This document shows, in pieces, positions 1-64,000 of a stretch of 64,000 bases of DNA (positions within the stretch are counted from its first letter, which is position 1; every line of letters begins with the position of its first letter). The notes beneath the pieces are model-generated. The model was not told the DNA's origin. It searched no databases and saw nothing but the letters and a program-made list of their open reading frames with translations. A program made the position numbers and the translations under genes. The DNA comes from Gemmatimonadota bacterium (GTDB lineage: Bacteria > Gemmatimonadota > Gemmatimonadetes > Gemmatimonadales > GWC2-71-9): assembly GCA_036679605.1 (NCBI GenBank), contig JAZDCZ010000398.1:32001-96000 (forward strand), written 5' to 3'.

Positions 1-282
1 CTAAGTTGGCGTCTCGCGATCGCCGAGTCTGCGCTGGCGGGAGGGTTGCTGCCAGGAGATGGCCTTGTGCCGTTTCTGATCGACTGGGGAGACTCACCCC
101 ATCCGGCCGGTCAGATGCCACAGGAGTGTAGCTTGGTGTCACTCCGTGCGGAGCATCCTGAGCCGAGGTTCTTGGAGCCCCTGCTTGAGGCGTTGAACGT
201 AAGACTGGATGTCACGCTTGGCCCGTCGGAGCAACTGATTGCGGTGATCGATTCACCGCAGGGCCGGGTGGAACTTCGCTAA
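1..282 (+). CDS. VOC/glyoxalase-like (Glyoxalase_3) protein, 5'-truncated by the window edge
   Basis: Frame is open from base 1: LSWRL...GDGLVPFLIDWGDSPHPA...SPQGRVELR, the typical C-terminus of this family. Confidence 0.75.
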   Translation, partial: LSWRLAIAESALAGGLLPGDGLVPFLIDWGDSPHPAGQMPQECSLVSLRAEHPEPRFLEPLLEALNVRLDVTLGPSEQLIAVIDSPQGRVELR

Positions 283-351
283 GATGACGGGTTACTCCCT
301 TCGCTCACTTGACTCGGGTGAGCCCATGATCAACTTCCCACTATGATCATG

Positions 352-450
352 CACGGAAAAGACGAGCGGGTCGGCGTCAAATCGTTCTACGACGGGCAGG
401 AATTTCTATATCGCCTCGTCCAATCTCTGGTGTCGGGGCCAACATCTTGA
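352..450 (+). pseudogene. Relic C-terminus of an M20/M25/M40 metallo-hydrolase
   Basis: Not in the ORF track; translates HGKDERVGVKSFYDGQEFLYRLVQSLVS, matching the M20 C-terminal H-G-x-D-E-R motif. Confidence 0.65.
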
Positions 451-491
451 CTGAAGGAACTCCGTTCCTCAAGACCAGCAATGGAGACATA

Positions 492-1112
492 ATGAGAATT
501 GCAACCGTGGCAGTAACACTGACGATGCTTGCGTCTGGCCTCGTCGCTCAGGAACAGAAACGACCGGTAGACTGGAAAGTCCGCTTCGACAGGGCGAACG
601 CGAAGGACGCAGACTTGTCCTTCGTCGATATGGCTCCCGGCTGGCATATTACGACCGGACCGGCGGGAATTCTGTACAACCCGGCGAACGCATCCGAAGG
701 TGAGTTCCGCATCAAGTCTAAGATCTTTCTGTTCGATCCTGGCAGACGGCACCGCGAGGCCTACGGAATTTTCTTCGGCGGTCAGAACCTCGATGGTGAC
801 GGACAGGCCTATTCCTATTTCCTCATTCGAGATACCGGCGAGTTCTTGATAAAGGTGCGTAAGGGAGGTACCACCGAGACCGTCGTAGCGTGGACGGCGA
901 CTGACGCGCTTGCAAGGCACCCGGGAGGTGATGCACGAGTCGAAAACTCGATCGCGGTTGAGTGCGGTTCCGAAACGGTGGACTTTTTTATTAACGGTGA
1001 AAAGGTGACGAGTGTACCCCGCAGGAATCTGGATGTAGATGGAATCGTGGGTCTACGAGTGAACCACGCTCTCAACCTACACGTTGCCGAACTGACAATC
1101 GAGAAGATGTAG
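492..1112 (+). CDS. Secreted beta-sandwich (DUF1080/concanavalin-like) hypothetical protein
   Basis: GGAG RBS before ATG 492; signal peptide ending LVA-QE; beta-rich, FFINGEKV motif. Confidence 0.6.
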   Translation: MRIATVAVTLTMLASGLVAQEQKRPVDWKVRFDRANAKDADLSFVDMAPGWHITTGPAGILYNPANASEGEFRIKSKIFLFDPGRRHREAYGIFFGGQNLDGDGQAYSYFLIRDTGEFLIKVRKGGTTETVVAWTATDALARHPGGDARVENSIAVECGSETVDFFINGEKVTSVPRRNLDVDGIVGLRVNHALNLHVAELTIEKM

Positions 1113-1121
1113 CTACCTTCA

Positions 1122-3884
1122 ATGCCTCAAACCCTGATATCGAAGGTTCGGATCCTCGGCCTAGTCGTAGTGCTAGGGGCCGCGCCGGCTGTCGGTTTGG
1201 CACAGCAAGCTGGCATTCCAACTCCGGAGTCGGTGCTTGGCTTCGAAGTCGGTGCCGATTTCAAGCTCGCCACCTATGATGAGTCGCTAGAGTATTTCCG
1301 CCGGCTCGACGAGGCCAGCGATCGTATCCAGCTCGTCGAGGTTGGCCGCACGTCCAAGGGGCGTGAATGGTACTTCGCGCTCATCTCTACCCCCGAAAAC
1401 CTTGCCGCGGTCGAGCGATATAGGGAAATAGCCTTGCGCTTGGCGCACCCCAAAGGTTTGACCGAAGAAGAAGCGCACGCGCTCGCGAGAGAAGGAAAGG
1501 CGTTGGTGCATATTGACGGTGGGCTGCACGCCTCAGAGGTAGCCGGTGCACAACACACCATACAGCTAGCATACGATCTAGTTTCAGGTGCTAGCGACCC
1601 CAAGATCGCAGAGATCCTGGACAATGTAGTTGTTATGGTGTGGCCGTCACTGAATCCAGACGGACAAAACATAGTTGTCGACTGGTATCGATCTAACTTG
1701 GGGACTCCCTTCGAAGTATCGGGCCTGCCGGTGCTCTATCAGGAATACATCGGACACGACAACAACCGCGACAGCTACATGCTCAACATGGTTGAATCGC
1801 GTGTCATTGCGAGAAGCTGGCGCCATTGGGAACCGCAGATCATCTACGTGCACCACCAGACTTCACCGTTCCCTACTCGAATCTGGCTTCCACCGTTCGC
1901 CGAGCCGATCGCGTCGCAGGTGCCGCCATTGATGTCGCGAACGGTCAACATGATCGGAATGGCGATCGCACAGGGGCTCGAGTCCAATGGACAAGTCGGT
2001 GCAACGCACATGGGAACGGGTTTCGACGCGTGGTATCCGGGGTATGTGGACTACATGCCCATGTTGCAGAACGTGGCTGCATTCTGGACAGAGACGGCAT
2101 TGTACAGGTACGCGACGCCGCATTTCTACACGCTCAATGACTTCCCCCGAGCCAACAGAGACCTTCGACCTGAAACCCTGTATCCCAGTCCTTGGCAGGG
2201 TGGATGGTGGCGCCTCAAGGACGCCGTCGATTACATGCGCACGGCGTCGATATCGGTTCTCGAGTACGCTGCCAAGTATCGTGAGACTCTGTTGTACAAT
2301 CGCTATCAGTCGGGTAGCGGAGTGATCCGCAAGTATCAGAATGAACCGCCGTATGCCTACCTCGTCCCCCAACAGCAACGCGACCCGGTAGCCGCAGTCG
2401 AACTACTGCGACGGCTCGCATTTAGTGGCGTGAGGGTGAGCCAACTGACACGCGCCGCAAGGTTCGGGGGCAAGGAGTATCCGTCGGGCACGTGGGTCGT
2501 CCCAATGGATCAGGAATTTGCGGAGCTAGCCCGCCAAGTGCTCGATGTGCAGACGTATCCCGATCTGCGTGAGTTTCCCAAAGGGCCACCGGAACAACCG
2601 TACGACGCAGCGGGCTGGACGCTGCCGTATCAGATGGACGTACGTGTGATTCCTGCGGCAGAACCCCTGACGGATGAGATTCGAGCAGCGTTGCGTCCGG
2701 TCAAGGGAAGTGCCACCGACTGGCGTGCCACAGGCGGTGAATCGTCTGGTGGCAGTCCGTTCGATAGCCCGCCAGGCGTCGGCTTTGATACCGACTCGGT
2801 GGCTGTGGCGATCGTGCCACCCCAGGGCAACGCGGCCGGCTCCGGATCGGCCTTAAGGGTAGATCCGGCGCAGAATAACGCCTTTCGGGCAATCAACAAC
2901 GCCTTGGCAGCCGGTGGCACGGTACGATTCGAGGCGGGTGAGAACGGAAGCGACGGGAGGCTCGCGGCAAGCGGCAGCTACGTGATCGATGGCGTGTCTC
3001 GAGCGTTGCAGACACAGTGGGTGAGCGAACTGGCTCTTCGTGCGACTCGTACGAGTGGTGGAGCTGGGATACCTGTCAGGCGTCGCATCGGTCTGTACCG
3101 GCCGTGGCGCCCGAGCATGGATGAGGGATGGGTGCGCTGGCTGTTCGAGCAGTACGGCTTCGATTTCACCAACGTTCGCAATTCGGATGTGCGGGCCGGT
3201 TCGCTGAGAGATCGATTCGACGTGATCATACTGCCATCGGAGCGGCCGCAAACGATTCTCGGTGGTTATACAAAGGGATCAGTGCCTGCCCGGTACGCAG
3301 GTGGGGTGGGTGCAGTCGGCGTTCGCGCTCTAGACCAATTCGTACGCGCAGGCGGCACGTTGGTCTGCCTGAATTCATCGAGCATGTTCGCGATCGAAGA
3401 ACTCCACCTGCCTGTGAAGAACGTCGTCGACAGCCTTGGGCGCGACGAGTTCTTTGTAAGCGGATCCATACTCGAAGTCACGACCGACCCAGCACATCCG
3501 GTGATGGCTGGAATGCCTACTAGGGCCAAAGTCTTCGTGGATCGAAGCCCAATCTTCACGACGCTGGAAGGCTTCAAGGGGTCAGCGTTGGCGAAGTACC
3601 AGAAGGAAGGCTCTCCCTTGTTGTCTGGGTACCTGTTGGGCGAAAAGCATCTACAGGGATATGCTGTCGCGCTCGACGTGCGACATGGCGAAGGTCACGT
3701 GATACTTGTCGGATTTCGACCGCAGTGGCGGGGGCAACCGTTCGGCACATTCCGCGTACTATTCAACGCCGCGCTCTTTGGCAATCGCCTTTCGGCTAGT
3801 GATCACGGCACTCCCGAATTTTGGGAGGCGCCAGAAGAGAAACAGGAGGAGAAGCAGGACAAGAGTCGTGACACCGGAAGGTGA
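1122..3884 (+). CDS. Secreted M14 zinc carboxypeptidase family protein
   Basis: Signal peptide; HASE (HxxE), NPDG, GHDNNRD; C-terminal GATase-like domain. Confidence 0.88.
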   Translation: MPQTLISKVRILGLVVVLGAAPAVGLAQQAGIPTPESVLGFEVGADFKLATYDESLEYFRRLDEASDRIQLVEVGRTSKGREWYFALISTPENLAAVERYREIALRLAHPKGLTEEEAHALAREGKALVHIDGGLHASEVAGAQHTIQLAYDLVSGASDPKIAEILDNVVVMVWPSLNPDGQNIVVDWYRSNLGTPFEVSGLPVLYQEYIGHDNNRDSYMLNMVESRVIARSWRHWEPQIIYVHHQTSPFPTRIWLPPFAEPIASQVPPLMSRTVNMIGMAIAQGLESNGQVGATHMGTGFDAWYPGYVDYMPMLQNVAAFWTETALYRYATPHFYTLNDFPRANRDLRPETLYPSPWQGGWWRLKDAVDYMRTASISVLEYAAKYRETLLYNRYQSGSGVIRKYQNEPPYAYLVPQQQRDPVAAVELLRRLAFSGVRVSQLTRAARFGGKEYPSGTWVVPMDQEFAELARQVLDVQTYPDLREFPKGPPEQPYDAAGWTLPYQMDVRVIPAAEPLTDEIRAALRPVKGSATDWRATGGESSGGSPFDSPPGVGFDTDSVAVAIVPPQGNAAGSGSALRVDPAQNNAFRAINNALAAGGTVRFEAGENGSDGRLAASGSYVIDGVSRALQTQWVSELALRATRTSGGAGIPVRRRIGLYRPWRPSMDEGWVRWLFEQYGFDFTNVRNSDVRAGSLRDRFDVIILPSERPQTILGGYTKGSVPARYAGGVGAVGVRALDQFVRAGGTLVCLNSSSMFAIEELHLPVKNVVDSLGRDEFFVSGSILEVTTDPAHPVMAGMPTRAKVFVDRSPIFTTLEGFKGSALAKYQKEGSPLLSGYLLGEKHLQGYAVALDVRHGEGHVILVGFRPQWRGQPFGTFRVLFNAALFGNRLSASDHGTPEFWEAPEEKQEEKQDKSRDTGR

Positions 3885-4005
3885 AGGACGATGACGGCCG
3901 GTGGTCGGAAGGGCTGGGGTCGGAGCGGATTTCGGTGTGCGTCTCTGGCTCTGTCAGCATCTGGGGCTTATTGTTACAAGCTAACGTAACTGGAGACTAC
4001 GTCGA

Positions 4006-6621
4006 TTGTCCGAAGACATTGAGCGCCTAAGATCGGCGCTGGCTGGCCGCTACTCCATCGAGAACGAGATAGGCCGTGGTGGGATGGCGACCGTCTATTG
4101 CGCAGAGGATCCAAAACACCATCGGAAAGTGGCGGTCAAGATTCTGCGGCCCGAAATCGCCTCTACCCTGGGAATCGAGCGATTTCTCCAGGAAATAGAG
4201 GTGCTCGCCTCACTCCAACACCCTCACATACTGCCGCTCTACGACTCCGGCCAGGCCGAAGGGTTTGTTTACTTCGTCATGCCCTTCGTGGAAGGCGAAT
4301 CCCTCCGTGCCAGGCTCAGCCGAGAACGACAGTTGTCCCTGGCAGACGCAATTCAGATTACTCGAGAGATAGCCGTAGCCCTCGATTATGCGCATAGCCG
4401 AAATGTAATTCACAGAGACATAAAGCCTGAGAACATCATGTTTTCAGGCGGCCTCGCGGTCCTCGCCGATTTTGGAATCGCACGAGCGGTGAGCGCTGCG
4501 GACCAAGGAAGGCTTACCCAAACTGGCATGGCGGTGGGAACTCCGGCATACATGAGTCCGGAGCAGGGCAGTGGGGATGTCGAGGTCGACGGCCGTAGCG
4601 ATATCTACTCACTCGGCTGTGTCCTGTACGAGTGCTTGGTTGGGGATCCGCCACATACTGGGTCGTCAGCCCAGGTAATACTCGCGCGGAAATCCGTGGA
4701 GCCAGTTCGCAGTCTCAGAGTTGTGCGTGAGACGGTTCCAGAGTCCCTAGAGGACGTCGTGATGATGGCACTCGCCAAGGCCCCGGCAGATCGGTTCGCG
4801 ACCGCATCCGACTTTGCGGCGGCACTGCCACTAATCCAAACCGGATCCGGCCCAGCAATTCCTCACCATGGTAGGGCGATCAACAGAAGGCCGTCCGGTC
4901 GAACTGTCGGGTACCTGGCTGCGGCAACAATCGCGTTGGCTGCGGTGGCCTTCGGGATGCTGCGAGCCCCGGGGTTTGGTGGGTCCGACACCACGAGGCT
5001 GACGGTACTGCCGTTTGAGAATCGAGGGGCTGTCGAAGATGAGTACTTCGCAGATGGTATCACAGATGAGGTTGCTACCCGTCTTGCCGGCGTGCCCGGA
5101 CTGTCGGTCATCGCGCGTCAGAGCGCCATTCAATACAAGGACAGTAAGAAAACTGCGCGGGAAATCGGGGATGAGCTGAAAGTGGATTACCTCCTGGAGG
5201 CCACTGTCAGCTGGCAACATTCGGCGGACGGTTCGAGCAGGGTGAGAGTGAGGCCTCAGCTCGTCAAGACCTCCGATGGAAGCACGATTTGGGGACAAGT
5301 GTACGACGAAGACCTGACAGAGGTTTTTGCGGTGCAGACGAGTATCGCGAAGCAGGTTGTCGACACTCTTGGTATCACGCTGCGGGACACACACCGCAAA
5401 GACATCGAGTTGAAGCCCACAGACGATCTTGCCGCCTACGCTTTCTATCTGCAGGGCAAGGATTTCTTCAACCGGCCGATCAGTGAGGAGAATCTTCGGT
5501 TTGCTGAGAGTATGTACTCGCGGGCGTTGGATCTCGATCCAAAATTCGCGTTAGCAGCAGCGGGGCTTTCTACGATCCATTCAAGGATCTATTGGTACTT
5601 TTTCGACCGCACGCCGCAACGGCTCTTGAAGGCGAAAGCCGCGGCCGACAGCGCGTTGGCCTTGGCTGCGGATTTACCAGAGGCCCACATGGCAATGGGT
5701 GAGTTCCACTACCGAGGCAGTCTCGATTACGATCGAGCCCTGCGGGAGTTCGCGGTGGCAGGCGAACGGCGACCGAACGACAGCGAAGTGCTAATGAACA
5801 TTGGGTTGATCGAGCGTCGTCAAGCAAAGTGGAGTGATGCGAAGGACCATATCAACTTGGCATCTGAGTTGGAGCCTCGAAGTACGACCAACGCAGTACA
5901 ATCAGCGTTTACGTACTTCTTCATGCGCGAATATGGAGAAGCAAAGCGTCACATAGAGAGAGCGATATCGTTTGCACCCGACGAACCTCGGCCTCACGTG
6001 ATGGAGGCACTTATTCAAGTTCATTGGAAGGGAGACACGGCACAGGCAAGGCTTGCTCTCGAGCAAGCTGAGAGAGTGAACACTCGGGCCCTGGATCCCC
6101 AGACATGGCTGCATTGGGGGCTCTACCGAATACTCGAGGCCGCCTCGGAAGTGTCTCTCTCCCGTCTCGAGGCATTCAACACTGAGCGTGCGTTTTACTA
6201 TTTGGCTGCTGCCGATGTATTCCGGATCGCTGATCACCCCGACCTGATGACTAGCTACTACGATTCAGCACGAGTGATTCTCGAGACTGAACTAGGAACC
6301 CAACCTAATGAGGCTCGTTTCCACAGCGAGCTAGGTATCGCTTATGCCGGTCTCGGCCAGCGTGAGAAGGCTATTCGCGAAGGAGAGTTGGCGGTCAAGC
6401 TGCTGCCCATATCCAACGAAGCGATCTTGGGTCCGGATATGGTGAGAAACTTGGCCCAGATATACCTAATGCTCGGCATGTATGATGAATCTGTCGACCG
6501 ACTAGAAGAGTTGCTTGAAGTGCCGTCATCCATGTCCGCCAACTGGCTCCGGTTCGACCCACTATGGCGTGATCTCCGCGATCATCCAAAGTTTCAGCGA
6601 TTGGTCGCGAGCGCGAACTAG
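4006..6621 (+). CDS. Ser/Thr protein kinase with TM segment, TolB-N-like domain and TPR repeats
   Basis: GRGGMATV, VAVK, HRDIKPEN, DFG, GTPAYMSPE; VLPFEN...YFADG motif; TPRs; TTG start after GGAG. Confidence 0.93.
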   Translation: MSEDIERLRSALAGRYSIENEIGRGGMATVYCAEDPKHHRKVAVKILRPEIASTLGIERFLQEIEVLASLQHPHILPLYDSGQAEGFVYFVMPFVEGESLRARLSRERQLSLADAIQITREIAVALDYAHSRNVIHRDIKPENIMFSGGLAVLADFGIARAVSAADQGRLTQTGMAVGTPAYMSPEQGSGDVEVDGRSDIYSLGCVLYECLVGDPPHTGSSAQVILARKSVEPVRSLRVVRETVPESLEDVVMMALAKAPADRFATASDFAAALPLIQTGSGPAIPHHGRAINRRPSGRTVGYLAAATIALAAVAFGMLRAPGFGGSDTTRLTVLPFENRGAVEDEYFADGITDEVATRLAGVPGLSVIARQSAIQYKDSKKTAREIGDELKVDYLLEATVSWQHSADGSSRVRVRPQLVKTSDGSTIWGQVYDEDLTEVFAVQTSIAKQVVDTLGITLRDTHRKDIELKPTDDLAAYAFYLQGKDFFNRPISEENLRFAESMYSRALDLDPKFALAAAGLSTIHSRIYWYFFDRTPQRLLKAKAAADSALALAADLPEAHMAMGEFHYRGSLDYDRALREFAVAGERRPNDSEVLMNIGLIERRQAKWSDAKDHINLASELEPRSTTNAVQSAFTYFFMREYGEAKRHIERAISFAPDEPRPHVMEALIQVHWKGDTAQARLALEQAERVNTRALDPQTWLHWGLYRILEAASEVSLSRLEAFNTERAFYYLAAADVFRIADHPDLMTSYYDSARVILETELGTQPNEARFHSELGIAYAGLGQREKAIREGELAVKLLPISNEAILGPDMVRNLAQIYLMLGMYDESVDRLEELLEVPSSMSANWLRFDPLWRDLRDHPKFQRLVASAN

Positions 6622-6629
6622 CGGGCAAC

Positions 6630-7409
6630 ATGGTATGCGCAGGCATGGACCCGCCACTTGAGAGTTCCCACAATCGCGGCGCAGACCAGATCAAGAAGAT
6701 AACCACCACTAGGGCCGGCATAATCAAGCAAACCGGCGAACCGTTTGAGTGCCATTTCAGCTTCCTGAGCGCCGTGGACATCGATCGGATATGTCAGCTG
6801 CAGTCGGATGTCCTAGCGGTGGCGCCGAGTCCGCTTCCACTCTACGTGCGTGACCACGACTTTTTTGCAAAGTGTATCGAAGACAGAGGCTGTATAGTCG
6901 GGGCAAAGCATGAAGAGAATCTCATCGGATACGCGGTGCTTTGCATTCCCGAATGCGATGAAGAGAACTATGGTGTGGAACTTGGGTTCGCACAATCCGA
7001 GCTGGAGCACGTTGGACACCTAGCTGGTTCCGGCGTTCACCCTGACTACCGTGGGAACGGCCTACAATCTTGCCTGGTCGATCTGCGAGGGTCCTACGCA
7101 TTGAGCGCGGGCTACCATCATCTATGCGGCGAAGTACTTCCTGGAAATGCTGTCAGCATTCAGAACCATCTTTCCAACGGATACTTTCTCAAGGGATTCA
7201 AGATCGATCGCTTTGATCTGTCGGTGTACATCCTGCACAGTGATGTGCGAGTCGAACCGGAACTCGCTGCTGATAGCAAGACTACGGAGGCTCCGATCCA
7301 CGACGTGGCCACATACAGAAGAATGATGGACGCAGGGCTCTGGGGTTTCGGGGTGACCGACCGAGACGGTATACCCCATATCACTTACGGCAAGTTCGTG
7401 CAAAAGTGA
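6630..7409 (+). CDS. GNAT family N-acetyltransferase
   Basis: VHPDYRGNGLQ acetyl-CoA motif A; stop overlaps the next gene (GTGA). Confidence 0.75.
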   Translation: MVCAGMDPPLESSHNRGADQIKKITTTRAGIIKQTGEPFECHFSFLSAVDIDRICQLQSDVLAVAPSPLPLYVRDHDFFAKCIEDRGCIVGAKHEENLIGYAVLCIPECDEENYGVELGFAQSELEHVGHLAGSGVHPDYRGNGLQSCLVDLRGSYALSAGYHHLCGEVLPGNAVSIQNHLSNGYFLKGFKIDRFDLSVYILHSDVRVEPELAADSKTTEAPIHDVATYRRMMDAGLWGFGVTDRDGIPHITYGKFVQK

Positions 7410-10400
7410 ACTGGGCTCTCAAGCTTCTCAATATCAGGTCTGAAGAGAAGAACGTATCAGGCGCACTGTTCGTCTTCTCGTTCGTGATCGGCCTAGCTCG
7501 TGTCTTCGCCCTCAATGCATCGCAGGCGATCTTCTTGACCCACTTCGATGCCGGTGACCTAGCGTACGTATACGTTATCGCGTCTTTGGCAACGATGCTT
7601 GTGAGCGGCGTGTACTTGCGCTTGAGCAGAATTCTCTCTCCGCGTTCATTAACCTTTGTCAACCTTGCGTTCGTTCTCGGTTTCACGTTGCTGATCAGGC
7701 TAGCTCTAGGTATGAGCGGCGCCGGTTGGCCTGCCATGGTTCTTGCGGCTTGGTACTACGCCCTCTTCCCCCTCACGAATCTCGCTTTCTGGAGCACCGC
7801 TACCAAGTTGGTGGATATTCGGCAGGGGAAGCGTCTGTTCCCGGTCGTTGCCACGGGCGACGTGCTGGCGTTTTCGGTCGGTGGATTTGCGATTCTAGGG
7901 ATGGCGAAGGTAGTGAGTAATTCGAACCTACTAGTAATCTCGGCAGCGGCCACCGTATTGGCTCTGTTCATGTTTTCTTTTCTTCTCCGAACGCACGGCT
8001 CGAAGTTCGTTCAAACGGACTCGGCTCCGCATCAGAGTCAGAGAAGGAAAGCTGTGACTTGGTCGAGTTCCTACCTGCGTCTGATGATCGGATACTTCGT
8101 TTTGAGCACCTTCGTGTTCGTGTTCGTTGACAACGCATTCAACAATGTCGTTCAAGAACAATACGACCAGGTTGCGAGAACGCGGTTCTTTGGCACGTAT
8201 TCGGCCGTTACTGCGATCGTCAATTTTTCCTTCCGTTCACTTGGTGCCGGCAGGCTGATCGGGCGATTCGGAGTGATCGCCGGGTTGCTGGGAGTTCCTG
8301 TCATGGTTCTCATCGGCTCTTCCGCAATGGCGGTCAGTGGGTCAGTGTGGGGTGCCCTGGCCTTAGTGTTTTGGCTCATGACGTTCACTCGGATGTCAGA
8401 CAAGGTGTTCCGTGGTGTTCAGACGTCTTCCATGGCGACGCTGTACCAGCCTTTGATGGACAAAGGCCCATCGGTTCAAGCCACGATGGAGGGGATAGTG
8501 GACGCAGCCGCCATGGGATCGGCGGGGCTCTTCCTGTTGCTACTTCACAAGTTCTTCGATGTTGGCGCAGTTCAACTCGGGTTTTTTCTCATTGTGTTCT
8601 GTGTGATCTGGTTTGGTGTAGCAGTCAGGCTCAAACGGGAATACGTAGGCATGCTTGCAAACGCCCTGTACCGACGGCGCATCGGAGCCTCGTCGCTGAC
8701 CATAACCGATGATGACGTTCTGGGGCTAGTGACGGAGCAACTCGAGAATCCCTATCCGGAAAACGCGATCTATGCGCTGGACCTTCTCGAGCGGTCCGGG
8801 CATGCGTCATTGCCATCCGCACTGGTCAGACTGCTCGATCACGCTTCCGATAGAGTCCAGGTCGAGGCCATGCGACGAATCGAGAAACACCGGGTACGGT
8901 CTGCTCTGGCCGCCATCCAGAAGAAAATCGACGATGACTCATGCTCTGACGATCTCAGGGGTGAGGCCATGAGAGTATTTTGCGCGCTGAGTGAGGATGG
9001 TGTCTCGGAAGGGATAGCGGCGCTGGACCACGAGGTCCGTAGAATCAGAAGAGGGGCCCTGGTTGGCTTGCTACGCTCTGGGTCCATAGAAGGGGTCGTA
9101 TATGCCGGGGCCGAGTTACTTCACGATGTCCGGTCGACCGATACCCGCAAGAGAATTTTTGCGGCCGAGGTGCTGGCAGAAGCGGAGATATCGAGCTTCT
9201 ATCGCCAGGCCCTCCAGTTGCTGGACGACCCCGATGCTGAGGTACAGCGTTCGGCGCTGGTGGCGGCGGCGAGAATGGATAGCCCGGAGTTGTGGCCAAA
9301 AATAGTGGCTTCGCTGCAAGATCCGAAACTGAGATCGGCGGCGACCGAGGTGTTGCTTCGAGGAGGGAAGGCTGCCGTCAAGGATCTTGTGTTTGGATTC
9401 TCCGATTGTACAACAGATCGGCAGTTCAGATTGGGAGTCCTCAGGATCATGGGTCTGATACGCGGTTCGGAAGCTGCGGAGGAACTGTGGAAACTGGTGG
9501 AACTAGATGATCCCGAGGAACGCCACGCCGTCTTGGTCGCCCTCTCAAACTGCTCATTCGAGCCGACGTCTGAACTCACTCCCCAGCTCAGGGATCTGCT
9601 CCGGCGAGAGGTTCGGGACGCAACGCTGCGATTCGTGATCCTCGCAGCCTTGGCTGGCGAGTCACCTGCCGATCTCCTCAAGAGTAGTCTGGAATACGAG
9701 ATATCCCTCATCCGGCACAGAATCTTTCTTTTGTTGTCTTACTTGTATCCGTCCAGCGATGCTGTAGCAGCGTGGGACAACTATTCTGCTGTCGACCGGA
9801 CAAGAAGGGCATATGCACTCGAACTGGTAGAGAACTTCGTATCGAGTGACCTCAAGGTCACATTGTTCCCGGTTCTGGACGAAGCCGATATCTCGGAGCG
9901 AGTTGCTCGTCTAACCGAGAGTTTCCCAGTCGAGCACAACGGGGTTCGCGAGTGGATTTCGTACATACTGGCAGATGGAGAGACTGGCTTCAGTAGCTGG
10001 ACGCAGGAGTGCGCGCGTCATGCCCTAAGGCGACTGGAGCCCCATGCCGAAGCCCAGGTCGAAGACTCTTCCGTTGTTGCTCGCACAATGCGTCTCCGAT
10101 CAGTCGATTTGTTCAAGGAGATGCCTGAGCCGGTGCTTGCCCGACTTGCGCCGAGACTTGTGCCTATCCGGCTCGGCGAAAGTGAGGGTGTCTTCCGCAA
10201 GGGGGAGGTGGGAGACAGTCTGTATATAGTAGATGAGGGGAGCGTCAGGATCGAGGACGATGGCGTAACGGTCGCGCTCCTTGGCGAGAACGCGGTATTT
10301 GGTGAATTCACAGTCTTGCAGTCAGCACCACGCACGGCTTCCGCTACGGCGGCAGTGGAAACCCGGCTACTCCGATTCGATCAGGCCGATCTGTTCCAAC

Positions 10401-10534
10401 TGATAGCGGAACAGGTTACTGTGGCGAGGAGTATGATCCAGTTGATCCTCAGGAGGCTCGACGAGAATCGAGAAGGTCGGGAGAGTACCGGCAGATTGTC
10501 CAGAATCAGCATTTCGCTAACTCCGCTGGGTTAG
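7406..10534 (+). CDS. NTT/TLC-like (Npt1/Npt2) MFS transporter fused to HEAT repeats and a C-terminal cNMP-binding domain
   Basis: About 12 TM segments with FW...DIRQGKRLFP motif; HEAT repeats; GxxGDSLY...FGE...PRTAS cNMP signature. Confidence 0.85.
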   Translation: MNWALKLLNIRSEEKNVSGALFVFSFVIGLARVFALNASQAIFLTHFDAGDLAYVYVIASLATMLVSGVYLRLSRILSPRSLTFVNLAFVLGFTLLIRLALGMSGAGWPAMVLAAWYYALFPLTNLAFWSTATKLVDIRQGKRLFPVVATGDVLAFSVGGFAILGMAKVVSNSNLLVISAAATVLALFMFSFLLRTHGSKFVQTDSAPHQSQRRKAVTWSSSYLRLMIGYFVLSTFVFVFVDNAFNNVVQEQYDQVARTRFFGTYSAVTAIVNFSFRSLGAGRLIGRFGVIAGLLGVPVMVLIGSSAMAVSGSVWGALALVFWLMTFTRMSDKVFRGVQTSSMATLYQPLMDKGPSVQATMEGIVDAAAMGSAGLFLLLLHKFFDVGAVQLGFFLIVFCVIWFGVAVRLKREYVGMLANALYRRRIGASSLTITDDDVLGLVTEQLENPYPENAIYALDLLERSGHASLPSALVRLLDHASDRVQVEAMRRIEKHRVRSALAAIQKKIDDDSCSDDLRGEAMRVFCALSEDGVSEGIAALDHEVRRIRRGALVGLLRSGSIEGVVYAGAELLHDVRSTDTRKRIFAAEVLAEAEISSFYRQALQLLDDPDAEVQRSALVAAARMDSPELWPKIVASLQDPKLRSAATEVLLRGGKAAVKDLVFGFSDCTTDRQFRLGVLRIMGLIRGSEAAEELWKLVELDDPEERHAVLVALSNCSFEPTSELTPQLRDLLRREVRDATLRFVILAALAGESPADLLKSSLEYEISLIRHRIFLLLSYLYPSSDAVAAWDNYSAVDRTRRAYALELVENFVSSDLKVTLFPVLDEADISERVARLTESFPVEHNGVREWISYILADGETGFSSWTQECARHALRRLEPHAEAQVEDSSVVARTMRLRSVDLFKEMPEPVLARLAPRLVPIRLGESEGVFRKGEVGDSLYIVDEGSVRIEDDGVTVALLGENAVFGEFTVLQSAPRTASATAAVETRLLRFDQADLFQLIAEQVTVARSMIQLILRRLDENREGRESTGRLSRISISLTPLG

Positions 10535-10566
10535 GCCAAGCATGCTGCCTTGGATGAGGGCACGCC

Positions 10567-10582
10567 GGGCGTGGCTATTGCC
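10567..10582 (+). promoter_or_regulatory. Possible sigma54 -24/-12 promoter
   Basis: GGGCGTGGCTATTGCC, GG-N10-GC with TTGC, upstream of ATG 10639. Confidence 0.3.
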
Positions 10583-10638
10583 CTACCCGGCGGTTTTGGA
10601 CATTTTTGAGGTGGCCCAAAAGTCGTTCGGAGGTTGAC

Positions 10639-11502
10639 ATGCGCGTGGTTCTATCTGCTACTGTGATCGCTGGCATGGTGCTGTCCAGCGTTTCGTCCCT
10701 CAACGCCCAAGTTATAGAGGGACTCGTCATCAACGCCCTAAATGGCGATCCCCTCGGAGACGTATCGGTCGTACTCATCGACAAGAATGGGGACATCAAA
10801 CGTGGTTATCTGACGGACGTTGATGGGGTTTACACCCTGGCCTGCCCCGAACCTGGGACTTACAAGCTGAGGATTGGCGGTGCGGGATTCCCGACCTGGG
10901 ATTCTCCGCCCCTGAAAGTTGCAAAAGAACAAACCGTCGATTTCACGGTTAGGCTGGTGCCCGAGGGCGAAGAGTCTGGCCTAGCCGGGTTCAAACAGCG
11001 CATGAAGGAAGGAAAGGGCGTGTTTCTTTCCGAAAAGGAGATTCGCAACAAGGGCGGTTCACGCTTTACAGACGTGTTGCTCAACGTAAAGAGTGTGAAG
11101 GTGATCCGATTCGATCCGGATAGCACTGTTGCGCCGGGCTTTGGCGAAGGCCAACGCATGCTGCCTACGGTAAGCACGCGTGACCAAGATGCTCCCAGTT
11201 TCAAGACGAGTACCACATATAACACGGTGAGGGTGACAGGTTCACACAGCGGATCGGAGAACGTAGGTGCCCGCCAGGGTGGAGAACCGTCGGCCCAGTG
11301 TCCTCCGGTGCTGTTTGTGGACGGGAAGTGGTGGGGCAAGATAGACAGAGTCGGCAGAAATGGACCGGACTACGAAATTCTTCCGAGTGAGTTGGTAGGG
11401 CTAGAAATTTATACGCGTCAGCTCGTGCCGCAACGGTTTGATACGGGTCTCGATTCTCAGTGTGGTGTCATCGTGGCATGGAGGAAGCAGTCGAAAAAAT
11501 AG
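10639..11502 (+). CDS. Secreted carboxypeptidase-regulatory-like domain + TonB-plug-like protein
   Basis: GGAGG RBS; signal peptide; G-x-V...TDxDGxY...PGTY domain; C-terminal CPPVLFVDG...LEIY...CGVIVAW. Confidence 0.75.
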   Translation: MRVVLSATVIAGMVLSSVSSLNAQVIEGLVINALNGDPLGDVSVVLIDKNGDIKRGYLTDVDGVYTLACPEPGTYKLRIGGAGFPTWDSPPLKVAKEQTVDFTVRLVPEGEESGLAGFKQRMKEGKGVFLSEKEIRNKGGSRFTDVLLNVKSVKVIRFDPDSTVAPGFGEGQRMLPTVSTRDQDAPSFKTSTTYNTVRVTGSHSGSENVGARQGGEPSAQCPPVLFVDGKWWGKIDRVGRNGPDYEILPSELVGLEIYTRQLVPQRFDTGLDSQCGVIVAWRKQSKK

Positions 11503-11503
11503 G

Positions 11504-11896
11504 CTACTGAAACCGCTCCAGCAGGACGCTGATGATACCGCGAGAGACGGCTGCATTGCCGGCCATGACCTCGTATAGTAGGTCTTGATCGAGGCGCAGC
11601 AGGCGACAATCCTCCCTGGCCGTTGCTGAGGCCGAACGCGATTCGGAGTTGAGGACAGCCATTTCACCAAAAACGTCGTTGGGGGCGAGGGTAGCTAGTG
11701 TTTTCTCGTGGTCGTGGATCCGAATCGTTCCGTCGACCACTATGAACAGAGACTTCCCAATATCTCCTTTTCTGAAGACAATATCGCCTTCATCCAGATT
11801 GACCTCCTCGAGATAGGTCGCGAGGCTGCTGAGGACGTCGTCCGGTAGGGCCCCAAAAATCTTGGTTCTCTTGAGAATGAACAAGCGCTCTATCAT
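11504..11896 (-). CDS. Stand-alone cyclic nucleotide-binding domain protein
   Basis: FRKGDIGKSLF...VFGEMAVL..ESRSASA; no HTH; paralogous to the C-terminus of 7406..10534. Confidence 0.9.
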   Translation of the reverse strand: MIERLFILKRTKIFGALPDDVLSSLATYLEEVNLDEGDIVFRKGDIGKSLFIVVDGTIRIHDHEKTLATLAPNDVFGEMAVLNSESRSASATAREDCRLLRLDQDLLYEVMAGNAAVSRGIISVLLERFQ

Positions 11897-11961
11897 GATG
11901 GAGCAAATGGTTCACTTCAGCGGCCCCACAGTCAAGGACCCGGTCGACATTACCGTGCCCA

Positions 11962-11977
11962 TGGCATGGGGGTTGCA
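11962..11977 (+). promoter_or_regulatory. sigma54 -24/-12 promoter of the methyltransferase gene
   Basis: TGGCATGGGGGTTGCA versus consensus TGGCAC-N5-TTGCW; 49 bp before ATG 12027. Confidence 0.6.
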
Positions 11978-12026
11978 TTCCTAACCCCAGCAGACGCAAT
12001 CAATCGCGAACGACCCGCACTGGTGA

Positions 12027-12719
12027 ATGGAGACTACCGTGCTGACATTTGATCCGAGCGATGTGAGGAGTGCCAGTCACAACGCACGGCTGGCAATCGG
12101 CTTTGCGGAGAGTCCGTCCGAATGGATCGATGCGACGGCAGAGTTTTCAGAGGGCAGGCTGTCCATCCACGGTCACCCGGTAATGGAGGACTGGGAGACA
12201 CCGTACATGAAGCGGCTTGCCGGCATCGTTGCAACTAGGGGCGAGACCGTGCTCGAGGTGGGCTTCGGCATGGGGATCTCGGCCCAGCATGTCCAGCAAG
12301 GGTCGGTTGGGCGCCATATCGTGATTGAGGCCAACCGGGATGTGTTCCGTTGCCTTGAGGAATTTGCCCAGCGGGCACCGGGACTTGTTGTGCCAGTGTT
12401 CGGTTTCTGGCAGGACGTGCTGCCTACCATAGAGAATGAGAGCGTCGACGGCATCTTGTTCGACACGTATCCGCTCAAAGATGAGGAAGTGCACTGCAAT
12501 CACTTTCCGTTCTTCGAGCATGCACACCGCATTCTTAAGAAGGGCGGTGTCCTCACCTACTATTCAGATGAGATCTCGGGCTTTTCCACTGCCCATCGAA
12601 TGTCCTTGTTGGACGCTGGCTTCACCGATATCAAACACGAAATCTGCCGGGTCAGGCCCCCGGATACTTGCGTTTATTGGCATAGTCAAACCATTATTGC
12701 GCCAATCATAACGAAGTAA
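12027..12719 (+). CDS. Guanidinoacetate N-methyltransferase/RMT2-like class I SAM methyltransferase
   Basis: GHPVMEDWETPYM, VLEVGFGMGI, GILFDTYP, LKKGGVLTY and PPDTCVYW mirror animal GAMT motifs. Confidence 0.85.
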   Translation: METTVLTFDPSDVRSASHNARLAIGFAESPSEWIDATAEFSEGRLSIHGHPVMEDWETPYMKRLAGIVATRGETVLEVGFGMGISAQHVQQGSVGRHIVIEANRDVFRCLEEFAQRAPGLVVPVFGFWQDVLPTIENESVDGILFDTYPLKDEEVHCNHFPFFEHAHRILKKGGVLTYYSDEISGFSTAHRMSLLDAGFTDIKHEICRVRPPDTCVYWHSQTIIAPIITK

Positions 12720-12740
12720 CGCAGTCTCTCGGGAGCAGCA

Positions 12741-14735
12741 ATGGACCCGTCCGAAGGACCTCAACGGGATTCCGCTTCACCAAAGTCCGCATCTGGACAA
12801 ACCGAGCCTCATTTTTCCTGGCCGCCACCGGGCCTAGAGTCCGTGCAGGGGAAGCTATGGTCCGTGATCGCGGTCTTGGCGGTGGGCGACGTAGCGTTGG
12901 TCGCTCCGCTCTTGTGGTCGGTGACCACGAACTACGAGTTTTGGCGCCTGGGGCCGTTCGGGAACAACTGGTGGATTCCGTTGGCGATGAGCGGTGTTGG
13001 TATCGTCGTCGTCTTGGATGGTTGGGGGCGTCTGCTTCGGCTGCTGCGGGCGGGATCCCGGGCCGGGAAGCAAGGGCATCGGTGGATGGTGTTCCTACAG
13101 ACTGTCTCTGACCAGAGGCGCGACACCGGATTTCTAATTCAGGGCGCTCGGTATTATTCGCGCCTATCACCCATTGAGCGTCGGACACTTCTCTTAGTGC
13201 GCCTTGCCGGCTCATGGTCATATCTCGTAGCCGTACTCTGGGCCCCCCTCGGATTTGTCTTGGCTACCCTGGCGGGCGCTAGGGGGTGGATCGAATCGTC
13301 GTCGGTTGTGCCGATGGTGCTGGTACCTACGGTGGCATTCTTCATCTTGGGAGCGGGCGCACGATTGCTGGCGAACCTGCTCGTTAGATCAAGTCGTTCG
13401 GACGGTGGAATTCGGGCGGAGGTCGAGGAAGATGTTCGTTTGCAGGTTGCCGAGTGGAATGAGCGAGCCGCAGGCAAATGGAGTGAAGTCGGTTTCCATA
13501 CACTGGCCCACATGGGTTCGAAGGGCTTCGATTGGATGACTGCCGGGGTCATCGGGTTGGCGATGCTGGTGTTGGTTCCGGTGGTAACCATCACTCTCAC
13601 AGGTGCTTTGGGAGCCGTAATTACGTCGATTGCCGTTCCGAACTTCAGCCGCACTCAGGCCAGGTTCGCAGTTTCGGAGCTGCTGAGACCGTACGCCGCT
13701 GCGTCCGATGACACCGTGTCTCCACAAGAAGCAGGGCTAGCTCTCCAATCGCTGACATGGGTTTCGGTCGAATTCGACGGCGCAGGAATCGAGCGTGCCC
13801 CGCAACGCCGATACCCAGGCCGCTGGTTCCCGGCCGACCACGACAGTGTAATGGATGGTGGGAGCTTGTCGCGCCGGAATTGGGCGATCGGACTGTTCGG
13901 CCGGATCGGAAGTTTGGGCGCGACGGAAAAGTCATATCTCGAAACGGTGGCTTCGCACCCCGCACATCAGGAGTTCGAAATCCTTGCGAAAGGGCCAGAG
14001 ACGGACATCGTGGGCGCGAGATTCAAACTGCCGCTGCCGGATACACTATCCCGGTTCGCGCTGCCGATCCCGAAACTTGCCGGCCTCAGCGAGGGAGCTT
14101 GGGCGCACGTTGCCCAGGCTGCGTGGGAGTTCTCCAGAGGGAGGTCGCGGGAGGCGGAGCAAAAGGTGCGTGAGGTGATAGCCACCGGGTTTTCGTTGAT
14201 CGATGAAGGTCCTACTCTATTCGATGGCCTAATTGGTGTCCGAATTGTAAAGGTGGGAGGCGACGCGCTAGAGCAACTGTATCGGGCGATGGGGCGGAGT
14301 GCCGATGCCGAGGCGTTGAGTCGAGTGCTCACTGGAATCAATGAGATACCGAAGCGGGCGGTGTTGGCGAAGAGGGCCGGTCCGGACCTAGAGCACGAGT
14401 TGCGGACGATCCAGTATGCAATAACAGATGAGTCCGCAGCGCGCGGTATCCGCTGGGAGTACCTCACCTTATTTGCTACGCTTGCTCCCTGCGTGAACCT
14501 CCAAAGGGTAGTGTTTGGGCCGGGCGAATCTTACGAGCGCTGGCTGGAGGCTGCCGAGCAATCTCTTGTGAGGCGTCCTAGTGACGCTGCAATGTTCGCA
14601 TTCTTGAAGACCGGTTTGTTCGGGTCCCGCGAGCGAGCTTCGGGCCCGGTGTGGATGAGGGCCCTCGTAAGACTGACGTTTGGGTCGGGTCGTGGTGGCA
14701 GTTGTGCGGTACGCATCACGCAGCTAAGTATCTAG
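12741..14735 (+). CDS. Hypothetical multi-pass membrane protein with an extracytoplasmic helical domain
   Basis: 664 aa ORF; about 5 hydrophobic segments, then a soluble helical region. Confidence 0.7.
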   Translation: MDPSEGPQRDSASPKSASGQTEPHFSWPPPGLESVQGKLWSVIAVLAVGDVALVAPLLWSVTTNYEFWRLGPFGNNWWIPLAMSGVGIVVVLDGWGRLLRLLRAGSRAGKQGHRWMVFLQTVSDQRRDTGFLIQGARYYSRLSPIERRTLLLVRLAGSWSYLVAVLWAPLGFVLATLAGARGWIESSSVVPMVLVPTVAFFILGAGARLLANLLVRSSRSDGGIRAEVEEDVRLQVAEWNERAAGKWSEVGFHTLAHMGSKGFDWMTAGVIGLAMLVLVPVVTITLTGALGAVITSIAVPNFSRTQARFAVSELLRPYAAASDDTVSPQEAGLALQSLTWVSVEFDGAGIERAPQRRYPGRWFPADHDSVMDGGSLSRRNWAIGLFGRIGSLGATEKSYLETVASHPAHQEFEILAKGPETDIVGARFKLPLPDTLSRFALPIPKLAGLSEGAWAHVAQAAWEFSRGRSREAEQKVREVIATGFSLIDEGPTLFDGLIGVRIVKVGGDALEQLYRAMGRSADAEALSRVLTGINEIPKRAVLAKRAGPDLEHELRTIQYAITDESAARGIRWEYLTLFATLAPCVNLQRVVFGPGESYERWLEAAEQSLVRRPSDAAMFAFLKTGLFGSRERASGPVWMRALVRLTFGSGRGGSCAVRITQLSI

Positions 14736-14825
14736 CAGTAGACGGCCAGTGCACCCTCCGGCCGCAATCCTACAATCACATCAATAGTCCCAAGTCCCAC
14801 ATCACGGCGACCGTGGAGCAACACC

Positions 14826-15260
14826 ATGTCACAACCAATAGTAGATCTCACCGCATCAGTTGAAGGAAACGAAGGAATCAGCGTAATCAGAGGGAGTGAG
14901 ATTTGCCGCGGGTGGAACGGCATAGAATATAAGTTGGGGATGTCGGCAAAGAACGTCGGGGCCAAGAAGCTGTCCATGAACGTTGCCACCATCCCTCCGG
15001 GCGGCGTAGCCTATGCGCACATACATGTGGACTTTGAGGTGATGTTGTACATCTTGGCCGGCAATGTCCGGCATGAATACGGTGCTGGTCTCAAAAAGAC
15101 GGTGGAGAACGAGGCCGGCGACTTCATTTTTATTGAGCCCGGAGTGCCGCATGAGGTGTTCAACATGAGCGACACGGATCCGGTTGTAGCTGTGGTGGCT
15201 CGCTCGGATGCAGATGAATGGGAGCACATCGTCACCTACGACCGCAACAGCGAGAGCTGA
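14826..15260 (+). CDS. Cupin domain protein
   Basis: AHIH...E and GDFIFIEPGVPH cupin motifs; GGAG RBS. Confidence 0.88.
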   Translation: MSQPIVDLTASVEGNEGISVIRGSEICRGWNGIEYKLGMSAKNVGAKKLSMNVATIPPGGVAYAHIHVDFEVMLYILAGNVRHEYGAGLKKTVENEAGDFIFIEPGVPHEVFNMSDTDPVVAVVARSDADEWEHIVTYDRNSES

Positions 15261-15274
15261 CGAACAACCGCTAG

Positions 15275-16330
15275 TTAGTTGTTCTGTTTTACCATGTAGA
15301 TTGTTTGGGAAGGGAATGCAAACTCGATCCCTTCCTCCTCGAACCGTTCGTGAATCCTCAGATTGATAGCCTGCTGGACATCCATATAGGCAGCAAAGGC
15401 CGGCTTGATCACATAGTAGGCGGTCTCGAAGTTGAGCGAAAAATCTCCGAAATCCTTGAAGTGAGATCGATCGAACCTGGTGTTCTCCTGAGACTCTATC
15501 GCCTCTCTAATAATATTGGGGATCTCGATCAGTTTCGCGCGCGGCGTGTCGTAGGTGACTCCAATCCCAAACAGTGCACGGCGTTCGAACAGTCTACCGT
15601 AGTTGCGGATACGGCTCCCAAGCAGGTCCGCGTTGGAGAGTATCAACTGTTCGCCCGACAGGCTCCGCAAACGTGTCGTCTTGAGGCCTATGTGCTCGAC
15701 GTTTCCCTTGTAATCGTCAATGATCAGGAAATCGCCGATGACGAACGGCTTGTCGAGCACGATGGTAATCGACCCAAACAAATCGCCAAGAATGTTCTGT
15801 ACCGCCAGTGCTATGGCCAAACTCCCGACTCCGAGGCCCGCCACCAGCGTGGTGATGTCAACGCCGAGGTTGTCGAGTGCGAGCAGAAGGATGACGGTCC
15901 ACAAGAGCAAACGGCTGACGAAGCCCAGCGCGTTCATAGTGGTAACGCTGGCAGCGTCCTCCCCCATCTGCTGCTTGGTGTATCGTACGATCAGGAAAGT
16001 GATGATCCCGCTTATCCAGATCCCACCTTGAATGAGAAGAACGATGACCACTAGGCCGTTCACTAGGTGGACGACTCCGGTCGGTAGAGTGAGCACCAAT
16101 GTGCCGACGAAAGCAGCTGTGCCTGTCAAGAACAGCAGTTTGGTGCGTCCCAGCACCTGGGCTACAAGGTCATCCCAATCGGTGACTGTTCTCTCGGCAA
16201 GGCTGGCGACACGCTTCGTTGCTATCCGTACCAGTTGCTTGAGGATGCCCAACGTCAGAATTCCAAGTAGAAGGGCTACGATCCATGTCTGGATGGAATT
16301 GCCGTAGATCTCTGTTTGTAAGAATGCCAT
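15275..16330 (-). CDS. MscS-family mechanosensitive channel
   Basis: AGLGVGSLAIALAVQNILGDLF, DKPFVIGD, IGLKTTRLR, IEFAFPSQT. Confidence 0.93.
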   Translation of the reverse strand: MAFLQTEIYGNSIQTWIVALLLGILTLGILKQLVRIATKRVASLAERTVTDWDDLVAQVLGRTKLLFLTGTAAFVGTLVLTLPTGVVHLVNGLVVIVLLIQGGIWISGIITFLIVRYTKQQMGEDAASVTTMNALGFVSRLLLWTVILLLALDNLGVDITTLVAGLGVGSLAIALAVQNILGDLFGSITIVLDKPFVIGDFLIIDDYKGNVEHIGLKTTRLRSLSGEQLILSNADLLGSRIRNYGRLFERRALFGIGVTYDTPRAKLIEIPNIIREAIESQENTRFDRSHFKDFGDFSLNFETAYYVIKPAFAAYMDVQQAINLRIHERFEEEGIEFAFPSQTIYMVKQNN

Positions 16331-16584
16331 GTTGGTTTTCTCTGAGTGCTGTTTAGCGCCGAACCCCGTTCCCCAGCTTCACACGACTACTAACCAACCG
16401 CAAACGATGGCGTTGCGTCAAGTGTAAGTAAAGGCCGCTTTGCCGGGCGGTCCGCGTAAAGGAGAGGCAGGTGGGTCGTTTCCGCTCGGCCACCTGCGGC
16501 GTACCACGTTGGCAAATAGACTGCTAGCACACTACTCTAGCACCGTCTATGTGGTCAATTCCAACAGAAGTTATGGAGAGAGAT

Positions 16585-17340
16585 ATGCCCAACGACTCAT
16601 TGCAGGATAGGGTGGCGATAGTGACGGGTGCTTCCAGCGGAATCGGTAGCGCGACCGCAAGACTGTTGGCGGCTGACGGTTGTGCCGTCGCCGTGGCAGC
16701 GCGGCGCTCTAGCCGTCTAGACAGCCTAGTTGATGAAATCAACGGGCTAGGGGGACGGGCCATGGCGATTACTACGGACGTGACCGACCGGCAACAGGTG
16801 GAACGAATGGTTGAGAAGGTATTGGAATCATTCGGCAAGCTCGACATCCTCGTCAACAATGCGGGTATTATGCCTCTCTCGCCAGTGCGACGGCTGCTGG
16901 TGGACGACTGGGATAGAATGATAGATGTGAATGTGAAGGGTCTCCTATACTGTATAGCAGCTGGCCTTCCGACAATGCTTGAGCAGGGCGGCGGTCACAT
17001 TCTCAATGTGGGCTCGGTAGCCGGCCGGCGATCGTTTTACGGCGGGACGATCTACAGTGCGACGAAGTTCGCTGTGCGTGCGATCTCCCAGGGGCTCAGA
17101 ATCGAGCTGTCGCCAAACGACAACATTCGCGTGACCGACATTGAGCCTGGAGTCGTCGATACGGAGTTAGCAGATCACATCACGGACGAGGAAACTGTGA
17201 CCGGATTCGCGCAGCGTTGGGGGGAGAAGAAGAAGCTCGATTCCGAAGATATAGCGCGAGCCGTCCTTTACGTGGTGACACAGCCGGAGCACGTGAACAT
17301 AAACGAGCTGCTGGTTAGGCCGACTGAGCAGGAACAGTAA
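16585..17340 (+). CDS. SDR family NAD(P)-dependent oxidoreductase (YdfG-like)
   Basis: TGASSGIG, NNAG, YSATK; GGAGAG RBS before ATG 16585. Confidence 0.92.
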   Translation: MPNDSLQDRVAIVTGASSGIGSATARLLAADGCAVAVAARRSSRLDSLVDEINGLGGRAMAITTDVTDRQQVERMVEKVLESFGKLDILVNNAGIMPLSPVRRLLVDDWDRMIDVNVKGLLYCIAAGLPTMLEQGGGHILNVGSVAGRRSFYGGTIYSATKFAVRAISQGLRIELSPNDNIRVTDIEPGVVDTELADHITDEETVTGFAQRWGEKKKLDSEDIARAVLYVVTQPEHVNINELLVRPTEQEQ

Positions 17341-17558
17341 GAGCAGAGTTTCTAGTTCTCATTTGGGATACAATCGTCCGAATCCATGGACATGGCGCCG
17401 GACCGAGCCGGAGGGAAAACCTATGTAGGGCGCCGGAATAGGCGGTAACATGGTTTCGATTAGGAGGGGCACGATGTATGCCTCTCCGGCCGGATGACTC
17501 GAGGAACGGAAGTGCGCTGTTGAAGCTGAGTCAAGAGTCCGAAACCAGGGAGGGACAG

Positions 17559-17732
17559 ATGGGACGCATTTCCCGGCTGCAGGGGCGGGGACGGAACTTG
17601 GAAGATCAAGTTTCGCGCATGGTGGTTGTAGAAGAAGGCGGCACCGAGGTCGGTGAGATCCTTGCTCCTGTGAACGAAGAACCGTTCGGCTATGGCAAAG
17701 AAAGTGTTTATCTGAAACCTAGGGGTGGCTAG
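17559..17732 (+). CDS. Small hypothetical protein (57 aa; alternative start 17478)
   Basis: GGGAGG RBS before ATG 17559; fills the gap between SDR and menC; no family recognised. Confidence 0.35.
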   Translation: MGRISRLQGRGRNLEDQVSRMVVVEEGGTEVGEILAPVNEEPFGYGKESVYLKPRGG

Positions 17733-17760
17733 AGCCACCGGGATTTGCCAGCGCCAGGCC

Positions 17761-18891
17761 CTAGGCCGCCGACACGGTTTCGGCTCGCACAGTGAGGTCG
17801 TCGATTCGGTCGAGTTCCACAGTGACGCCGATCCCTGGGCGATCGCGTGGCACGGTCATCATTCCTTCCGAATCGATCTGCCACTCGGGTGTGACTATGT
17901 CCCGCTCCCAGTAGCGTGAACTCGGGCTAACGTCTCCGGGAATGGAAAAATTGGGCAGCGACGCGAGCGCGACATTGTAGGCGCGGCCTATTCCACTCTC
18001 CAACATCCCCCCGCACCAGACCGGCACGTCGTTTGATAAACACAGGTCGTGGATTGCCTTTGCTTCGGACAGTCCACCTACGCGCCCCGACTTGATATTG
18101 ACGATCCTTCCGCTACGCAGGGCTAGCATTTCTTCTACCCTGCCGACGCCTGTAATCGATTCGTCGAGACAGATGGGCGTATCCATGATCTCTTGGAGTC
18201 GTGCGTGTTGGATTAAGTCGTCCCACGCTAGTGGCTGTTCTATCATGATCAGCCCGAGCCGATCGAGTTTCCGCAGATGATCGAAGTCGGCAGGCATGTA
18301 CGCGTTGTTGGCATCGACCATGAGCGGGGCATCCCTGCCCAGTTCCTCGCGCACTGCAGTCACGTACTCGACGTCAGCACCGGGTCGAATCTTGAGTTTG
18401 ATCTTGTGGTATCCGGATTCCAGCGCGTTCCTGGCCTTGGAAACCAGCGTGTCCGGATCGGGCTGAATTCCTATCGATATTCCACTCTTGATCTGGGACC
18501 GTGTGCCGCCAAGCGCTTCCGACAGAGATTGCTTACCTCGTTCGGCGGCGAGAGCCCAACTACCCATCTCGACTGCGGCTTTCGCCATGTTGTGACCACG
18601 GAAGTCGTGAGAGAGAGCAGCACTAACGTCCAAGGGTTTTTGGAACTCCCGTCCTACCACACGTGGCGCCACCCATTCCTTTATCGCGAGCCACGATGTT
18701 GCGATAGTCTCGGGTGAATAATTTGGTTGCTCTCCTGCCACGCACTCGGACCAGACCGACACTCCGTCAGCGTCGGTCATTTCGACCAACAAGATTCGCC
18801 GGACATCCACCACTCCTGAAGAAATCCGGAACGGCTCTTTGAGTGGCAAGGTGATTTCGCGCAGCGTGATGCTACCGATGCTAAAACTCAT
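17761..18891 (-). CDS. menC: o-succinylbenzoate synthase / N-succinylamino acid racemase (enolase superfamily)
   Basis: KIKLKI, VDAN, IEQP, LDES, NIKSGRVGG, WCGGMLESGIGRA, PGDVSPS. Confidence 0.9.
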   Translation of the reverse strand: MSFSIGSITLREITLPLKEPFRISSGVVDVRRILLVEMTDADGVSVWSECVAGEQPNYSPETIATSWLAIKEWVAPRVVGREFQKPLDVSAALSHDFRGHNMAKAAVEMGSWALAAERGKQSLSEALGGTRSQIKSGISIGIQPDPDTLVSKARNALESGYHKIKLKIRPGADVEYVTAVREELGRDAPLMVDANNAYMPADFDHLRKLDRLGLIMIEQPLAWDDLIQHARLQEIMDTPICLDESITGVGRVEEMLALRSGRIVNIKSGRVGGLSEAKAIHDLCLSNDVPVWCGGMLESGIGRAYNVALASLPNFSIPGDVSPSSRYWERDIVTPEWQIDSEGMMTVPRDRPGIGVTVELDRIDDLTVRAETVSAA

Positions 18892-18897
18892 TGGACC

Positions 18898-19722
18898 TCA
18901 CGTCGTCAATACGTAGTAACAGCGGCGAGTCTCAATGTCGCGATAGAACGATGTTACGGAGTAACCGCGATCCAGATACCAAAGGAATGCGCGCCGCGTT
19001 ACATCTCTCCACGCGCGACCTAACTCCATCGAGCGAGACTTGATGAGCTGTACGTCTTCGGGGATCTCTATCCGTATTACCTGATTGCCAAGAGGTTCAC
19101 ACAGCTGCGGACGCCCGTCTTCATCGATGTTGACGATCGGTACAGTTGCTCGAACGTCACTGTCGTCGCATTCGTTCGAAACGGCCCGCTCGACTCGCGA
19201 ACTCAACAGTTCCCATCGAACGACGATGCGATCGGTCCCTAGTCCGCTGTGGAGTTCACTGCCCGTGCTTTCGCCATACATGTCAGGGACGTATCTGTCG
19301 ACGTCAGCACCGAGCTTGTTGAGGTTGAGGTGGGCATTGCGCGCAACCAGCGGGTCATAGGTCCAGAACGCGACCTCGATGCCGCTTTCAAGGAGGAGTT
19401 CGCGCTGGTAGATCTTTAATCGACATCCTAATCCCGCTCCGCCGAGATGCTCCTCCACCGCCAACATGTGGGACCAGTGTGCAAGACGCCCTTCCCGCAC
19501 ACCGCTTATGCCGTACACAAAACCAACCAAATGGTCCGATCTATCGAATGCGCCGGCGGAGACTCCACCGACCTTCTGCCCGATCATGAGCATTGCCGGA
19601 GGAACAATCTCAGTGAAATCCCGCCCCCATGTTTGCATTTGCAGCTCGACACACTGGGTGTAGTCGCTCTGCGTTTCGAGCGGTCGGAGAGTGATGTCGG
19701 AAGGAGTGGCTGATTGATACAT
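18898..19722 (-). CDS. GNAT family protein, probable amino-acid N-succinyltransferase
   Basis: HWSHMLAV, WTYDPL..RNA.LN..KLG, TDR motifs; adjacent to OSBS/NSAR. Confidence 0.82.
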   Translation of the reverse strand: MYQSATPSDITLRPLETQSDYTQCVELQMQTWGRDFTEIVPPAMLMIGQKVGGVSAGAFDRSDHLVGFVYGISGVREGRLAHWSHMLAVEEHLGGAGLGCRLKIYQRELLLESGIEVAFWTYDPLVARNAHLNLNKLGADVDRYVPDMYGESTGSELHSGLGTDRIVVRWELLSSRVERAVSNECDDSDVRATVPIVNIDEDGRPQLCEPLGNQVIRIEIPEDVQLIKSRSMELGRAWRDVTRRAFLWYLDRGYSVTSFYRDIETRRCYYVLTT

Positions 19723-19821
19723 ACTTGTCGCATGCTCAATGAAGTTTCATATAGTCAAGACGGCCCTCCAGCAACCGGCAGGAGATTTGCCGCCGATAAT
19801 AGGGGGGAGTATGTTGTTCAA

Positions 19822-21327
19822 ATGTCTGACGAGCAAGATCTAGCCGTATTCTTGGCCGAGCTGGTTGGTTTGATGAAAGGCGGGTCAGCTGATGCCGTCG
19901 CGCAGGAGGCGGCGGTAAGGTCGCTTGCTGGACTCACCGGACGGCGTAGCTGGACGATCGGTCTGGAGGGAGATCGCATGGCTGTAGAGGGAGTAGCGGT
20001 ACTCCCCGGTAAGCTGCTGCCCGATCTGATTTCACAGCTCCGCATGCATGGCGTAGCCGAGATCCAGTTCGCATATCGGACCTCGGCTGCGGATATCAGG
20101 CATCTTGCTGAGACCCTAGCACTGCACGGCGCCGGGTTGGAGCAGGCCCAGGACCGCTTGCGGGCGGCTCAGGTTCGCAGGATCTGGGTCCTGGGACCAG
20201 AAAGAGATGAGACGCCTACGAGCGTGAAACCCGAGGCCGACACTGCTGATGCAGAGCCGGCAACACCAGCCCTGCGGCCGATGGAGAAGTCGGAGTACAG
20301 TGAATTGATGCAGAGTACTCGGGCCGGAAAGATCTCGCTGTCGGCGGCCGTCAAGCGGATGCGCAACATGATTGGCGGTCCGCAGCTGTCGCAGGGTCTC
20401 AATGTTGTAGCAGAGGGCGTATTTGATGCGGTTCGCTCGAATCGAGTAGAGGGGGCTCTCGATGCCGTGGCGATCACGATACGGCAGGAGGCCGAGGCGA
20501 CTCAGCACGATGTGCAGTTGTGCTACGGAGTTGTGGTGCGGCGCATGCTGAATCCGGACGTGGTGCGTCCTTTTGCGAAGTTGTTACTGGATCCACTCTA
20601 CTCGGAAGACGTGATGGTCGTGATAAGGCGCGCCGGAGCCAATGCTACGCAGGTGTTGCTCGATCTACTGGTTGCGGCTCCGACCTTTGCAGAACGCCGT
20701 GCGTTTCTCGCGGCTCTCAGAAAGATCGAGGAGGGGACGGACAATATCGTCAGAATGCTGGATCACCACGAGTGGTATGTTGTTAGAAACGTGGCTGATC
20801 TCATTGGGGAACTAGGCCTCGAAGACGCTGTTCCTGGGTTGGGACGGGTCGTGGAGCACCAAGATGTCCGTGTCAGGAGGTCTGTTGCCATAGCCCTCAC
20901 CAGAATCGGAAGTCCAGCCACGATCCGACACGTGCGGACGGCGCTGCGAGATCCTGATCCTGAGATCCGAATGACCGTGGCGAAGGGCATAGGTGGCGCT
21001 GGTCTTGGCGCGCTCGTGATGCCAATCGTAAATCAGGCGGACTCGGAAGAGGAGGAAACGATAAGGGCAGAACTCTACCGGGCCATGGGCCGAATCGGAA
21101 CGCCCGATGCAGTGCAGGCATTGGACAAGGTGTCACGTAAGAGCGGAAAGCTTTTTGGCCCTCGACTCTCGGAGTCCCGCCGTGCAGCTGTCGAGGGTCT
21201 AACGTTGGCCGGTGGAGCGGCGGCGGCTACGGCGCTGGAGTCTCTCAGCAAAGATCGGGACCGGGCGGTGCGTGATGCGGCGCGGCAGGGACTGCAGGAC
21301 CTTAGTTCAAGTAGCGAGCGAATGTGA
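19822..21327 (+). CDS. HEAT repeat protein
   Basis: WYVVRNV, DVRVRRSV, DPEIRMTV, DRAVRDAA repeats. Confidence 0.85.
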   Translation: MSDEQDLAVFLAELVGLMKGGSADAVAQEAAVRSLAGLTGRRSWTIGLEGDRMAVEGVAVLPGKLLPDLISQLRMHGVAEIQFAYRTSAADIRHLAETLALHGAGLEQAQDRLRAAQVRRIWVLGPERDETPTSVKPEADTADAEPATPALRPMEKSEYSELMQSTRAGKISLSAAVKRMRNMIGGPQLSQGLNVVAEGVFDAVRSNRVEGALDAVAITIRQEAEATQHDVQLCYGVVVRRMLNPDVVRPFAKLLLDPLYSEDVMVVIRRAGANATQVLLDLLVAAPTFAERRAFLAALRKIEEGTDNIVRMLDHHEWYVVRNVADLIGELGLEDAVPGLGRVVEHQDVRVRRSVAIALTRIGSPATIRHVRTALRDPDPEIRMTVAKGIGGAGLGALVMPIVNQADSEEEETIRAELYRAMGRIGTPDAVQALDKVSRKSGKLFGPRLSESRRAAVEGLTLAGGAAAATALESLSKDRDRAVRDAARQGLQDLSSSSERM

Positions 21328-21348
21328 GGTTGGTCGGCGGAGAGGGGG

Positions 21349-22116
21349 ACGGAATCGGCATCATTTGAACTGCTCGCAATAGGCTTCGCCGGGGGTGGGT
21401 TGGGAGCGCTGCTAGGTGTCGGTGGCGGTGTAATCCTCGTCCCGGGTTTGTTGTTGGTCGCCGGTCTGGAGTTTCGCAATGCGGTGGCGGCAAGTCTGGT
21501 CTGTGTGGTAGCAACCTCGGTTGCGAGTTCCATCGTCTTCGTGCGGCGCGGTACTGCGGACCTTCCCTTGGCAACCGAACTGCAATTCTTCACGGTATCC
21601 GGGGCCGTGGGCGGTGGCCTAATTGCAGCCTACATTCCTCCGGCTCCACTGTATCTCGTCTTTACTGTACTGCTGACGTATCTGGCCATTCGCATGTGGC
21701 CCGGAGCGAAGGCGACGGAGGAAAAGCGCGACGAGGGCTCAGCCCCGGAGCGCCGGACCCAGGCAGCCGCTGGCTCGGTTGGAGCCGGCATGGTCTCCGG
21801 GTTGCTGGGCATCGGTGGCGGCGTGTTGAATATTCCGGTGCTGCATCTATTGTTGGGACGGACTTTCGATGAGGCGATTCCGACCAGCTCCTACATGATT
21901 GGACTAACCGCGGCGGCCGGGGCACTTGTATATCTGGTGCGAGGAGATGTACCTACCGACATAGTGGGCCTGGCAATGATCGGTACGCTGGCGGGAGCCC
22001 GAATCGCCGCTCGGGTAAGGGATCGATTCGATCAGCGAAGCCTCAAAATATTGTTTGTATTCCTGCTACTCTACGGTGCATACCGAATGGGGATTCGTGG
22101 CGTCGCGCAGTTCTGA
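21349..22116 (+). CDS. TauE/SafE (TSUP) transporter; start uncertain (ACG 21349 or TTG 21400)
   Basis: GALLGVGGG and SGLLGIGGG repeats; multiple TM segments. Confidence 0.88.
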   Translation, partial: TESASFELLAIGFAGGGLGALLGVGGGVILVPGLLLVAGLEFRNAVAASLVCVVATSVASSIVFVRRGTADLPLATELQFFTVSGAVGGGLIAAYIPPAPLYLVFTVLLTYLAIRMWPGAKATEEKRDEGSAPERRTQAAAGSVGAGMVSGLLGIGGGVLNIPVLHLLLGRTFDEAIPTSSYMIGLTAAAGALVYLVRGDVPTDIVGLAMIGTLAGARIAARVRDRFDQRSLKILFVFLLLYGAYRMGIRGVAQF

Positions 22117-22411
22117 CGGAGCGGAAGAGCGGTACCGAGATCGACCTGCGGCAGTTGCGTTGGCCGTTCTGGAGGGAGTTGCCGTAACTTTGGTAATCTC
22201 AGCGATCGTCGTTGAACACGCTGGTGTCTCGGGTGCAATGTCATCGTGGTCTGAGAAGCTCATGTTGGGTGGCATAGTTTCACTATTGCTCGCCCCTGCG
22301 GCCGCGCTCGCTCATCTGGGTGTGCGATTCGCCCTTAGAGGATCTTCGCGCTGCGCATGGTTTGCCTTGGCTACTCTGGGGGTGACCATATTGGGTATTT
22401 ACTTGGCTTGA
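22097..22411 (+). CDS. Small membrane protein, DUF1634-like TSUP partner
   Basis: 3 TM segments, GIVSLLLAP; overlaps the end of TSUP. Confidence 0.55.
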   Translation: MASRSSDGAEERYRDRPAAVALAVLEGVAVTLVISAIVVEHAGVSGAMSSWSEKLMLGGIVSLLLAPAAALAHLGVRFALRGSSRCAWFALATLGVTILGIYLA

Positions 22412-22420
22412 CGAGGTAAA

Positions 22421-23266
22421 GTGCTACCAGACACACTCGGCGTAATCGGACTGGGAGCGATCGGTGGTTCCGTAGCCTGGCAGGCAGCTCGATCAGGGGT
22501 GAAGCGCATAGTGGGGTTCTCTCCGGTGCCAAGAGAGGGTACCTCGGCAATCAGGGTGGGTGCCGTGACGGAAATCGTGGCGGATGCCAATAGAGTTGTC
22601 GAAGCGTCCGACCTGACTGTTATTGCCGCCCCGGCCCAGGCGACTCTGGGACTCCTTGATGAATTGGCAAGTGTGCTCACCTCTCGTGCGGGATACTGCA
22701 CAGATGTGTCGAGCGTGAAGGCCCCGGTGGTGGAGATGGCGGGAAAGCTGGGGCTCGCCGCACGATTTGCCGGGTCACATCCACTGGCGGGCACACACGA
22801 AAGCGGGTTTTCGGCCGCCACGTCAGATCTTTTCCACGGCAAGGTGATATATGTGACTCCAATCCCGGGAGGCGAAGTCGCGGCCAGGGAAGTTGCAGAT
22901 TTTTGGGAGCGAGTGATGAGCGCAACAGTAGTCACGGTGGACGCAAGTGATCACGACGTTGCTTTGGCCTGGACTAGTCATCTGCCTCAGGTCGTAGCAT
23001 CGGCACTTGCAGCTGCGTTGTCCAACAAGGGTCCGCGTGGAGCTGCCGTTGGTTCGGGAGCGCGCTCTACCACGAGGCTGGCCGCAAGCAACGTGGAGAT
23101 GTGGACCGACATCCTCCTACTCAACAAGAACAACGTGCTTGGTGCGCTGGACGGAATGGATCAGGAGATCCAAGAACTTCGGAGGGCGATTTCCAGTGAT
23201 GATGCGGATACCATAGGATCGTGGTTGGAGGCCGGTCGTAAGTGGCGCGCACATCTCGACGCGTGA
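22421..23266 (+). CDS. tyrA: Prephenate/arogenate dehydrogenase
   Basis: GLGAIGGS, TDVSSVK, HPLAG, HD...SHLPQ, TTRLA. Confidence 0.93.
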   Translation: MLPDTLGVIGLGAIGGSVAWQAARSGVKRIVGFSPVPREGTSAIRVGAVTEIVADANRVVEASDLTVIAAPAQATLGLLDELASVLTSRAGYCTDVSSVKAPVVEMAGKLGLAARFAGSHPLAGTHESGFSAATSDLFHGKVIYVTPIPGGEVAAREVADFWERVMSATVVTVDASDHDVALAWTSHLPQVVASALAAALSNKGPRGAAVGSGARSTTRLAASNVEMWTDILLLNKNNVLGALDGMDQEIQELRRAISSDDADTIGSWLEAGRKWRAHLDA

Positions 23267-24534
23267 AAGTCGGAGGAGTAATCCGGCCACCCGGCGACAA
23301 GAGTATTACTCACAGAGCACTTATTGTCTCTGCACTGACGCACTCATCCGTAAGTATCACTGGCTCACTCGACTCAGCTGACGCACGACGCACCGCTGTC
23401 GTTCTACGGCAACTCGGAGCTGAGATAGATTCTTTCGAGCGGGGCCGTGCTGTGCAGGTCCGTGGTAGACAGTGGACCGCCCCCTCTTCCACACTTGACT
23501 GTGGTAATTCCGGCACCACAGCCCGCCTCATGCTGGGAGCGCTAGCCGGTCACGATTTCAGAGCCCGGCTGACCGGCGATTCTTCGTTGCGTCGTCGGCC
23601 CATGCTCAGGGTTACCGAACCGCTCGCAGCGATGGGCGCATCCATCAGCGATCGAGATGGTGACGGAATGCCTATCGATATCCAGGGCGGCAAGCTGCGT
23701 TCGATCAGCTACGAGAGTCCAGTGGCAAGCGCGCAGGTCAAGAGCGCTATTCTACTCGCTGGTCTCACTGGCGGAGTGCCGGTGACAGTGATCGAGCCGG
23801 TGCGATCCCGTGATCACACCGAGCGCCTGTTCAAGTTCCTGGGTTTCGATATTCGTGTAGAAGGTACGACAGTTAGGCTGCATGGCGCGACGGAGAACTG
23901 GCCCCAGATCGCGAGCTTCGATTTGACGATCCCGGGTGATCCTTCGTCTGCAGCTTTTCTGGTTGGTGCAGCTGTGTTGGCGGAGCACGGCGAATTGCTC
24001 ATCGAGTGTGTTGGAGTGAATCCGACGCGCACTGGATTTCTCGCCGTGCTGCAGAGGATGGGGGCGCAGGTCGAGCAACTCAACCTACGTGAGATGGCTG
24101 GCGAGCCGGTCGCCGATCTCATGGTAAAGTCGCATCCGTTGACAGGTACGGAGATAGTGGCGGATGAAATACCTAGCCTGATAGACGAGATACCGTTGCT
24201 CGCTGCATTGGCAGCACGTGCTCACGGTGAGACCACTTTCCGGTCTGTTGGCGAGCTTCGCGTGAAAGAAAGCGACAGGCTCGCGCTCATTACCGAGAAT
24301 CTCAGGGCAATAGGGGGGACGGCCGAGATTCAGGGTGAGGATTTAGTTGTGGTTGGTTCGCGTCAGCCGTTGAGGGGCAGGGTGGAGACAGCAGGAGACC
24401 ATCGACTCACGATGAGCTTTGCAGTCCTAGGCACGACCCCGGCGTCAGATATCGAACTTTCGGAGAGTGAATCAGCTGGAGTGAGCTACCCAAACTTTTT
24501 CTCTGACTTGGACCGGTTGTTCACCGATGCCTAG
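23263..24534 (+). CDS. aroA: EPSP synthase
   Basis: PGDKSITHR, CGNSGTT, SAQVKSA, RDHTE, LRVKESDR, DHR. Confidence 0.97.
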   Translation: MKVGGVIRPPGDKSITHRALIVSALTHSSVSITGSLDSADARRTAVVLRQLGAEIDSFERGRAVQVRGRQWTAPSSTLDCGNSGTTARLMLGALAGHDFRARLTGDSSLRRRPMLRVTEPLAAMGASISDRDGDGMPIDIQGGKLRSISYESPVASAQVKSAILLAGLTGGVPVTVIEPVRSRDHTERLFKFLGFDIRVEGTTVRLHGATENWPQIASFDLTIPGDPSSAAFLVGAAVLAEHGELLIECVGVNPTRTGFLAVLQRMGAQVEQLNLREMAGEPVADLMVKSHPLTGTEIVADEIPSLIDEIPLLAALAARAHGETTFRSVGELRVKESDRLALITENLRAIGGTAEIQGEDLVVVGSRQPLRGRVETAGDHRLTMSFAVLGTTPASDIELSESESAGVSYPNFFSDLDRLFTDA

Positions 24535-25201
24535 TCGGGTCATCGCGATAGATGGTCCGGCGGGCGCGGGGAAATCGACCACCGCACGTGCCGTGGCCGA
24601 GCAATTGGGTATGTGCCATCTAGATAGTGGGGCTCTGTATAGAGCCCTAACCCTAGCTGACCTGGATGCGGAGGACGAACTGTCGGGCCAGCAGATAGTT
24701 GGGTTGGCCCGGTCACTGCCGGTCGGACTACGCCTTACAGAGCTTGGGTTTCTACCGGAGGTTGCCGGTGTGGATGTATCCAATGAGGTTCGCTCTCCTC
24801 GGGTGACGGCACGAGTGTCCGAAGTATCGGCTATTCCGGAGGTACGTGATTGGGTAAACCAGGCGCTGAGAGAGGCAGCGACCCTCCATCCCAACGGCGT
24901 CGTAGTCGACGGGCGCGACATAGGAACAGTGGTATTTCCGGAGGCTTCCCTCAAAGTGTTTCTCACGGCGGCTCCGGAGGAACGCGCGCGTCGTCGTTTG
25001 CTACAGGAAGGCAAGCCTATTGATCCCGCAAACGTTGCCGAGATCCTGGAGGAGCAGGAAGTGCGAGACGCGGCCGACTCCAGCCGGTCGGTTGCCCCCC
25101 TTGCGGCAGCTGCAGATGCCATCGTGATCGACACGTCTGCGATGACCTTTGAAGCGCAGGTCAATAGGATTGCCCAAGAAGCTCGGAAAGCGTTCTCCTA
25201 G
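24527..25201 (+). CDS. cmk: Cytidylate kinase
   Basis: IAIDGPAGAGKST, DSGALYR, DGRDIGTVVFP. Confidence 0.97.
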   Translation: MPSRVIAIDGPAGAGKSTTARAVAEQLGMCHLDSGALYRALTLADLDAEDELSGQQIVGLARSLPVGLRLTELGFLPEVAGVDVSNEVRSPRVTARVSEVSAIPEVRDWVNQALREAATLHPNGVVVDGRDIGTVVFPEASLKVFLTAAPEERARRRLLQEGKPIDPANVAEILEEQEVRDAADSSRSVAPLAAAADAIVIDTSAMTFEAQVNRIAQEARKAFS

Positions 25202-25202
25202 C

Positions 25203-25231
25203 TTGACATAGGTATGGCCCCGCTCTATGCT
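25203..25231 (+). promoter_or_regulatory. sigma70 promoter of rpsA
   Basis: TTGACA-17 bp-TATGCT. Confidence 0.75.
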
Positions 25232-25304
25232 TCATGGCTTGTCGCCTTCCGCATGGGAAAGCGGCGTTTGGCTATTAACGGAGTGTTTTGGAACCACCAT
25301 TTAC

Positions 25305-27293
25305 ATGGCAGACGAGTCGCAAGAAACCACAACCGCTTCCAGTGCTGGACCATCCGTCCTAGCTGACGAGCCCACCTCCCTAGCTGACGAGCCCACCTCG
25401 CTTCGCATACGTCCGGATCTCTATGACGAGGACTACAGTGATGAAGAATATCAGCAGATGCTCGATTTGTACGAAGGTACGCTTCAGAGCATTGCCGAAG
25501 GCGAAATTGTCACTTCAAAGGTTCTCCGGGTTACAGACACACATGTAATTCTGGACGTCGGATTCAAATCTGAAGGTGCCGTTTCCATAGAGCAGTTCAA
25601 GTCACCCGAATCGATCAGTGCGGGAGACGAGGTCGAAGTATTCTTGGAGAAGCTGGAGGACGAAGACGGCGCGGTAGTGCTGTCCAAGAAGAAAGCCGAC
25701 TTCATGCGGGTCTGGGAAAAGATTCGGGAGGCGTACGAAGGCGACGAGGCGGTCAAGGGCAGTCTGCAGAAGAAAATTAAGGGTGGGGTAGTGGTAGACC
25801 TAATGGGGGTCGACGCGTTCTTACCGGGTAGTCAAATCGCTTTGCGGCGCGTTCCAAATCTCGACGAGCTGTTGGGTCAGGAGCTTGAGTTCAAAATTAT
25901 CAAGCTGAATAAGCGACGCCGTAACATCGTTGTCTCCCGCCGGGTCATTCTTGAGGCCGAGCGCGCTAACAAGCGCGAGGATCTGATCAAGGACCTCGAA
26001 GTCGGCCAGGTTCGTAAGGGCGGCGTGAAGAACATCACCGACTTTGGTGCGTTCATCGATCTTGGCGGTGTGGACGGTCTCCTACACATCACCGACATGA
26101 GTTATGGCCGAGTGTCGCATCCATCTGAGATCGTCGAGATGGGCCAGGACGTCGACGTAAAGATCCTCGACATCGACTGGGACAGGGAACGGATCTCCCT
26201 TGGACTCAAGCAGCTACAGGAATACCCCTGGGAGAATGTTGCCGAGAAGTACCCGGTGGGAGCACGGGTCCAGGGCAAGGTCGTAAGTATCACGAACTAC
26301 GGCGCTTTTGTGGAGCTAGAGCCGGGGATCGAAGGGTTGGTACACATCAGCGAGATGAGCTGGACACGCAACGTGCGCCATCCTTCGAAAATCGTGTCGA
26401 TTGGTGAGACGATCGAAGCTGTGGTCTTGAAGGTCGATTCGGGCGAAGAGAAGATATCTCTTGGAATGAAGCAGACTGAGCAAGATCCCTGGTTGGTTTT
26501 GCCGATGAAATATCCCCTCCAAACGCGAATCACTGGCAAAGTCCGCAATCTTACTTCGTTCGGCGCATTTGTCGAAATAGAACCCGGCATAGACGGCCTT
26601 ATCCACATTTCAGATATGTCGTGGACGAAGCGAGTCCAGCACCCGTCTGAAGTGTTAAAGAAGGCCGACTCTGTCGATGTGGTGATTCTAAACATCGACA
26701 CCGAGAACAAGAGAATATCCCTGGGGTTGAAGCAGGCCCAAGAAGATCCGTGGCTCAAGATCGGCGAAGACTACCCCGTTGGGACCGAGATGGACGGGCA
26801 TATTGTGCGGTTCCAAGAGGGAGGAGTGGTAGTGGATCTCGGCAACGACCTGGAGGGGTTTGTACCTGAAGCGCAGCTACCAATTCCAGAGGGAAAGTCT
26901 GTCGAGAGTTGTGTTCGTGCCGCGCAGGCCGCGTCGCTCAAGGTGATGGAAGTTGACCCCATACACCACCGCATCATGCTGGCCGTGACAGAGTTGGGCG
27001 AGTTGCCGGCCATCGAAGAGGCTGCAAGCATCCCCGCAATTCAGGGCGACGAGACGATTGGGGACGATTATGAAGCTGCTCTTGCCGAAGCAGCCGCCAT
27101 TGAAGAGACCCCAGACACAACAGCATCAGCCGTCGCCAAGGAAGAGGCTGAAGTTGAGGTGGCTGAAGTTGAGGTGGCTGAAGCGGAGGTGGCTAGCGTT
27201 GAAGGGGGCGAGGACGGAACTCCGGAACCAGTAGACTCCCAGACGCAGGACGCGCCGGAGGCAAAGCACGAGGTCGACGCGCGCCCGGAGTGA
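25305..27293 (+). CDS. rpsA: 30S ribosomal protein S1
   Basis: Six S1 domains (DVGFKSEG, FGAFIDLGGVDGLLHITD...); acidic tails; ORF-track start 25227 lies inside the -10 box. Confidence 0.97.
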   Translation: MADESQETTTASSAGPSVLADEPTSLADEPTSLRIRPDLYDEDYSDEEYQQMLDLYEGTLQSIAEGEIVTSKVLRVTDTHVILDVGFKSEGAVSIEQFKSPESISAGDEVEVFLEKLEDEDGAVVLSKKKADFMRVWEKIREAYEGDEAVKGSLQKKIKGGVVVDLMGVDAFLPGSQIALRRVPNLDELLGQELEFKIIKLNKRRRNIVVSRRVILEAERANKREDLIKDLEVGQVRKGGVKNITDFGAFIDLGGVDGLLHITDMSYGRVSHPSEIVEMGQDVDVKILDIDWDRERISLGLKQLQEYPWENVAEKYPVGARVQGKVVSITNYGAFVELEPGIEGLVHISEMSWTRNVRHPSKIVSIGETIEAVVLKVDSGEEKISLGMKQTEQDPWLVLPMKYPLQTRITGKVRNLTSFGAFVEIEPGIDGLIHISDMSWTKRVQHPSEVLKKADSVDVVILNIDTENKRISLGLKQAQEDPWLKIGEDYPVGTEMDGHIVRFQEGGVVVDLGNDLEGFVPEAQLPIPEGKSVESCVRAAQAASLKVMEVDPIHHRIMLAVTELGELPAIEEAASIPAIQGDETIGDDYEAALAEAAAIEETPDTTASAVAKEEAEVEVAEVEVAEAEVASVEGGEDGTPEPVDSQTQDAPEAKHEVDARPE

Positions 27294-27347
27294 GGGACCG
27301 AGCGCGTTTGATTCAATAGATCCTATCCTCTCTCACCGTACCGGTCT

Positions 27348-28898
27348 GTGACGATCAAGAAAAAACTCGAGACATTTAACCAACTTTCCTCACAGGCGGA
27401 GTTGGGGGGCGGTACCGATCGCATCGAGCAGCAGCATGCGAAAGGCAAGCTCACGGCGCGCGAGCGTCTCGATCTATTGCTCGATGACGGGACGTTTGTA
27501 GAGCTTGACCGGTTTGTCACCCACCGTTCGACCGATTTCGGACTGGCCGACAACAAACCACTGGGCGATGGAGTGGTTACCGGATATGGACGGATCGATG
27601 GTCGGCTGGTTTACGTGTTCTCACAGGACTTCACCGTGTTTGGCGGATCTCTCGCGGAAGCTCACGCAGAGAAAATCTGCAAGATCATGGATCACGCTGT
27701 AAGAAACGGTGTTCCGCTCATTGGGCTAAACGATTCGGGCGGTGCGCGGATCCAGGAAGGCGTCGTGTCCCTAGGTGGCTACGCCGATATTTTCCTCCGC
27801 AACACAAAGATGTCCGGAGTCGTGCCGCAGATTAGCGCGATTTTGGGACCCTGCGCTGGGGGGGCTGTGTACAGCCCTGCTATCACCGATTTCGTTTTCA
27901 TGGTTCGTGGTATTTCCTACATGTTTGTCACGGGTCCGAACGTAGTAAAGACGGTGACGCACGAGAACTTGACAGCAGAGCAACTCGGCGGCTCGGACGT
28001 GCACGCATCGATTTCGGGCGTAGCGCACTTCGCTCACAATTCCGAAATCGAATGCATCAACGAAATACGCCGCCTACTTTCGTTCGTACCGAGCAACAAT
28101 TTGGACAGTCCGCCCGTCTCTGAATCCGATGATCCTGCCGAGAGGTGTGACGAAGCCCTATTGGAAATCGTACCCGACAATCCCACCAAGCCGTATGACA
28201 TGGGCGATGTTATAAGTCATGTCGTCGACGACGGTGATTTCTTGCAGGTACATCGCGACTTCGCAGCGAATATCATCGTGGGATTTGCGCGATTGGGGGG
28301 GCATCCTGTTGGGGTCGTTGCGAATCAGCCAGCTTTCCTAGCGGGAGTCTTGGATAGTAACGCGTCTCTGAAGGGCGCGAGATTCATTCGTTTCTGTGAT
28401 GCGTTCAATATTCCACTCATCACGTTCGAGGACGTGCCCGGATTTCTCCCGGGTGTGGAGCAGGAACACGGAGGCATCATCAAGCACGGAGCCAAGCTCC
28501 TTTTTGCGTATGCCGAGGCTACTGTTCCGAAACTGACCGTGATCACGCGCAAGGCCTACGGAGGAGCTTACGACGTGATGAGTTCGAAGCACGTGGGGGG
28601 TGACTTCAATGTTGGCTGGCCCAGCGCCGAGATAGCGGTAATGGGTCCAAAGGGGGCGGCGGAGATTCTATTCAAGCGGAAAATTGCGGCGGCGGATGAT
28701 CCCGAGGCCAAACTCGAGGAACTCGTCGTCGAATACAGAGATAAGTTTGCCGACCCATACCACGCCGCGTCCCGCGGTTTTCTGGACGACGTAATCGATC
28801 CGAGGCAAACGCGACCCCGTCTCATCTCAGCTCTGAAAACCCTTCTTACGAAGCGAGACGCGCACCCCCCGAAGAAGCATGGGAATATTCCCCTGTAA
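27348..28898 (+). CDS. pccB: Acyl-CoA (propionyl-CoA) carboxylase carboxyltransferase subunit
   Basis: [43 protein letters not shown]. Confidence 0.92.
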
Positions 28899-28919
28899 GG
28901 AGTCACAGGTACGAGGTGT

Positions 28920-30443
28920 GTGTTGACTGAGTCTAACAAGCTGAGGCGCGTTCTCGTTGCGAACCGGGGGGAAATCGCGGTCAGAATCATCCGCGCCTGC
29001 CACGAAGAGGGATTGGAATCCGTGGCAGTTTACTCAGAGGCAGACAGGTCGAGTCTCCACGTCCAACTCGCGGATCAGGGCTTCGAACTTGGTCCAGCTC
29101 CGGCAGCTGAATCGTACCTCAACATCGAGCGGTTGCTAAAGGCGGCAGATGAAACGGGAGCAGATGCTATCCACCCCGGATACGGCTTCTTAGCCGAGAG
29201 CGCTGATTTTGCCGAAGCGGTGCACAGAGCCGGCCTAACCTTCGTCGGTCCTTCTGCGGACGCCTTGCGCATAATGGGCAACAAGACAGAGGCACGACTG
29301 CAGATGGCTCGGGCCGGCGTGCCGGTGGTACCAGGTTCTGCGGGACCGACCGGTACGGTGCACGAGGCGTTGGATGCTGCTAGCGAGATCGGGTATCCGG
29401 TGTTGCTGAAGGCAGTCGCGGGAGGCGGCGGCAGGGGCATGCGTAGCGTCGACTGCTCTGAGGATCTTGAGCGCGAGTTCGAGCGCGCTTCGTCGGAAGC
29501 CCGATCAGCGTTTGGCGACGGAGCCGTCTATGTGGAGCGGCTGATAGAGCGACCTCGCCATGTAGAGATCCAGGTGTTGGGAGATCGGTTTGGCAATGTC
29601 CTGCATTTGGGAGAGCGTGAGTGCTCCATTCAGCGACGCCATCAGAAATTGATAGAGGAATCCCCGTCGCCGGCGGTGGATATGGATCTACGAGCCGCCA
29701 TGGGTAGAACAGCGGTCAAGGCGGCAGTGTCAGTTGGCTACTGGAGTGCGGGAACCGTCGAATTTCTACTCACGCCCAATGGCGAATACTATTTCCTCGA
29801 GATGAATACGCGGCTGCAGGTAGAGCACCCAATCACTGAGATGGTGTATGGTGTTGACCTGGTCAGGGAGCAGTTGAGAGTAGCGGCGGGACTGCCCACC
29901 ACTTTGCCGGGTCGGCCGATGGTCCCCCGCGGCCATTCGATCGAATGTCGCATCACAGCAGAGGATCCATTCAACGGATTTCTTCCTGCGACCGGAGTTG
30001 TGGAGTACATGCGTGTCCCATCCGGTCCGGGAATCCGCTGGGACGGCGGCATCGATTCGGGTAGTGAGGTGAGTCCTTACTACGACTCACTGATTGGCAA
30101 GTTGGTGGTCTGGGCCGAGAATAGAGAAAACGCGATAGTCCGAATGCGCAGGGCTCTTGATGAACTCGTCATCGTTGGGCTTCCAACGTCACAGCCGTTT
30201 CATCGGCGAGTGATGTCAGAACCGGCATTTACGAAGGGCGACTACGACATCGAGTACCTCGACCGAGTGGGCAGCGACCTGCTTGCCGAACAACCCGCGG
30301 AGAGCGAACTCGAAACGGTCGCTATCGCAGCCGCTCTGTCAGAGCACGCGGCCCGGAACAGACGGGTTAGAGCAGCACCGAACCTGGCAGGTCATTGCGA
30401 TAGCCCCTGGTTGATAGCGGCGCGCCGCGGCGGGTTGCGATGA
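28920..30443 (+). CDS. accC: Biotin carboxylase
   Basis: ANRGEIA, HPGYGFLAE, GGGGRGM, ERECSIQRRHQK, EMNTRLQVEHP. Confidence 0.95.
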   Translation: MLTESNKLRRVLVANRGEIAVRIIRACHEEGLESVAVYSEADRSSLHVQLADQGFELGPAPAAESYLNIERLLKAADETGADAIHPGYGFLAESADFAEAVHRAGLTFVGPSADALRIMGNKTEARLQMARAGVPVVPGSAGPTGTVHEALDAASEIGYPVLLKAVAGGGGRGMRSVDCSEDLEREFERASSEARSAFGDGAVYVERLIERPRHVEIQVLGDRFGNVLHLGERECSIQRRHQKLIEESPSPAVDMDLRAAMGRTAVKAAVSVGYWSAGTVEFLLTPNGEYYFLEMNTRLQVEHPITEMVYGVDLVREQLRVAAGLPTTLPGRPMVPRGHSIECRITAEDPFNGFLPATGVVEYMRVPSGPGIRWDGGIDSGSEVSPYYDSLIGKLVVWAENRENAIVRMRRALDELVIVGLPTSQPFHRRVMSEPAFTKGDYDIEYLDRVGSDLLAEQPAESELETVAIAAALSEHAARNRRVRAAPNLAGHCDSPWLIAARRGGLR

Positions 30444-31684
30444 CCGCTACCGTCGAGATCGACAGGATCGCGGCGGGCGGTGACGGTGTCGGGCGGATGA
30501 GTGATGGACTGGTAGTGTTCGTCCCACGGACCGCGCCAGGCGACAAGGCTGAAGTAGAGTTGTTGACGCGAAATCGCAGCTTTGCCCGTGCAAGACTGCT
30601 CGGTCTTGCTTCGGAGGGTCCCGACCGTGTCGAACCGACATGTTCTCATTACCGGGTGGACAATTGCGGGGGCTGCCAACTTCAGCACCTCTCACCGGCA
30701 GCACAACTCGAAGTCAAGCGAGCGCTGGTGGGGGATGCTTTACGGCGCATAGGACACCGTGATGTTGCAGATCCATCAATCATCAGTGCATCTGAGCCGT
30801 GGCGTTATCGTTCGAAAATCACCCTATCAGTGTCGAATGGACATCTCGGACTGCACGTGCAGAATCGACCCGATCGCATTTTCGATTTGAAGGACTGTCT
30901 GATCGCCGGCGCACGGATTATGGAACTGTGGGCAGAATTGAGAAAACACGTCAGACTGTTTCCATCTGGCATGACTGGACTCGTGTTGCGGGAGGATCGA
31001 GAGGGCGGACTGCATGTCGTTTGTCTAGGCGGCGAGGCCGTGTGGAACGCGAACGATTTGGTGGCGGCGTTGCCCGATCCCGCCGTATCGATCTGGTGGC
31101 AGCCGGAGCGCGGTGTCCCCAGGGTGGTGGCAGGGAGACAGACGACTTTCCCTGCGGTTGCGTTCGAGCAAGTAAACATGGAATTGGCTGCACGAGTTCG
31201 GAGCGAAGCCGTTGATGGGCTGGGAGAGATTCGGGGCTCTGCGGTTTGGGACCTCTACTCTGGGGTGGGAGACGCCGGGGAGTCACTCGCAGATGCTGGA
31301 GCGCGGGTCTGGTGCGTAGACTCCGACCGGAGTGCGGTGCGGTGGGGAAAGAGACGCCATCGAACGGGGAGCGATGTACCGAGGTTGGGTAGCCTCACTC
31401 GGATTTGTGGACGAGTGGAGGATGAACTGGCTCGCCTTCCTGAGCCCGAGGCGGTAGTTGTCAATCCGCCGAGGACCGGGATGCACAGATCGGTGTCGCA
31501 GAAACTAGAACGATGGGCCGGAGCGAAGCGCGGTCGGTTGCTCTCCTACGTTTCCTGCGATCCGGCCACTCTTGCCCGCGATCTCAATCGCATGCCGTCA
31601 TTGGAGATCCGTTCTGTAAGGGCCTACGATCTCTTTCCACAGACCAGCCATGTCGAGACGCTTGTGGTTCTGGAGAGCAAGTGA
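30440..31684 (+). CDS. rlmD: TRAM-domain 23S rRNA m5U methyltransferase (RlmD-like)
   Basis: TRAM domain, C..CGGC Fe-S motif, FEQVN, NPPRTG, YVSC, DLFPQTSHVE. Confidence 0.85.
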   Translation: MTATVEIDRIAAGGDGVGRMSDGLVVFVPRTAPGDKAEVELLTRNRSFARARLLGLASEGPDRVEPTCSHYRVDNCGGCQLQHLSPAAQLEVKRALVGDALRRIGHRDVADPSIISASEPWRYRSKITLSVSNGHLGLHVQNRPDRIFDLKDCLIAGARIMELWAELRKHVRLFPSGMTGLVLREDREGGLHVVCLGGEAVWNANDLVAALPDPAVSIWWQPERGVPRVVAGRQTTFPAVAFEQVNMELAARVRSEAVDGLGEIRGSAVWDLYSGVGDAGESLADAGARVWCVDSDRSAVRWGKRRHRTGSDVPRLGSLTRICGRVEDELARLPEPEAVVVNPPRTGMHRSVSQKLERWAGAKRGRLLSYVSCDPATLARDLNRMPSLEIRSVRAYDLFPQTSHVETLVVLESK

Positions 31685-32184
31685 AGTACACGGTTACTGT
31701 CGAGGGCAAGGTATTCGAGATCGAAATCGACGCAGAGCGTGTCCGTCTGGATGGGTGCGAGGTTTCGGCAAAGCTGATTGCGGCTCCTCGGCTCCCGATC
31801 CGGAGGCTGGTAATCGGAGATCAGTCGACCATTCTCACCATGAAACGCGAGCAGTCCGGTTGGTCTGTCTCAATGGTCGGAACTACCCGCTCTGTGACGG
31901 TTGAGGATGAACGTGCCCGTCGGCTTCGAGAGGTGGTGTCGGACGGTGAATCAGCAATAACAGGCGGTACTGTCAGAGCCCCGATGCCGGGATTGGTGCT
32001 ACGGGTAGAGGTTGAGGAGGGTCAGTCCATCGATGTTGGAACCGGGCTCGTGGTGCTCGAGGCCATGAAGATGGAGAATGAGATAAAGTCTCCGGCCGGC
32101 GGCAGGGTCAGTTCAATCCAGGTGACAGCGGGCCAGGCCGTAGAAAAAGGGGCTGTATTGGTCGAGGTAGACGTTCAGGGTTGA
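31681..32184 (+). CDS. Biotin carboxyl carrier protein
   Basis: APMPG...EAMKMENE; GTG start overlapping the previous stop. Confidence 0.93.
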   Translation: MKYTVTVEGKVFEIEIDAERVRLDGCEVSAKLIAAPRLPIRRLVIGDQSTILTMKREQSGWSVSMVGTTRSVTVEDERARRLREVVSDGESAITGGTVRAPMPGLVLRVEVEEGQSIDVGTGLVVLEAMKMENEIKSPAGGRVSSIQVTAGQAVEKGAVLVEVDVQG

Positions 32185-32209
32185 CCCCACTAAAAAGCCG
32201 AGGTAAGTT
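32181..32209 (+). promoter_or_regulatory. sigma70 promoter of rplM-rpsI
   Basis: TTGACC-17 bp-TAAGTT. Confidence 0.6.
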
Positions 32210-32268
32210 AAGTGGCTATACGCGTTTGCGCATCACCTGTAACCTGAAGAACTCGCTCAGCGAGGCAA

Positions 32269-32706
32269 ATGAAGACCTATTCTCAAAAGAAGAGCGAGCT
32301 GGAGCATGCCTGGCACATCGTCGATGCCGACGGTGTGGTTTTGGGCAGGCTAGCCAGCAAGGTCGCTCAGTTAATTAGAGGCAAGCACAAGCCTACGTTC
32401 ACGCCGCACATGGACGGAGGCGATTTTGTGGTCGTAATCAATGCCGAGAAGATCCGGCTTACCGGAAGGAAGCTCGAGCAAAAGCAGTATTTCCGCCACA
32501 CCGGTTACATAGGACACGAAAAATTCACGTCGGTTTCTGATATGTTGCGAAAGCATCCTGAGCGGGTAATACAAAAGGCCGTTTTCGGAATGCTTCCGAA
32601 GGGCACTTTGGGAAAGCAGGTCCTCCGGCAAAAACTGAAGGTCTATGCCGGTGGCGAACATCCGCACGCCGGTCAGAGGCCATCTCCAGTCGATTTGGGG
32701 TTGTAG
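32269..32706 (+). CDS. rplM: 50S ribosomal protein L13
   Basis: LGRLAS...RGKHKPTFTPHMDGGD. Confidence 0.98.
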   Translation: MKTYSQKKSELEHAWHIVDADGVVLGRLASKVAQLIRGKHKPTFTPHMDGGDFVVVINAEKIRLTGRKLEQKQYFRHTGYIGHEKFTSVSDMLRKHPERVIQKAVFGMLPKGTLGKQVLRQKLKVYAGGEHPHAGQRPSPVDLGL

Positions 32707-32710
32707 AGAG

Positions 32711-33118
32711 ATGACTACGAAGGAACAGCCGGAAGATAGGTGGCATGCTGTCGGGAGGCGAAAGACATCCGTGGCACGGGTGTACCTCACGCCAGGATCG
32801 GGTAAGTGGAACGTCAACGGTCGAACACTGGGTGACTATTTCCCGCGCCGCTCCCTAATTCAGCACATTCAACAGCCGTTCGTTGTGACCGACACGTTAG
32901 GCGCATTCGATGTCAAGGCACGGGTGTTCGGTGGCGGTATCACCGGGCAGTCCGGCGCCATTATGCTTGCCATATCACGGGCACTAGTTGTGGCCGATGA
33001 AGAACGTCGTAAGAAGTTGCGTTCCCATGGTCTGATGACTCGCGATCCCAGGGCGGTCGAGCGCAAGAAGCCGGGCCAGCCTAAGGCGCGCAAGCGGTTC
33101 CAATTCTCGAAACGGTAG
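32711..33118 (+). CDS. rpsI: 30S ribosomal protein S9
   Basis: GRRKTSVARV, GGGITGQ, ERKKPG...QFSKR. Confidence 0.98.
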   Translation: MTTKEQPEDRWHAVGRRKTSVARVYLTPGSGKWNVNGRTLGDYFPRRSLIQHIQQPFVVTDTLGAFDVKARVFGGGITGQSGAIMLAISRALVVADEERRKKLRSHGLMTRDPRAVERKKPGQPKARKRFQFSKR

Positions 33119-33138
33119 GACTTTAGCGAAGAATTTCT

Positions 33139-33217
33139 CACACCGTTGGATTCGGCTCGGGGTGTCCGTAGTAGCAGCGGATCGGAGCCGGAGATGAAGA
33201 CGGTGGACGAATAACCC
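33139..33217 (+). ncRNA. rpsB (S2) autoregulatory leader, t44-like
   Basis: CACAC...CGGGGUG-hairpin-UCGG...GUGGA...AUAACCC, the landmarks of the E. coli rpsB leader as recalled; CACCGU/ACGGUG and CGGCUC/GAGCCG stems. Confidence 0.7.
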
Positions 33218-33232
33218 AAGGACTAGCATTAG

Positions 33233-34183
33233 ATGGCACAACCAGAACTCCAAGATTTGCTTAAGGCCGGCGTACACTTTGGGCATCAGACACGCCGCTG
33301 GAATCCCAAGATGCGCCGTTTCATCTTTGCCGAGCGCTCGGGCATCTATCTCATAGATCTTCAGAAGACCCTCAAGCAACTAAAGATCGCACAAGACTTG
33401 ATTCGTGACGTGCTCATGAAGGGTGAAAGCATTCTATTCGTTTGCACCAAGAAGCAGCTCAACATGATCGTGAAATCCGAGGCAGAGAGATGTGGTGCGC
33501 AGTGGGTTACTGAGCGTTGGCTTGGTGGCACGCTGACGAATTTCCATACGATCAAGAAGCAGACTAGGCGGCTTCGGGAACTCGAGCAGGGGCAAGAGGA
33601 CGGAAGCTACGAGTTCTTGATCAAGAAGGAGAGGCTCCAACTCGATCGCGAGCGCCAAAAACTGCATCGCAATCTCGAGGGCATCAAGAACATGGGGCGG
33701 CTTCCGGGTGTCATGTTTGTCGTCGATGCGAAGAAGGAGCGCATCGCGATTGCTGAAGCCAACAAGCTTTCGATCCCGGTCATTGCGATCGTTGACACGA
33801 ACGCAGATCCAGATTTGATAACAGTCCCGATACCCGGGAACGACGATGCGATCCGGTCCGTATCCGTCATCACGGAAGCAATTGTGGATCTTATTTCCGA
33901 AGTCCGCACACAGGTCCCGGCGCGAGACGTGGCGGTGGAAGCGGAGCCGTACAGCACCTACAGCACGGACAGATTTGAAGGAGATGCAAGCGATTCGCGG
34001 CGGCGGCCCCGTAAGAGACGACCAAAACCTGAGGCTATTGCAGCGCGACTGAAGACCGACGTTCCGCCGGAGCAGGCGGCAACTTCCCCCGAGCCGACGG
34101 TGGAGGTCGGCGCTGCTGAACCCAGCAAAGAAAGTGTCGCCCCGGTGGAATCGAGTGACGCTGGTACCGAAGGGCAGGACTGA
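33233..34183 (+). CDS. rpsB: 30S ribosomal protein S2
   Basis: AGVHFGHQTRRWNPKM, RWLGGTLTN, PGNDDAIRS. Confidence 0.98.
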   Translation: MAQPELQDLLKAGVHFGHQTRRWNPKMRRFIFAERSGIYLIDLQKTLKQLKIAQDLIRDVLMKGESILFVCTKKQLNMIVKSEAERCGAQWVTERWLGGTLTNFHTIKKQTRRLRELEQGQEDGSYEFLIKKERLQLDRERQKLHRNLEGIKNMGRLPGVMFVVDAKKERIAIAEANKLSIPVIAIVDTNADPDLITVPIPGNDDAIRSVSVITEAIVDLISEVRTQVPARDVAVEAEPYSTYSTDRFEGDASDSRRRPRKRRPKPEAIAARLKTDVPPEQAATSPEPTVEVGAAEPSKESVAPVESSDAGTEGQD

Positions 34184-34210
34184 TCCCAACTGTTGAGGAA
34201 TCGGGTCCTT

Positions 34211-34249
34211 GCCGCCGCTGCCGACCACCAAAGGTGTCGACGGCGGCGG
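34211..34249 (+). other. GC-rich stem-loop in the rpsB-tsf spacer (attenuator or processing site)
   Basis: GCCGCCG...CGAC-CACC-AAA-GGTG-TCG...CGGCGGC. Confidence 0.5.
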
Positions 34250-34294
34250 TTCTCACATAAACGACTCATAGAGTTTGACTAGGATATTTTTCTG

Positions 34295-34894
34295 ATGGCA
34301 ACAAAGGTTTCCGCCAAAGAAGTAAGCGCCTTACGTACCCGTACCGGTGTGGGCATGATGGAGTGCAAGAAGGCACTCCAAGAGACCGACGGTGACTTAG
34401 AGAAGGCAGTGGATCTTCTGCGGCAAAAGGGTATGGCAAAGGCCGGCGGGCGAGCGGGAAGGATAACGAGCGAGGGAGTGATCGGTAGCTACCTACACTT
34501 CAATGGCCGAATTGGAGTCTTGGTCGAGTTGAATTGCGAGACCGATTTCGTCGCCCGTACCGACGATTTTCGTGACCTTGCCAACGACCTGGCAATTCAT
34601 GTTGCTTCAGCGAACCCAGTTTCTGTATCGACAGAGCAGGTCCCTGAGGATATCGTGTCTCGGGAGCGGAATATCATCGAGAAGCAGGTGGCCGACTCCG
34701 GTAAACCCGAACAGGTCAGAGAGAAGATGGTAGAGGGCAAGCTCAAGAAGTTCTTCAAGGAGCGAGTTTTGCTGGAGCAGCCGTTCGTCAAGGACGACAA
34801 GATGAGCGTGGGCGAACTGGTGACCCAAGTATCTACCAAGGTCGGTGAGAATCTGGTGGTGCGTAGGTTCGTGCGGTACGAACTAGGGGAATAG
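34295..34894 (+). CDS. tsf: Elongation factor Ts (short form)
   Basis: [27 protein letters not shown]. Confidence 0.98.
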
Positions 34895-34896
34895 TA

Positions 34897-35610
34897 ATGA
34901 GCGACATCCGCTATCACCGTGTGCTACTCAAGTTGTCAGGCGAGGCACTTGCAGGTGACCAAGGATTTGGAATCGATTTCGGCGTTGTGGAGCGACTGGC
35001 CGACGAGATTAAGGACGTGCGAGCCACCGGGGTTGCTCTCGGTGTAGTCGTCGGTGGTGGCAACATTGTCCGCGGTGCGGTAGCGAGTCAGCAAGGAATG
35101 GATCGTGTGTCAGCCGACTACATGGGTATGTTGGCGACCGTGATCAATGCCTTGGCCATTCAAGATATCCTAGAGCGTAAGGAAGTCGACACTCGGGTGA
35201 TGACGGCCATTAGGATGGAAGAACTTGCTGAACCCTACATTCGTCGCCGGGCGCAGCGTCACCTCGAGAAGGGCCGCATCGTCCTGTTCGCGGGTGGGAC
35301 TGGAAACCCGTACTTTTCCACTGACACTGCAGCGGTGCTGCGGGCTCTGGAGATAGAGGCGGATTTGCTCATCAAGGCAACCAGCGTGGACGGCGTCTAC
35401 GATGCCGATCCAAAGAAAACCCCGAATGCTGAGTTCATCCCGGAACTGAGCTTCCAGGACGCGATCGTTCGCGGCCTCGAGGTGATGGATGCTAATGCCT
35501 TTGGCCTTTGCAAGGAGAATTCCTTGCCTATCATCGTCATGAACGTCAACCAGCAGGGTGCTATCTCGCGCGTTCTAAAGGGCGACCGGGTCGGCACAAT
35601 CGTACGATGA
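34897..35610 (+). CDS. pyrH: UMP kinase
   Basis: [25 protein letters not shown]. Confidence 0.98.
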
Positions 35611-36161
35611 AAACACTGCAAGATGTTTCCAAGGAATCGAAGCGCCAGATGCACAAGGCGATCGAGAACACCAAGCGTGAACTGGCCACCATCCGAAGCG
35701 GCAAGGCTACGACGAGTCTGCTGGACACAGTCAGGGTCGATGCATACGGGCAGCAAGTGCCGCTGAATCAAGTAGCGTCCGTGGCTGCACCTGAGCCACA
35801 AATGCTGACGGTCCAGCCGTGGGACAAGACACTCATTGGTGCTATAGAGAAGGGAATACTCACGTCAGACTTGGGCCTCAACCCATCGAATGACGGAACC
35901 CTGATCCGCGTGCCGCTACCTCCGTTGACCGAGGAGCGTCGAAAAGATCTCGCCAAGATCGTACGGAAACTGGCCGAGGAGGGGAAGATTGCGGTGAGGC
36001 ATGCACGCACGGAGGCGATATCCGGTGTCAAGAAAATCGAACACGTATCCGAAGACGACAAGCATCGGACCGAGGTAGACATTCAAAAGCATCACGACGA
36101 TGCAGTTCAACAGCTTCATTCGATTGTTGAGGCCAAAGAACGGGAAATCATGGAGGTCTGA
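35607..36161 (+). CDS. frr: Ribosome recycling factor
   Basis: [26 protein letters not shown]. Confidence 0.97.
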
Positions 36162-36191
36162 CTCCTCTATCGTTATGACCCCTCGAATGTC

Positions 36192-37058
36192 GTGATCTCT
36201 TCAAATCTGGCCCGCAGGATTTCCGTGATAGTGGTGGTGATACCAGCCGCCCTGGGAGTAGTGTATGTGGGTGGATGGGCGCTGGCGATCGCTATTGCTG
36301 CATTTGGCGTTCTTGGAGCGTCTGAGTTCTACCGCCTGGCAGAACACAAAGGCATTCAACCTCTCAAGGCAGTGGGTTTTGCGGGAGCTGCACTCCCGGC
36401 ACTGGCCGTATTTGCGGTATCTGCGGACGGGTTGGACCTCGAGGGCGCATGGTTCGCGTTTGGTCTATCCGTTTGGATCATTGCCGTCCTCATGGTGGCT
36501 ATGCGACGCAGGGGGCCGGATCAGAATCCGTTGGCCAGCGTCGCGATTACGGTGTTCGGCGCGCTGTACGCCGGCGGAATGATCGCCTTCGTAATTCTCA
36601 TAAGACATCCGCACGCCCCCTACACATCATGGGGCGCGACCTGGTTGGTGTTCCTCCCGCTGGCCGTGGTTTGGATATGCGACAGCCTGGCTATGGGCTG
36701 CGGGTCGCTGATTGGCGGTCCCAAGCTCGCCCCGGTGCTAAGTCCCAATAAGACGTGGGCGGGGGCCATAGGAGGAAGCATCGGCGGGGCGTTTCTAGTG
36801 GCGCCGTTGTATGGCCATTTCATTCTTGAGCGAGTGGGAATCCAGTTGTCGCTGTGGCAATTGGTAACGTTGGGCCTGGTGGTGTCAGGGCTCGGCCAAG
36901 TGGGGGACGTTGCCGAGTCCTTGTTCAAGCGCGAAGCGGGCGTCAAGGATTCAGGCGGTTTCTTCCCCGGCCACGGCGGCGTGCTCGACCGGTTCGATTC
37001 GATGTACTGGGCGTTGCCGGTAGCGGCGATCATGCTCAACCTGTACGGTACGATATGA
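36192..37058 (+). CDS. cdsA: Phosphatidate cytidylyltransferase
   Basis: SPNKTWAG, GDVAESLFKREAGVKDSG...PGHGGVLDRFDS. Confidence 0.96.
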   Translation: MISSNLARRISVIVVVIPAALGVVYVGGWALAIAIAAFGVLGASEFYRLAEHKGIQPLKAVGFAGAALPALAVFAVSADGLDLEGAWFAFGLSVWIIAVLMVAMRRRGPDQNPLASVAITVFGALYAGGMIAFVILIRHPHAPYTSWGATWLVFLPLAVVWICDSLAMGCGSLIGGPKLAPVLSPNKTWAGAIGGSIGGAFLVAPLYGHFILERVGIQLSLWQLVTLGLVVSGLGQVGDVAESLFKREAGVKDSGGFFPGHGGVLDRFDSMYWALPVAAIMLNLYGTI

Positions 37059-38191
37059 GCACTGGCGTAGCGATACTGGGTTCGACGGGTTCGATTGGCA
37101 CCAGTACTTTGCGGGTCCTGGAGCGCCAGCGCGACCACTTCCACGTGGTAGCGCTTACGGCTAACGGGTCGGACGAATTGCTTTACAGGCAGGCCGAGTC
37201 CGCTGGCGCCAAGGTTGTGGGCCTGGTGGCCGGGCCTTCAAATGGAGTCCCGGCAAGGACCAACTTGAGCCCGGGGCCAAAGTGTTTGGTGGAGGCGGCC
37301 ACCCATCCGGATGTCGATATCGTGGTCAATGCTGTGGTGGGTTCGGCAGGGCTCGAGGCTACTATCGCAGCGCTGAAGTGCCAAAAACGTGTTGCTCTCG
37401 CGAACAAGGAAACCTTGGTGATGGCGGGTGACCTTGTGCTCGAAACCGCGCGGACGCACGGCGGAGAGATCGTACCGATCGATTCGGAGCACAGTGCCGT
37501 GCTCCAGTGTGTTACCGGCAGGCCGGACGTTGAACTCGCAAGACTCATACTTACGGCTTCCGGTGGCCCGTTTAGGGAGTGGCCGATCGAGCGGTTGAGG
37601 CGGGCGACTGTCGAAGAAACGCTCAAGCACCCGACATGGCGGATGGGACCTAAGATCACGGTCGATAGTGCGAGTCTTGCTAACAAGGCGCTGGAAGTGA
37701 TTGAGGCGCACCATTTGTTCGGTTTGGGGTATGATGCCATCGATGTGGTCGTTCACCCACAATCGATCGTCCATGCCTTCACTGAGTTTGTCGACGGTTC
37801 GGTGTTGGCCCAAGTTGGGTTCCCTAGCATGGAGCTGCCGATCTTGTATGCGCTGACACATCCGGGGCGTCTGGCTGACACGGCGCTGCCACGGTTCGAC
37901 CCGGTCGCCGCCGGATCGCTCACATTCGAGCCGCTCAGGAAAGATGCTTTTCCGGCCTTTTCGTTGGGAGTCGAGGCCGGCAGAGCGGGGGGAACTGCAC
38001 CGGCCGTATTCAACGCCGCTAACGAAGTGGCTGTGCAAGCTTTTCTCGATAGCCGGATCTCTTTTGGCAAGGTAGTTGAAGTAATCGAAAAGGTCTTGAG
38101 CATCCATACTGCCGGCTCGGCACTAGAGATGGAAACCATTCTGGCAGCCGACCGCTGGGCTCGTGAAGCGACGGGGGCTGAATGTTGCTGA
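37055..38191 (+). CDS. dxr: 1-deoxy-D-xylulose-5-phosphate reductoisomerase
   Basis: LGSTGSIG, LANKE, PIDSEH, TASGGPF, NKALEVIEA. Confidence 0.97.
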   Translation: MSTGVAILGSTGSIGTSTLRVLERQRDHFHVVALTANGSDELLYRQAESAGAKVVGLVAGPSNGVPARTNLSPGPKCLVEAATHPDVDIVVNAVVGSAGLEATIAALKCQKRVALANKETLVMAGDLVLETARTHGGEIVPIDSEHSAVLQCVTGRPDVELARLILTASGGPFREWPIERLRRATVEETLKHPTWRMGPKITVDSASLANKALEVIEAHHLFGLGYDAIDVVVHPQSIVHAFTEFVDGSVLAQVGFPSMELPILYALTHPGRLADTALPRFDPVAAGSLTFEPLRKDAFPAFSLGVEAGRAGGTAPAVFNAANEVAVQAFLDSRISFGKVVEVIEKVLSIHTAGSALEMETILAADRWAREATGAECC

Positions 38192-39549
38192 CTATCGCCG
38201 CGTTTGGATTCGTACTTGGTGTATTGATCCTGGTACACGAACTCGGTCACTTCATTGCCGCGAAGGCAATGGGGATCGGGGTGCCGCGCTTCTCGATCGG
38301 TTTTGGTCCTGCCACGCCCATCAAGTTCCGGCACGGCGAAACCGAGTACCAAATCTCTTGGTTTCCGCTTGGTGGTTACGTCAAGATGGCCAGCAAAGAG
38401 GAACAAGAGGCCATGGAATCGTTGGAGGGCGGTGCTCTTGACGAGAACTATCCCCCCGAAAAGCTCTTCGAGAGCAAATCCCTGCCTGCGCGCATTCTGG
38501 TAATTTCGGCCGGCGTAATCATGAATGCACTGTTCGCATGGGCTGTCTACAGTGGCATTGCGGCAGTATACGGTCGAGTGCTTGATCCCAATACGACCAT
38601 CGCCCGCGTTGATTCGGCAAGACTCCCCGCGGAAGCTGCTGCTCTAGCGACGATTCCTTTTGGAACCCAAGTGATACGTGTCAATGGCGACACTGCCGCG
38701 TACTGGGACGATCTACAGCGTGGCGTGCTCGATCCGACATCAGAGAATCTAAGGTTCGAGTTCGCCGACGGCCTCGAACCGATCGCGATTGCGATCCCCG
38801 GGGTCGATACGGAAGCAAGAGAACGAATACTTGTGGCTATCGAACCGCTGTGGGAGCCCCGAGTCGGTTTGGTCGACCCGGGCCAGCCGGCCGCGGTCGC
38901 CGGTCTCGAGCAAGACGATCTAATCCTGAGGGCCGATGGAGACACGATCCCCTCGTGGGGCAACCTGGTGGCTGCAGTGGAGAGAAGCGTTGAAACGCCT
39001 CTTACCCTGACGATCCTGCGTGCCGATTCAATATTTGATGTCTCCGTGGTGCCCGTGGAGCGGACGATCCAAGATCCGATCACGGGCGAGACCGGCAAAG
39101 CGGGCCGGATCGGGATAGGTAGGCAGGCGGACTTCATACGTGTGCGTTATGGCCTGGCGGAAGCCATCGTCCAGGGCGCCCGCGAAACAGGGACTATGGG
39201 TGGGCTGGTGCTATTCACGCTCAAGGGAATGGTGGTCGGCACCGTTTCACCGCGGGAACTAGGCGGCCCGATCTTGATCGGTCAGGCGGCCGGTCAGTTC
39301 GCGAGCTTGGGTGGAGCAGCCCTGTTCAGTTTTATGGCGTTTCTTTCGATCAACTTGGCAATCCTGAATTTGCTGCCGATTCCAGTACTCGACGGGGGCC
39401 ATCTACTCTTTCTCTTGGCAGAGGGAGTCAGAGGGAAGCCGCTATCTCTCACTCTTCGTATGAGACTGACCCAGGCCGGTCTCGTCGTTTTGCTCGGAAT
39501 CATGGCGCTGGCGATTACCAACGACCTGTTTCGCGTCTTCAGCGGATGA
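38182..39549 (+). CDS. rseP: RIP metalloprotease RseP
   Basis: HELGH, PDZ domains, NLLPIPVLDGG. Confidence 0.96.
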   Translation: MLLTIAAFGFVLGVLILVHELGHFIAAKAMGIGVPRFSIGFGPATPIKFRHGETEYQISWFPLGGYVKMASKEEQEAMESLEGGALDENYPPEKLFESKSLPARILVISAGVIMNALFAWAVYSGIAAVYGRVLDPNTTIARVDSARLPAEAAALATIPFGTQVIRVNGDTAAYWDDLQRGVLDPTSENLRFEFADGLEPIAIAIPGVDTEARERILVAIEPLWEPRVGLVDPGQPAAVAGLEQDDLILRADGDTIPSWGNLVAAVERSVETPLTLTILRADSIFDVSVVPVERTIQDPITGETGKAGRIGIGRQADFIRVRYGLAEAIVQGARETGTMGGLVLFTLKGMVVGTVSPRELGGPILIGQAAGQFASLGGAALFSFMAFLSINLAILNLLPIPVLDGGHLLFLLAEGVRGKPLSLTLRMRLTQAGLVVLLGIMALAITNDLFRVFSG

Positions 39550-39556
39550 CATAGGG

Positions 39557-39603
39557 TCAATGTAGAATGTCCAATGACCAAGTTGGACATCATTGGACAT
39601 TGA
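39557..39603. repeat. 7-bp-periodic palindrome between convergent genes (possible bidirectional terminator or REP-like element)
   Basis: AATGTCCAATGA (39566-77) / TCATTGGACATT (39590-601), a perfect 12-bp inverted repeat. Confidence 0.65.
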
Positions 39604-39640
39604 GCGTTGATAAAACACGACCTCGAAGACCAGTCCGGGT

Positions 39641-40624
39641 CTATTTTCCCAGCACCACTATGAGCACGGCAACCACCACGACCAGCACTACGGCCGCCAG
39701 GGGCATGATCCATTTGGGACGGTCAGCCGACTCTGCTACGGCTGTGAAATCGAAATCCTCAGGGGACGTGCCGAACATGCTGGTCCGGCGCAGGCGATCG
39801 GCGATGTTGTTTAGGTCGTCGAGCAGGGCATTGGCCGACTCATAGCGATCGTCCGGATGTTTTGCCAAGCAGCGCAGGATGATTCTCTCGAATCGCGCTG
39901 AGATATCGGGCCGCTTTTCTCGCGGCGGCGTCGGCTGGTCCTCAACGTGCATGCGGGCCAACTCGAACCAGTCAGCCGACCGGAACGGCACTTCCCCTGT
40001 AACCGCCTTGTAGAGAGTGATGCCGAGGGCGTAGAGGTCGCTGCGCCCATCCAGCTTGCGCCCCTGGGCCTGCTCCGGGGAGATGTATTGTGGCGTCCCA
40101 ATCGTCATGTTGACCCCGGTTGCCGACACGTAGCCGGAGATGGCGCGCGCGATACCGAAGTCAGAGATGACGGCGTCGCCTTCCTTAGTTAGGAGAATGT
40201 TGTCTACCTTGATGTCGCGGTGGATAACCCCGCTCTCGTGAGCGAAGGCCAGGGCAGACGCGACGTCGATCGCTATTCTGACGAGCGTGACTTCGCTGAG
40301 AACCCCGTCCCGTTCGATATGGGAAGACAAAGATTCGGGATAGAGGTGCATCGAGAAGTAGGTGATGTCATCGACCTGGCCTACCTCCAGAATGCGCGCG
40401 ACGTTGGGGTGCGTTAGCTGAGAAGCAAAATTAGACTCGTTGCGGAACCGTGTCTCAAATTCCTTGTCGCCCGAATAGCGCGGCTTCAATACCTTGAGCG
40501 CCACCTTACGGCCATCATCATGCTGGGCTTCGAAGACCCACGAGAATCCCCCAGCGCCGATCAGGCGCTCAGGGATATATGGGCCAATGGTTCTGCCAAT
40601 GAGATCTGTTGAATCAAGAGCCAT
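39641..40624 (-). CDS. Ser/Thr protein kinase with C-terminal membrane anchor
   Basis: GAGGFS, VALK, HRDIKVDN, DFG, GTPQYISPE; terminal TM segment. Confidence 0.93.
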   Translation of the reverse strand: MALDSTDLIGRTIGPYIPERLIGAGGFSWVFEAQHDDGRKVALKVLKPRYSGDKEFETRFRNESNFASQLTHPNVARILEVGQVDDITYFSMHLYPESLSSHIERDGVLSEVTLVRIAIDVASALAFAHESGVIHRDIKVDNILLTKEGDAVISDFGIARAISGYVSATGVNMTIGTPQYISPEQAQGRKLDGRSDLYALGITLYKAVTGEVPFRSADWFELARMHVEDQPTPPREKRPDISARFERIILRCLAKHPDDRYESANALLDDLNNIADRLRRTSMFGTSPEDFDFTAVAESADRPKWIMPLAAVVLVVVVAVLIVVLGK

Positions 40625-40632
40625 TATCGGTC

Positions 40633-40661
40633 TTTACAGCGTCGAGGGGAGCAGCTAAATT
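40633..40661 (+). promoter_or_regulatory. sigma70 promoter of rpsO-pnp
   Basis: TTTACA-17 bp-TAAATT. Confidence 0.55.
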
Positions 40662-40729
40662 ATTGTGCTATTGTAGAATAGGAGTTTCCGGGATCTTAAA
40701 CGGCCCGCTTTCTGGAGGATACATATTTA

Positions 40730-40990
40730 ATGAGTTTTGACAAGCAGGCCGTGATCCGGAAGTACCAGCGACACGCCTCCGACACAGGCTCCACAGAGCT
40801 TCAGGTTTCCATGCTGACAGAGCGCATATCGGCGCTGACTGATCACTTCAGAACACACAAGAAGGACCATCATGGGCGCCGCGGCTTGATGACGATGGTG
40901 AGCAAGAGGCGCCGGCTGCTGAACTATCTCAAGGGTACCAACGTCGAAGGTTACAGAAAGCTGATTGCCGATCTTGGCCTTCGCCGCTAG
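40730..40990 (+). CDS. rpsO: 30S ribosomal protein S15
   Basis: [28 protein letters not shown]. Confidence 0.98.
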
Positions 40991-41007
40991 CAGTTGGGCG
41001 TGGCATA

Positions 41008-41048
41008 TAGGGCGTCCGAGATGAGCACCTCGGGCGCCTACGTTTATT
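41008..41048 (+). terminator. Stem-loop between rpsO and pnp (terminator or RNase III site)
   Basis: TAGGGCGTCCGAG...CTCGGGCGCCTA followed by cgTTTATT. Confidence 0.5.
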
Positions 41049-41073
41049 CTCGAGTGCTCTCACAGGAAACAGA

Positions 41074-43179
41074 ATGGTAAAGCATGTAGAACGGTCCTTC
41101 GACGGTCGGACCTACCGAATGGAGACAGGACGCCTGGCAAAGCAAGCCGCCGGCAGCGCAATGGTGCAGTTCGGCGACACCGTAGTTCTTGCTGCAGTCA
41201 CGGTTTCCGATAAAGAAACTCACCTTCCCTTCTTTCCTCTCACTGTCGAATACCGCGAAAAGACCTATGCCGCCGGCAAGATCCCTGGCGGCTTTTTTAA
41301 GCGAGAGGGCAGACCGGCCGAGAACGAGATATTGGCAGGGCGTTTGATAGACAGATCGATCAGACCGCTTTTTCCGGATGGATTCAAGAACGAGATCCAG
41401 ATTTTTGTCTATGTCCTATCGGCAGATCAGGAAAACGATGCCGATGTTCTGGGTCTAACAGCTGCGTCTCTGGCCCTGTCACTGTCCAAGGCACCTTGGA
41501 ATGGCCCTGTAGCGGCGGTACGGGTAGCGCGAGTGGAGGGTAATTGGGTGCTAAACCCGACCTTTGAGCAGCTCGACAGCAGCGATCTGGACCTTGTGGT
41601 GGCAGGGCGTAGTGACTCTCTGATGATGGTTGAGGGCGGCGCGCTCGAAATCAGCGAAGAGGGAGTGGCGGAAGCCTTGGAGTTCGCTCAGTCCGGGATA
41701 GCGGAACTCATCGAGCAACAGAACGAAATCATTCGGGAGGCCGCGGCGCCCAAGATGGAATGGGCCGCTCGTGTACCGGCAGACGAGATAACGAACAGGG
41801 TTAGTGAACTGGCTTCGGCGCGCATCAAAGAGGCTCTCAATCTTTCGGAGAAGTCGGAACGCGCCCAAGCGGTGGCTTCGGTGCGCAGTGACGTGATTGA
41901 ACAGCTCGCCGACATTGATGAAGAAGAGTTGAAAGATGCAAAGAGCGTCTTTGACAAGATCGAGTACGACACGATGCGTCGTCAGGTGCTGGAAGATGGA
42001 GAGCGACTGGATGGGCGTGATTTGGAGACCGTTAGGCAGATCACATGTGAGGTAGGGGTCTTACCGCGGGTGCACGGAACGGCTGTCTTTACTCGAGGTC
42101 AGACGCAGGCGCTCGTTACGGCCACCCTCGGTACCGTGTCTGATGAGCAACGAATTGACAACATCCATCTCAGTCAGGGTACGACCAAGAGTTTTATGCT
42201 CCACTACAACTTCCCGTCGTTTTCCGTCGGTGAGGTGCGACCGATACGTGGAGTCAGCAGGCGTGAGATCGGTCACGGGAATCTGGCAGAGCGTGCGTTG
42301 CAAGCGCTGCTTCCGACGTACGACGAATTTCCCTACACGATCAGAGTCGTTTCCGAGATCCTCGAGTCTAACGGATCGTCTTCCATGGCGACTGTGTGCG
42401 GCGGATCTCTGGCAATGATGGATGCAGGCGTCCCGATCAAAGGCCCGTGTGCCGGAGTCGCGATGGGATTGATCAAAGAGGGTGATAAGGTCGCGGTCTT
42501 GACCGATATACTCGGGGCCGAAGATCACCTTGGCGATATGGATTTCAAGGTTGCCGGCACTAAGGACGGCATTACTTCCATCCAGATGGATATCAAGATC
42601 GAAGGAATATCTCTTGACGTTCTTCGAGACGCGTTACAGAAGGCGAAGAAAGCACGCCTGCACATTCTCGATGTGATGAGTCAGACTTTGTCCGAGGCAA
42701 GGGATACTCTCTCCAAGTACGCTCCTCGGATTATTACGATCCAGATCAAGCCCGAGAAGATCGGTGATATCATCGGTCCCAAAGGAAAAATCATTCGAGG
42801 TATCCAGGAGCAAACTGGAGCGACGATAAACGTCGATGATACGGGCTTGGTGACGGTCTCGGCGTTGGACGGCAAGGCCGGCGAACGAGCGCGTGAAATG
42901 ATCGAGGGGATCGTACAGGAGCCCGAAGTCGGTCGGATCTACGAGGGTGTGGTGAAGAACACGACCCAATTCGGAGCCTTCGTTGAGATCACTCCGGGAG
43001 TCGAAGGTTTGCTGCACATATCGGAGCTGCAGCACGAGCGTACCGACCGCACAGAGGATGTTGTGAACAAGGGTGACGTTGTTAGGGTCAAGTTGCTCGA
43101 AGTGGATTCTCGAGGAAAGATGCGGCTTTCCAGAAAGGCTCTGTTAGACAAGCCGGAAGCCGCACAGACAAGCTCCTAA
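41074..43179 (+). CDS. pnp: Polyribonucleotide nucleotidyltransferase
   Basis: GKIPGGFFKREG, RREIGHG, SNGSSSMA, GDMDFKVAG, KH + S1 domains. Confidence 0.98.
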   Translation: MVKHVERSFDGRTYRMETGRLAKQAAGSAMVQFGDTVVLAAVTVSDKETHLPFFPLTVEYREKTYAAGKIPGGFFKREGRPAENEILAGRLIDRSIRPLFPDGFKNEIQIFVYVLSADQENDADVLGLTAASLALSLSKAPWNGPVAAVRVARVEGNWVLNPTFEQLDSSDLDLVVAGRSDSLMMVEGGALEISEEGVAEALEFAQSGIAELIEQQNEIIREAAAPKMEWAARVPADEITNRVSELASARIKEALNLSEKSERAQAVASVRSDVIEQLADIDEEELKDAKSVFDKIEYDTMRRQVLEDGERLDGRDLETVRQITCEVGVLPRVHGTAVFTRGQTQALVTATLGTVSDEQRIDNIHLSQGTTKSFMLHYNFPSFSVGEVRPIRGVSRREIGHGNLAERALQALLPTYDEFPYTIRVVSEILESNGSSSMATVCGGSLAMMDAGVPIKGPCAGVAMGLIKEGDKVAVLTDILGAEDHLGDMDFKVAGTKDGITSIQMDIKIEGISLDVLRDALQKAKKARLHILDVMSQTLSEARDTLSKYAPRIITIQIKPEKIGDIIGPKGKIIRGIQEQTGATINVDDTGLVTVSALDGKAGERAREMIEGIVQEPEVGRIYEGVVKNTTQFGAFVEITPGVEGLLHISELQHERTDRTEDVVNKGDVVRVKLLEVDSRGKMRLSRKALLDKPEAAQTSS

Positions 43180-43189
43180 GCTTCGAGCA

Positions 43190-44440
43190 ATGCACACTGC
43201 CAAGCTCGACGAACGGATTCATCGCACAGTCGCGGACAACGGTGCAACGGTCATTTCGGAAATGTTACCGGGTGTCCGGTCGGTGGCCGTAGGTATCTGG
43301 GTCACCACAGCCACGGCCCACGAACAGCGCGGCAAGATGGGAGTGTCCCATCTTCTCGAGCACATGGTTTTCAAGGGCACCCAGCGCCGAAGTGCTAAAG
43401 AGATTGCGCTGGAACTCGAGGTGCGTGGTGGATCATTGGATGCGTACACGTCCCGTGATCATACCTCGTACCAGGCAAGGGTGCTCGACGAAGACCTCCC
43501 CAGGGCGCTCGACGTGCTCACCGATTTGGTCCGAAATCCTACCCTCCGTTCCGCAGATCTCGATTTGGAGCGCAAAGTTGTCCTCGAGGAGATCAACTCC
43601 GTCTCAGACACGCCTGACGACATGGTCTTCGAACTGCACTCCGAAACCTTGTGGCCCGATCACCCCTACGGTTTCTCGATACTGGGAACCAAAGAATCTG
43701 TTGGCGGTTTGGAATCCGAAGACCTCAGGGATCTGCACGCAAGCACCTATCATCCGCGACACGTCGTAATAGCTGCGGCCGGCAACGTAAAACACGAGAT
43801 CTTACTAAAACTTCTCGCGAAGTGCGGATGGTTCAATTTTGAGGCGGGACCTGAGCCCAAAAAGATCCCTGCAGTTCCACCGGCTTGCCACACGCAATTG
43901 CGAGTCGAGCGGGATACCGCTCAGGCACACATAGTAATGGGTACCGACACATTCCCGTTTCGAGACGAACGCCGTTATCCGCTGATACTTCTAACCACAG
44001 TGCTGGGCGCTGGGATGTCCAGCACGCTGTTTCAGAGGATTCGCGAAGAACTGGGGCTGGCGTATGCGATCTTCAGCTTTCAGTCATTCTTCAAGGAGAC
44101 GGGAGTGGCGGGGGTGTATGTGGGCACTGATCCGGCTAGAGCTGATCAAGCGCTAGAGGCGATATCAAAGGAGTTGAGTGAGTTGGCGGCGAAGGGGCTC
44201 ACTAACGATCGTCTAGCTGACGCAAAGCAGCAGCTGAAGGGACAGGTGACACTATCTTTGGAGAGTCCGTCTGCGCGGATGTATCGTTTGGCATCGGGCG
44301 CAATTTTCGATCAGGAATATAGGACCATAGACCAGATACTTGCCCGAATAGAAGCTGTGAGCGCGGAACAAGTTGCTGACGTTAGCCAAGAATTTCTGAA
44401 TCCCGATCGCCAGACCGTAGTCTGGCTGGGTCCCAACTAA
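43190..44440 (+). CDS. M16 (pitrilysin) family peptidase
   Basis: HLLEH inverted zincin motif; LFQRIREELGLAY. Confidence 0.94.
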   Translation: MHTAKLDERIHRTVADNGATVISEMLPGVRSVAVGIWVTTATAHEQRGKMGVSHLLEHMVFKGTQRRSAKEIALELEVRGGSLDAYTSRDHTSYQARVLDEDLPRALDVLTDLVRNPTLRSADLDLERKVVLEEINSVSDTPDDMVFELHSETLWPDHPYGFSILGTKESVGGLESEDLRDLHASTYHPRHVVIAAAGNVKHEILLKLLAKCGWFNFEAGPEPKKIPAVPPACHTQLRVERDTAQAHIVMGTDTFPFRDERRYPLILLTTVLGAGMSSTLFQRIREELGLAYAIFSFQSFFKETGVAGVYVGTDPARADQALEAISKELSELAAKGLTNDRLADAKQQLKGQVTLSLESPSARMYRLASGAIFDQEYRTIDQILARIEAVSAEQVADVSQEFLNPDRQTVVWLGPN

Positions 44441-45552
44441 TGGTCATCGGCGTTCCCAAAGAAATAAAGGCGAACGAGAACCGGGTCGCTGTGGTGCCGG
44501 CGGGCGTGGAGATACTGGTGGCCGATGGCCATACAGTATTGGTGCAGCAGACTGCGGGAGAAGGTAGCGGCTTTTCAGATGAGTTGTATACGAAGGTCGG
44601 TGCAACCACTGTGTCTTCCGCAGAGGAGACTTGGTTGCAGTCCGACATGATTGTGAAGGTCAAGGAACCCGTGGAGAGCGAATGGTCGTTCATGCGGGAA
44701 GGCCAAATCGTCTTCACATATTTTCACTTTGCCGCGAGTGAGGTGCTTACGCGGGCGGTGATGGAATCGAAGTGTGTGGCGATCGCGTATGAGACGGTGC
44801 AGTTGCCATCGCGTGAGCTACCACTACTGACTCCCATGAGCGAAGTAGCTGGACGCATGGCAGTCCAGGAAGGTGCGAAGTATCTGGAGCAGCACTATGG
44901 TGGTCGGGGCCTGCTCATGGGAGGTGTGCCGGGAGTCCTGCCTGCAGATGTTGTCATAATAGGCGGTGGGGTGGTGGGAGCTAACGCGGCCAAGATGGCG
45001 TCAGGATTGGGGGCTCATGTGACGTTGTTCGACGTGTCGCTCGAGCGCTTGAGATACCTGTGCGACGTAATGCCGGCGAACGTGGACTTGGTCTACTCGA
45101 ACCGTCTCAACATCCTAGATCAGTTGCCGAAGGCGGATCTGCTGATAGGTGCCGTCCTGCTGCCGGGTGCAAAGGCACCAAAACTGGTCCTGCGCGAGGA
45201 TCTCAAGCTGATGAAGCCAGGCGCGGTTATTGTCGACGTGTCGGTGGATCAAGGCGGTTGCATCGAGACGATCAAGGCGACCACACACGAGCAGCCTACC
45301 TACATGGTAGACGGCGTACTTCACTACGGCGTGGCGAACATGCCCGGAGGGGTGCCTAGGACATCCACCCTAGCGCTTACCAACGCCACTTTGCCATATG
45401 CTCGACACCTGGCCCGAGACGGATGGCGCCAGGCGTGCGGTTGTGACAGTTCGTTGGCACTTGGGCTCAACATAATTGAGGGGAAAGTGGTCTATCCCGG
45501 TGTGGCCCAGGCCTTCGGGTTGGAGCTAGCTAAAGTATCTTTGCAGCACTGA
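44440..45552 (+). CDS. ald: Alanine dehydrogenase
   Basis: GVPKEIKANENRV, PMSEVAGR, VDQGGC, ANMPGGVPRTST. Confidence 0.97.
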   Translation: MVIGVPKEIKANENRVAVVPAGVEILVADGHTVLVQQTAGEGSGFSDELYTKVGATTVSSAEETWLQSDMIVKVKEPVESEWSFMREGQIVFTYFHFAASEVLTRAVMESKCVAIAYETVQLPSRELPLLTPMSEVAGRMAVQEGAKYLEQHYGGRGLLMGGVPGVLPADVVIIGGGVVGANAAKMASGLGAHVTLFDVSLERLRYLCDVMPANVDLVYSNRLNILDQLPKADLLIGAVLLPGAKAPKLVLREDLKLMKPGAVIVDVSVDQGGCIETIKATTHEQPTYMVDGVLHYGVANMPGGVPRTSTLALTNATLPYARHLARDGWRQACGCDSSLALGLNIIEGKVVYPGVAQAFGLELAKVSLQH

Positions 45553-45662
45553 CTGGTAAGTACCTATCTTGTCATAACTTAGAGCATCAGTTATGTTTGG
45601 TCGCCCGAGCTATGGGCAACCGCTGTTGTGTCGGTCCAACAATTTAAACTAGCTGAAAACGG

Positions 45663-46700
45663 ATGCGCTGGCCAAAAATATCTCTAGGCACGCTGCTGCC
45701 GGCCAATGAAATCGCAGTTGACCTGGGCACGTCGAATACACTCATCTACGTGCGTGGAGAGGGAATCGTCCTGAACGAGCCCTCTGTCGTAGCCGTCGAG
45801 AAGGCCACTGCCAAGATCATGGGAATTGGCCTCGAGGCCAAACGCATGCTGGGGCGGACTCCTGATGGCATACAGGCGGTTCGTCCGCTCAAGGACGGGG
45901 TCATCGCCGATTTCGACGTTACCGAGAAGATGCTGCGATATTTTCTCGAGTCGATTATCCAAAAGCGCGTATTCAAGGTCAAGCCCAAGGTCATCGTTTG
46001 CGTACCGAGTGGAATCACCGAGGTGGAAAAGCGTGCCGTGCGAGACAGTGCGCACTCTGCAGGTGCCAAGGAAGTGTACATGGTGGCTGAGCCGATGGCG
46101 GCTGCCATAGGGGTAGGTTTGCCGGTCGAGACGCCGACCGGCAACATGGTCATTGACATCGGCGGGGGAACCACTGAGATCGCGGTAATCGCGCTGTCGG
46201 GAATTGTAAGCGATACCTCCATCAGGACCGGAGGGGACGAACTCGACCAAGCGATCGTTCAGTTCATGCGCAAGAATTACAACCTGCTCATTGGTGAGCC
46301 GACGGCGGAAGCGATAAAAATCCAGATAGCCTCTGCCGCCCCAGTAGACGGTGAGCAGGAGATGGAGGCCAAGGGCCGGGATCTGGTGTCAGGGATTCCA
46401 AAAGTGGTCAGAATCCACTCCAGTGAGATCAGGGAGGCCATTCAGGAGCCGGTCCAGCAGGTAGTGGACGCGGTGCGCCGGGCCCTTGAGATCACACCAC
46501 CGGAACTGGCGAGCGATATAGTCGACAGAGGGATCGTAATGGCCGGAGGTGGTGCGTTGATCCGCGGACTAGACGTCGTCCTGTCCCAGGAGACGTCGCT
46601 TCCAATTAGAGTGGACGAGGATCCTCTGACCTGTGTGGTGCGGGGTACTGGCCGTATCCTCGATGACTATGAGAAGTACCGCTCGGTGCTGACCACCTAG
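45663..46700 (+). CDS. mreB: Rod shape-determining protein MreB
   Basis: DLGTSNT, EPMAAAIG, DIGGGTTE, TPPELASD. Confidence 0.98.
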   Translation: MRWPKISLGTLLPANEIAVDLGTSNTLIYVRGEGIVLNEPSVVAVEKATAKIMGIGLEAKRMLGRTPDGIQAVRPLKDGVIADFDVTEKMLRYFLESIIQKRVFKVKPKVIVCVPSGITEVEKRAVRDSAHSAGAKEVYMVAEPMAAAIGVGLPVETPTGNMVIDIGGGTTEIAVIALSGIVSDTSIRTGGDELDQAIVQFMRKNYNLLIGEPTAEAIKIQIASAAPVDGEQEMEAKGRDLVSGIPKVVRIHSSEIREAIQEPVQQVVDAVRRALEITPPELASDIVDRGIVMAGGGALIRGLDVVLSQETSLPIRVDEDPLTCVVRGTGRILDDYEKYRSVLTT

Positions 46701-46706
46701 GTAGCT

Positions 46707-47558
46707 GTGATCATCGCGCCGGAACGCTTCGCGTCACGCCGCGACACGCTGGCCTTCGCAGTATGTCTAGTTCTCTCGATAGTTGGGCGCCTCGCACCGG
46801 TGGACGTCCAACAGGCCGTGGCAACGGGAATTACCAATACTGTGCTGGTGCCGTTCCTCGCCCTCGAGAATGAGGCGTTGTTGATCAGAACGTCCAGGAC
46901 GAGGGTGGAGGGCCTCGTTGCCCAGAGAGATTCGGCGGCTATAGCTGCGCTGGAGATCTACAGTCTGAGAGAGGACAATGAACGCCTTCGCGAACTCCTG
47001 TCCCTGTCCAGCCGGGTTACGTCAACGCACGTATCCGCACAAGTACTGCGACAAGGCTCGATCGGCGATGGGATGATGTTCGCCCTGTCTGCGGGCAGCG
47101 CAGATGGGGTTCATGAATTGGATCCGGTTATAACTCCCGATGGTTTGTTGGGGGTTGTTTCTAGCGTGCGGACCGCGACGTCGGTGGCGCTGATCTGGAC
47201 GCATCCCGACTTCCGTGCGAGTGCCATGGCCGAGGACGGGTCTATATTTGGGATCGTGGCACCTGGTGGTAGCGAGGGCCCGAGCACTCGCCTCATGGAG
47301 TTGCGCGGCGTGCCATATCGGAACACCGTGCCCATTGGAACTCGCGTGTATACATCGGGTCTGGGCGCCGAAAGGGGCGGTGTGTACCCGCGGGGCATTC
47401 CGTTGGGGACAGTCATAGCCGAGGGGGCCTCCAGTTCTGGTTGGTCCAAGACGTTCATTCTGAGGTCGGCGGTGCATCCTGCATCAGTGTCCCATGTGAT
47501 CATTCTGACCGCTTCGACTCGGAACATCGGGACGGCATTCGGGGCTGACGTGCCGTGA
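46707..47558 (+). CDS. mreC: Rod shape-determining protein MreC
   Basis: TM, coiled coil (DNERLRELL), TSGLG..YPRGIPLG; synteny. Confidence 0.93.
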   Translation: MIIAPERFASRRDTLAFAVCLVLSIVGRLAPVDVQQAVATGITNTVLVPFLALENEALLIRTSRTRVEGLVAQRDSAAIAALEIYSLREDNERLRELLSLSSRVTSTHVSAQVLRQGSIGDGMMFALSAGSADGVHELDPVITPDGLLGVVSSVRTATSVALIWTHPDFRASAMAEDGSIFGIVAPGGSEGPSTRLMELRGVPYRNTVPIGTRVYTSGLGAERGGVYPRGIPLGTVIAEGASSSGWSKTFILRSAVHPASVSHVIILTASTRNIGTAFGADVP

Positions 47559-48061
47559 GACTGGATCGGGATCATCTGCGGATGGGTGGTGTCCTGCTCC
47601 TGCTGGCAGTGCTGCATTTTGGGCTCAGGCCGTTTGCAGGTACTGCCACGATGCAACAGATCGCTCCCGATTTCTTGATGTTGGCGCTTCTGGTGTATGC
47701 CATTCGTGCGAGGCCTGGCCAAGGAGCGATAGCTGGTTTCTTTGTCGGGCTGCTGGCCGACTCGCTATCACCCACTGCGTTTGGGGCGGCTGCCCTGGCC
47801 CACACCGTGATCGGCTACTTTGCCGCTTGGGGCAAGGCGGTTTTTTTTGCCGACAACCTGTTCGTCAACGTGGTGTTCTTTTTTGTGGGAACCTGGGCCC
47901 GTGATATTTTGGTGTTGATGACCGGGCGTCATGTCGACGGCAGTGCGCTTCTCTGGCAGGCCTTGTATTGGTCTCCCCTGACGGCGCTCTCTACTTCTCT
48001 GGCCGGCGCGGTCATACTGTTGGTCTTTCGCAACTGGTTACACATTAGACTTAGCGAATGA
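47555..48061 (+). CDS. mreD: Rod shape-determining protein MreD
   Basis: PDF, GFFVGLLADSL; TM protein; synteny. Confidence 0.9.
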   Translation: MRLDRDHLRMGGVLLLLAVLHFGLRPFAGTATMQQIAPDFLMLALLVYAIRARPGQGAIAGFFVGLLADSLSPTAFGAAALAHTVIGYFAAWGKAVFFADNLFVNVVFFFVGTWARDILVLMTGRHVDGSALLWQALYWSPLTALSTSLAGAVILLVFRNWLHIRLSE

Positions 48062-49926
48062 ACTGGCACCACCCTCACTCAGTAGCCAGGCGCGGCGCGG
48101 CAAGTCGGTGGATTGTATTCGTAGTTTTCGGCGTCCTGTTGGTGGCGTTCTTTAGGGCCCAAGTCCTTCATTCAAGCAGGTACGAACTCGAGTCCGAGGA
48201 AAACCGACTTCGACCGGTGCCATTGCCGGCACCCAGGGCGCTCATAACAGACCGCCATGGTGTGGTATTGGCAGATAACGTTCCAGGGTATTCGATAGCC
48301 ATAATGACGTCGTCTGAGGATTCGTTACGTGCCACTCTAGAAATCCTGGCGAACTACCTAGAACTCGACTCGGCTCGTATCAGGCGGATCATTCGACGCT
48401 TCCGACGTTCCTCATACGAGCCAACCGTGGTACAACGTGACGCGCCGTTCGATCTTGTGTCGGCGCTGGAGGAAAGCAGGGTCAAGATCCCTCGGCTCGT
48501 CATACAGACCGAGCCAAAGCGATGGTATCCCGATAGCAGCGTCGCTGCACACGTGGTTGGTTATGTGGGAGAGATTTCTGAGGGCGAACTGATCTCGAGT
48601 GCCGTACCTGGTGCTCGGAGCGGTACCTTGGTTGGACGGGACGGGCTCGAGCGGACCTATGGCGATCGACTGCGGGGAAAGGACGGGGTGCGGTTCGTCG
48701 AGGTCGACGCGTTGGGCCGGACGGTGCGTGACCTCGTGGATGACGGATCGACCCTCGAGCCGCAGCAGCCAGATACACTTAGAACCACCCTAGATATGGC
48801 CTTGCAAAAGTACGCAGCCAGTGTGTTTCCAAGTGGCTCGCGGGGCGCAGTGATGGCAATGGATCCCCGCAATGGCGACGTCCTTGCCCTCTACTCGTCG
48901 CCGTCTTTCGATCCCAACCTGTTCGTCGGCGGAATGGAACCAGAAGAATGGCAAGCGCTGTCCGGATCGGTCGACGAGCCGCTGTTCAATAGAGCCGTAG
49001 GCGGTCAGTACCCTCCTGCGTCACCGTGGAAGCTGGCAGTGGCGGTGAGCGCGATCAAGCGAGGCATCGTGACGTTGGACAGCAAGATGACCGAACCGTG
49101 TAGGGGAGGATACCAATACGGAAATCGCTATTTCCGCTGCTGGAAACTTGATGGCCACGGTGATATCACGTTGCGGGAGGCGATACAATATTCATGTGAC
49201 GTCTTTTTCTATCAACTCGGACTAAAGCTCGGGTTGGTCAACCTCCTGCACGACGGCGTGGAATTGGGCTTTCGCGAGCGATCGGGCATCGATTTACCGG
49301 GGGAGGCGAGGCCGCAGTTTCCCGGTTCCACCGAGTACTACGATCGGCGGTTCGGACCGCGTGGATGGACCTCTGCGGTGACACTCAATCTTGCAATCGG
49401 TCAGGGTGAAAACGCACAGAGTCTAAGCAACATGCTCAGATTCTATGCCATGCTTGCGAATCCGCGGGGTGAAGCTCCGGAGCCTAGGCTCGTGGTCGGT
49501 GATGGTGGGAAGATCCGCTCGCTCGGTCTTTCACCCAGCGAACTCGACGGTCTACGTGATGCGCTTGTCCAAGTGGTGCAGAGCGGGACTGCCGCACGAT
49601 CTCAGATAGCCGACCTCAAGATCGCGGGCAAAACCGGAACGGCCCAGAACTCGCATGGTCCGGACCATGGTTGGTTTATTGCGTTCGCGCCAGCGGATGA
49701 TCCCGTCATCGTTGTTGGCGCGATCGTTGAGTTTGCCGAGCACGGGACTAGGGTTGCGCCGATGGTGACACGCATCATTGCACACCACATCTTGGGACCA
49801 ACAGCTCCAGAGGTAGATACCAGCGAGTTGGAGCTAGTGTTGCCGGCCGACTCCGCTCCGGAGTCGCGCCCTCTTTTTCCAGACACATCTCTCCTTCGCG
49901 GACGTGATTCGACGCAGTCTAGATAG
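48058..49926 (+). CDS. mrdA: Penicillin-binding protein 2
   Basis: SPWK (SxxK), SCD, KTG. Confidence 0.95.
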   Translation: MNWHHPHSVARRGAASRWIVFVVFGVLLVAFFRAQVLHSSRYELESEENRLRPVPLPAPRALITDRHGVVLADNVPGYSIAIMTSSEDSLRATLEILANYLELDSARIRRIIRRFRRSSYEPTVVQRDAPFDLVSALEESRVKIPRLVIQTEPKRWYPDSSVAAHVVGYVGEISEGELISSAVPGARSGTLVGRDGLERTYGDRLRGKDGVRFVEVDALGRTVRDLVDDGSTLEPQQPDTLRTTLDMALQKYAASVFPSGSRGAVMAMDPRNGDVLALYSSPSFDPNLFVGGMEPEEWQALSGSVDEPLFNRAVGGQYPPASPWKLAVAVSAIKRGIVTLDSKMTEPCRGGYQYGNRYFRCWKLDGHGDITLREAIQYSCDVFFYQLGLKLGLVNLLHDGVELGFRERSGIDLPGEARPQFPGSTEYYDRRFGPRGWTSAVTLNLAIGQGENAQSLSNMLRFYAMLANPRGEAPEPRLVVGDGGKIRSLGLSPSELDGLRDALVQVVQSGTAARSQIADLKIAGKTGTAQNSHGPDHGWFIAFAPADDPVIVVGAIVEFAEHGTRVAPMVTRIIAHHILGPTAPEVDTSELELVLPADSAPESRPLFPDTSLLRGRDSTQSR

Positions 49927-51145
49927 ATCCTTACTGATCACGTCAGGCCTGCTGGTCTTGTCGGGGTTCGCGGCACTCTACTCTGCTGGTCAGACGGATG
50001 TGCCGTCTGCCGTTGCGGATATCTGGCAGAAGCAGCTCGTTTGGCTTCTGGTAGGCACGATTGGCGCAGCGGCGATCTTCAAGGTTTCACCGCGGCTGTT
50101 GGACTGGGCTGCCCCAATTGTCTATGGTGCTTCCCTGCTGCTGTTAGTTGTGACGCTGGTTGTCGGAGTGGGAGCCGGGACAGCGGCAGGCACTAAGTCG
50201 TGGCTCGCGATCGGTGGAATTCGCTTAGGACAGCCGGCGGAACTAGCTAAGCTTGCGACAATTTTGATGCTCGCTCGGCATCTGGGTGGACGGCGCGAGC
50301 CACCGTCGGGGTTATGGGAAGCTGCTCCGGCGGGCTTGATTGTAGCGGCGCCGTTCCTACTCGTTGCCCTGCAGCCTGATCTGGGTAGCGCAATCGTGTT
50401 CTTTGCTATTCTCTTCGGCTCTCTTTTTTGGGCGGGAGTGCGCCCGGCACTGCTGCTGCTGCTGGCATCCCCCATCATCAGCCTGATGCTGGCGTTCTCG
50501 ACGGCTTCCTGGGGTGCGTGGATCGTTTTCATTACGATCTTCGTGATTTGGACACGGCCGTATCTGCTGGATGGGTTAATCGTATGGTTCTCCAACGCAA
50601 TCATGGGACTCGTTGCTTTGGGTCTGTGGGACCAGCTCAGGCCGTACCAACAGAGCCGTCTGCTGTCGTTCCTGAACCCGGAAATAGATCCCCGAGCAAC
50701 GGGCTGGCATATAATCCAATCGAAGATCGCCATTGGGTCCGGTGGTCTCTTCGGTAAGGGGTATATGGAGGGAACTCAGAAACGGCTTGCCTTCCTACCG
50801 GCTCAACATACCGACTTCGTTTTCTCGGTGGTCGGCGAAGAGGTGGGGTTTGTCGGCGTGTTTGTGGCACTAGTGATCTATACCATCTTTCTCATCACAC
50901 TCATCCGCATCGCTTGCAAGGCAACCGATCCTTCTTCGGGTGTCCTGGTGTTTGGCGTCGCCAGCCTGTTCCTCACGCACATTCTCGTTAACGTCGGTAT
51001 GACGGTTGGCGTGATGCCGATCACTGGGATTCCACTGCCGTTCTTTTCTTACGGTGGATCATTCTTTGTCACCTGCTGCGTTGCGATCGGCTTGACGCTC
51101 AGGGTTGCTTGGGACTCGCAGCGTGCCGGTTATTTGAGTGGGTAG
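49904..51145 (+). CDS. rodA: Rod shape-determining protein RodA
   Basis: QPAELAK, QPDLG, LPAQHTDF, PITGIPLPFFSYGGS. Confidence 0.96.
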   Translation: MIRRSLDRSLLITSGLLVLSGFAALYSAGQTDVPSAVADIWQKQLVWLLVGTIGAAAIFKVSPRLLDWAAPIVYGASLLLLVVTLVVGVGAGTAAGTKSWLAIGGIRLGQPAELAKLATILMLARHLGGRREPPSGLWEAAPAGLIVAAPFLLVALQPDLGSAIVFFAILFGSLFWAGVRPALLLLLASPIISLMLAFSTASWGAWIVFITIFVIWTRPYLLDGLIVWFSNAIMGLVALGLWDQLRPYQQSRLLSFLNPEIDPRATGWHIIQSKIAIGSGGLFGKGYMEGTQKRLAFLPAQHTDFVFSVVGEEVGFVGVFVALVIYTIFLITLIRIACKATDPSSGVLVFGVASLFLTHILVNVGMTVGVMPITGIPLPFFSYGGSFFVTCCVAIGLTLRVAWDSQRAGYLSG

Positions 51146-51251
51146 GCTGGCGAGCCGCTTGTCAGCCATGGGTGCGCAGGCGTTGGATGAATGACCGCCG
51201 ACTAGCCTCGTCAGCAGCCAGTGCGCTGTGAAGTTTCCCCCCTCCCGACAG

Positions 51252-51332
51252 CCCATCCCCGTAGAATTCGGCACGGTGTTTGGCTACGACGGGCTCAATC
51301 GTGTGGTAAGGGACACGATGGGTATGATAGAG
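51252..51332 (+). pseudogene. 81-bp fragment of Rhs core
   Basis: 74/81 identical to 56281-56361; same peptide PIPVEFGTVFGYDGLNRVVRDTMGMIE. Confidence 0.9.
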
Positions 51333-51431
51333 GCGGTCAAGAGGCAGCAGCCGACAGCAGGTTGTGCCAGCCAACGTTAGTGGTGGGCTTTGGTCATGAA
51401 GTGCGCTGAGCTAGTCCCAAGAGCAGCTGTG

Positions 51432-51460
51432 TGAACTTGCCCCGGTTTTGTGGACACGGA
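51432..51460. mobile_element. Orphan IS3-family-like terminal inverted repeat
   Basis: TGAACTTGCCCCGGTTTTGTGGACAC resembles TGAAC(C/T)GCCCCGG...GGA(C/G)AC ends of IS3-family elements; no transposase follows. Confidence 0.55.
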
Positions 51461-51474
51461 AGCTAACTCCATCA

Positions 51475-51549
51475 TTCCACCGCATCTCGTATACCGATGC
51501 AGTAGACGACCTTCGAGAAATGGGAGCTGATATCGAGTGGGGCAACGAT
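51475..51549 (+). pseudogene. asnS: Internal fragment of asparaginyl-tRNA synthetase (class IIb)
   Basis: FHRISYTDAVDDLREMGADIEWGND matches the AsnRS F-x-RITY-x-EA...IEWG-x-D segment. Confidence 0.65.
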
Positions 51550-51551
51550 GT

Positions 51552-51589
51552 GTATGTTATTGACATACGAACGTATGGTATTTACATAC
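51552..51589 (+). promoter_or_regulatory. TA promoter with two tandem palindromic operators
   Basis: GTATGT-N5-ACATAC and GTATGG-N5-ACATAC, 21 bp apart, overlapping TTGACA (51560) and a weak -10. Confidence 0.7.
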
Positions 51590-51593
51590 ATCT

Positions 51594-52157
51594 ATGTCTG
51601 GCGCTCTCATCTTCGGCACCGCCGCCCGCAGGGCGATCCTCGCCCGAACCTTCCTTGACTCATCTCGCGAGTTTTATCTGCGCGAACTCGTGCGTCTCAC
51701 CGGCTTTGCTCCACGAACGGTAAACCAGGAAATCGACCGACTGGTAGCTAGCGATCTTCTCACCGAGCGACGCCACGGCAACAGACGGTACCTTAGTGCG
51801 AACGAAAGACACCCGCTCTTCCGGCCCATCCGCGAGATTGTGTTGAAGACCGACGGGCTGGCGGGAGTACTGAGTGAGGCACTGGGAATTGACGGTGTCG
51901 ATTTCGCCTTTGTTTTCGGTTCGATTGCGGCGGCAGCGGCCAAAGGGGGTAGCGACATCGATCTTCTGATCGTGGGAGATATCGGACTGAGGGAGGCGGT
52001 CAAGCGATTGGCACCCGCGCAGGACCAACTCGAGCACGAGATCGTGCCAATCGTGTGGACCCTTCGGGAATTCGAGCGGCGGCGTCAAGATGGCGATCAC
52101 TTTCTCAGTGATATCTTGCGCGGACCCAGGATAGTGGTGGTCGGCAGTGAGCCTTGA
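51594..52157 (+). CDS. wHTH-MNT minimal nucleotidyltransferase (antitoxin)
   Basis: N-terminal wHTH (YLRELVR...VNQEIDRL); FGS-x10-DID motif. Confidence 0.88.
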   Translation: MSGALIFGTAARRAILARTFLDSSREFYLRELVRLTGFAPRTVNQEIDRLVASDLLTERRHGNRRYLSANERHPLFRPIREIVLKTDGLAGVLSEALGIDGVDFAFVFGSIAAAAAKGGSDIDLLIVGDIGLREAVKRLAPAQDQLEHEIVPIVWTLREFERRRQDGDHFLSDILRGPRIVVVGSEP

Positions 52158-52584
52158 GCGTTGGTTGGAGCACGGGTGGCTTAAGCGCCACACAACGTCG
52201 CGACAGGAAGTTCGGCTGCTGCTCGATGCCGTCGAGCGTGACCTACACGACGCAGGCCAGCGTCTATCCTCCGGGTGGCGGTTTGCTATCGCCTATACGT
52301 CGGCACTGCGTCTGAGTTCAGTAGCGCTATTCGCCTCTGGGTACAGAGCTGAACGGGACCACAAGCACTACCGGACGATAGCGGCGCTTCCGCTCGTGCT
52401 CGGTCCGGACGTGGCAGAGCTGGCGCAGTTTCTCGATACCTGCCGCTCCAAACGCCACGAAGTAACCTATGAATCGGCGACCGCCGTTTCCGAAGCAGAG
52501 GCCGATGAACTTATCGATGCGGTAGATGAATTGCGTAGGCGCCTCCGTGAGTGGCTGAAGGCCGCACATCCAGATTTGATTTGA
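52147..52584 (+). CDS. HEPN-fold protein (toxin partner)
   Basis: Helical; AY...ALFASGYR...H...RSKRHEVTY (R-x4-Y variant); overlaps MNT. Confidence 0.8.
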   Translation: MSLERWLEHGWLKRHTTSRQEVRLLLDAVERDLHDAGQRLSSGWRFAIAYTSALRLSSVALFASGYRAERDHKHYRTIAALPLVLGPDVAELAQFLDTCRSKRHEVTYESATAVSEAEADELIDAVDELRRRLREWLKAAHPDLI

Positions 52585-52696
52585 GCGAATCGAATATCCG
52601 TATCGAGCGGGCTCATGCCGTTCCCTTCGCATGCCAGCAGCATGCTGCATGGTAGATGAAAACTTGGTTCAAGTCCGCGTCTGCGACCCGCGCTGA

Positions 52697-52813
52697 GAGT
52701 GTTCGGGCGAACAGATGGAGTGTTCGGGCGAACACTTTCCCGCGACGGATTGAATCTCTAACACTTTTTCTATCAACAACTTAACGACTAACTGATCGGG
52801 GCACGCTCCGTGC
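52697..52813 (+). promoter_or_regulatory. sigma54 promoter with tandem upstream palindromes and an IHF site
   Basis: GAGTGTTCGGGCGAACA x2 (period 21); TATCAACAACTTA = WATCAANNNNTTR (52771-83); GGCACGCTCCGTGC GG-N10-GC (52800-13). Confidence 0.7.
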
Positions 52814-52867
52814 CTTTTAGGTGTGCTGGTTTCTCCTTACGAACTCCGCACCAACGGAGCGTGGCCC

Positions 52868-53269
52868 ATGTTGCGTACTCGGCGCTTTGCAATGGCGTTG
52901 TCTCTTCCACTGGCTCTCCTTTTTTCACAGCCCGTCTTGACCGAGGTGATCTCGGGCGATGTCTCTGTCAGCCCCGACCGGGCAACGACCGAGGCCCGCA
53001 CTGCCGAGACCGGCGGCCACAAGCTGAGCTTCACCGTCAGCAACACGGGCACAGAGACTGACACATACGAACTCATCTGTATAGGCGTGGGCCGGGTGAG
53101 CTGTGACGGTGCGAATCCCACTCACACCACGCTGGAACCGGGCCAGAGCGCCACCATCGCAGTTACCTACGATGTGAAGGAGGCTGGTGCTGGTCTCGTG
53201 CGCCTGATCGCGTTCAGCGAATCGAGTCTGGCGCGTGACGACGGCACCTACCGCATACCGGTCAAGTGA
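52868..53269 (+). CDS. Secreted single Ig-like domain protein, paralog of the Rhs N-terminal domain
   Basis: GGAG RBS; signal-like N-terminus; FTVSNTG...TLEPGQS Ig motif; 48/103 gapless identity (hand count) to 53479-53787. Confidence 0.8.
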   Translation: MLRTRRFAMALSLPLALLFSQPVLTEVISGDVSVSPDRATTEARTAETGGHKLSFTVSNTGTETDTYELICIGVGRVSCDGANPTHTTLEPGQSATIAVTYDVKEAGAGLVRLIAFSESSLARDDGTYRIPVK

Positions 53270-53367
53270 TCTCACCGATGCTGAGATCACCATCCAACTC
53301 GAAGTGCTTGACGACAACGCGCTTGGAATCTCTGAACAACAACCAGACACAGCTCGCGGAGGCTGTC

Positions 53368-56300
53368 ATGTCGGCTGCTCGTAAGTTCATTATCACACTC
53401 GCTGCTCTATCCCTTGCTATCGCGTTGCCCAACGTTCTCGCCGCTCAGGGCCCTCCTGGCGGCCCTCCTGGCGGTGGTGGATCGGTATCTGTAACGCCCG
53501 ACGGTGCCACTACACCGGACCGGATTGCCAACACCGACGATCACAGCGAGGACTTCACGGTTAAGAACACGGGGAGCGGCACCGACACGTTCTTCATAAG
53601 CTGTGGCGGCTCGAGCAATGTGACCTGCACGGGGGTCAGCCCCTCGCAGGTGACCCTGGGTGCTAATCAGAGCACGACAGTGACGGCCGACTACGATGTG
53701 GGTGCTGTTGGGACGGGGAACCTAGACGTTACTGCCTTCAGCGAGGACACGTTCGCCGAGGACAATGGCGACTACAACGTGCCGGTGATCTCAGCGCTTG
53801 CGGTACCCGAGGTAGACATAACGCCCTACAACCACGAGACCCAGCAGATGGGGCGCTGTGCGGCGTCCTGCTTTGCGGTCACGCACGCCCAGGGCACGGT
53901 GCCCTACGTGAGCCACGACACACCGCGCAACGTGACCCTGGTCTATCACGGCGACCGTGTGGATCCCAAGCCGTTCATCCACGTCAACGTACGGCACCCG
54001 GACAGCGAAACACCGGTGCCCTCGAAGTTCTGGCTCGAGGCCAAGAAGGATGGCGTGTTGCTGACGTTCCTAAATGGGGAGACCAGGCTCAAGTTCACGG
54101 CAGCCAGTTCGGGTTGGCAGCGGTTGGCCGGACAGTTCAACGCGAGTTCCTACAGCACTGGAGTCTATGCCCTAGACATCATCGTTACGGCCGACTACGG
54201 TGGTCAGGGCACCCAGCAGAAGGTGACCCAGACCAAGCTGGTGGTGGTAAACGAGAACAACTCCTCCATAGCACGCGGCTGGAACATTGCCGGTGTGCAG
54301 CGGCTCTACGTGCAGGGCGATGGTTCGGCATTCATCACCGAGGGAGACGGCTCGGCCGTGTATTTCCAGAAGTCGGGCAGCACGTTCATAACACCAGCGG
54401 GCGAGTTCTCGAAGCTCGTGGCTGGCGGGGGCGGAGGTTGGGACCGCTTCTACCCCGATTCCACACAGGTGAGTTTTAACAGCAGTGGCCGGATGACCCG
54501 GGTGTATGACCAGTTCAACAACATTACCAACTTCACCTATGTCGGCAACAACCTCACCTTGATTGCCGACCCAGCCAACAAGATGCTGAGTTTGACCTAC
54601 GGCACCTACGGGCTGAGTTCAATCAGGAGCACGATCACCCCCTACCGCTACACCAACTTCACGGTGCTGTCGAACAAGACTCTGACCAAGATCAAGGATC
54701 CCGACAACATCGCGACAAATTTCCAGTATGACGGGAGTAAGAGACTGTGGAAGGTCACGGACCGGCGGAGCAAGACGACAACTCTGGCATACGATTCGCT
54801 ATCGGGGAAACTAGCGAGCGTTACCGTGCCAGCTGTGCCGATCTTCACAGAGGGTACGGTATCACCCGTCACGCAGTTTGCCCCGTGGCAGCCGGTGGGC
54901 GTGCCGTATACTGCCACTTCATCTACGCCAGCCGCAATGGTGCGTCCAGCGGATGTCAAGGGCACTGTCACCGACCCGGGTAACCACGCGACTACTTTCA
55001 CGGTGGACCGCTGGGGCCAGCCGGTGGCGTCTACCGATCCCCTGAGCACGGTCACTACTATCAGCTACAACAGCAACGGGCTGCCGGTACGCACGGTGAA
55101 TTCTACCGATACGACCGCAGTCGACAGCTTGGACTACAACTTCGATGGGCTGGTGACCTACGCCAAGCCGACTGGTGGGACCGCTACCATCACCACGTAC
55201 GGCGCCTGGGCCCAGCCGACTCTGATCCTGGGCGACGGGCAGCCGAGCCGGACGTTCAAACTTGGCACCAACGGCCGCATCGACTCGACCTGGGTAGGGG
55301 GAACCAAGTACACACGCTTCACGTACGACAGCCGTGGTCGAGTGTTGACGGTCAAGGACGGTTTGAACAATCTGGTCCAGAGTTTTGCCTATAGCGGAAC
55401 CAACGGGAACAGGAGCAGTGTCACTCTTCCGGGCGGCAGGATCACGACGTACGGCTACGATGCCTACGGCCGGGTGACCACTGTGAGCACGGCGGGGCTG
55501 CCGACCAGAACGACGTACTACGATTTGTTGAACCGGCCAGACTCGGTCAAGGACGGTGTCAACACCAAGGCCACCCGGTTTGGCTACGACGCGCTGTACA
55601 GGACCAGCGTGACCGATCCCAAGGATCAGGTGTATAGCTTTACCCATAATGCACTCGGGTGGCTCACTCAGCAGACGGACCCGGTGAACAAGTCAGACAC
55701 TTACGAATATTCCAAGGACGGAGAACTCAAGCGCTGGAAGAACCGCAGGCTCGAGAGCACAGATTACGCGTATGACGTCATGCACCGGCAGACGTCCAAG
55801 TCGGGGTCCAATACGGACAACACGACATTTGCGTATTCGGACGACGGCAGGCGGGTCAAGGCAACGAGCCCGATGGCGACGGATTCTATCTTTCTGAACG
55901 TGCTGGGCGCAGCGGAGAAGACGTGGACTCAGATGGGTGGCAAGACCTATACGCGGAACTACAACTACACCCAGGCGGGTCTGTTGGACAGCGTGTGGAC
56001 CAATGTATCGCACGAGACATTCCTGGGTAGGAAGTACAAGTACACCACTAGTCGTGGCACGCTGGACGAGATCAGGGTAGGTGGCAAGAGTACCTCACAC
56101 ACGTTCAACTCAAACCTGCAGCACACGTCTACGACCTTTGCCGGTGGAGACGTGGTGACCCGCCAGTACACGACGCCGCATTCGACAGCCAAGATCGAGA
56201 GCAACCAGGCGGGGCTGGACGTATTGGTGAGAAGGCTTGAGCACGACACGGTAGGTAGGATAAAGACCCAGTACACCGATCCCATCCCCGTAGAGTTCGG

Positions 56301-57714
56301 CACGGTGTTTGGCTACGATGGCTTGAACCGTGTGGTCAGGGACACGATGGGTATGATAGAGTCCGATCTCTGCACGTTTGATCCCGACAACGGCTACGAC
56401 TGTCCACCGCCCACGACTGATTCGGTGCGGAGCTTCATCTACGACGCCGTGGGGAACATGACGCGGGATTCGTTGTACCGCGTGTGGAACGGAGGTACGG
56501 ACGTGGCCACGGGCGCGTATGGCACCGGCAACAGGATCACCTCGTTCGACGGGTGCAGCTACCAGACCGACGCGGATGGGAACGTGACCCAGCGGTCGGG
56601 CTGTGGTAGCACCGCCAACTTCTATTGGTCGTCGGAGAACGTATTGGACTCGATGACTGTGGGTGGTCAGAAGATAAAGAATTATTACGATGCATTCGGT
56701 AGACTTGTAAAGCGGGACGTGTATGGGACGGTGAGCTATTACTGGTGGGACGGAGACAATCTCTTTGCCGAGCTGGATGCTACGGGGCAGAAGAAGGCCG
56801 AGTACTCCTACTATCCGGGTCTCGACAACCTGCATGCTCTGGTCGACCAGGACGACAGCGTGTACTTTGCCCACAGCGACGGAATGGGGAATGTTGTCGG
56901 TCTGGTGAGCGACAGCAAGGTACTCAAGCGGCGTTACGACTACGATCTCAAGGGTAGTCTGGTTGGGACCGGTGACATCAAACCGTTCAGTGACAGAGAT
57001 CGTGCGCGTTTCAAGGGTGCCTTGTGGATGGGCCCGGAGGTGGACCTCTACTACATGAGGAATAGGTGGTACGAGACAAGCACTGGGCGTTTCTTGAGTG
57101 AGGATCCCATTGGACTGGGTGGTGGTATCAACGTCTACGCGTTTGCGGGAAACAATCCGGTGTCGGGGCGGGATCCGTTGGGGCTCTGTCCCCCTTATCC
57201 CTGCGATCTGCCGGGTGTCACTGTGACCGGCGTCCGCGAAGATCCCTTTGCTGACTTCGACAAGATGGTCGGCAGTGACCGTGACACGTTCGATGGCTCT
57301 GGCCCAGGTGGGTTCGGTTGGGGTGGTGGTGGCGGAGGCGGAGGTGTTGTCAGTGGGCTGCAGCAATCGCGGAGCTGTAGCTTCAACCAGAACTTTCTGC
57401 GCCAGATAAATGAGCAATTTGACTTGGCCGCAAATGACGGTCGGGAACGCGCTGGTTTTTACGGTGCACCGTGGACGTCACCAGTCCGCCTCACGGCTAT
57501 CGGTGGACCCGATTTCGTTCGTATTCCATTGCGTCCTGGCGCCGCGGGGTATTGGCACACTCACCAGAACCCGCCGCAGACGCATCTTCAGGGTCCCAGC
57601 CAGGACGACTTGGACTTTGCGGTCAATCGCGCTAACTCAACCTTATTCGCAGTTGCCCGCGACTCGCTTTATGTGATTAGTCAGAATGGCTCTGTAACGG
57701 CATGCGGTCGGTAG
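53368..57714 (+). CDS. Sec-signal Rhs/YD-repeat toxin with N-terminal Ig domain and C-terminal JAB/MPN-like tip
   Basis: GGAGG RBS; signal peptide ...VLAA-QG; YD repeats; core YYMRNRWY..GRFLSEDP..NPVSGRDPLGL; tip ERAG...HTH-x11-S-QDD. Confidence 0.92.
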   Translation: MSAARKFIITLAALSLAIALPNVLAAQGPPGGPPGGGGSVSVTPDGATTPDRIANTDDHSEDFTVKNTGSGTDTFFISCGGSSNVTCTGVSPSQVTLGANQSTTVTADYDVGAVGTGNLDVTAFSEDTFAEDNGDYNVPVISALAVPEVDITPYNHETQQMGRCAASCFAVTHAQGTVPYVSHDTPRNVTLVYHGDRVDPKPFIHVNVRHPDSETPVPSKFWLEAKKDGVLLTFLNGETRLKFTAASSGWQRLAGQFNASSYSTGVYALDIIVTADYGGQGTQQKVTQTKLVVVNENNSSIARGWNIAGVQRLYVQGDGSAFITEGDGSAVYFQKSGSTFITPAGEFSKLVAGGGGGWDRFYPDSTQVSFNSSGRMTRVYDQFNNITNFTYVGNNLTLIADPANKMLSLTYGTYGLSSIRSTITPYRYTNFTVLSNKTLTKIKDPDNIATNFQYDGSKRLWKVTDRRSKTTTLAYDSLSGKLASVTVPAVPIFTEGTVSPVTQFAPWQPVGVPYTATSSTPAAMVRPADVKGTVTDPGNHATTFTVDRWGQPVASTDPLSTVTTISYNSNGLPVRTVNSTDTTAVDSLDYNFDGLVTYAKPTGGTATITTYGAWAQPTLILGDGQPSRTFKLGTNGRIDSTWVGGTKYTRFTYDSRGRVLTVKDGLNNLVQSFAYSGTNGNRSSVTLPGGRITTYGYDAYGRVTTVSTAGLPTRTTYYDLLNRPDSVKDGVNTKATRFGYDALYRTSVTDPKDQVYSFTHNALGWLTQQTDPVNKSDTYEYSKDGELKRWKNRRLESTDYAYDVMHRQTSKSGSNTDNTTFAYSDDGRRVKATSPMATDSIFLNVLGAAEKTWTQMGGKTYTRNYNYTQAGLLDSVWTNVSHETFLGRKYKYTTSRGTLDEIRVGGKSTSHTFNSNLQHTSTTFAGGDVVTRQYTTPHSTAKIESNQAGLDVLVRRLEHDTVGRIKTQYTDPIPVEFGTVFGYDGLNRVVRDTMGMIESDLCTFDPDNGYDCPPPTTDSVRSFIYDAVGNMTRDSLYRVWNGGTDVATGAYGTGNRITSFDGCSYQTDADGNVTQRSGCGSTANFYWSSENVLDSMTVGGQKIKNYYDAFGRLVKRDVYGTVSYYWWDGDNLFAELDATGQKKAEYSYYPGLDNLHALVDQDDSVYFAHSDGMGNVVGLVSDSKVLKRRYDYDLKGSLVGTGDIKPFSDRDRARFKGALWMGPEVDLYYMRNRWYETSTGRFLSEDPIGLGGGINVYAFAGNNPVSGRDPLGLCPPYPCDLPGVTVTGVREDPFADFDKMVGSDRDTFDGSGPGGFGWGGGGGGGGVVSGLQQSRSCSFNQNFLRQINEQFDLAANDGRERAGFYGAPWTSPVRLTAIGGPDFVRIPLRPGAAGYWHTHQNPPQTHLQGPSQDDLDFAVNRANSTLFAVARDSLYVISQNGSVTACGR

Positions 57715-57789
57715 AGCGGGGTGATCCGATCATGCCTGGTTGCGATATCGAGTTGCCCTTGTCATTTGCATTAGAAGGGATACACAAAA

Positions 57790-58401
57790 ATGAGTCGATG
57801 GATCGGTAGCGTCATTGCGACCGTCGTTCTTGCGGCGACTGCGGTCAGTGGTATTGCGTGTGGGCCGCCCGACGGAAGCGACTCACAGTCGGACCGCGCG
57901 GCTGACGCTCAGCAATGCCTGGTGGATGAACTGGGGCTATCCACAGTTGCCCGAGCGGCAGACCTAGTCGATGTGTTCGATCTCGAACTCCACGTGACCA
58001 CTGGTCGGGAGCAGGATTCAGTGATCCGAGGTCGCATTACCCTAGTGACGTGGCCAGACAGCACTAAAGGTGAAGAGCGTGGAGCATCACCATTCGTGCT
58101 CTATGGCTGGACCACTATCTCTAGCGAGCGAATTGGGGATGTAGTGATGACCACCCCTCTATCATCAACAGATCCGACACAACCGGGCGTCATCGGCTTG
58201 GCGGACCGTAGGGACAGTGCGATTGTGCTTACCCTTGGCTCAGCTGCAGAAGGCGGAAACTTTTCACTTCACACGGGTCTACGCTTCCAGGTGCTACGTA
58301 GCGGACCGGACGGGTTCCGCGGAACGTGGGAGGTTGCAAGCCTTCGGCGTAGGCGACCAGCAGGCATCTTCTGCGCTCGGCGCGTGCAGGAGGGCAACTA
58401 A
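57790..58401 (+). CDS. Putative lipoprotein immunity protein 1
   Basis: Directly after the toxin; hydrophobic leader ending GIA-C. Confidence 0.65.
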   Translation: MSRWIGSVIATVVLAATAVSGIACGPPDGSDSQSDRAADAQQCLVDELGLSTVARAADLVDVFDLELHVTTGREQDSVIRGRITLVTWPDSTKGEERGASPFVLYGWTTISSERIGDVVMTTPLSSTDPTQPGVIGLADRRDSAIVLTLGSAAEGGNFSLHTGLRFQVLRSGPDGFRGTWEVASLRRRRPAGIFCARRVQEGN

Positions 58402-58525
58402 ACGACGAAGTTACCGGGAGAGCTATATTCGTTCGTGAGGTAGTTGAAGCACGTGAGGTGGTAGCTTTCGCACGCAGACGCTTCACCTGCGATTCGCGAC
58501 CGATACAACTTCGTTGGCGATATCG

Positions 58526-58633
58526 CTACGGGCAGTGCAATCACGAGCACAATCAATCCCTACCGCCACAGCTACATGCCGGTGCTGTCGAACAAGAAGC
58601 TGACGCAGATCAAGGATCCGGTCCGACCGTTAG
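58526..58633 (+). pseudogene. Degenerate Rhs fragment ahead of orphan module 2
   Basis: Similar to about 54606-54700 (CGGTGCTGTCGAACAAGA...AGATCAAGGATCC); ends in TAG where the main gene has TAC. Confidence 0.75.
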
Positions 58634-60553
58634 AAGTATTCCAAGCACGGCGAACTAAAGCGCTGGAAGAACCGCAGGCTCGAGAGCACAGATTACGCGT
58701 ATGACGTCATGCACCGGCAGACGTCCAAGTCGGGCTCCAACACGGACAACACGACGTTTGCGTATTCGGACGACGGTCGGCGGGTGAAGGCAACGAGCCT
58801 CATGGCGACTGATTCTATATATCTGTGGACCAATGTATCGCATGAGACGTTCCTGGGCAGGAAGTACAAGTACACCACCAGCCGCGGCACGCTGGACGAG
58901 ATCAGGGTAGGTGGCAAGAGTACCTCACACACGTTCAACTCAAACCTGCAGCCCACGTCTACGACCTTTGCCGGTGGAGACGTGGTGACCCGCCAGTACA
59001 CGACGCCGCATTCGACAGCCAAGATCGAGAGCAACCAGGCGGGGCTGGACGTATTGGTGAGGCGGCTTGAGTACGACACGGTAGGCAGGATAAAGACCCA
59101 GTACACCGATCCCATCCCCGTAGAGTTCGGTACGGTGTTTGGTTATGATGGGCTTAACCGTGTGGTAAGGGACACGATGGGAATGATCGAGTCCGATCTC
59201 TGCACGTTCGATCCAGATGACGGGTATGACTGTCCTCCTCCTACTACGGACTCGGTGCGGAGCTTCATCTACGACGCCGTGGGTAACATGACGAGGGATT
59301 CCTTGCGAAGGGTCTTTAACGGCGGCACCGACGTGGCCACGGGCGCGTATGGTACGGCCAACAGGATCACGTCGTTCGACGGCTGCAACTACCTGACCGA
59401 TGCCGATGGCAACGTGACTCAGAGATCGGGCTGTGGCAGTACTGTCACGTTCTACTGGTCATCCGAGAACCGTTTGGACTCGATGCTGGTCGGTGCTCAA
59501 AAGATCAGGAGCTACTACGACGCGTTCGGTAGGCTTGTGAAGCGTGACGTGTACGGGACCATCAGTTACTACTGGTGGGATGGGGACAATCTCTTTGCCG
59601 AGCTCGACGGTGCTGGCCGGAAGAAGGCCGAGTACTCTTATTATCCGGGTCTCGACAACTTGCATGCTCTGGTCGACCAGGACGACAGCGTGTTCTTTGC
59701 CCATAGCGACGGGTTTGGCAACGTGATCGGCTTGGTGAGTGAGACGAAGGTCTTGAGGCGAAAGTACGAGTACGATCTCAAGGGCAACCTGGTGGGGGGC
59801 TGGGACACCAAGCCGTTCAGTGACAGAGACCGAGCGCGTTTCAAGGGAGCGCTCTGGATGGGCCCGGAGGTGGATATGTACTATATGAGGAATCGGTGGT
59901 ACGAAACACACAGCGGACGGTTCCTGAGTGAAGATCCGATTGGATTGGACGGTGGGATCAATCAATACGTTTACTCAAAGAACAATCCGGTGTCGTTGAA
60001 AGATCCGGCCGGCCTGAAGATATGTTTTGCCAAATTCGACAGTGGAGACCGTGAACGGCTTGTGGATTCACTTGAACATGCTTTGGACGCGATTATCGAG
60101 ATTGGAGATGATGGTTGTTTGAAGAAAATCATTTCGTTGGCTGATCCGGGTACCCGGAGAGGTCGCATTGCACGGCTCTTGGTTGCGGCTCTCAACGCTC
60201 AGATTGAATTTGGACGGAAAATCATAATCGAAGGGGCCTTAGGTGAGGGGTCGAATTTCAGCCGCCTCAGCTTGAATGTGCTCCTTTGGAAGATGAAGTT
60301 GAAAAAATGGAGGGTAAATATCGACCGGGGCCAGATAGGACTCCGGTACGCAACTGACGACGCAATCAGGGGTTGCGGGCGGTACGGAGCGACGTGGAGC
60401 GCGGGCTCAATCTTCATTCATGAAACGGTGGGTCACGGACGGGATATCCCATTCGGAGGAGGCATCCTGGGGCAGCGTGAGGCGATACTTACTGAGAATC
60501 TCTACCACTTTCTCGAAGGTGGGCCAAGCAGGAGCATACGTTGTGGTTTGTAG
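58634..60553 (+). pseudogene. Orphan Rhs core + HExxGH metallopeptidase-like tip (first ATG 58709)
   Basis: Near-identical to 55704-57180 with a 99-nt in-frame deletion; DPAGL; tip IHETVGH...EAI..EN. Confidence 0.88.
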
Positions 60554-61397
60554 GTCGACCATACCATCTAGTTCGCAGATCTTGGCGATGCTGGCTTCAG
60601 TGTGTTGCGGCGTCGGCTGCCTTCAGCCGGATCGCGCGAACCCGACCCTGCAGGAACTCGGACACGGAATTGTGGAGCGTGCAATCCAGGGAGATTTCGC
60701 GTCGGTGGGGTGGTATGCCACAAACGTTCGTGTGGTTCAGAATATTGCATGGCTGGCGCGTGAGGAACCCGACATACTCGCCCGATTGGTTGCTAAAGGG
60801 CGTATGGATGGTCGGTGGTCTGATTCTACATTGGCGGATTCTCTGCCGGCCGTATATACCGTGGCTGAAGGAGATGGCCTAGACACGGCTCTGACGTTCA
60901 CCTTCGTTCGCAATAGAGGAGTGTGGAAGGTGTCCGAGCTGCTTCTGACTGATCATCTGCAGCAGCGAGCGGACTCGACGAGAGTTCAGGTACTGGAGAG
61001 GTTGGAGCGTATGTCGGCCCGTGCGGCGGGCGACGTTGGGAGCGTGCTCCTTTCGCTGGTTGTTGAGCAGCTAGATGCCGTGGTAGCTGGCGATTTTTTC
61101 ACTGCTGCTGCGATCTCAGCACATCCCTGGGCGATATCGGATGCGGCCATCCTTCGTAAGGAGGACCCGACACTCCTTGAAGCTGCCAGAGGACTAGACA
61201 CGGTTCGAGTTGACTGGATCGTGGATCATGCGAGAGCGGACTGGGTCGTGGATGAGAAGACAGGCGATTCGGTGGGAGTGGGGTTGTGGTTGAGATCGGC
61301 AGGCGTGGCGGGGCTGGGACGCGCCGTGGACTACGACTTCGTTCGCCAAGGTGACGTTTGGATGATTCTGCGCGGGCCAAATTTCCGTCAGCCGTGA
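60543..61397 (+). CDS. Putative lipoprotein immunity protein 2 with an internal domain duplication
   Basis: AGGAG RBS + GTG 60543 overlapping the toxin stop; GVG-C lipobox-like; two GDF...L.xE(E/D)P...FVR...VW units. Confidence 0.65.
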   Translation: MVCRSTIPSSSQILAMLASVCCGVGCLQPDRANPTLQELGHGIVERAIQGDFASVGWYATNVRVVQNIAWLAREEPDILARLVAKGRMDGRWSDSTLADSLPAVYTVAEGDGLDTALTFTFVRNRGVWKVSELLLTDHLQQRADSTRVQVLERLERMSARAAGDVGSVLLSLVVEQLDAVVAGDFFTAAAISAHPWAISDAAILRKEDPTLLEAARGLDTVRVDWIVDHARADWVVDEKTGDSVGVGLWLRSAGVAGLGRAVDYDFVRQGDVWMILRGPNFRQP

Positions 61398-61942
61398 TCG
61401 TTACTTCTAGTAGTTGAGATCTGAGTCAAGCAGTTGTCCCCGTAGGTGGCCAGGCGTCGGCGGTTGCGTCAGGATGGGCTTTGTTGTAGCCGCTGACGGT
61501 TTCGTCGATCCCCATCGTCGCTTGCCGGCGCACGAGCGCTTCGATCCGTCATTCCTGATGGCCAGTGTGCCCTGACAGGAGTTCCTATTTGCTTGCACGC
61601 CGGCGCTACGCAAGGCGTGCGAGGAGGCCGTCTGTGGTGCGGACAAGGCGACGACAGGCCCTCCGATGACGCCGTGAGGGAGATCGGTCGAGAGTGTCCT
61701 CGCCAGGCTCGAGGAGAATCCTATGTTGGCGAGGCGGTCTTGAAAGGGCGAGGGATTTCGTGCGGCGCCAGTGCTGCCGTGCGGCAACACCTGGACGACC
61801 CGCGCGCCAAGCGCGAATGTCCGAAAACGCTAGAGCCGACTCTGCCGCGCCTTGGAGCGCAATGACGCGATACAGTGGTCGACCACGGAATGCTGATCGG
61901 CGGCGGAGTGCCTAGTTGAACATCCTGCCCCATAGAACATTG

Positions 61943-62204
61943 TCAAACTCGGCACGAACGGCAGTACACGACGCCGCATTCAACGGCCAAGGGCTCAGAA
62001 GATCAGGAACTCCTACGATGCATTTGGGCGGCTGGTTAAACGGGATGTTTCTGATACTATCAGCTATTATTGGTGGGACGGCGGGAATCTCTTTGCCGAG
62101 CTGGACGCTACGGGGCAGAAGAAGGCCGAGTACTCTTATTATCCTGGCTTGGACAACCTGCATGCTCTGGTCGACCAGGACGACAAGGTGTATTTTGCCC
62201 ACAG
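61943..62204 (+). pseudogene. Mosaic of collinear Rhs core fragments (orphan module 3, 5' part)
   Basis: 61943-62 matches 55256-75; 61962-91 matches 56164-93; 61992-62204 matches about 56665-876. Confidence 0.85.
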
Positions 62205-62330
62205 GGCCGCGGATAATAACGCGGATGTACGCGGATGCGGTGAATGCTCTCGATCACCTAAGCGCGAGCTCCGGGTTTTCGATGCGCGAGAGCACCGATC
62301 CGCGTTCATCCGCGCAACAGATCCGCGGCT
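62205..62330. repeat. 126-bp imperfect palindrome (REP/MITE-like) interrupting the Rhs core
   Basis: 3x CGCGGAT on the left arm, 3x ATCCGCG on the right arm; inner TGCTCTCG/CGAGAGCA. Confidence 0.8.
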
Positions 62331-62333
62331 TGG

Positions 62334-63026
62334 ATGGGCCCGGAGGTGGATCTCTACTACATGAGGAATAGGTGGTACGAGGTGCACAGCGGGCGATTCT
62401 TGAGCGAGGACCCGATAGGACTGGGTGGTGGTATCAACGTCTACGCGTTTGCGGGTGGGAATCCGGTGTCGGGGAGAGATCCTAGTGGGCTCACTCCTTG
62501 CGATCCTCCGGTTATCGCGCACCAGCTCGACGCCAGTGGTAACTGTGAGCTCGTTATAATTGAGCTTGATCCTGTTATCCTTGATCCGGTGGTGGTGACC
62601 GGACTTAGGGGAGGGAGCGGAGGCTTTCCGTACACTGGCGTCCCGTTCGGGCGGAACCCAATCACGTCAAGCTTTGGCCCACGGGTACTAGACGGTGTAA
62701 GTGGTCACCACAATGGCATCGATATTCGAGGAGACAAGGGAACGCCCACAAGGGTAGTTTGCGAAGGAACGGTTACTTTCGCCGGTCCTGGAGCACCACG
62801 CGAGGGGATCAAGGTCACCATTTACCAAAATGGCTATTCTCAGTTCTACGTGCATTTGCATCGAGTTGCTGACGGAATCGAGGTTGGGTCCAGACTATCT
62901 CGTGGCCAAGTGATGGGCTATTCCGGTAAGACTGGTAACGCTACCGCCCCAAGCCTCCACTTTGGAGCGTACGGTCCAACTGGGTTCATAGACCCATTAG
63001 CCGGGGTACAATTTTGTGGTAACTAG
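62334..63026 (+). CDS. Orphan Rhs core end + M23/LytM peptidase tip
   Basis: YYMRNRWY...DPSGL; ITSSFGPR, HNGID, YVHL, SGKTG..T.PSLHF. Confidence 0.88.
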   Translation: MGPEVDLYYMRNRWYEVHSGRFLSEDPIGLGGGINVYAFAGGNPVSGRDPSGLTPCDPPVIAHQLDASGNCELVIIELDPVILDPVVVTGLRGGSGGFPYTGVPFGRNPITSSFGPRVLDGVSGHHNGIDIRGDKGTPTRVVCEGTVTFAGPGAPREGIKVTIYQNGYSQFYVHLHRVADGIEVGSRLSRGQVMGYSGKTGNATAPSLHFGAYGPTGFIDPLAGVQFCGN

Positions 63027-63110
63027 CATCGAGATTTGAGTTCGATCATGTGACCTCGGTTCCAATGTCGCGTTTTCTGTGTCGGTAAGTATGTAATGGA
63101 GGTTATCGTC

Positions 63111-63821
63111 ATGAGTGCACTGCTCAGACAAATCGACTCACCCGGATCTCCGAGTATCGGGTTGCCGTCGTCGATAGCAAGCACGGCTGGAGTTGCGGTG
63201 TTGGTAGCCGTCATGGTGGGCTGCGCTAATGATGCCGCGGCTGGCCAAGCCACCCGAACCAAACCTTGGCGATCCCTCGGTCAGGTAACAATCCAGCTGG
63301 GTGACTGTAGTTCTATTCCCCCAACTGGTTCCTGTCAAATCTTCTACGGACAGAGCATCGAGATAGTCAGAGGCGTGAAATCCGATACGATCGGCCCGAT
63401 CTCAACAGTGCTAGGACCATGGGTACTCATGGATTCGACCTTGGTGCTCCCGTGGCTCGTGGAAGCGGATGGTTCATTGCAAGTCGAGCTGCGCGTCTAC
63501 CATAGGGATTCGGGTGAGATCACAGCCGTAAGTATGCCGAATGATTATGATCCTGCGTTTACGGGTGGACACTTGTTTCCGCCACGCGGACTCATGGCGT
63601 ATCGAGTCGCGCTGCCTGAAGAAGATGGCAGTCGTATTGTTGTGCGTACGTGGGGTGATTGGCGACTAGTAACGGAGGGGCCGCTCGTTAAAGGCTGTAC
63701 CGACACAGGCCTGGAGTACCATTGGTCTGTCAACGGACAGTATATTGTATGGTATCCGCCGCCATGTGAAGATGGTATTCCGGAACGGGACTCGGTCTAC
63801 GTCAAGAGCCCTAAGAGGTAG
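63111..63821 (+). CDS. Putative lipoprotein immunity protein 3
   Basis: GGAGG RBS; hydrophobic stretch ending MVG-C; follows the M23 tip. Confidence 0.6.
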   Translation: MSALLRQIDSPGSPSIGLPSSIASTAGVAVLVAVMVGCANDAAAGQATRTKPWRSLGQVTIQLGDCSSIPPTGSCQIFYGQSIEIVRGVKSDTIGPISTVLGPWVLMDSTLVLPWLVEADGSLQVELRVYHRDSGEITAVSMPNDYDPAFTGGHLFPPRGLMAYRVALPEEDGSRIVVRTWGDWRLVTEGPLVKGCTDTGLEYHWSVNGQYIVWYPPPCEDGIPERDSVYVKSPKR

Positions 63822-64000
63822 GAGCGAGTTCACTTAGAAGTGCAGCTGCCAAGCCCCTTTGGATGTGCATATCAGTCTTGTCTTGCACATCAATCCGTCG
63901 CGGGATGGTCGATGCCGTTAGTTCTTCCCTCGGCGTCAACAACGTCCTTAAATGGTCGGAAGAACTGACCTAGGCTAACGTCCAGGGCTGTCAAGATCGC

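Follow-up and report, generated by a model that had tools for sequence, protein, structure and literature searches.

Toxin tips of Rhs proteins can begin with a copy of a TonB box, the short handle by which outer-membrane transporters draw on the energy of the cell. In the present analysis we observed the motif itself, found it enriched across Rhs tips and located near the tip start, and saw that it is independent of the toxin fold. The locus studied here probably encodes an Rhs polymorphic toxin that works without a T6SS and whose tips, once cleaved, resemble miniature bacteriocins in build, with a swappable entry leader, a linker and a toxin domain, and with one class of leaders mimicking a TonB box. 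Many Rhs-shell toxins begin with such a copy, and by analogy with some colicins they may be imported into rival cells without a needle-like injection machine.

An Rhs gene with three exchangeable tips

The window (the whole stretch of 64,000 nucleotides that was analysed) carries one signal-peptide Rhs and three swappable tips at a single locus; all positions below are window positions on the + strand. The full-length Rhs/YD protein P0001 (1448 aa, 53368..57714; PF05593, TIGR03696, TIGR01643) comprises a Sec-like signal peptide, an Ig-like domain, a YD shell, an Rhs-associated core and tip 1. Its predicted Sec signal peptide (53368..53445), recognised by sequence and a hydrophobicity screen, has a basic N-region and a hydrophobic core and ends in ...VLAA, and its shell was modelled by AF2 with pLDDT mostly 80-95 and has Rhs cores as best Foldseek matches. 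Directly upstream lies a gene for a small secreted Ig-like protein (52823..53269, start codon uncertain), the product of which resembles the N-terminal Ig domain of the Rhs protein and has Pfam Ig-like matches and an NCBIfam choice-of-anchor D match, all below cut-off.

The Rhs core ends in the autocleavage motif DPLG (57172..57183), and tip 1 begins at 57184 and reads LCPPYPCD-LPGVTVTG-VR. The TonB-box-like motif LPGVTVTG with the following V-R occupies tip 1 residues 9-18 (57208..57237); the octamer lies exactly where the original prediction had put it (57208-57231), and the Gly run that it reported some 20 residues further on, GSGPGGFGWGGGGGGGG, begins 21 residues after the motif. A Gly-rich linker (57295..57345) joins this leader to a putative toxin domain of JAMM/JAB fold with the pattern E...HxH...PSxxD (57364..57711; alignment A2 and AF2). 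The next ORF encodes putative immunity protein 1 (57790..58401), so named from its position, which has a lipoprotein-type signal (...GIAC) and no family match among Pfam and NCBIfam profiles. Orphan cassette 2 (58634..60553) consists of a core remnant (to 60013) and the HExxH metallopeptidase-like tip 2 (60014-60553), which, as had been stated, is without the motif (best score 5.6 bits) and has look-alikes of the M91/M85/PipA families in the atlas (0.93-0.95, a lead only). Putative immunity protein 2 (60543..61397, GTG start read from sequence) again has a lipoprotein-type signal (...GVGC). Broken Rhs core remnants in stop-to-stop frames (61936..62489) then end in DPSG, after which orphan tip 3 (62490..63026) starts at 62490 with a box-bearing leader, a short Gly linker and an M23 peptidase domain (PF01551, E 4e-18; peptidoglycan endopeptidase models match below cut-off only). 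Its motif LDPVVVTG plus L-R (62580..62609) follows a half repeat LDPVI, so that the tip does read LDPVI-LDPVVVTG-LRGGSGG with the motif at 62580-62603, and it is followed by the ORF for putative immunity protein 3 (63096..63821), with a lipoprotein-type signal (...MVGC).

The YD-repeat shell and Rhs-associated core are those of an Rhs/YD polymorphic toxin, and the DPxG motif, variable tip, small downstream gene and orphan cassettes, as read from sequence only, complete the usual layout. The M23 and JAB domains and the gene order make the tips putative toxins and the downstream genes their putative immunity genes. The protein has a signal peptide and no N-terminal PAAR or VgrG, and no T6SS sheath (VipB), VgrG OB-fold or PAAR was found in the genome (G000, 96.5% complete) by searches whose controls gave matches, in keeping with the proposal that this Rhs shell would need no T6SS. 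A search of the producer genome for an outer-membrane export route found none, and no PorV; its only secretin sits in a pilMNOPQ-like cluster.

The motif matches TonB boxes of the same genome

The genome carries tonB-exbB-exbD-exbD, 8 TonB_C matches and 24 plug matches. A scoring matrix was made from 18 boxes of its own plug-domain proteins, which themselves score 13.7-21.3 bits; on this scale the tip 1 box scores 17.9 bits and the tip 3 box 19.9 bits. The genome's own boxes include LDPVIVTA and LPAVVVTA, and LPGVTVTG-x-R of tip 1 and LDPVVVTG-x-R of tip 3 match them. When 1,540 long ORFs of this genome were scored, only nine of their 884,856 positions reached at least 17.9 bits, namely seven training boxes, one more plug-like protein (by eye) and tip 1 itself.

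Enrichment at the start of Rhs tips

The box was scored over the 60 residues that follow DPxG, with a threshold of 10 bits. The positional enrichment across homologues that had been anticipated was found: in counts that include related, non-independent sequences, 16/214 pooled Gemmatimonadota-type tips carry the box, against 3 in the reversed control and a mean of 2.0 (maximum 7) with column-scrambled matrices. Two crude core classes gave 12/152 and 3/49 tips at or above 10 bits (shuffle means 0.69 and 0.36), and the last 60 tip residues of the same classes gave 0/150 and 0/47. A Bacteroidota DUF6443 clade, which was picked via a box-bearing member, has the box in 43/105 tips (shuffle 0.75), with 1/104 in the last 60 residues. 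The proposed comparison with T6SS-type Rhs tips showed no enrichment there (0/56), which is what one would expect of injected toxins if they can do without a signal for import. The start of the box varies from tip position 1 to 50.

In a GTDB scan 63/68 Rhs-end matches are in frame, and the 39 non-redundant matches of at least 10 bits divide, by title, into 25 from Bacteroidota, 7 from Pseudomonadota and 7 others; the six titled Bacillota-type matches all score below 8 bits. An Arg two places past the motif, which lies outside the search pattern, is present in 24 of these 39 matches, compared with 4.5% background and 0/19 low scorers, and tips 1 and 3 both carry it. Some segments that score over the threshold (P0083, P0010, L093, L145 and L160) were judged by eye to be hydrophobic helices or rich in Gly, and one strong match, L199, lies on a 3.9-kb contig titled Saccharimonadales.

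The box is no general mark of signal-peptide Rhs proteins, since a sample of these from the order Xanthomonadales (the TBDT-bearing order of G682) was not enriched (2/80, shuffle 0.8). Nor is it a property of core lineage: the 15 box rows are scattered over the core tree and require 14 changes, a number as low in 149/500 shuffles, though every one of them belongs to a single clade of 155 rows and the 33 remaining rows have none. Tip 2 and 198/214 Gemmatimonadota-type tips remain below the threshold, and presumably these tips still work.

The leader lies outside the toxin fold

Residues 1-53 of tip 1 were modelled by AF2 with pLDDT below 50, from an 8-row alignment and with the proviso that low pLDDT is no proof of disorder. 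Tip 1, P0313 and P0314 combine the JAB domain with the box, in P0104, P0030, P0315 and P0316 this domain follows unrelated leaders, and among ten M23-type tips the box is in tip 3 only. Since the same toxin domains also come with other leaders and the model leaves the leader unfolded, the box forms no strand of the toxin domain; the buried strand that would have spoken against an import signal was thus not seen, and the leader has the accessible, unfolded N-terminal character of a TonB box. The original prediction, that tips start with a TonB box and a Gly-rich linker, is confirmed for tips 1 and 3, but the linker is not tied to the box; Gly-rich linkers are equally common without it (12/28 tips with the box, 66/189 without, p=0.41), and we rejected the linker as part of the signal. 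About 48/217 related tips begin instead with Cys-closed aromatic hairpins, and the box is just one among several leader types.

The tip 1 domain had no Pfam match at E up to 0.1 and its sequence no significant match among solved structures; its best structural match is PfJAMM1 (5ld9; Z 9.3, rmsd 3.2, 106 aligned), and it has the JAMM/JAB fold with an E...HxH...SxxD metal site. When the last 1,200 residues of P0001 were modelled, AF2 gave a confident shell and a tip of pLDDT about 20-35, with no part of the tip docked on the shell at good confidence, a weak result since the tip had no usable alignment. The tips, at about 180 aa, are far smaller than colicins and have no recognisable receptor-binding domain, and none was found when 44 box-bearing tips were compared with Pfam; the shell, the Ig domain or the segment after the box could act as receptor binder. 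A link between the box and immunity location was set aside, as a crude screen of Gemmatimonadota cassettes was too noisy (hydrophobic immunity N-terminus in 13/14 box and 66/118 non-box cassettes; lipobox in only 4/14 box cassettes).

A possible route of entry

The Rhs protein would be exported by Sec, as its signal peptide indicates, and autocleavage at DPxG, as known in the family, would leave the tip in the shell with its N-terminal leader free. After the protein had left the producer cell, the shell, the Ig domain or the leader might dock on a channel in the outer membrane of related cells, into which the unfolded leader would thread. TonB-ExbBD of the target would then pair with the box by a beta-strand, as pyocin S2 and klebicin C lead one to expect, and pull the tip into the periplasm; the M23 and JAB domains would act in the envelope, and the lipoprotein immunity proteins would guard kin. 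On balance it is likely that TonB of the target cell draws the tip across the outer membrane, much as happens with group B bacteriocins. A box exposed in the producer periplasm could meet the producer's own TonB first.

A wider proposal, which we hold tentatively and regard as somewhat doubtful as a whole, is that the Rhs proteins with a signal peptide in Bacteroidota, Gemmatimonadota and a scatter of other diderms act as caged bacteriocins. An unfolded tip would travel to the target in the shell, its entry route would be set by a library of short swappable leaders (TonB boxes, Cys-stapled beta-hairpins, acidic and hydrophobic segments), and target TonB would draw the toxin out of the shell and through the outer membrane in a single movement.

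Other explanations of the motif

The original prediction had conceded that an 8-residue motif can arise by chance, and indeed 167/14,135 (1.2%) ordinary 60-residue ORF segments reach 10 bits. Chance has nonetheless a negligible probability here: the Bacteroidota and pooled Gemmatimonadota-type counts compare with about 1-2 expected, the two boxes in the window score far above the threshold, and the Arg is an independent signal. It is refuted for the motif family as a whole, and single matches of 8-12 bits may still be due to it. The motif might also be a strand for beta-augmentation by some other partner (the shell wall, a Bam, Lpt or Tol component, or a receptor) that merely looks like a TonB box. 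V-x-V-T alternation is typical of strands in general and strand-like leaders are common, the Cys-closed hairpins among them, yet the match extends to a non-generic L-[DEP] start, a T-[GA] end and the Arg, the reversed and column-scrambled controls drop to background, the start of the box varies, and (weakly) AF2 docked no part of the tip on the shell with confidence; we think this unlikely.

A true TonB box might instead serve in the producer, whose own TonB would pull the tip from the shell, hold it, or drive a TonB-linked release. The Rhs protein does cross the producer periplasm, a T6SS, PorV and a dedicated T2SS secretin were not found in the genome, and TonB-dependent export of PopC is reported (PMC6434023); but TonB pulls inward, which fits entry, and all cassettes have a common shell and export route while only some have the box, which makes such a use rather improbable. 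It is very unlikely that the box is a functionless relic of transporter-gene fragments gained by tip cassettes through recombination. Tips recombine freely, plug-domain genes are many in these lineages, and some Bacteroidota leaders look by eye like mature transporter N-termini; against this, what is kept is the box alone, in frame and no further in than residue 50; it recurs in many tips unrelated to one another, in several phyla, and is missing from the last 60 residues. Since peptides with a TonB box can inhibit processes that depend on TonB, the box might itself be the weapon, or a decoy, and block target TonB instead of serving as an import handle. All box-bearing tips that were examined carry a long C-terminal domain as well, and the peptide must reach the periplasm anyway, and we give this reading hardly any weight.

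Import by target TonB, if true, joins two classes of bacterial weapons that have been treated as separate, predicts many narrow-spectrum antibacterials in Bacteroidota and offers short natural leaders for the study of protein import across outer membranes. For Rhs/YD toxins that have neither a T6SS nor a Tc injector, release from the shell and entry into the target are an unsolved problem, as PMC13018210 states for teneurin-like proteins. If the cleaved N-terminus bears a TonB box, exit would gain both its direction and its energy source, and the problem becomes one that a binding assay on the peptide and a knockout of tonB could answer.

Comparison with known systems

T6SS PAAR/VgrG Rhs effectors (RhsA, Tse15, RhsP, Tre23) share the shell fold, DPxG cleavage and orphan tip-immunity arrays; the present Rhs has a signal peptide and Ig domain in place of PAAR, and its tips are longer (median 182 vs 141 aa) and can carry the box that T6SS-type tips lack. 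CdiA-CT is likewise a modular tip whose N-terminal entry part swaps independently of the toxin domain, but CdiA is a two-partner filament and its entry domains cross the inner membrane, whereas the Rhs leader points to an outer-membrane step. WapA is a T6SS-independent Rhs/YD toxin.

Together with WapA, Bcn-A, T2SS-linked Rhs and teneurin-like proteins resemble our Rhs, as far as the available texts go, in having a YD shell and a polymorphic tip and no injection machine. Bcn-A of Xanthomonas perforans is diffusible and needs a T2SS (available part of PMC7259588), and the delivery of bacterial teneurin-like proteins is stated to be unresolved (available part of PMC13018210). No TonB box is described there, 'TonB' occurring 0 times in the available texts, and the Xanthomonadales-order sample, which does not include Bcn-A itself, has no motif enrichment. 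A literature search, with subscription papers and bioRxiv supplements outside its scope, found no TonB box on Rhs tips. Tox-JAB-1 (PF15659) has the JAB fold with E, HxH, S and D and is paired with the lipoprotein immunity protein Imm65 (available part of PMC3482391); tip 1 differs in having no Pfam match, an atlas similarity of 0.80-0.82 that is a lead only, and an immunity protein unrelated by profile.

The closest likeness is to group B bacteriocins (colicins M, B, D and Ia, pyocin S2, klebicin C), in which, according to the available parts of PMC5821083, PMC11658791 and PMC12927319, a TonB box stands in a disordered N-terminal segment before the cytotoxic domain, with a cognate immunity gene; for KlebC the same sources indicate that the import channel need not be a TBDT. 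The Rhs tips differ from these bacteriocins in lacking a recognisable receptor-binding domain, in having a precursor with a signal peptide, in that the box stands at the beginning of a C-terminal tip that is autocleaved and stays inside a YD shell, and in a leader that swaps independently of the toxin.

TonB-box-like motifs on Rhs tips

Both box-like motifs of the original prediction are present in the sequence, LPGVTVTG in tip 1 (57208–57231) and LDPVVVTG in tip 3 (62580–62603), and tip 2 has none, as it had stated. The 1,448-residue Rhs (53368–57714) has a signal-peptide-like N-terminus, an Ig-like domain and a YD shell; two orphan cassettes, bearing tips 2 and 3, lie downstream of this full-length gene, and its close homologues are Gemmatimonadales by source name. 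The C-terminal domain of tip 1 has a JAMM fold in structure comparison (Z 9.3 versus PfJAMM1), tip 3 is an M23 peptidase by Pfam search, and for tip 2 we have as a lead only its HExxH-peptidase-like character. An ORF with a lipoprotein-type signal (judged by eye) lies downstream of each of the three tips. Also recognized by eye were a nucleotidyltransferase and HEPN-like pair directly upstream of the locus (51594–52584), which resembles an MNT-HEPN toxin-antitoxin pair, and a transposase-like ORF after the cassette array, just beyond the window end at 64000 (G000, the window's own genome, C332:96090–96809).

We inspected the regions before 22 of the 24 plug-domain matches of G000 and derived a scoring matrix from 18 box-like octamers taken with our own pattern. 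With this matrix tip 1 scores 17.9 bits and tip 3 19.9 bits (training boxes, 13.7–21.3). As background, 10 bits or more occurs in 167 of 14,135 ORF windows of sixty residues, and 17.9 or more at 9 of 884,856 positions.

Enrichment among homologues

Four sets of tips, each containing non-independent kin, were scored, and a tip was called positive at 10 bits or more within its first 60 residues. Set (a), of Gemmatimonadota type (114 of 120 proteins parsed, plus tips from genome loci; 217 unique tips), bears out the expected positional enrichment: with the window's three left out, 16 of 214 tips are positive, against 3 for reversed sequences and a mean of 2.0 (maximum 7) for column-scrambled matrices. 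About 3 of these positives are false by eye, and about 10 visibly box-like leaders score only 5–10. The first core class gives 12/152 (shuffle mean 0.69, maximum 3 in 200), with 1/150 at residues 61–120 and 0/150 in the last 60; the second gives 3/49. Set (b), Bacteroidota DUF6443 Rhs searched with the core end alone of a box-bearing locus (109/120 parsed, 105 unique), has 43 positives, a frequency valid for that clade only, versus 0.75 in shuffles and 1/104 in the last 60 residues. The T6SS/PAAR comparison that had been proposed, set (c) (60 of 71 T6SS-type proteins parsed, PF05488 in 16/71, plus tips from four loci), yielded no positive among 56 unique tips; a hydrophobic N-terminus occurs in 2/60 there versus 78/107 in (a) and 83/95 in (b). 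Set (d) comprised 80 unique tips, many on signal-peptide Rhs, from the best-ranked matches in the order of genome G682, whose family title is Wenzhouxiangellaceae, which we take to belong to the Xanthomonadales. It shows no enrichment (2 positives, both hydrophobic helices by eye, versus 0.8 shuffled), which counts against generality of the box.

A GTDB DNA scan for N-P-x4-D-P-x-G followed 4–14 codons on by a loose box returned at least 100 stretches; among the matches listed, at least 68 were classed as Rhs ends, at least 63 of these in frame, and 39 non-redundant hits reached 10 bits. Those 39 are titled Bacteroidota (25), Pseudomonadota (7) or, one each, Nitrospirales, deltaproteobacterium, Chloroflexia, Saccharimonadales and 'bacterium A37T11', with two untitled; the six titled Bacillota-type hits listed are all hydrophobic helices below 8 bits. 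Plug domains were found in all five non-Bacteroidota genomes checked. Arg two places past the box, a position outside the search pattern, occurs in 24 of the 39 high scorers and 0 of 19 low scorers among the listed matches (background 4.5%), in 10/43 of set (b), 4/16 of set (a) with both window tips counted, and 5 of G000's own 18 boxes. The box is real and widespread in some diderm lineages. The Saccharimonadales title belongs to a 3.9-kb contig whose Rhs tip has a strong box and the Arg (L199:608–1213), through either mis-binning or a real exception.

Modular tips

The motif might have been a buried strand of the toxin fold, and it is not. In an AF2 model (8-row alignment) tip 1 is below 50 pLDDT over residues 1–53 and folded over 61–176. 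The leader in front of this JAB domain differs among tips: it is box-bearing in P0313 and P0314, a Cys-closed aromatic hairpin in P0104, P0030 and P0315, and of other kinds in P0316 and P0318. Tip 3 is the only one of ten M23-type tips with a box; a second M23-type tip of this genome begins with an acidic leader. Box starts range over tip residues 1 to 50, and box-bearing tips are dispersed over the core tree. The box is therefore outside the toxin fold, and tips consist of leader, linker and toxin, with leaders exchanged independently. The Gly-rich linkers noted originally accompany this layout generally and are not tied to the box.

The toxin domains on box-bearing tips include envelope enzymes (M23, NlpC/P60, lipase-like) as well as cytoplasmic nucleases (colicin D-like, REase-7); a Pfam match was obtained for only 5 of 44 such tips. 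The nucleases would need an extra inner-membrane step.

A second class of leader, a Cys-closed aromatic beta-hairpin with a Gly linker, begins about 48 of 217 related tips with unrelated toxins (for example P0005, P0031, P0104, P0106, P0117, L002:967–1503 and L015, among others) and may pair strands with an outer-membrane machine; hairpin leaders in P0014, P0020, P0023, P0095 and P0099 have a DxDxDG loop similar to a calcium-binding motif. Different tips (P0050, the second tip of L013, L076:1219–1803) share, after a box or box-like leader, a stretch of some 20 residues, WPFxTPR...NFGxRG, which is a candidate receptor-binding epitope.

The producing genome

G000 (96.5% complete, 6.3% contaminated) has 24 plug-domain and 8 TonB_C matches in profile searches and a tonB-exbB-exbD-exbD cluster, its exb genes identified by eye. 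Searches of G000 with positive controls found no VipB, VgrG OB-fold or PAAR, so the window's Rhs is very likely T6SS-independent; PorV was likewise not found there, and the only secretin lies within a pilMNOPQ-like cluster. G000 also contains another, near-identical Rhs core whose M23 tip has an acidic leader (C406:2493–4823), a distinct family of short-tip Rhs that lack boxes (C372, C149, C236, C313, C393, C426), and many short proteins (270–490 aa frames) that combine a TonB box with a plug-like domain and are too short for a barrel (C422, C408, C294, C346, C357, C251, C326, C427), several sharing a GPLxGFYxR motif.

Possible role of the box

Searches of the literature revealed no report of a TonB box on Rhs tips; one paper containing both terms mentions Rhs merely as an item of a list. 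TonB goes unmentioned in the main text of a Rhs survey (10.1101/2025.05.08.652813), in the consulted portions of the Bcn-A (PMC7259588) and teneurin-like protein (PMC13018210) papers, and in Zhang et al. 2012 (PMC3482391) over the first 300,000 of its 357,715 characters.

The box occurs in non-injected Rhs and is missing from injected Rhs, a distribution consistent with entry into the target, and we consider it reasonably probable, by analogy, that the box imports the tip into the target cell via TonB. Binding to a partner other than TonB and an action of the box on the producer side are both less likely. In the favoured TonB-mediated import, DPxG cleavage would free the N-terminus adjoining the box; according to PMC11461821, an Rhs tip can stay unfolded inside the shell. 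Target TonB would then bind the box and pull the tip inward. The disordered N-terminus of group B bacteriocins, as described in PMC12927319, PMC11658791 and PMC5821083, threads an outer-membrane channel, whereupon TonB binds the box and pulls the toxin inward, and the box-bearing Rhs toxin probably works like such a Ton-dependent bacteriocin.
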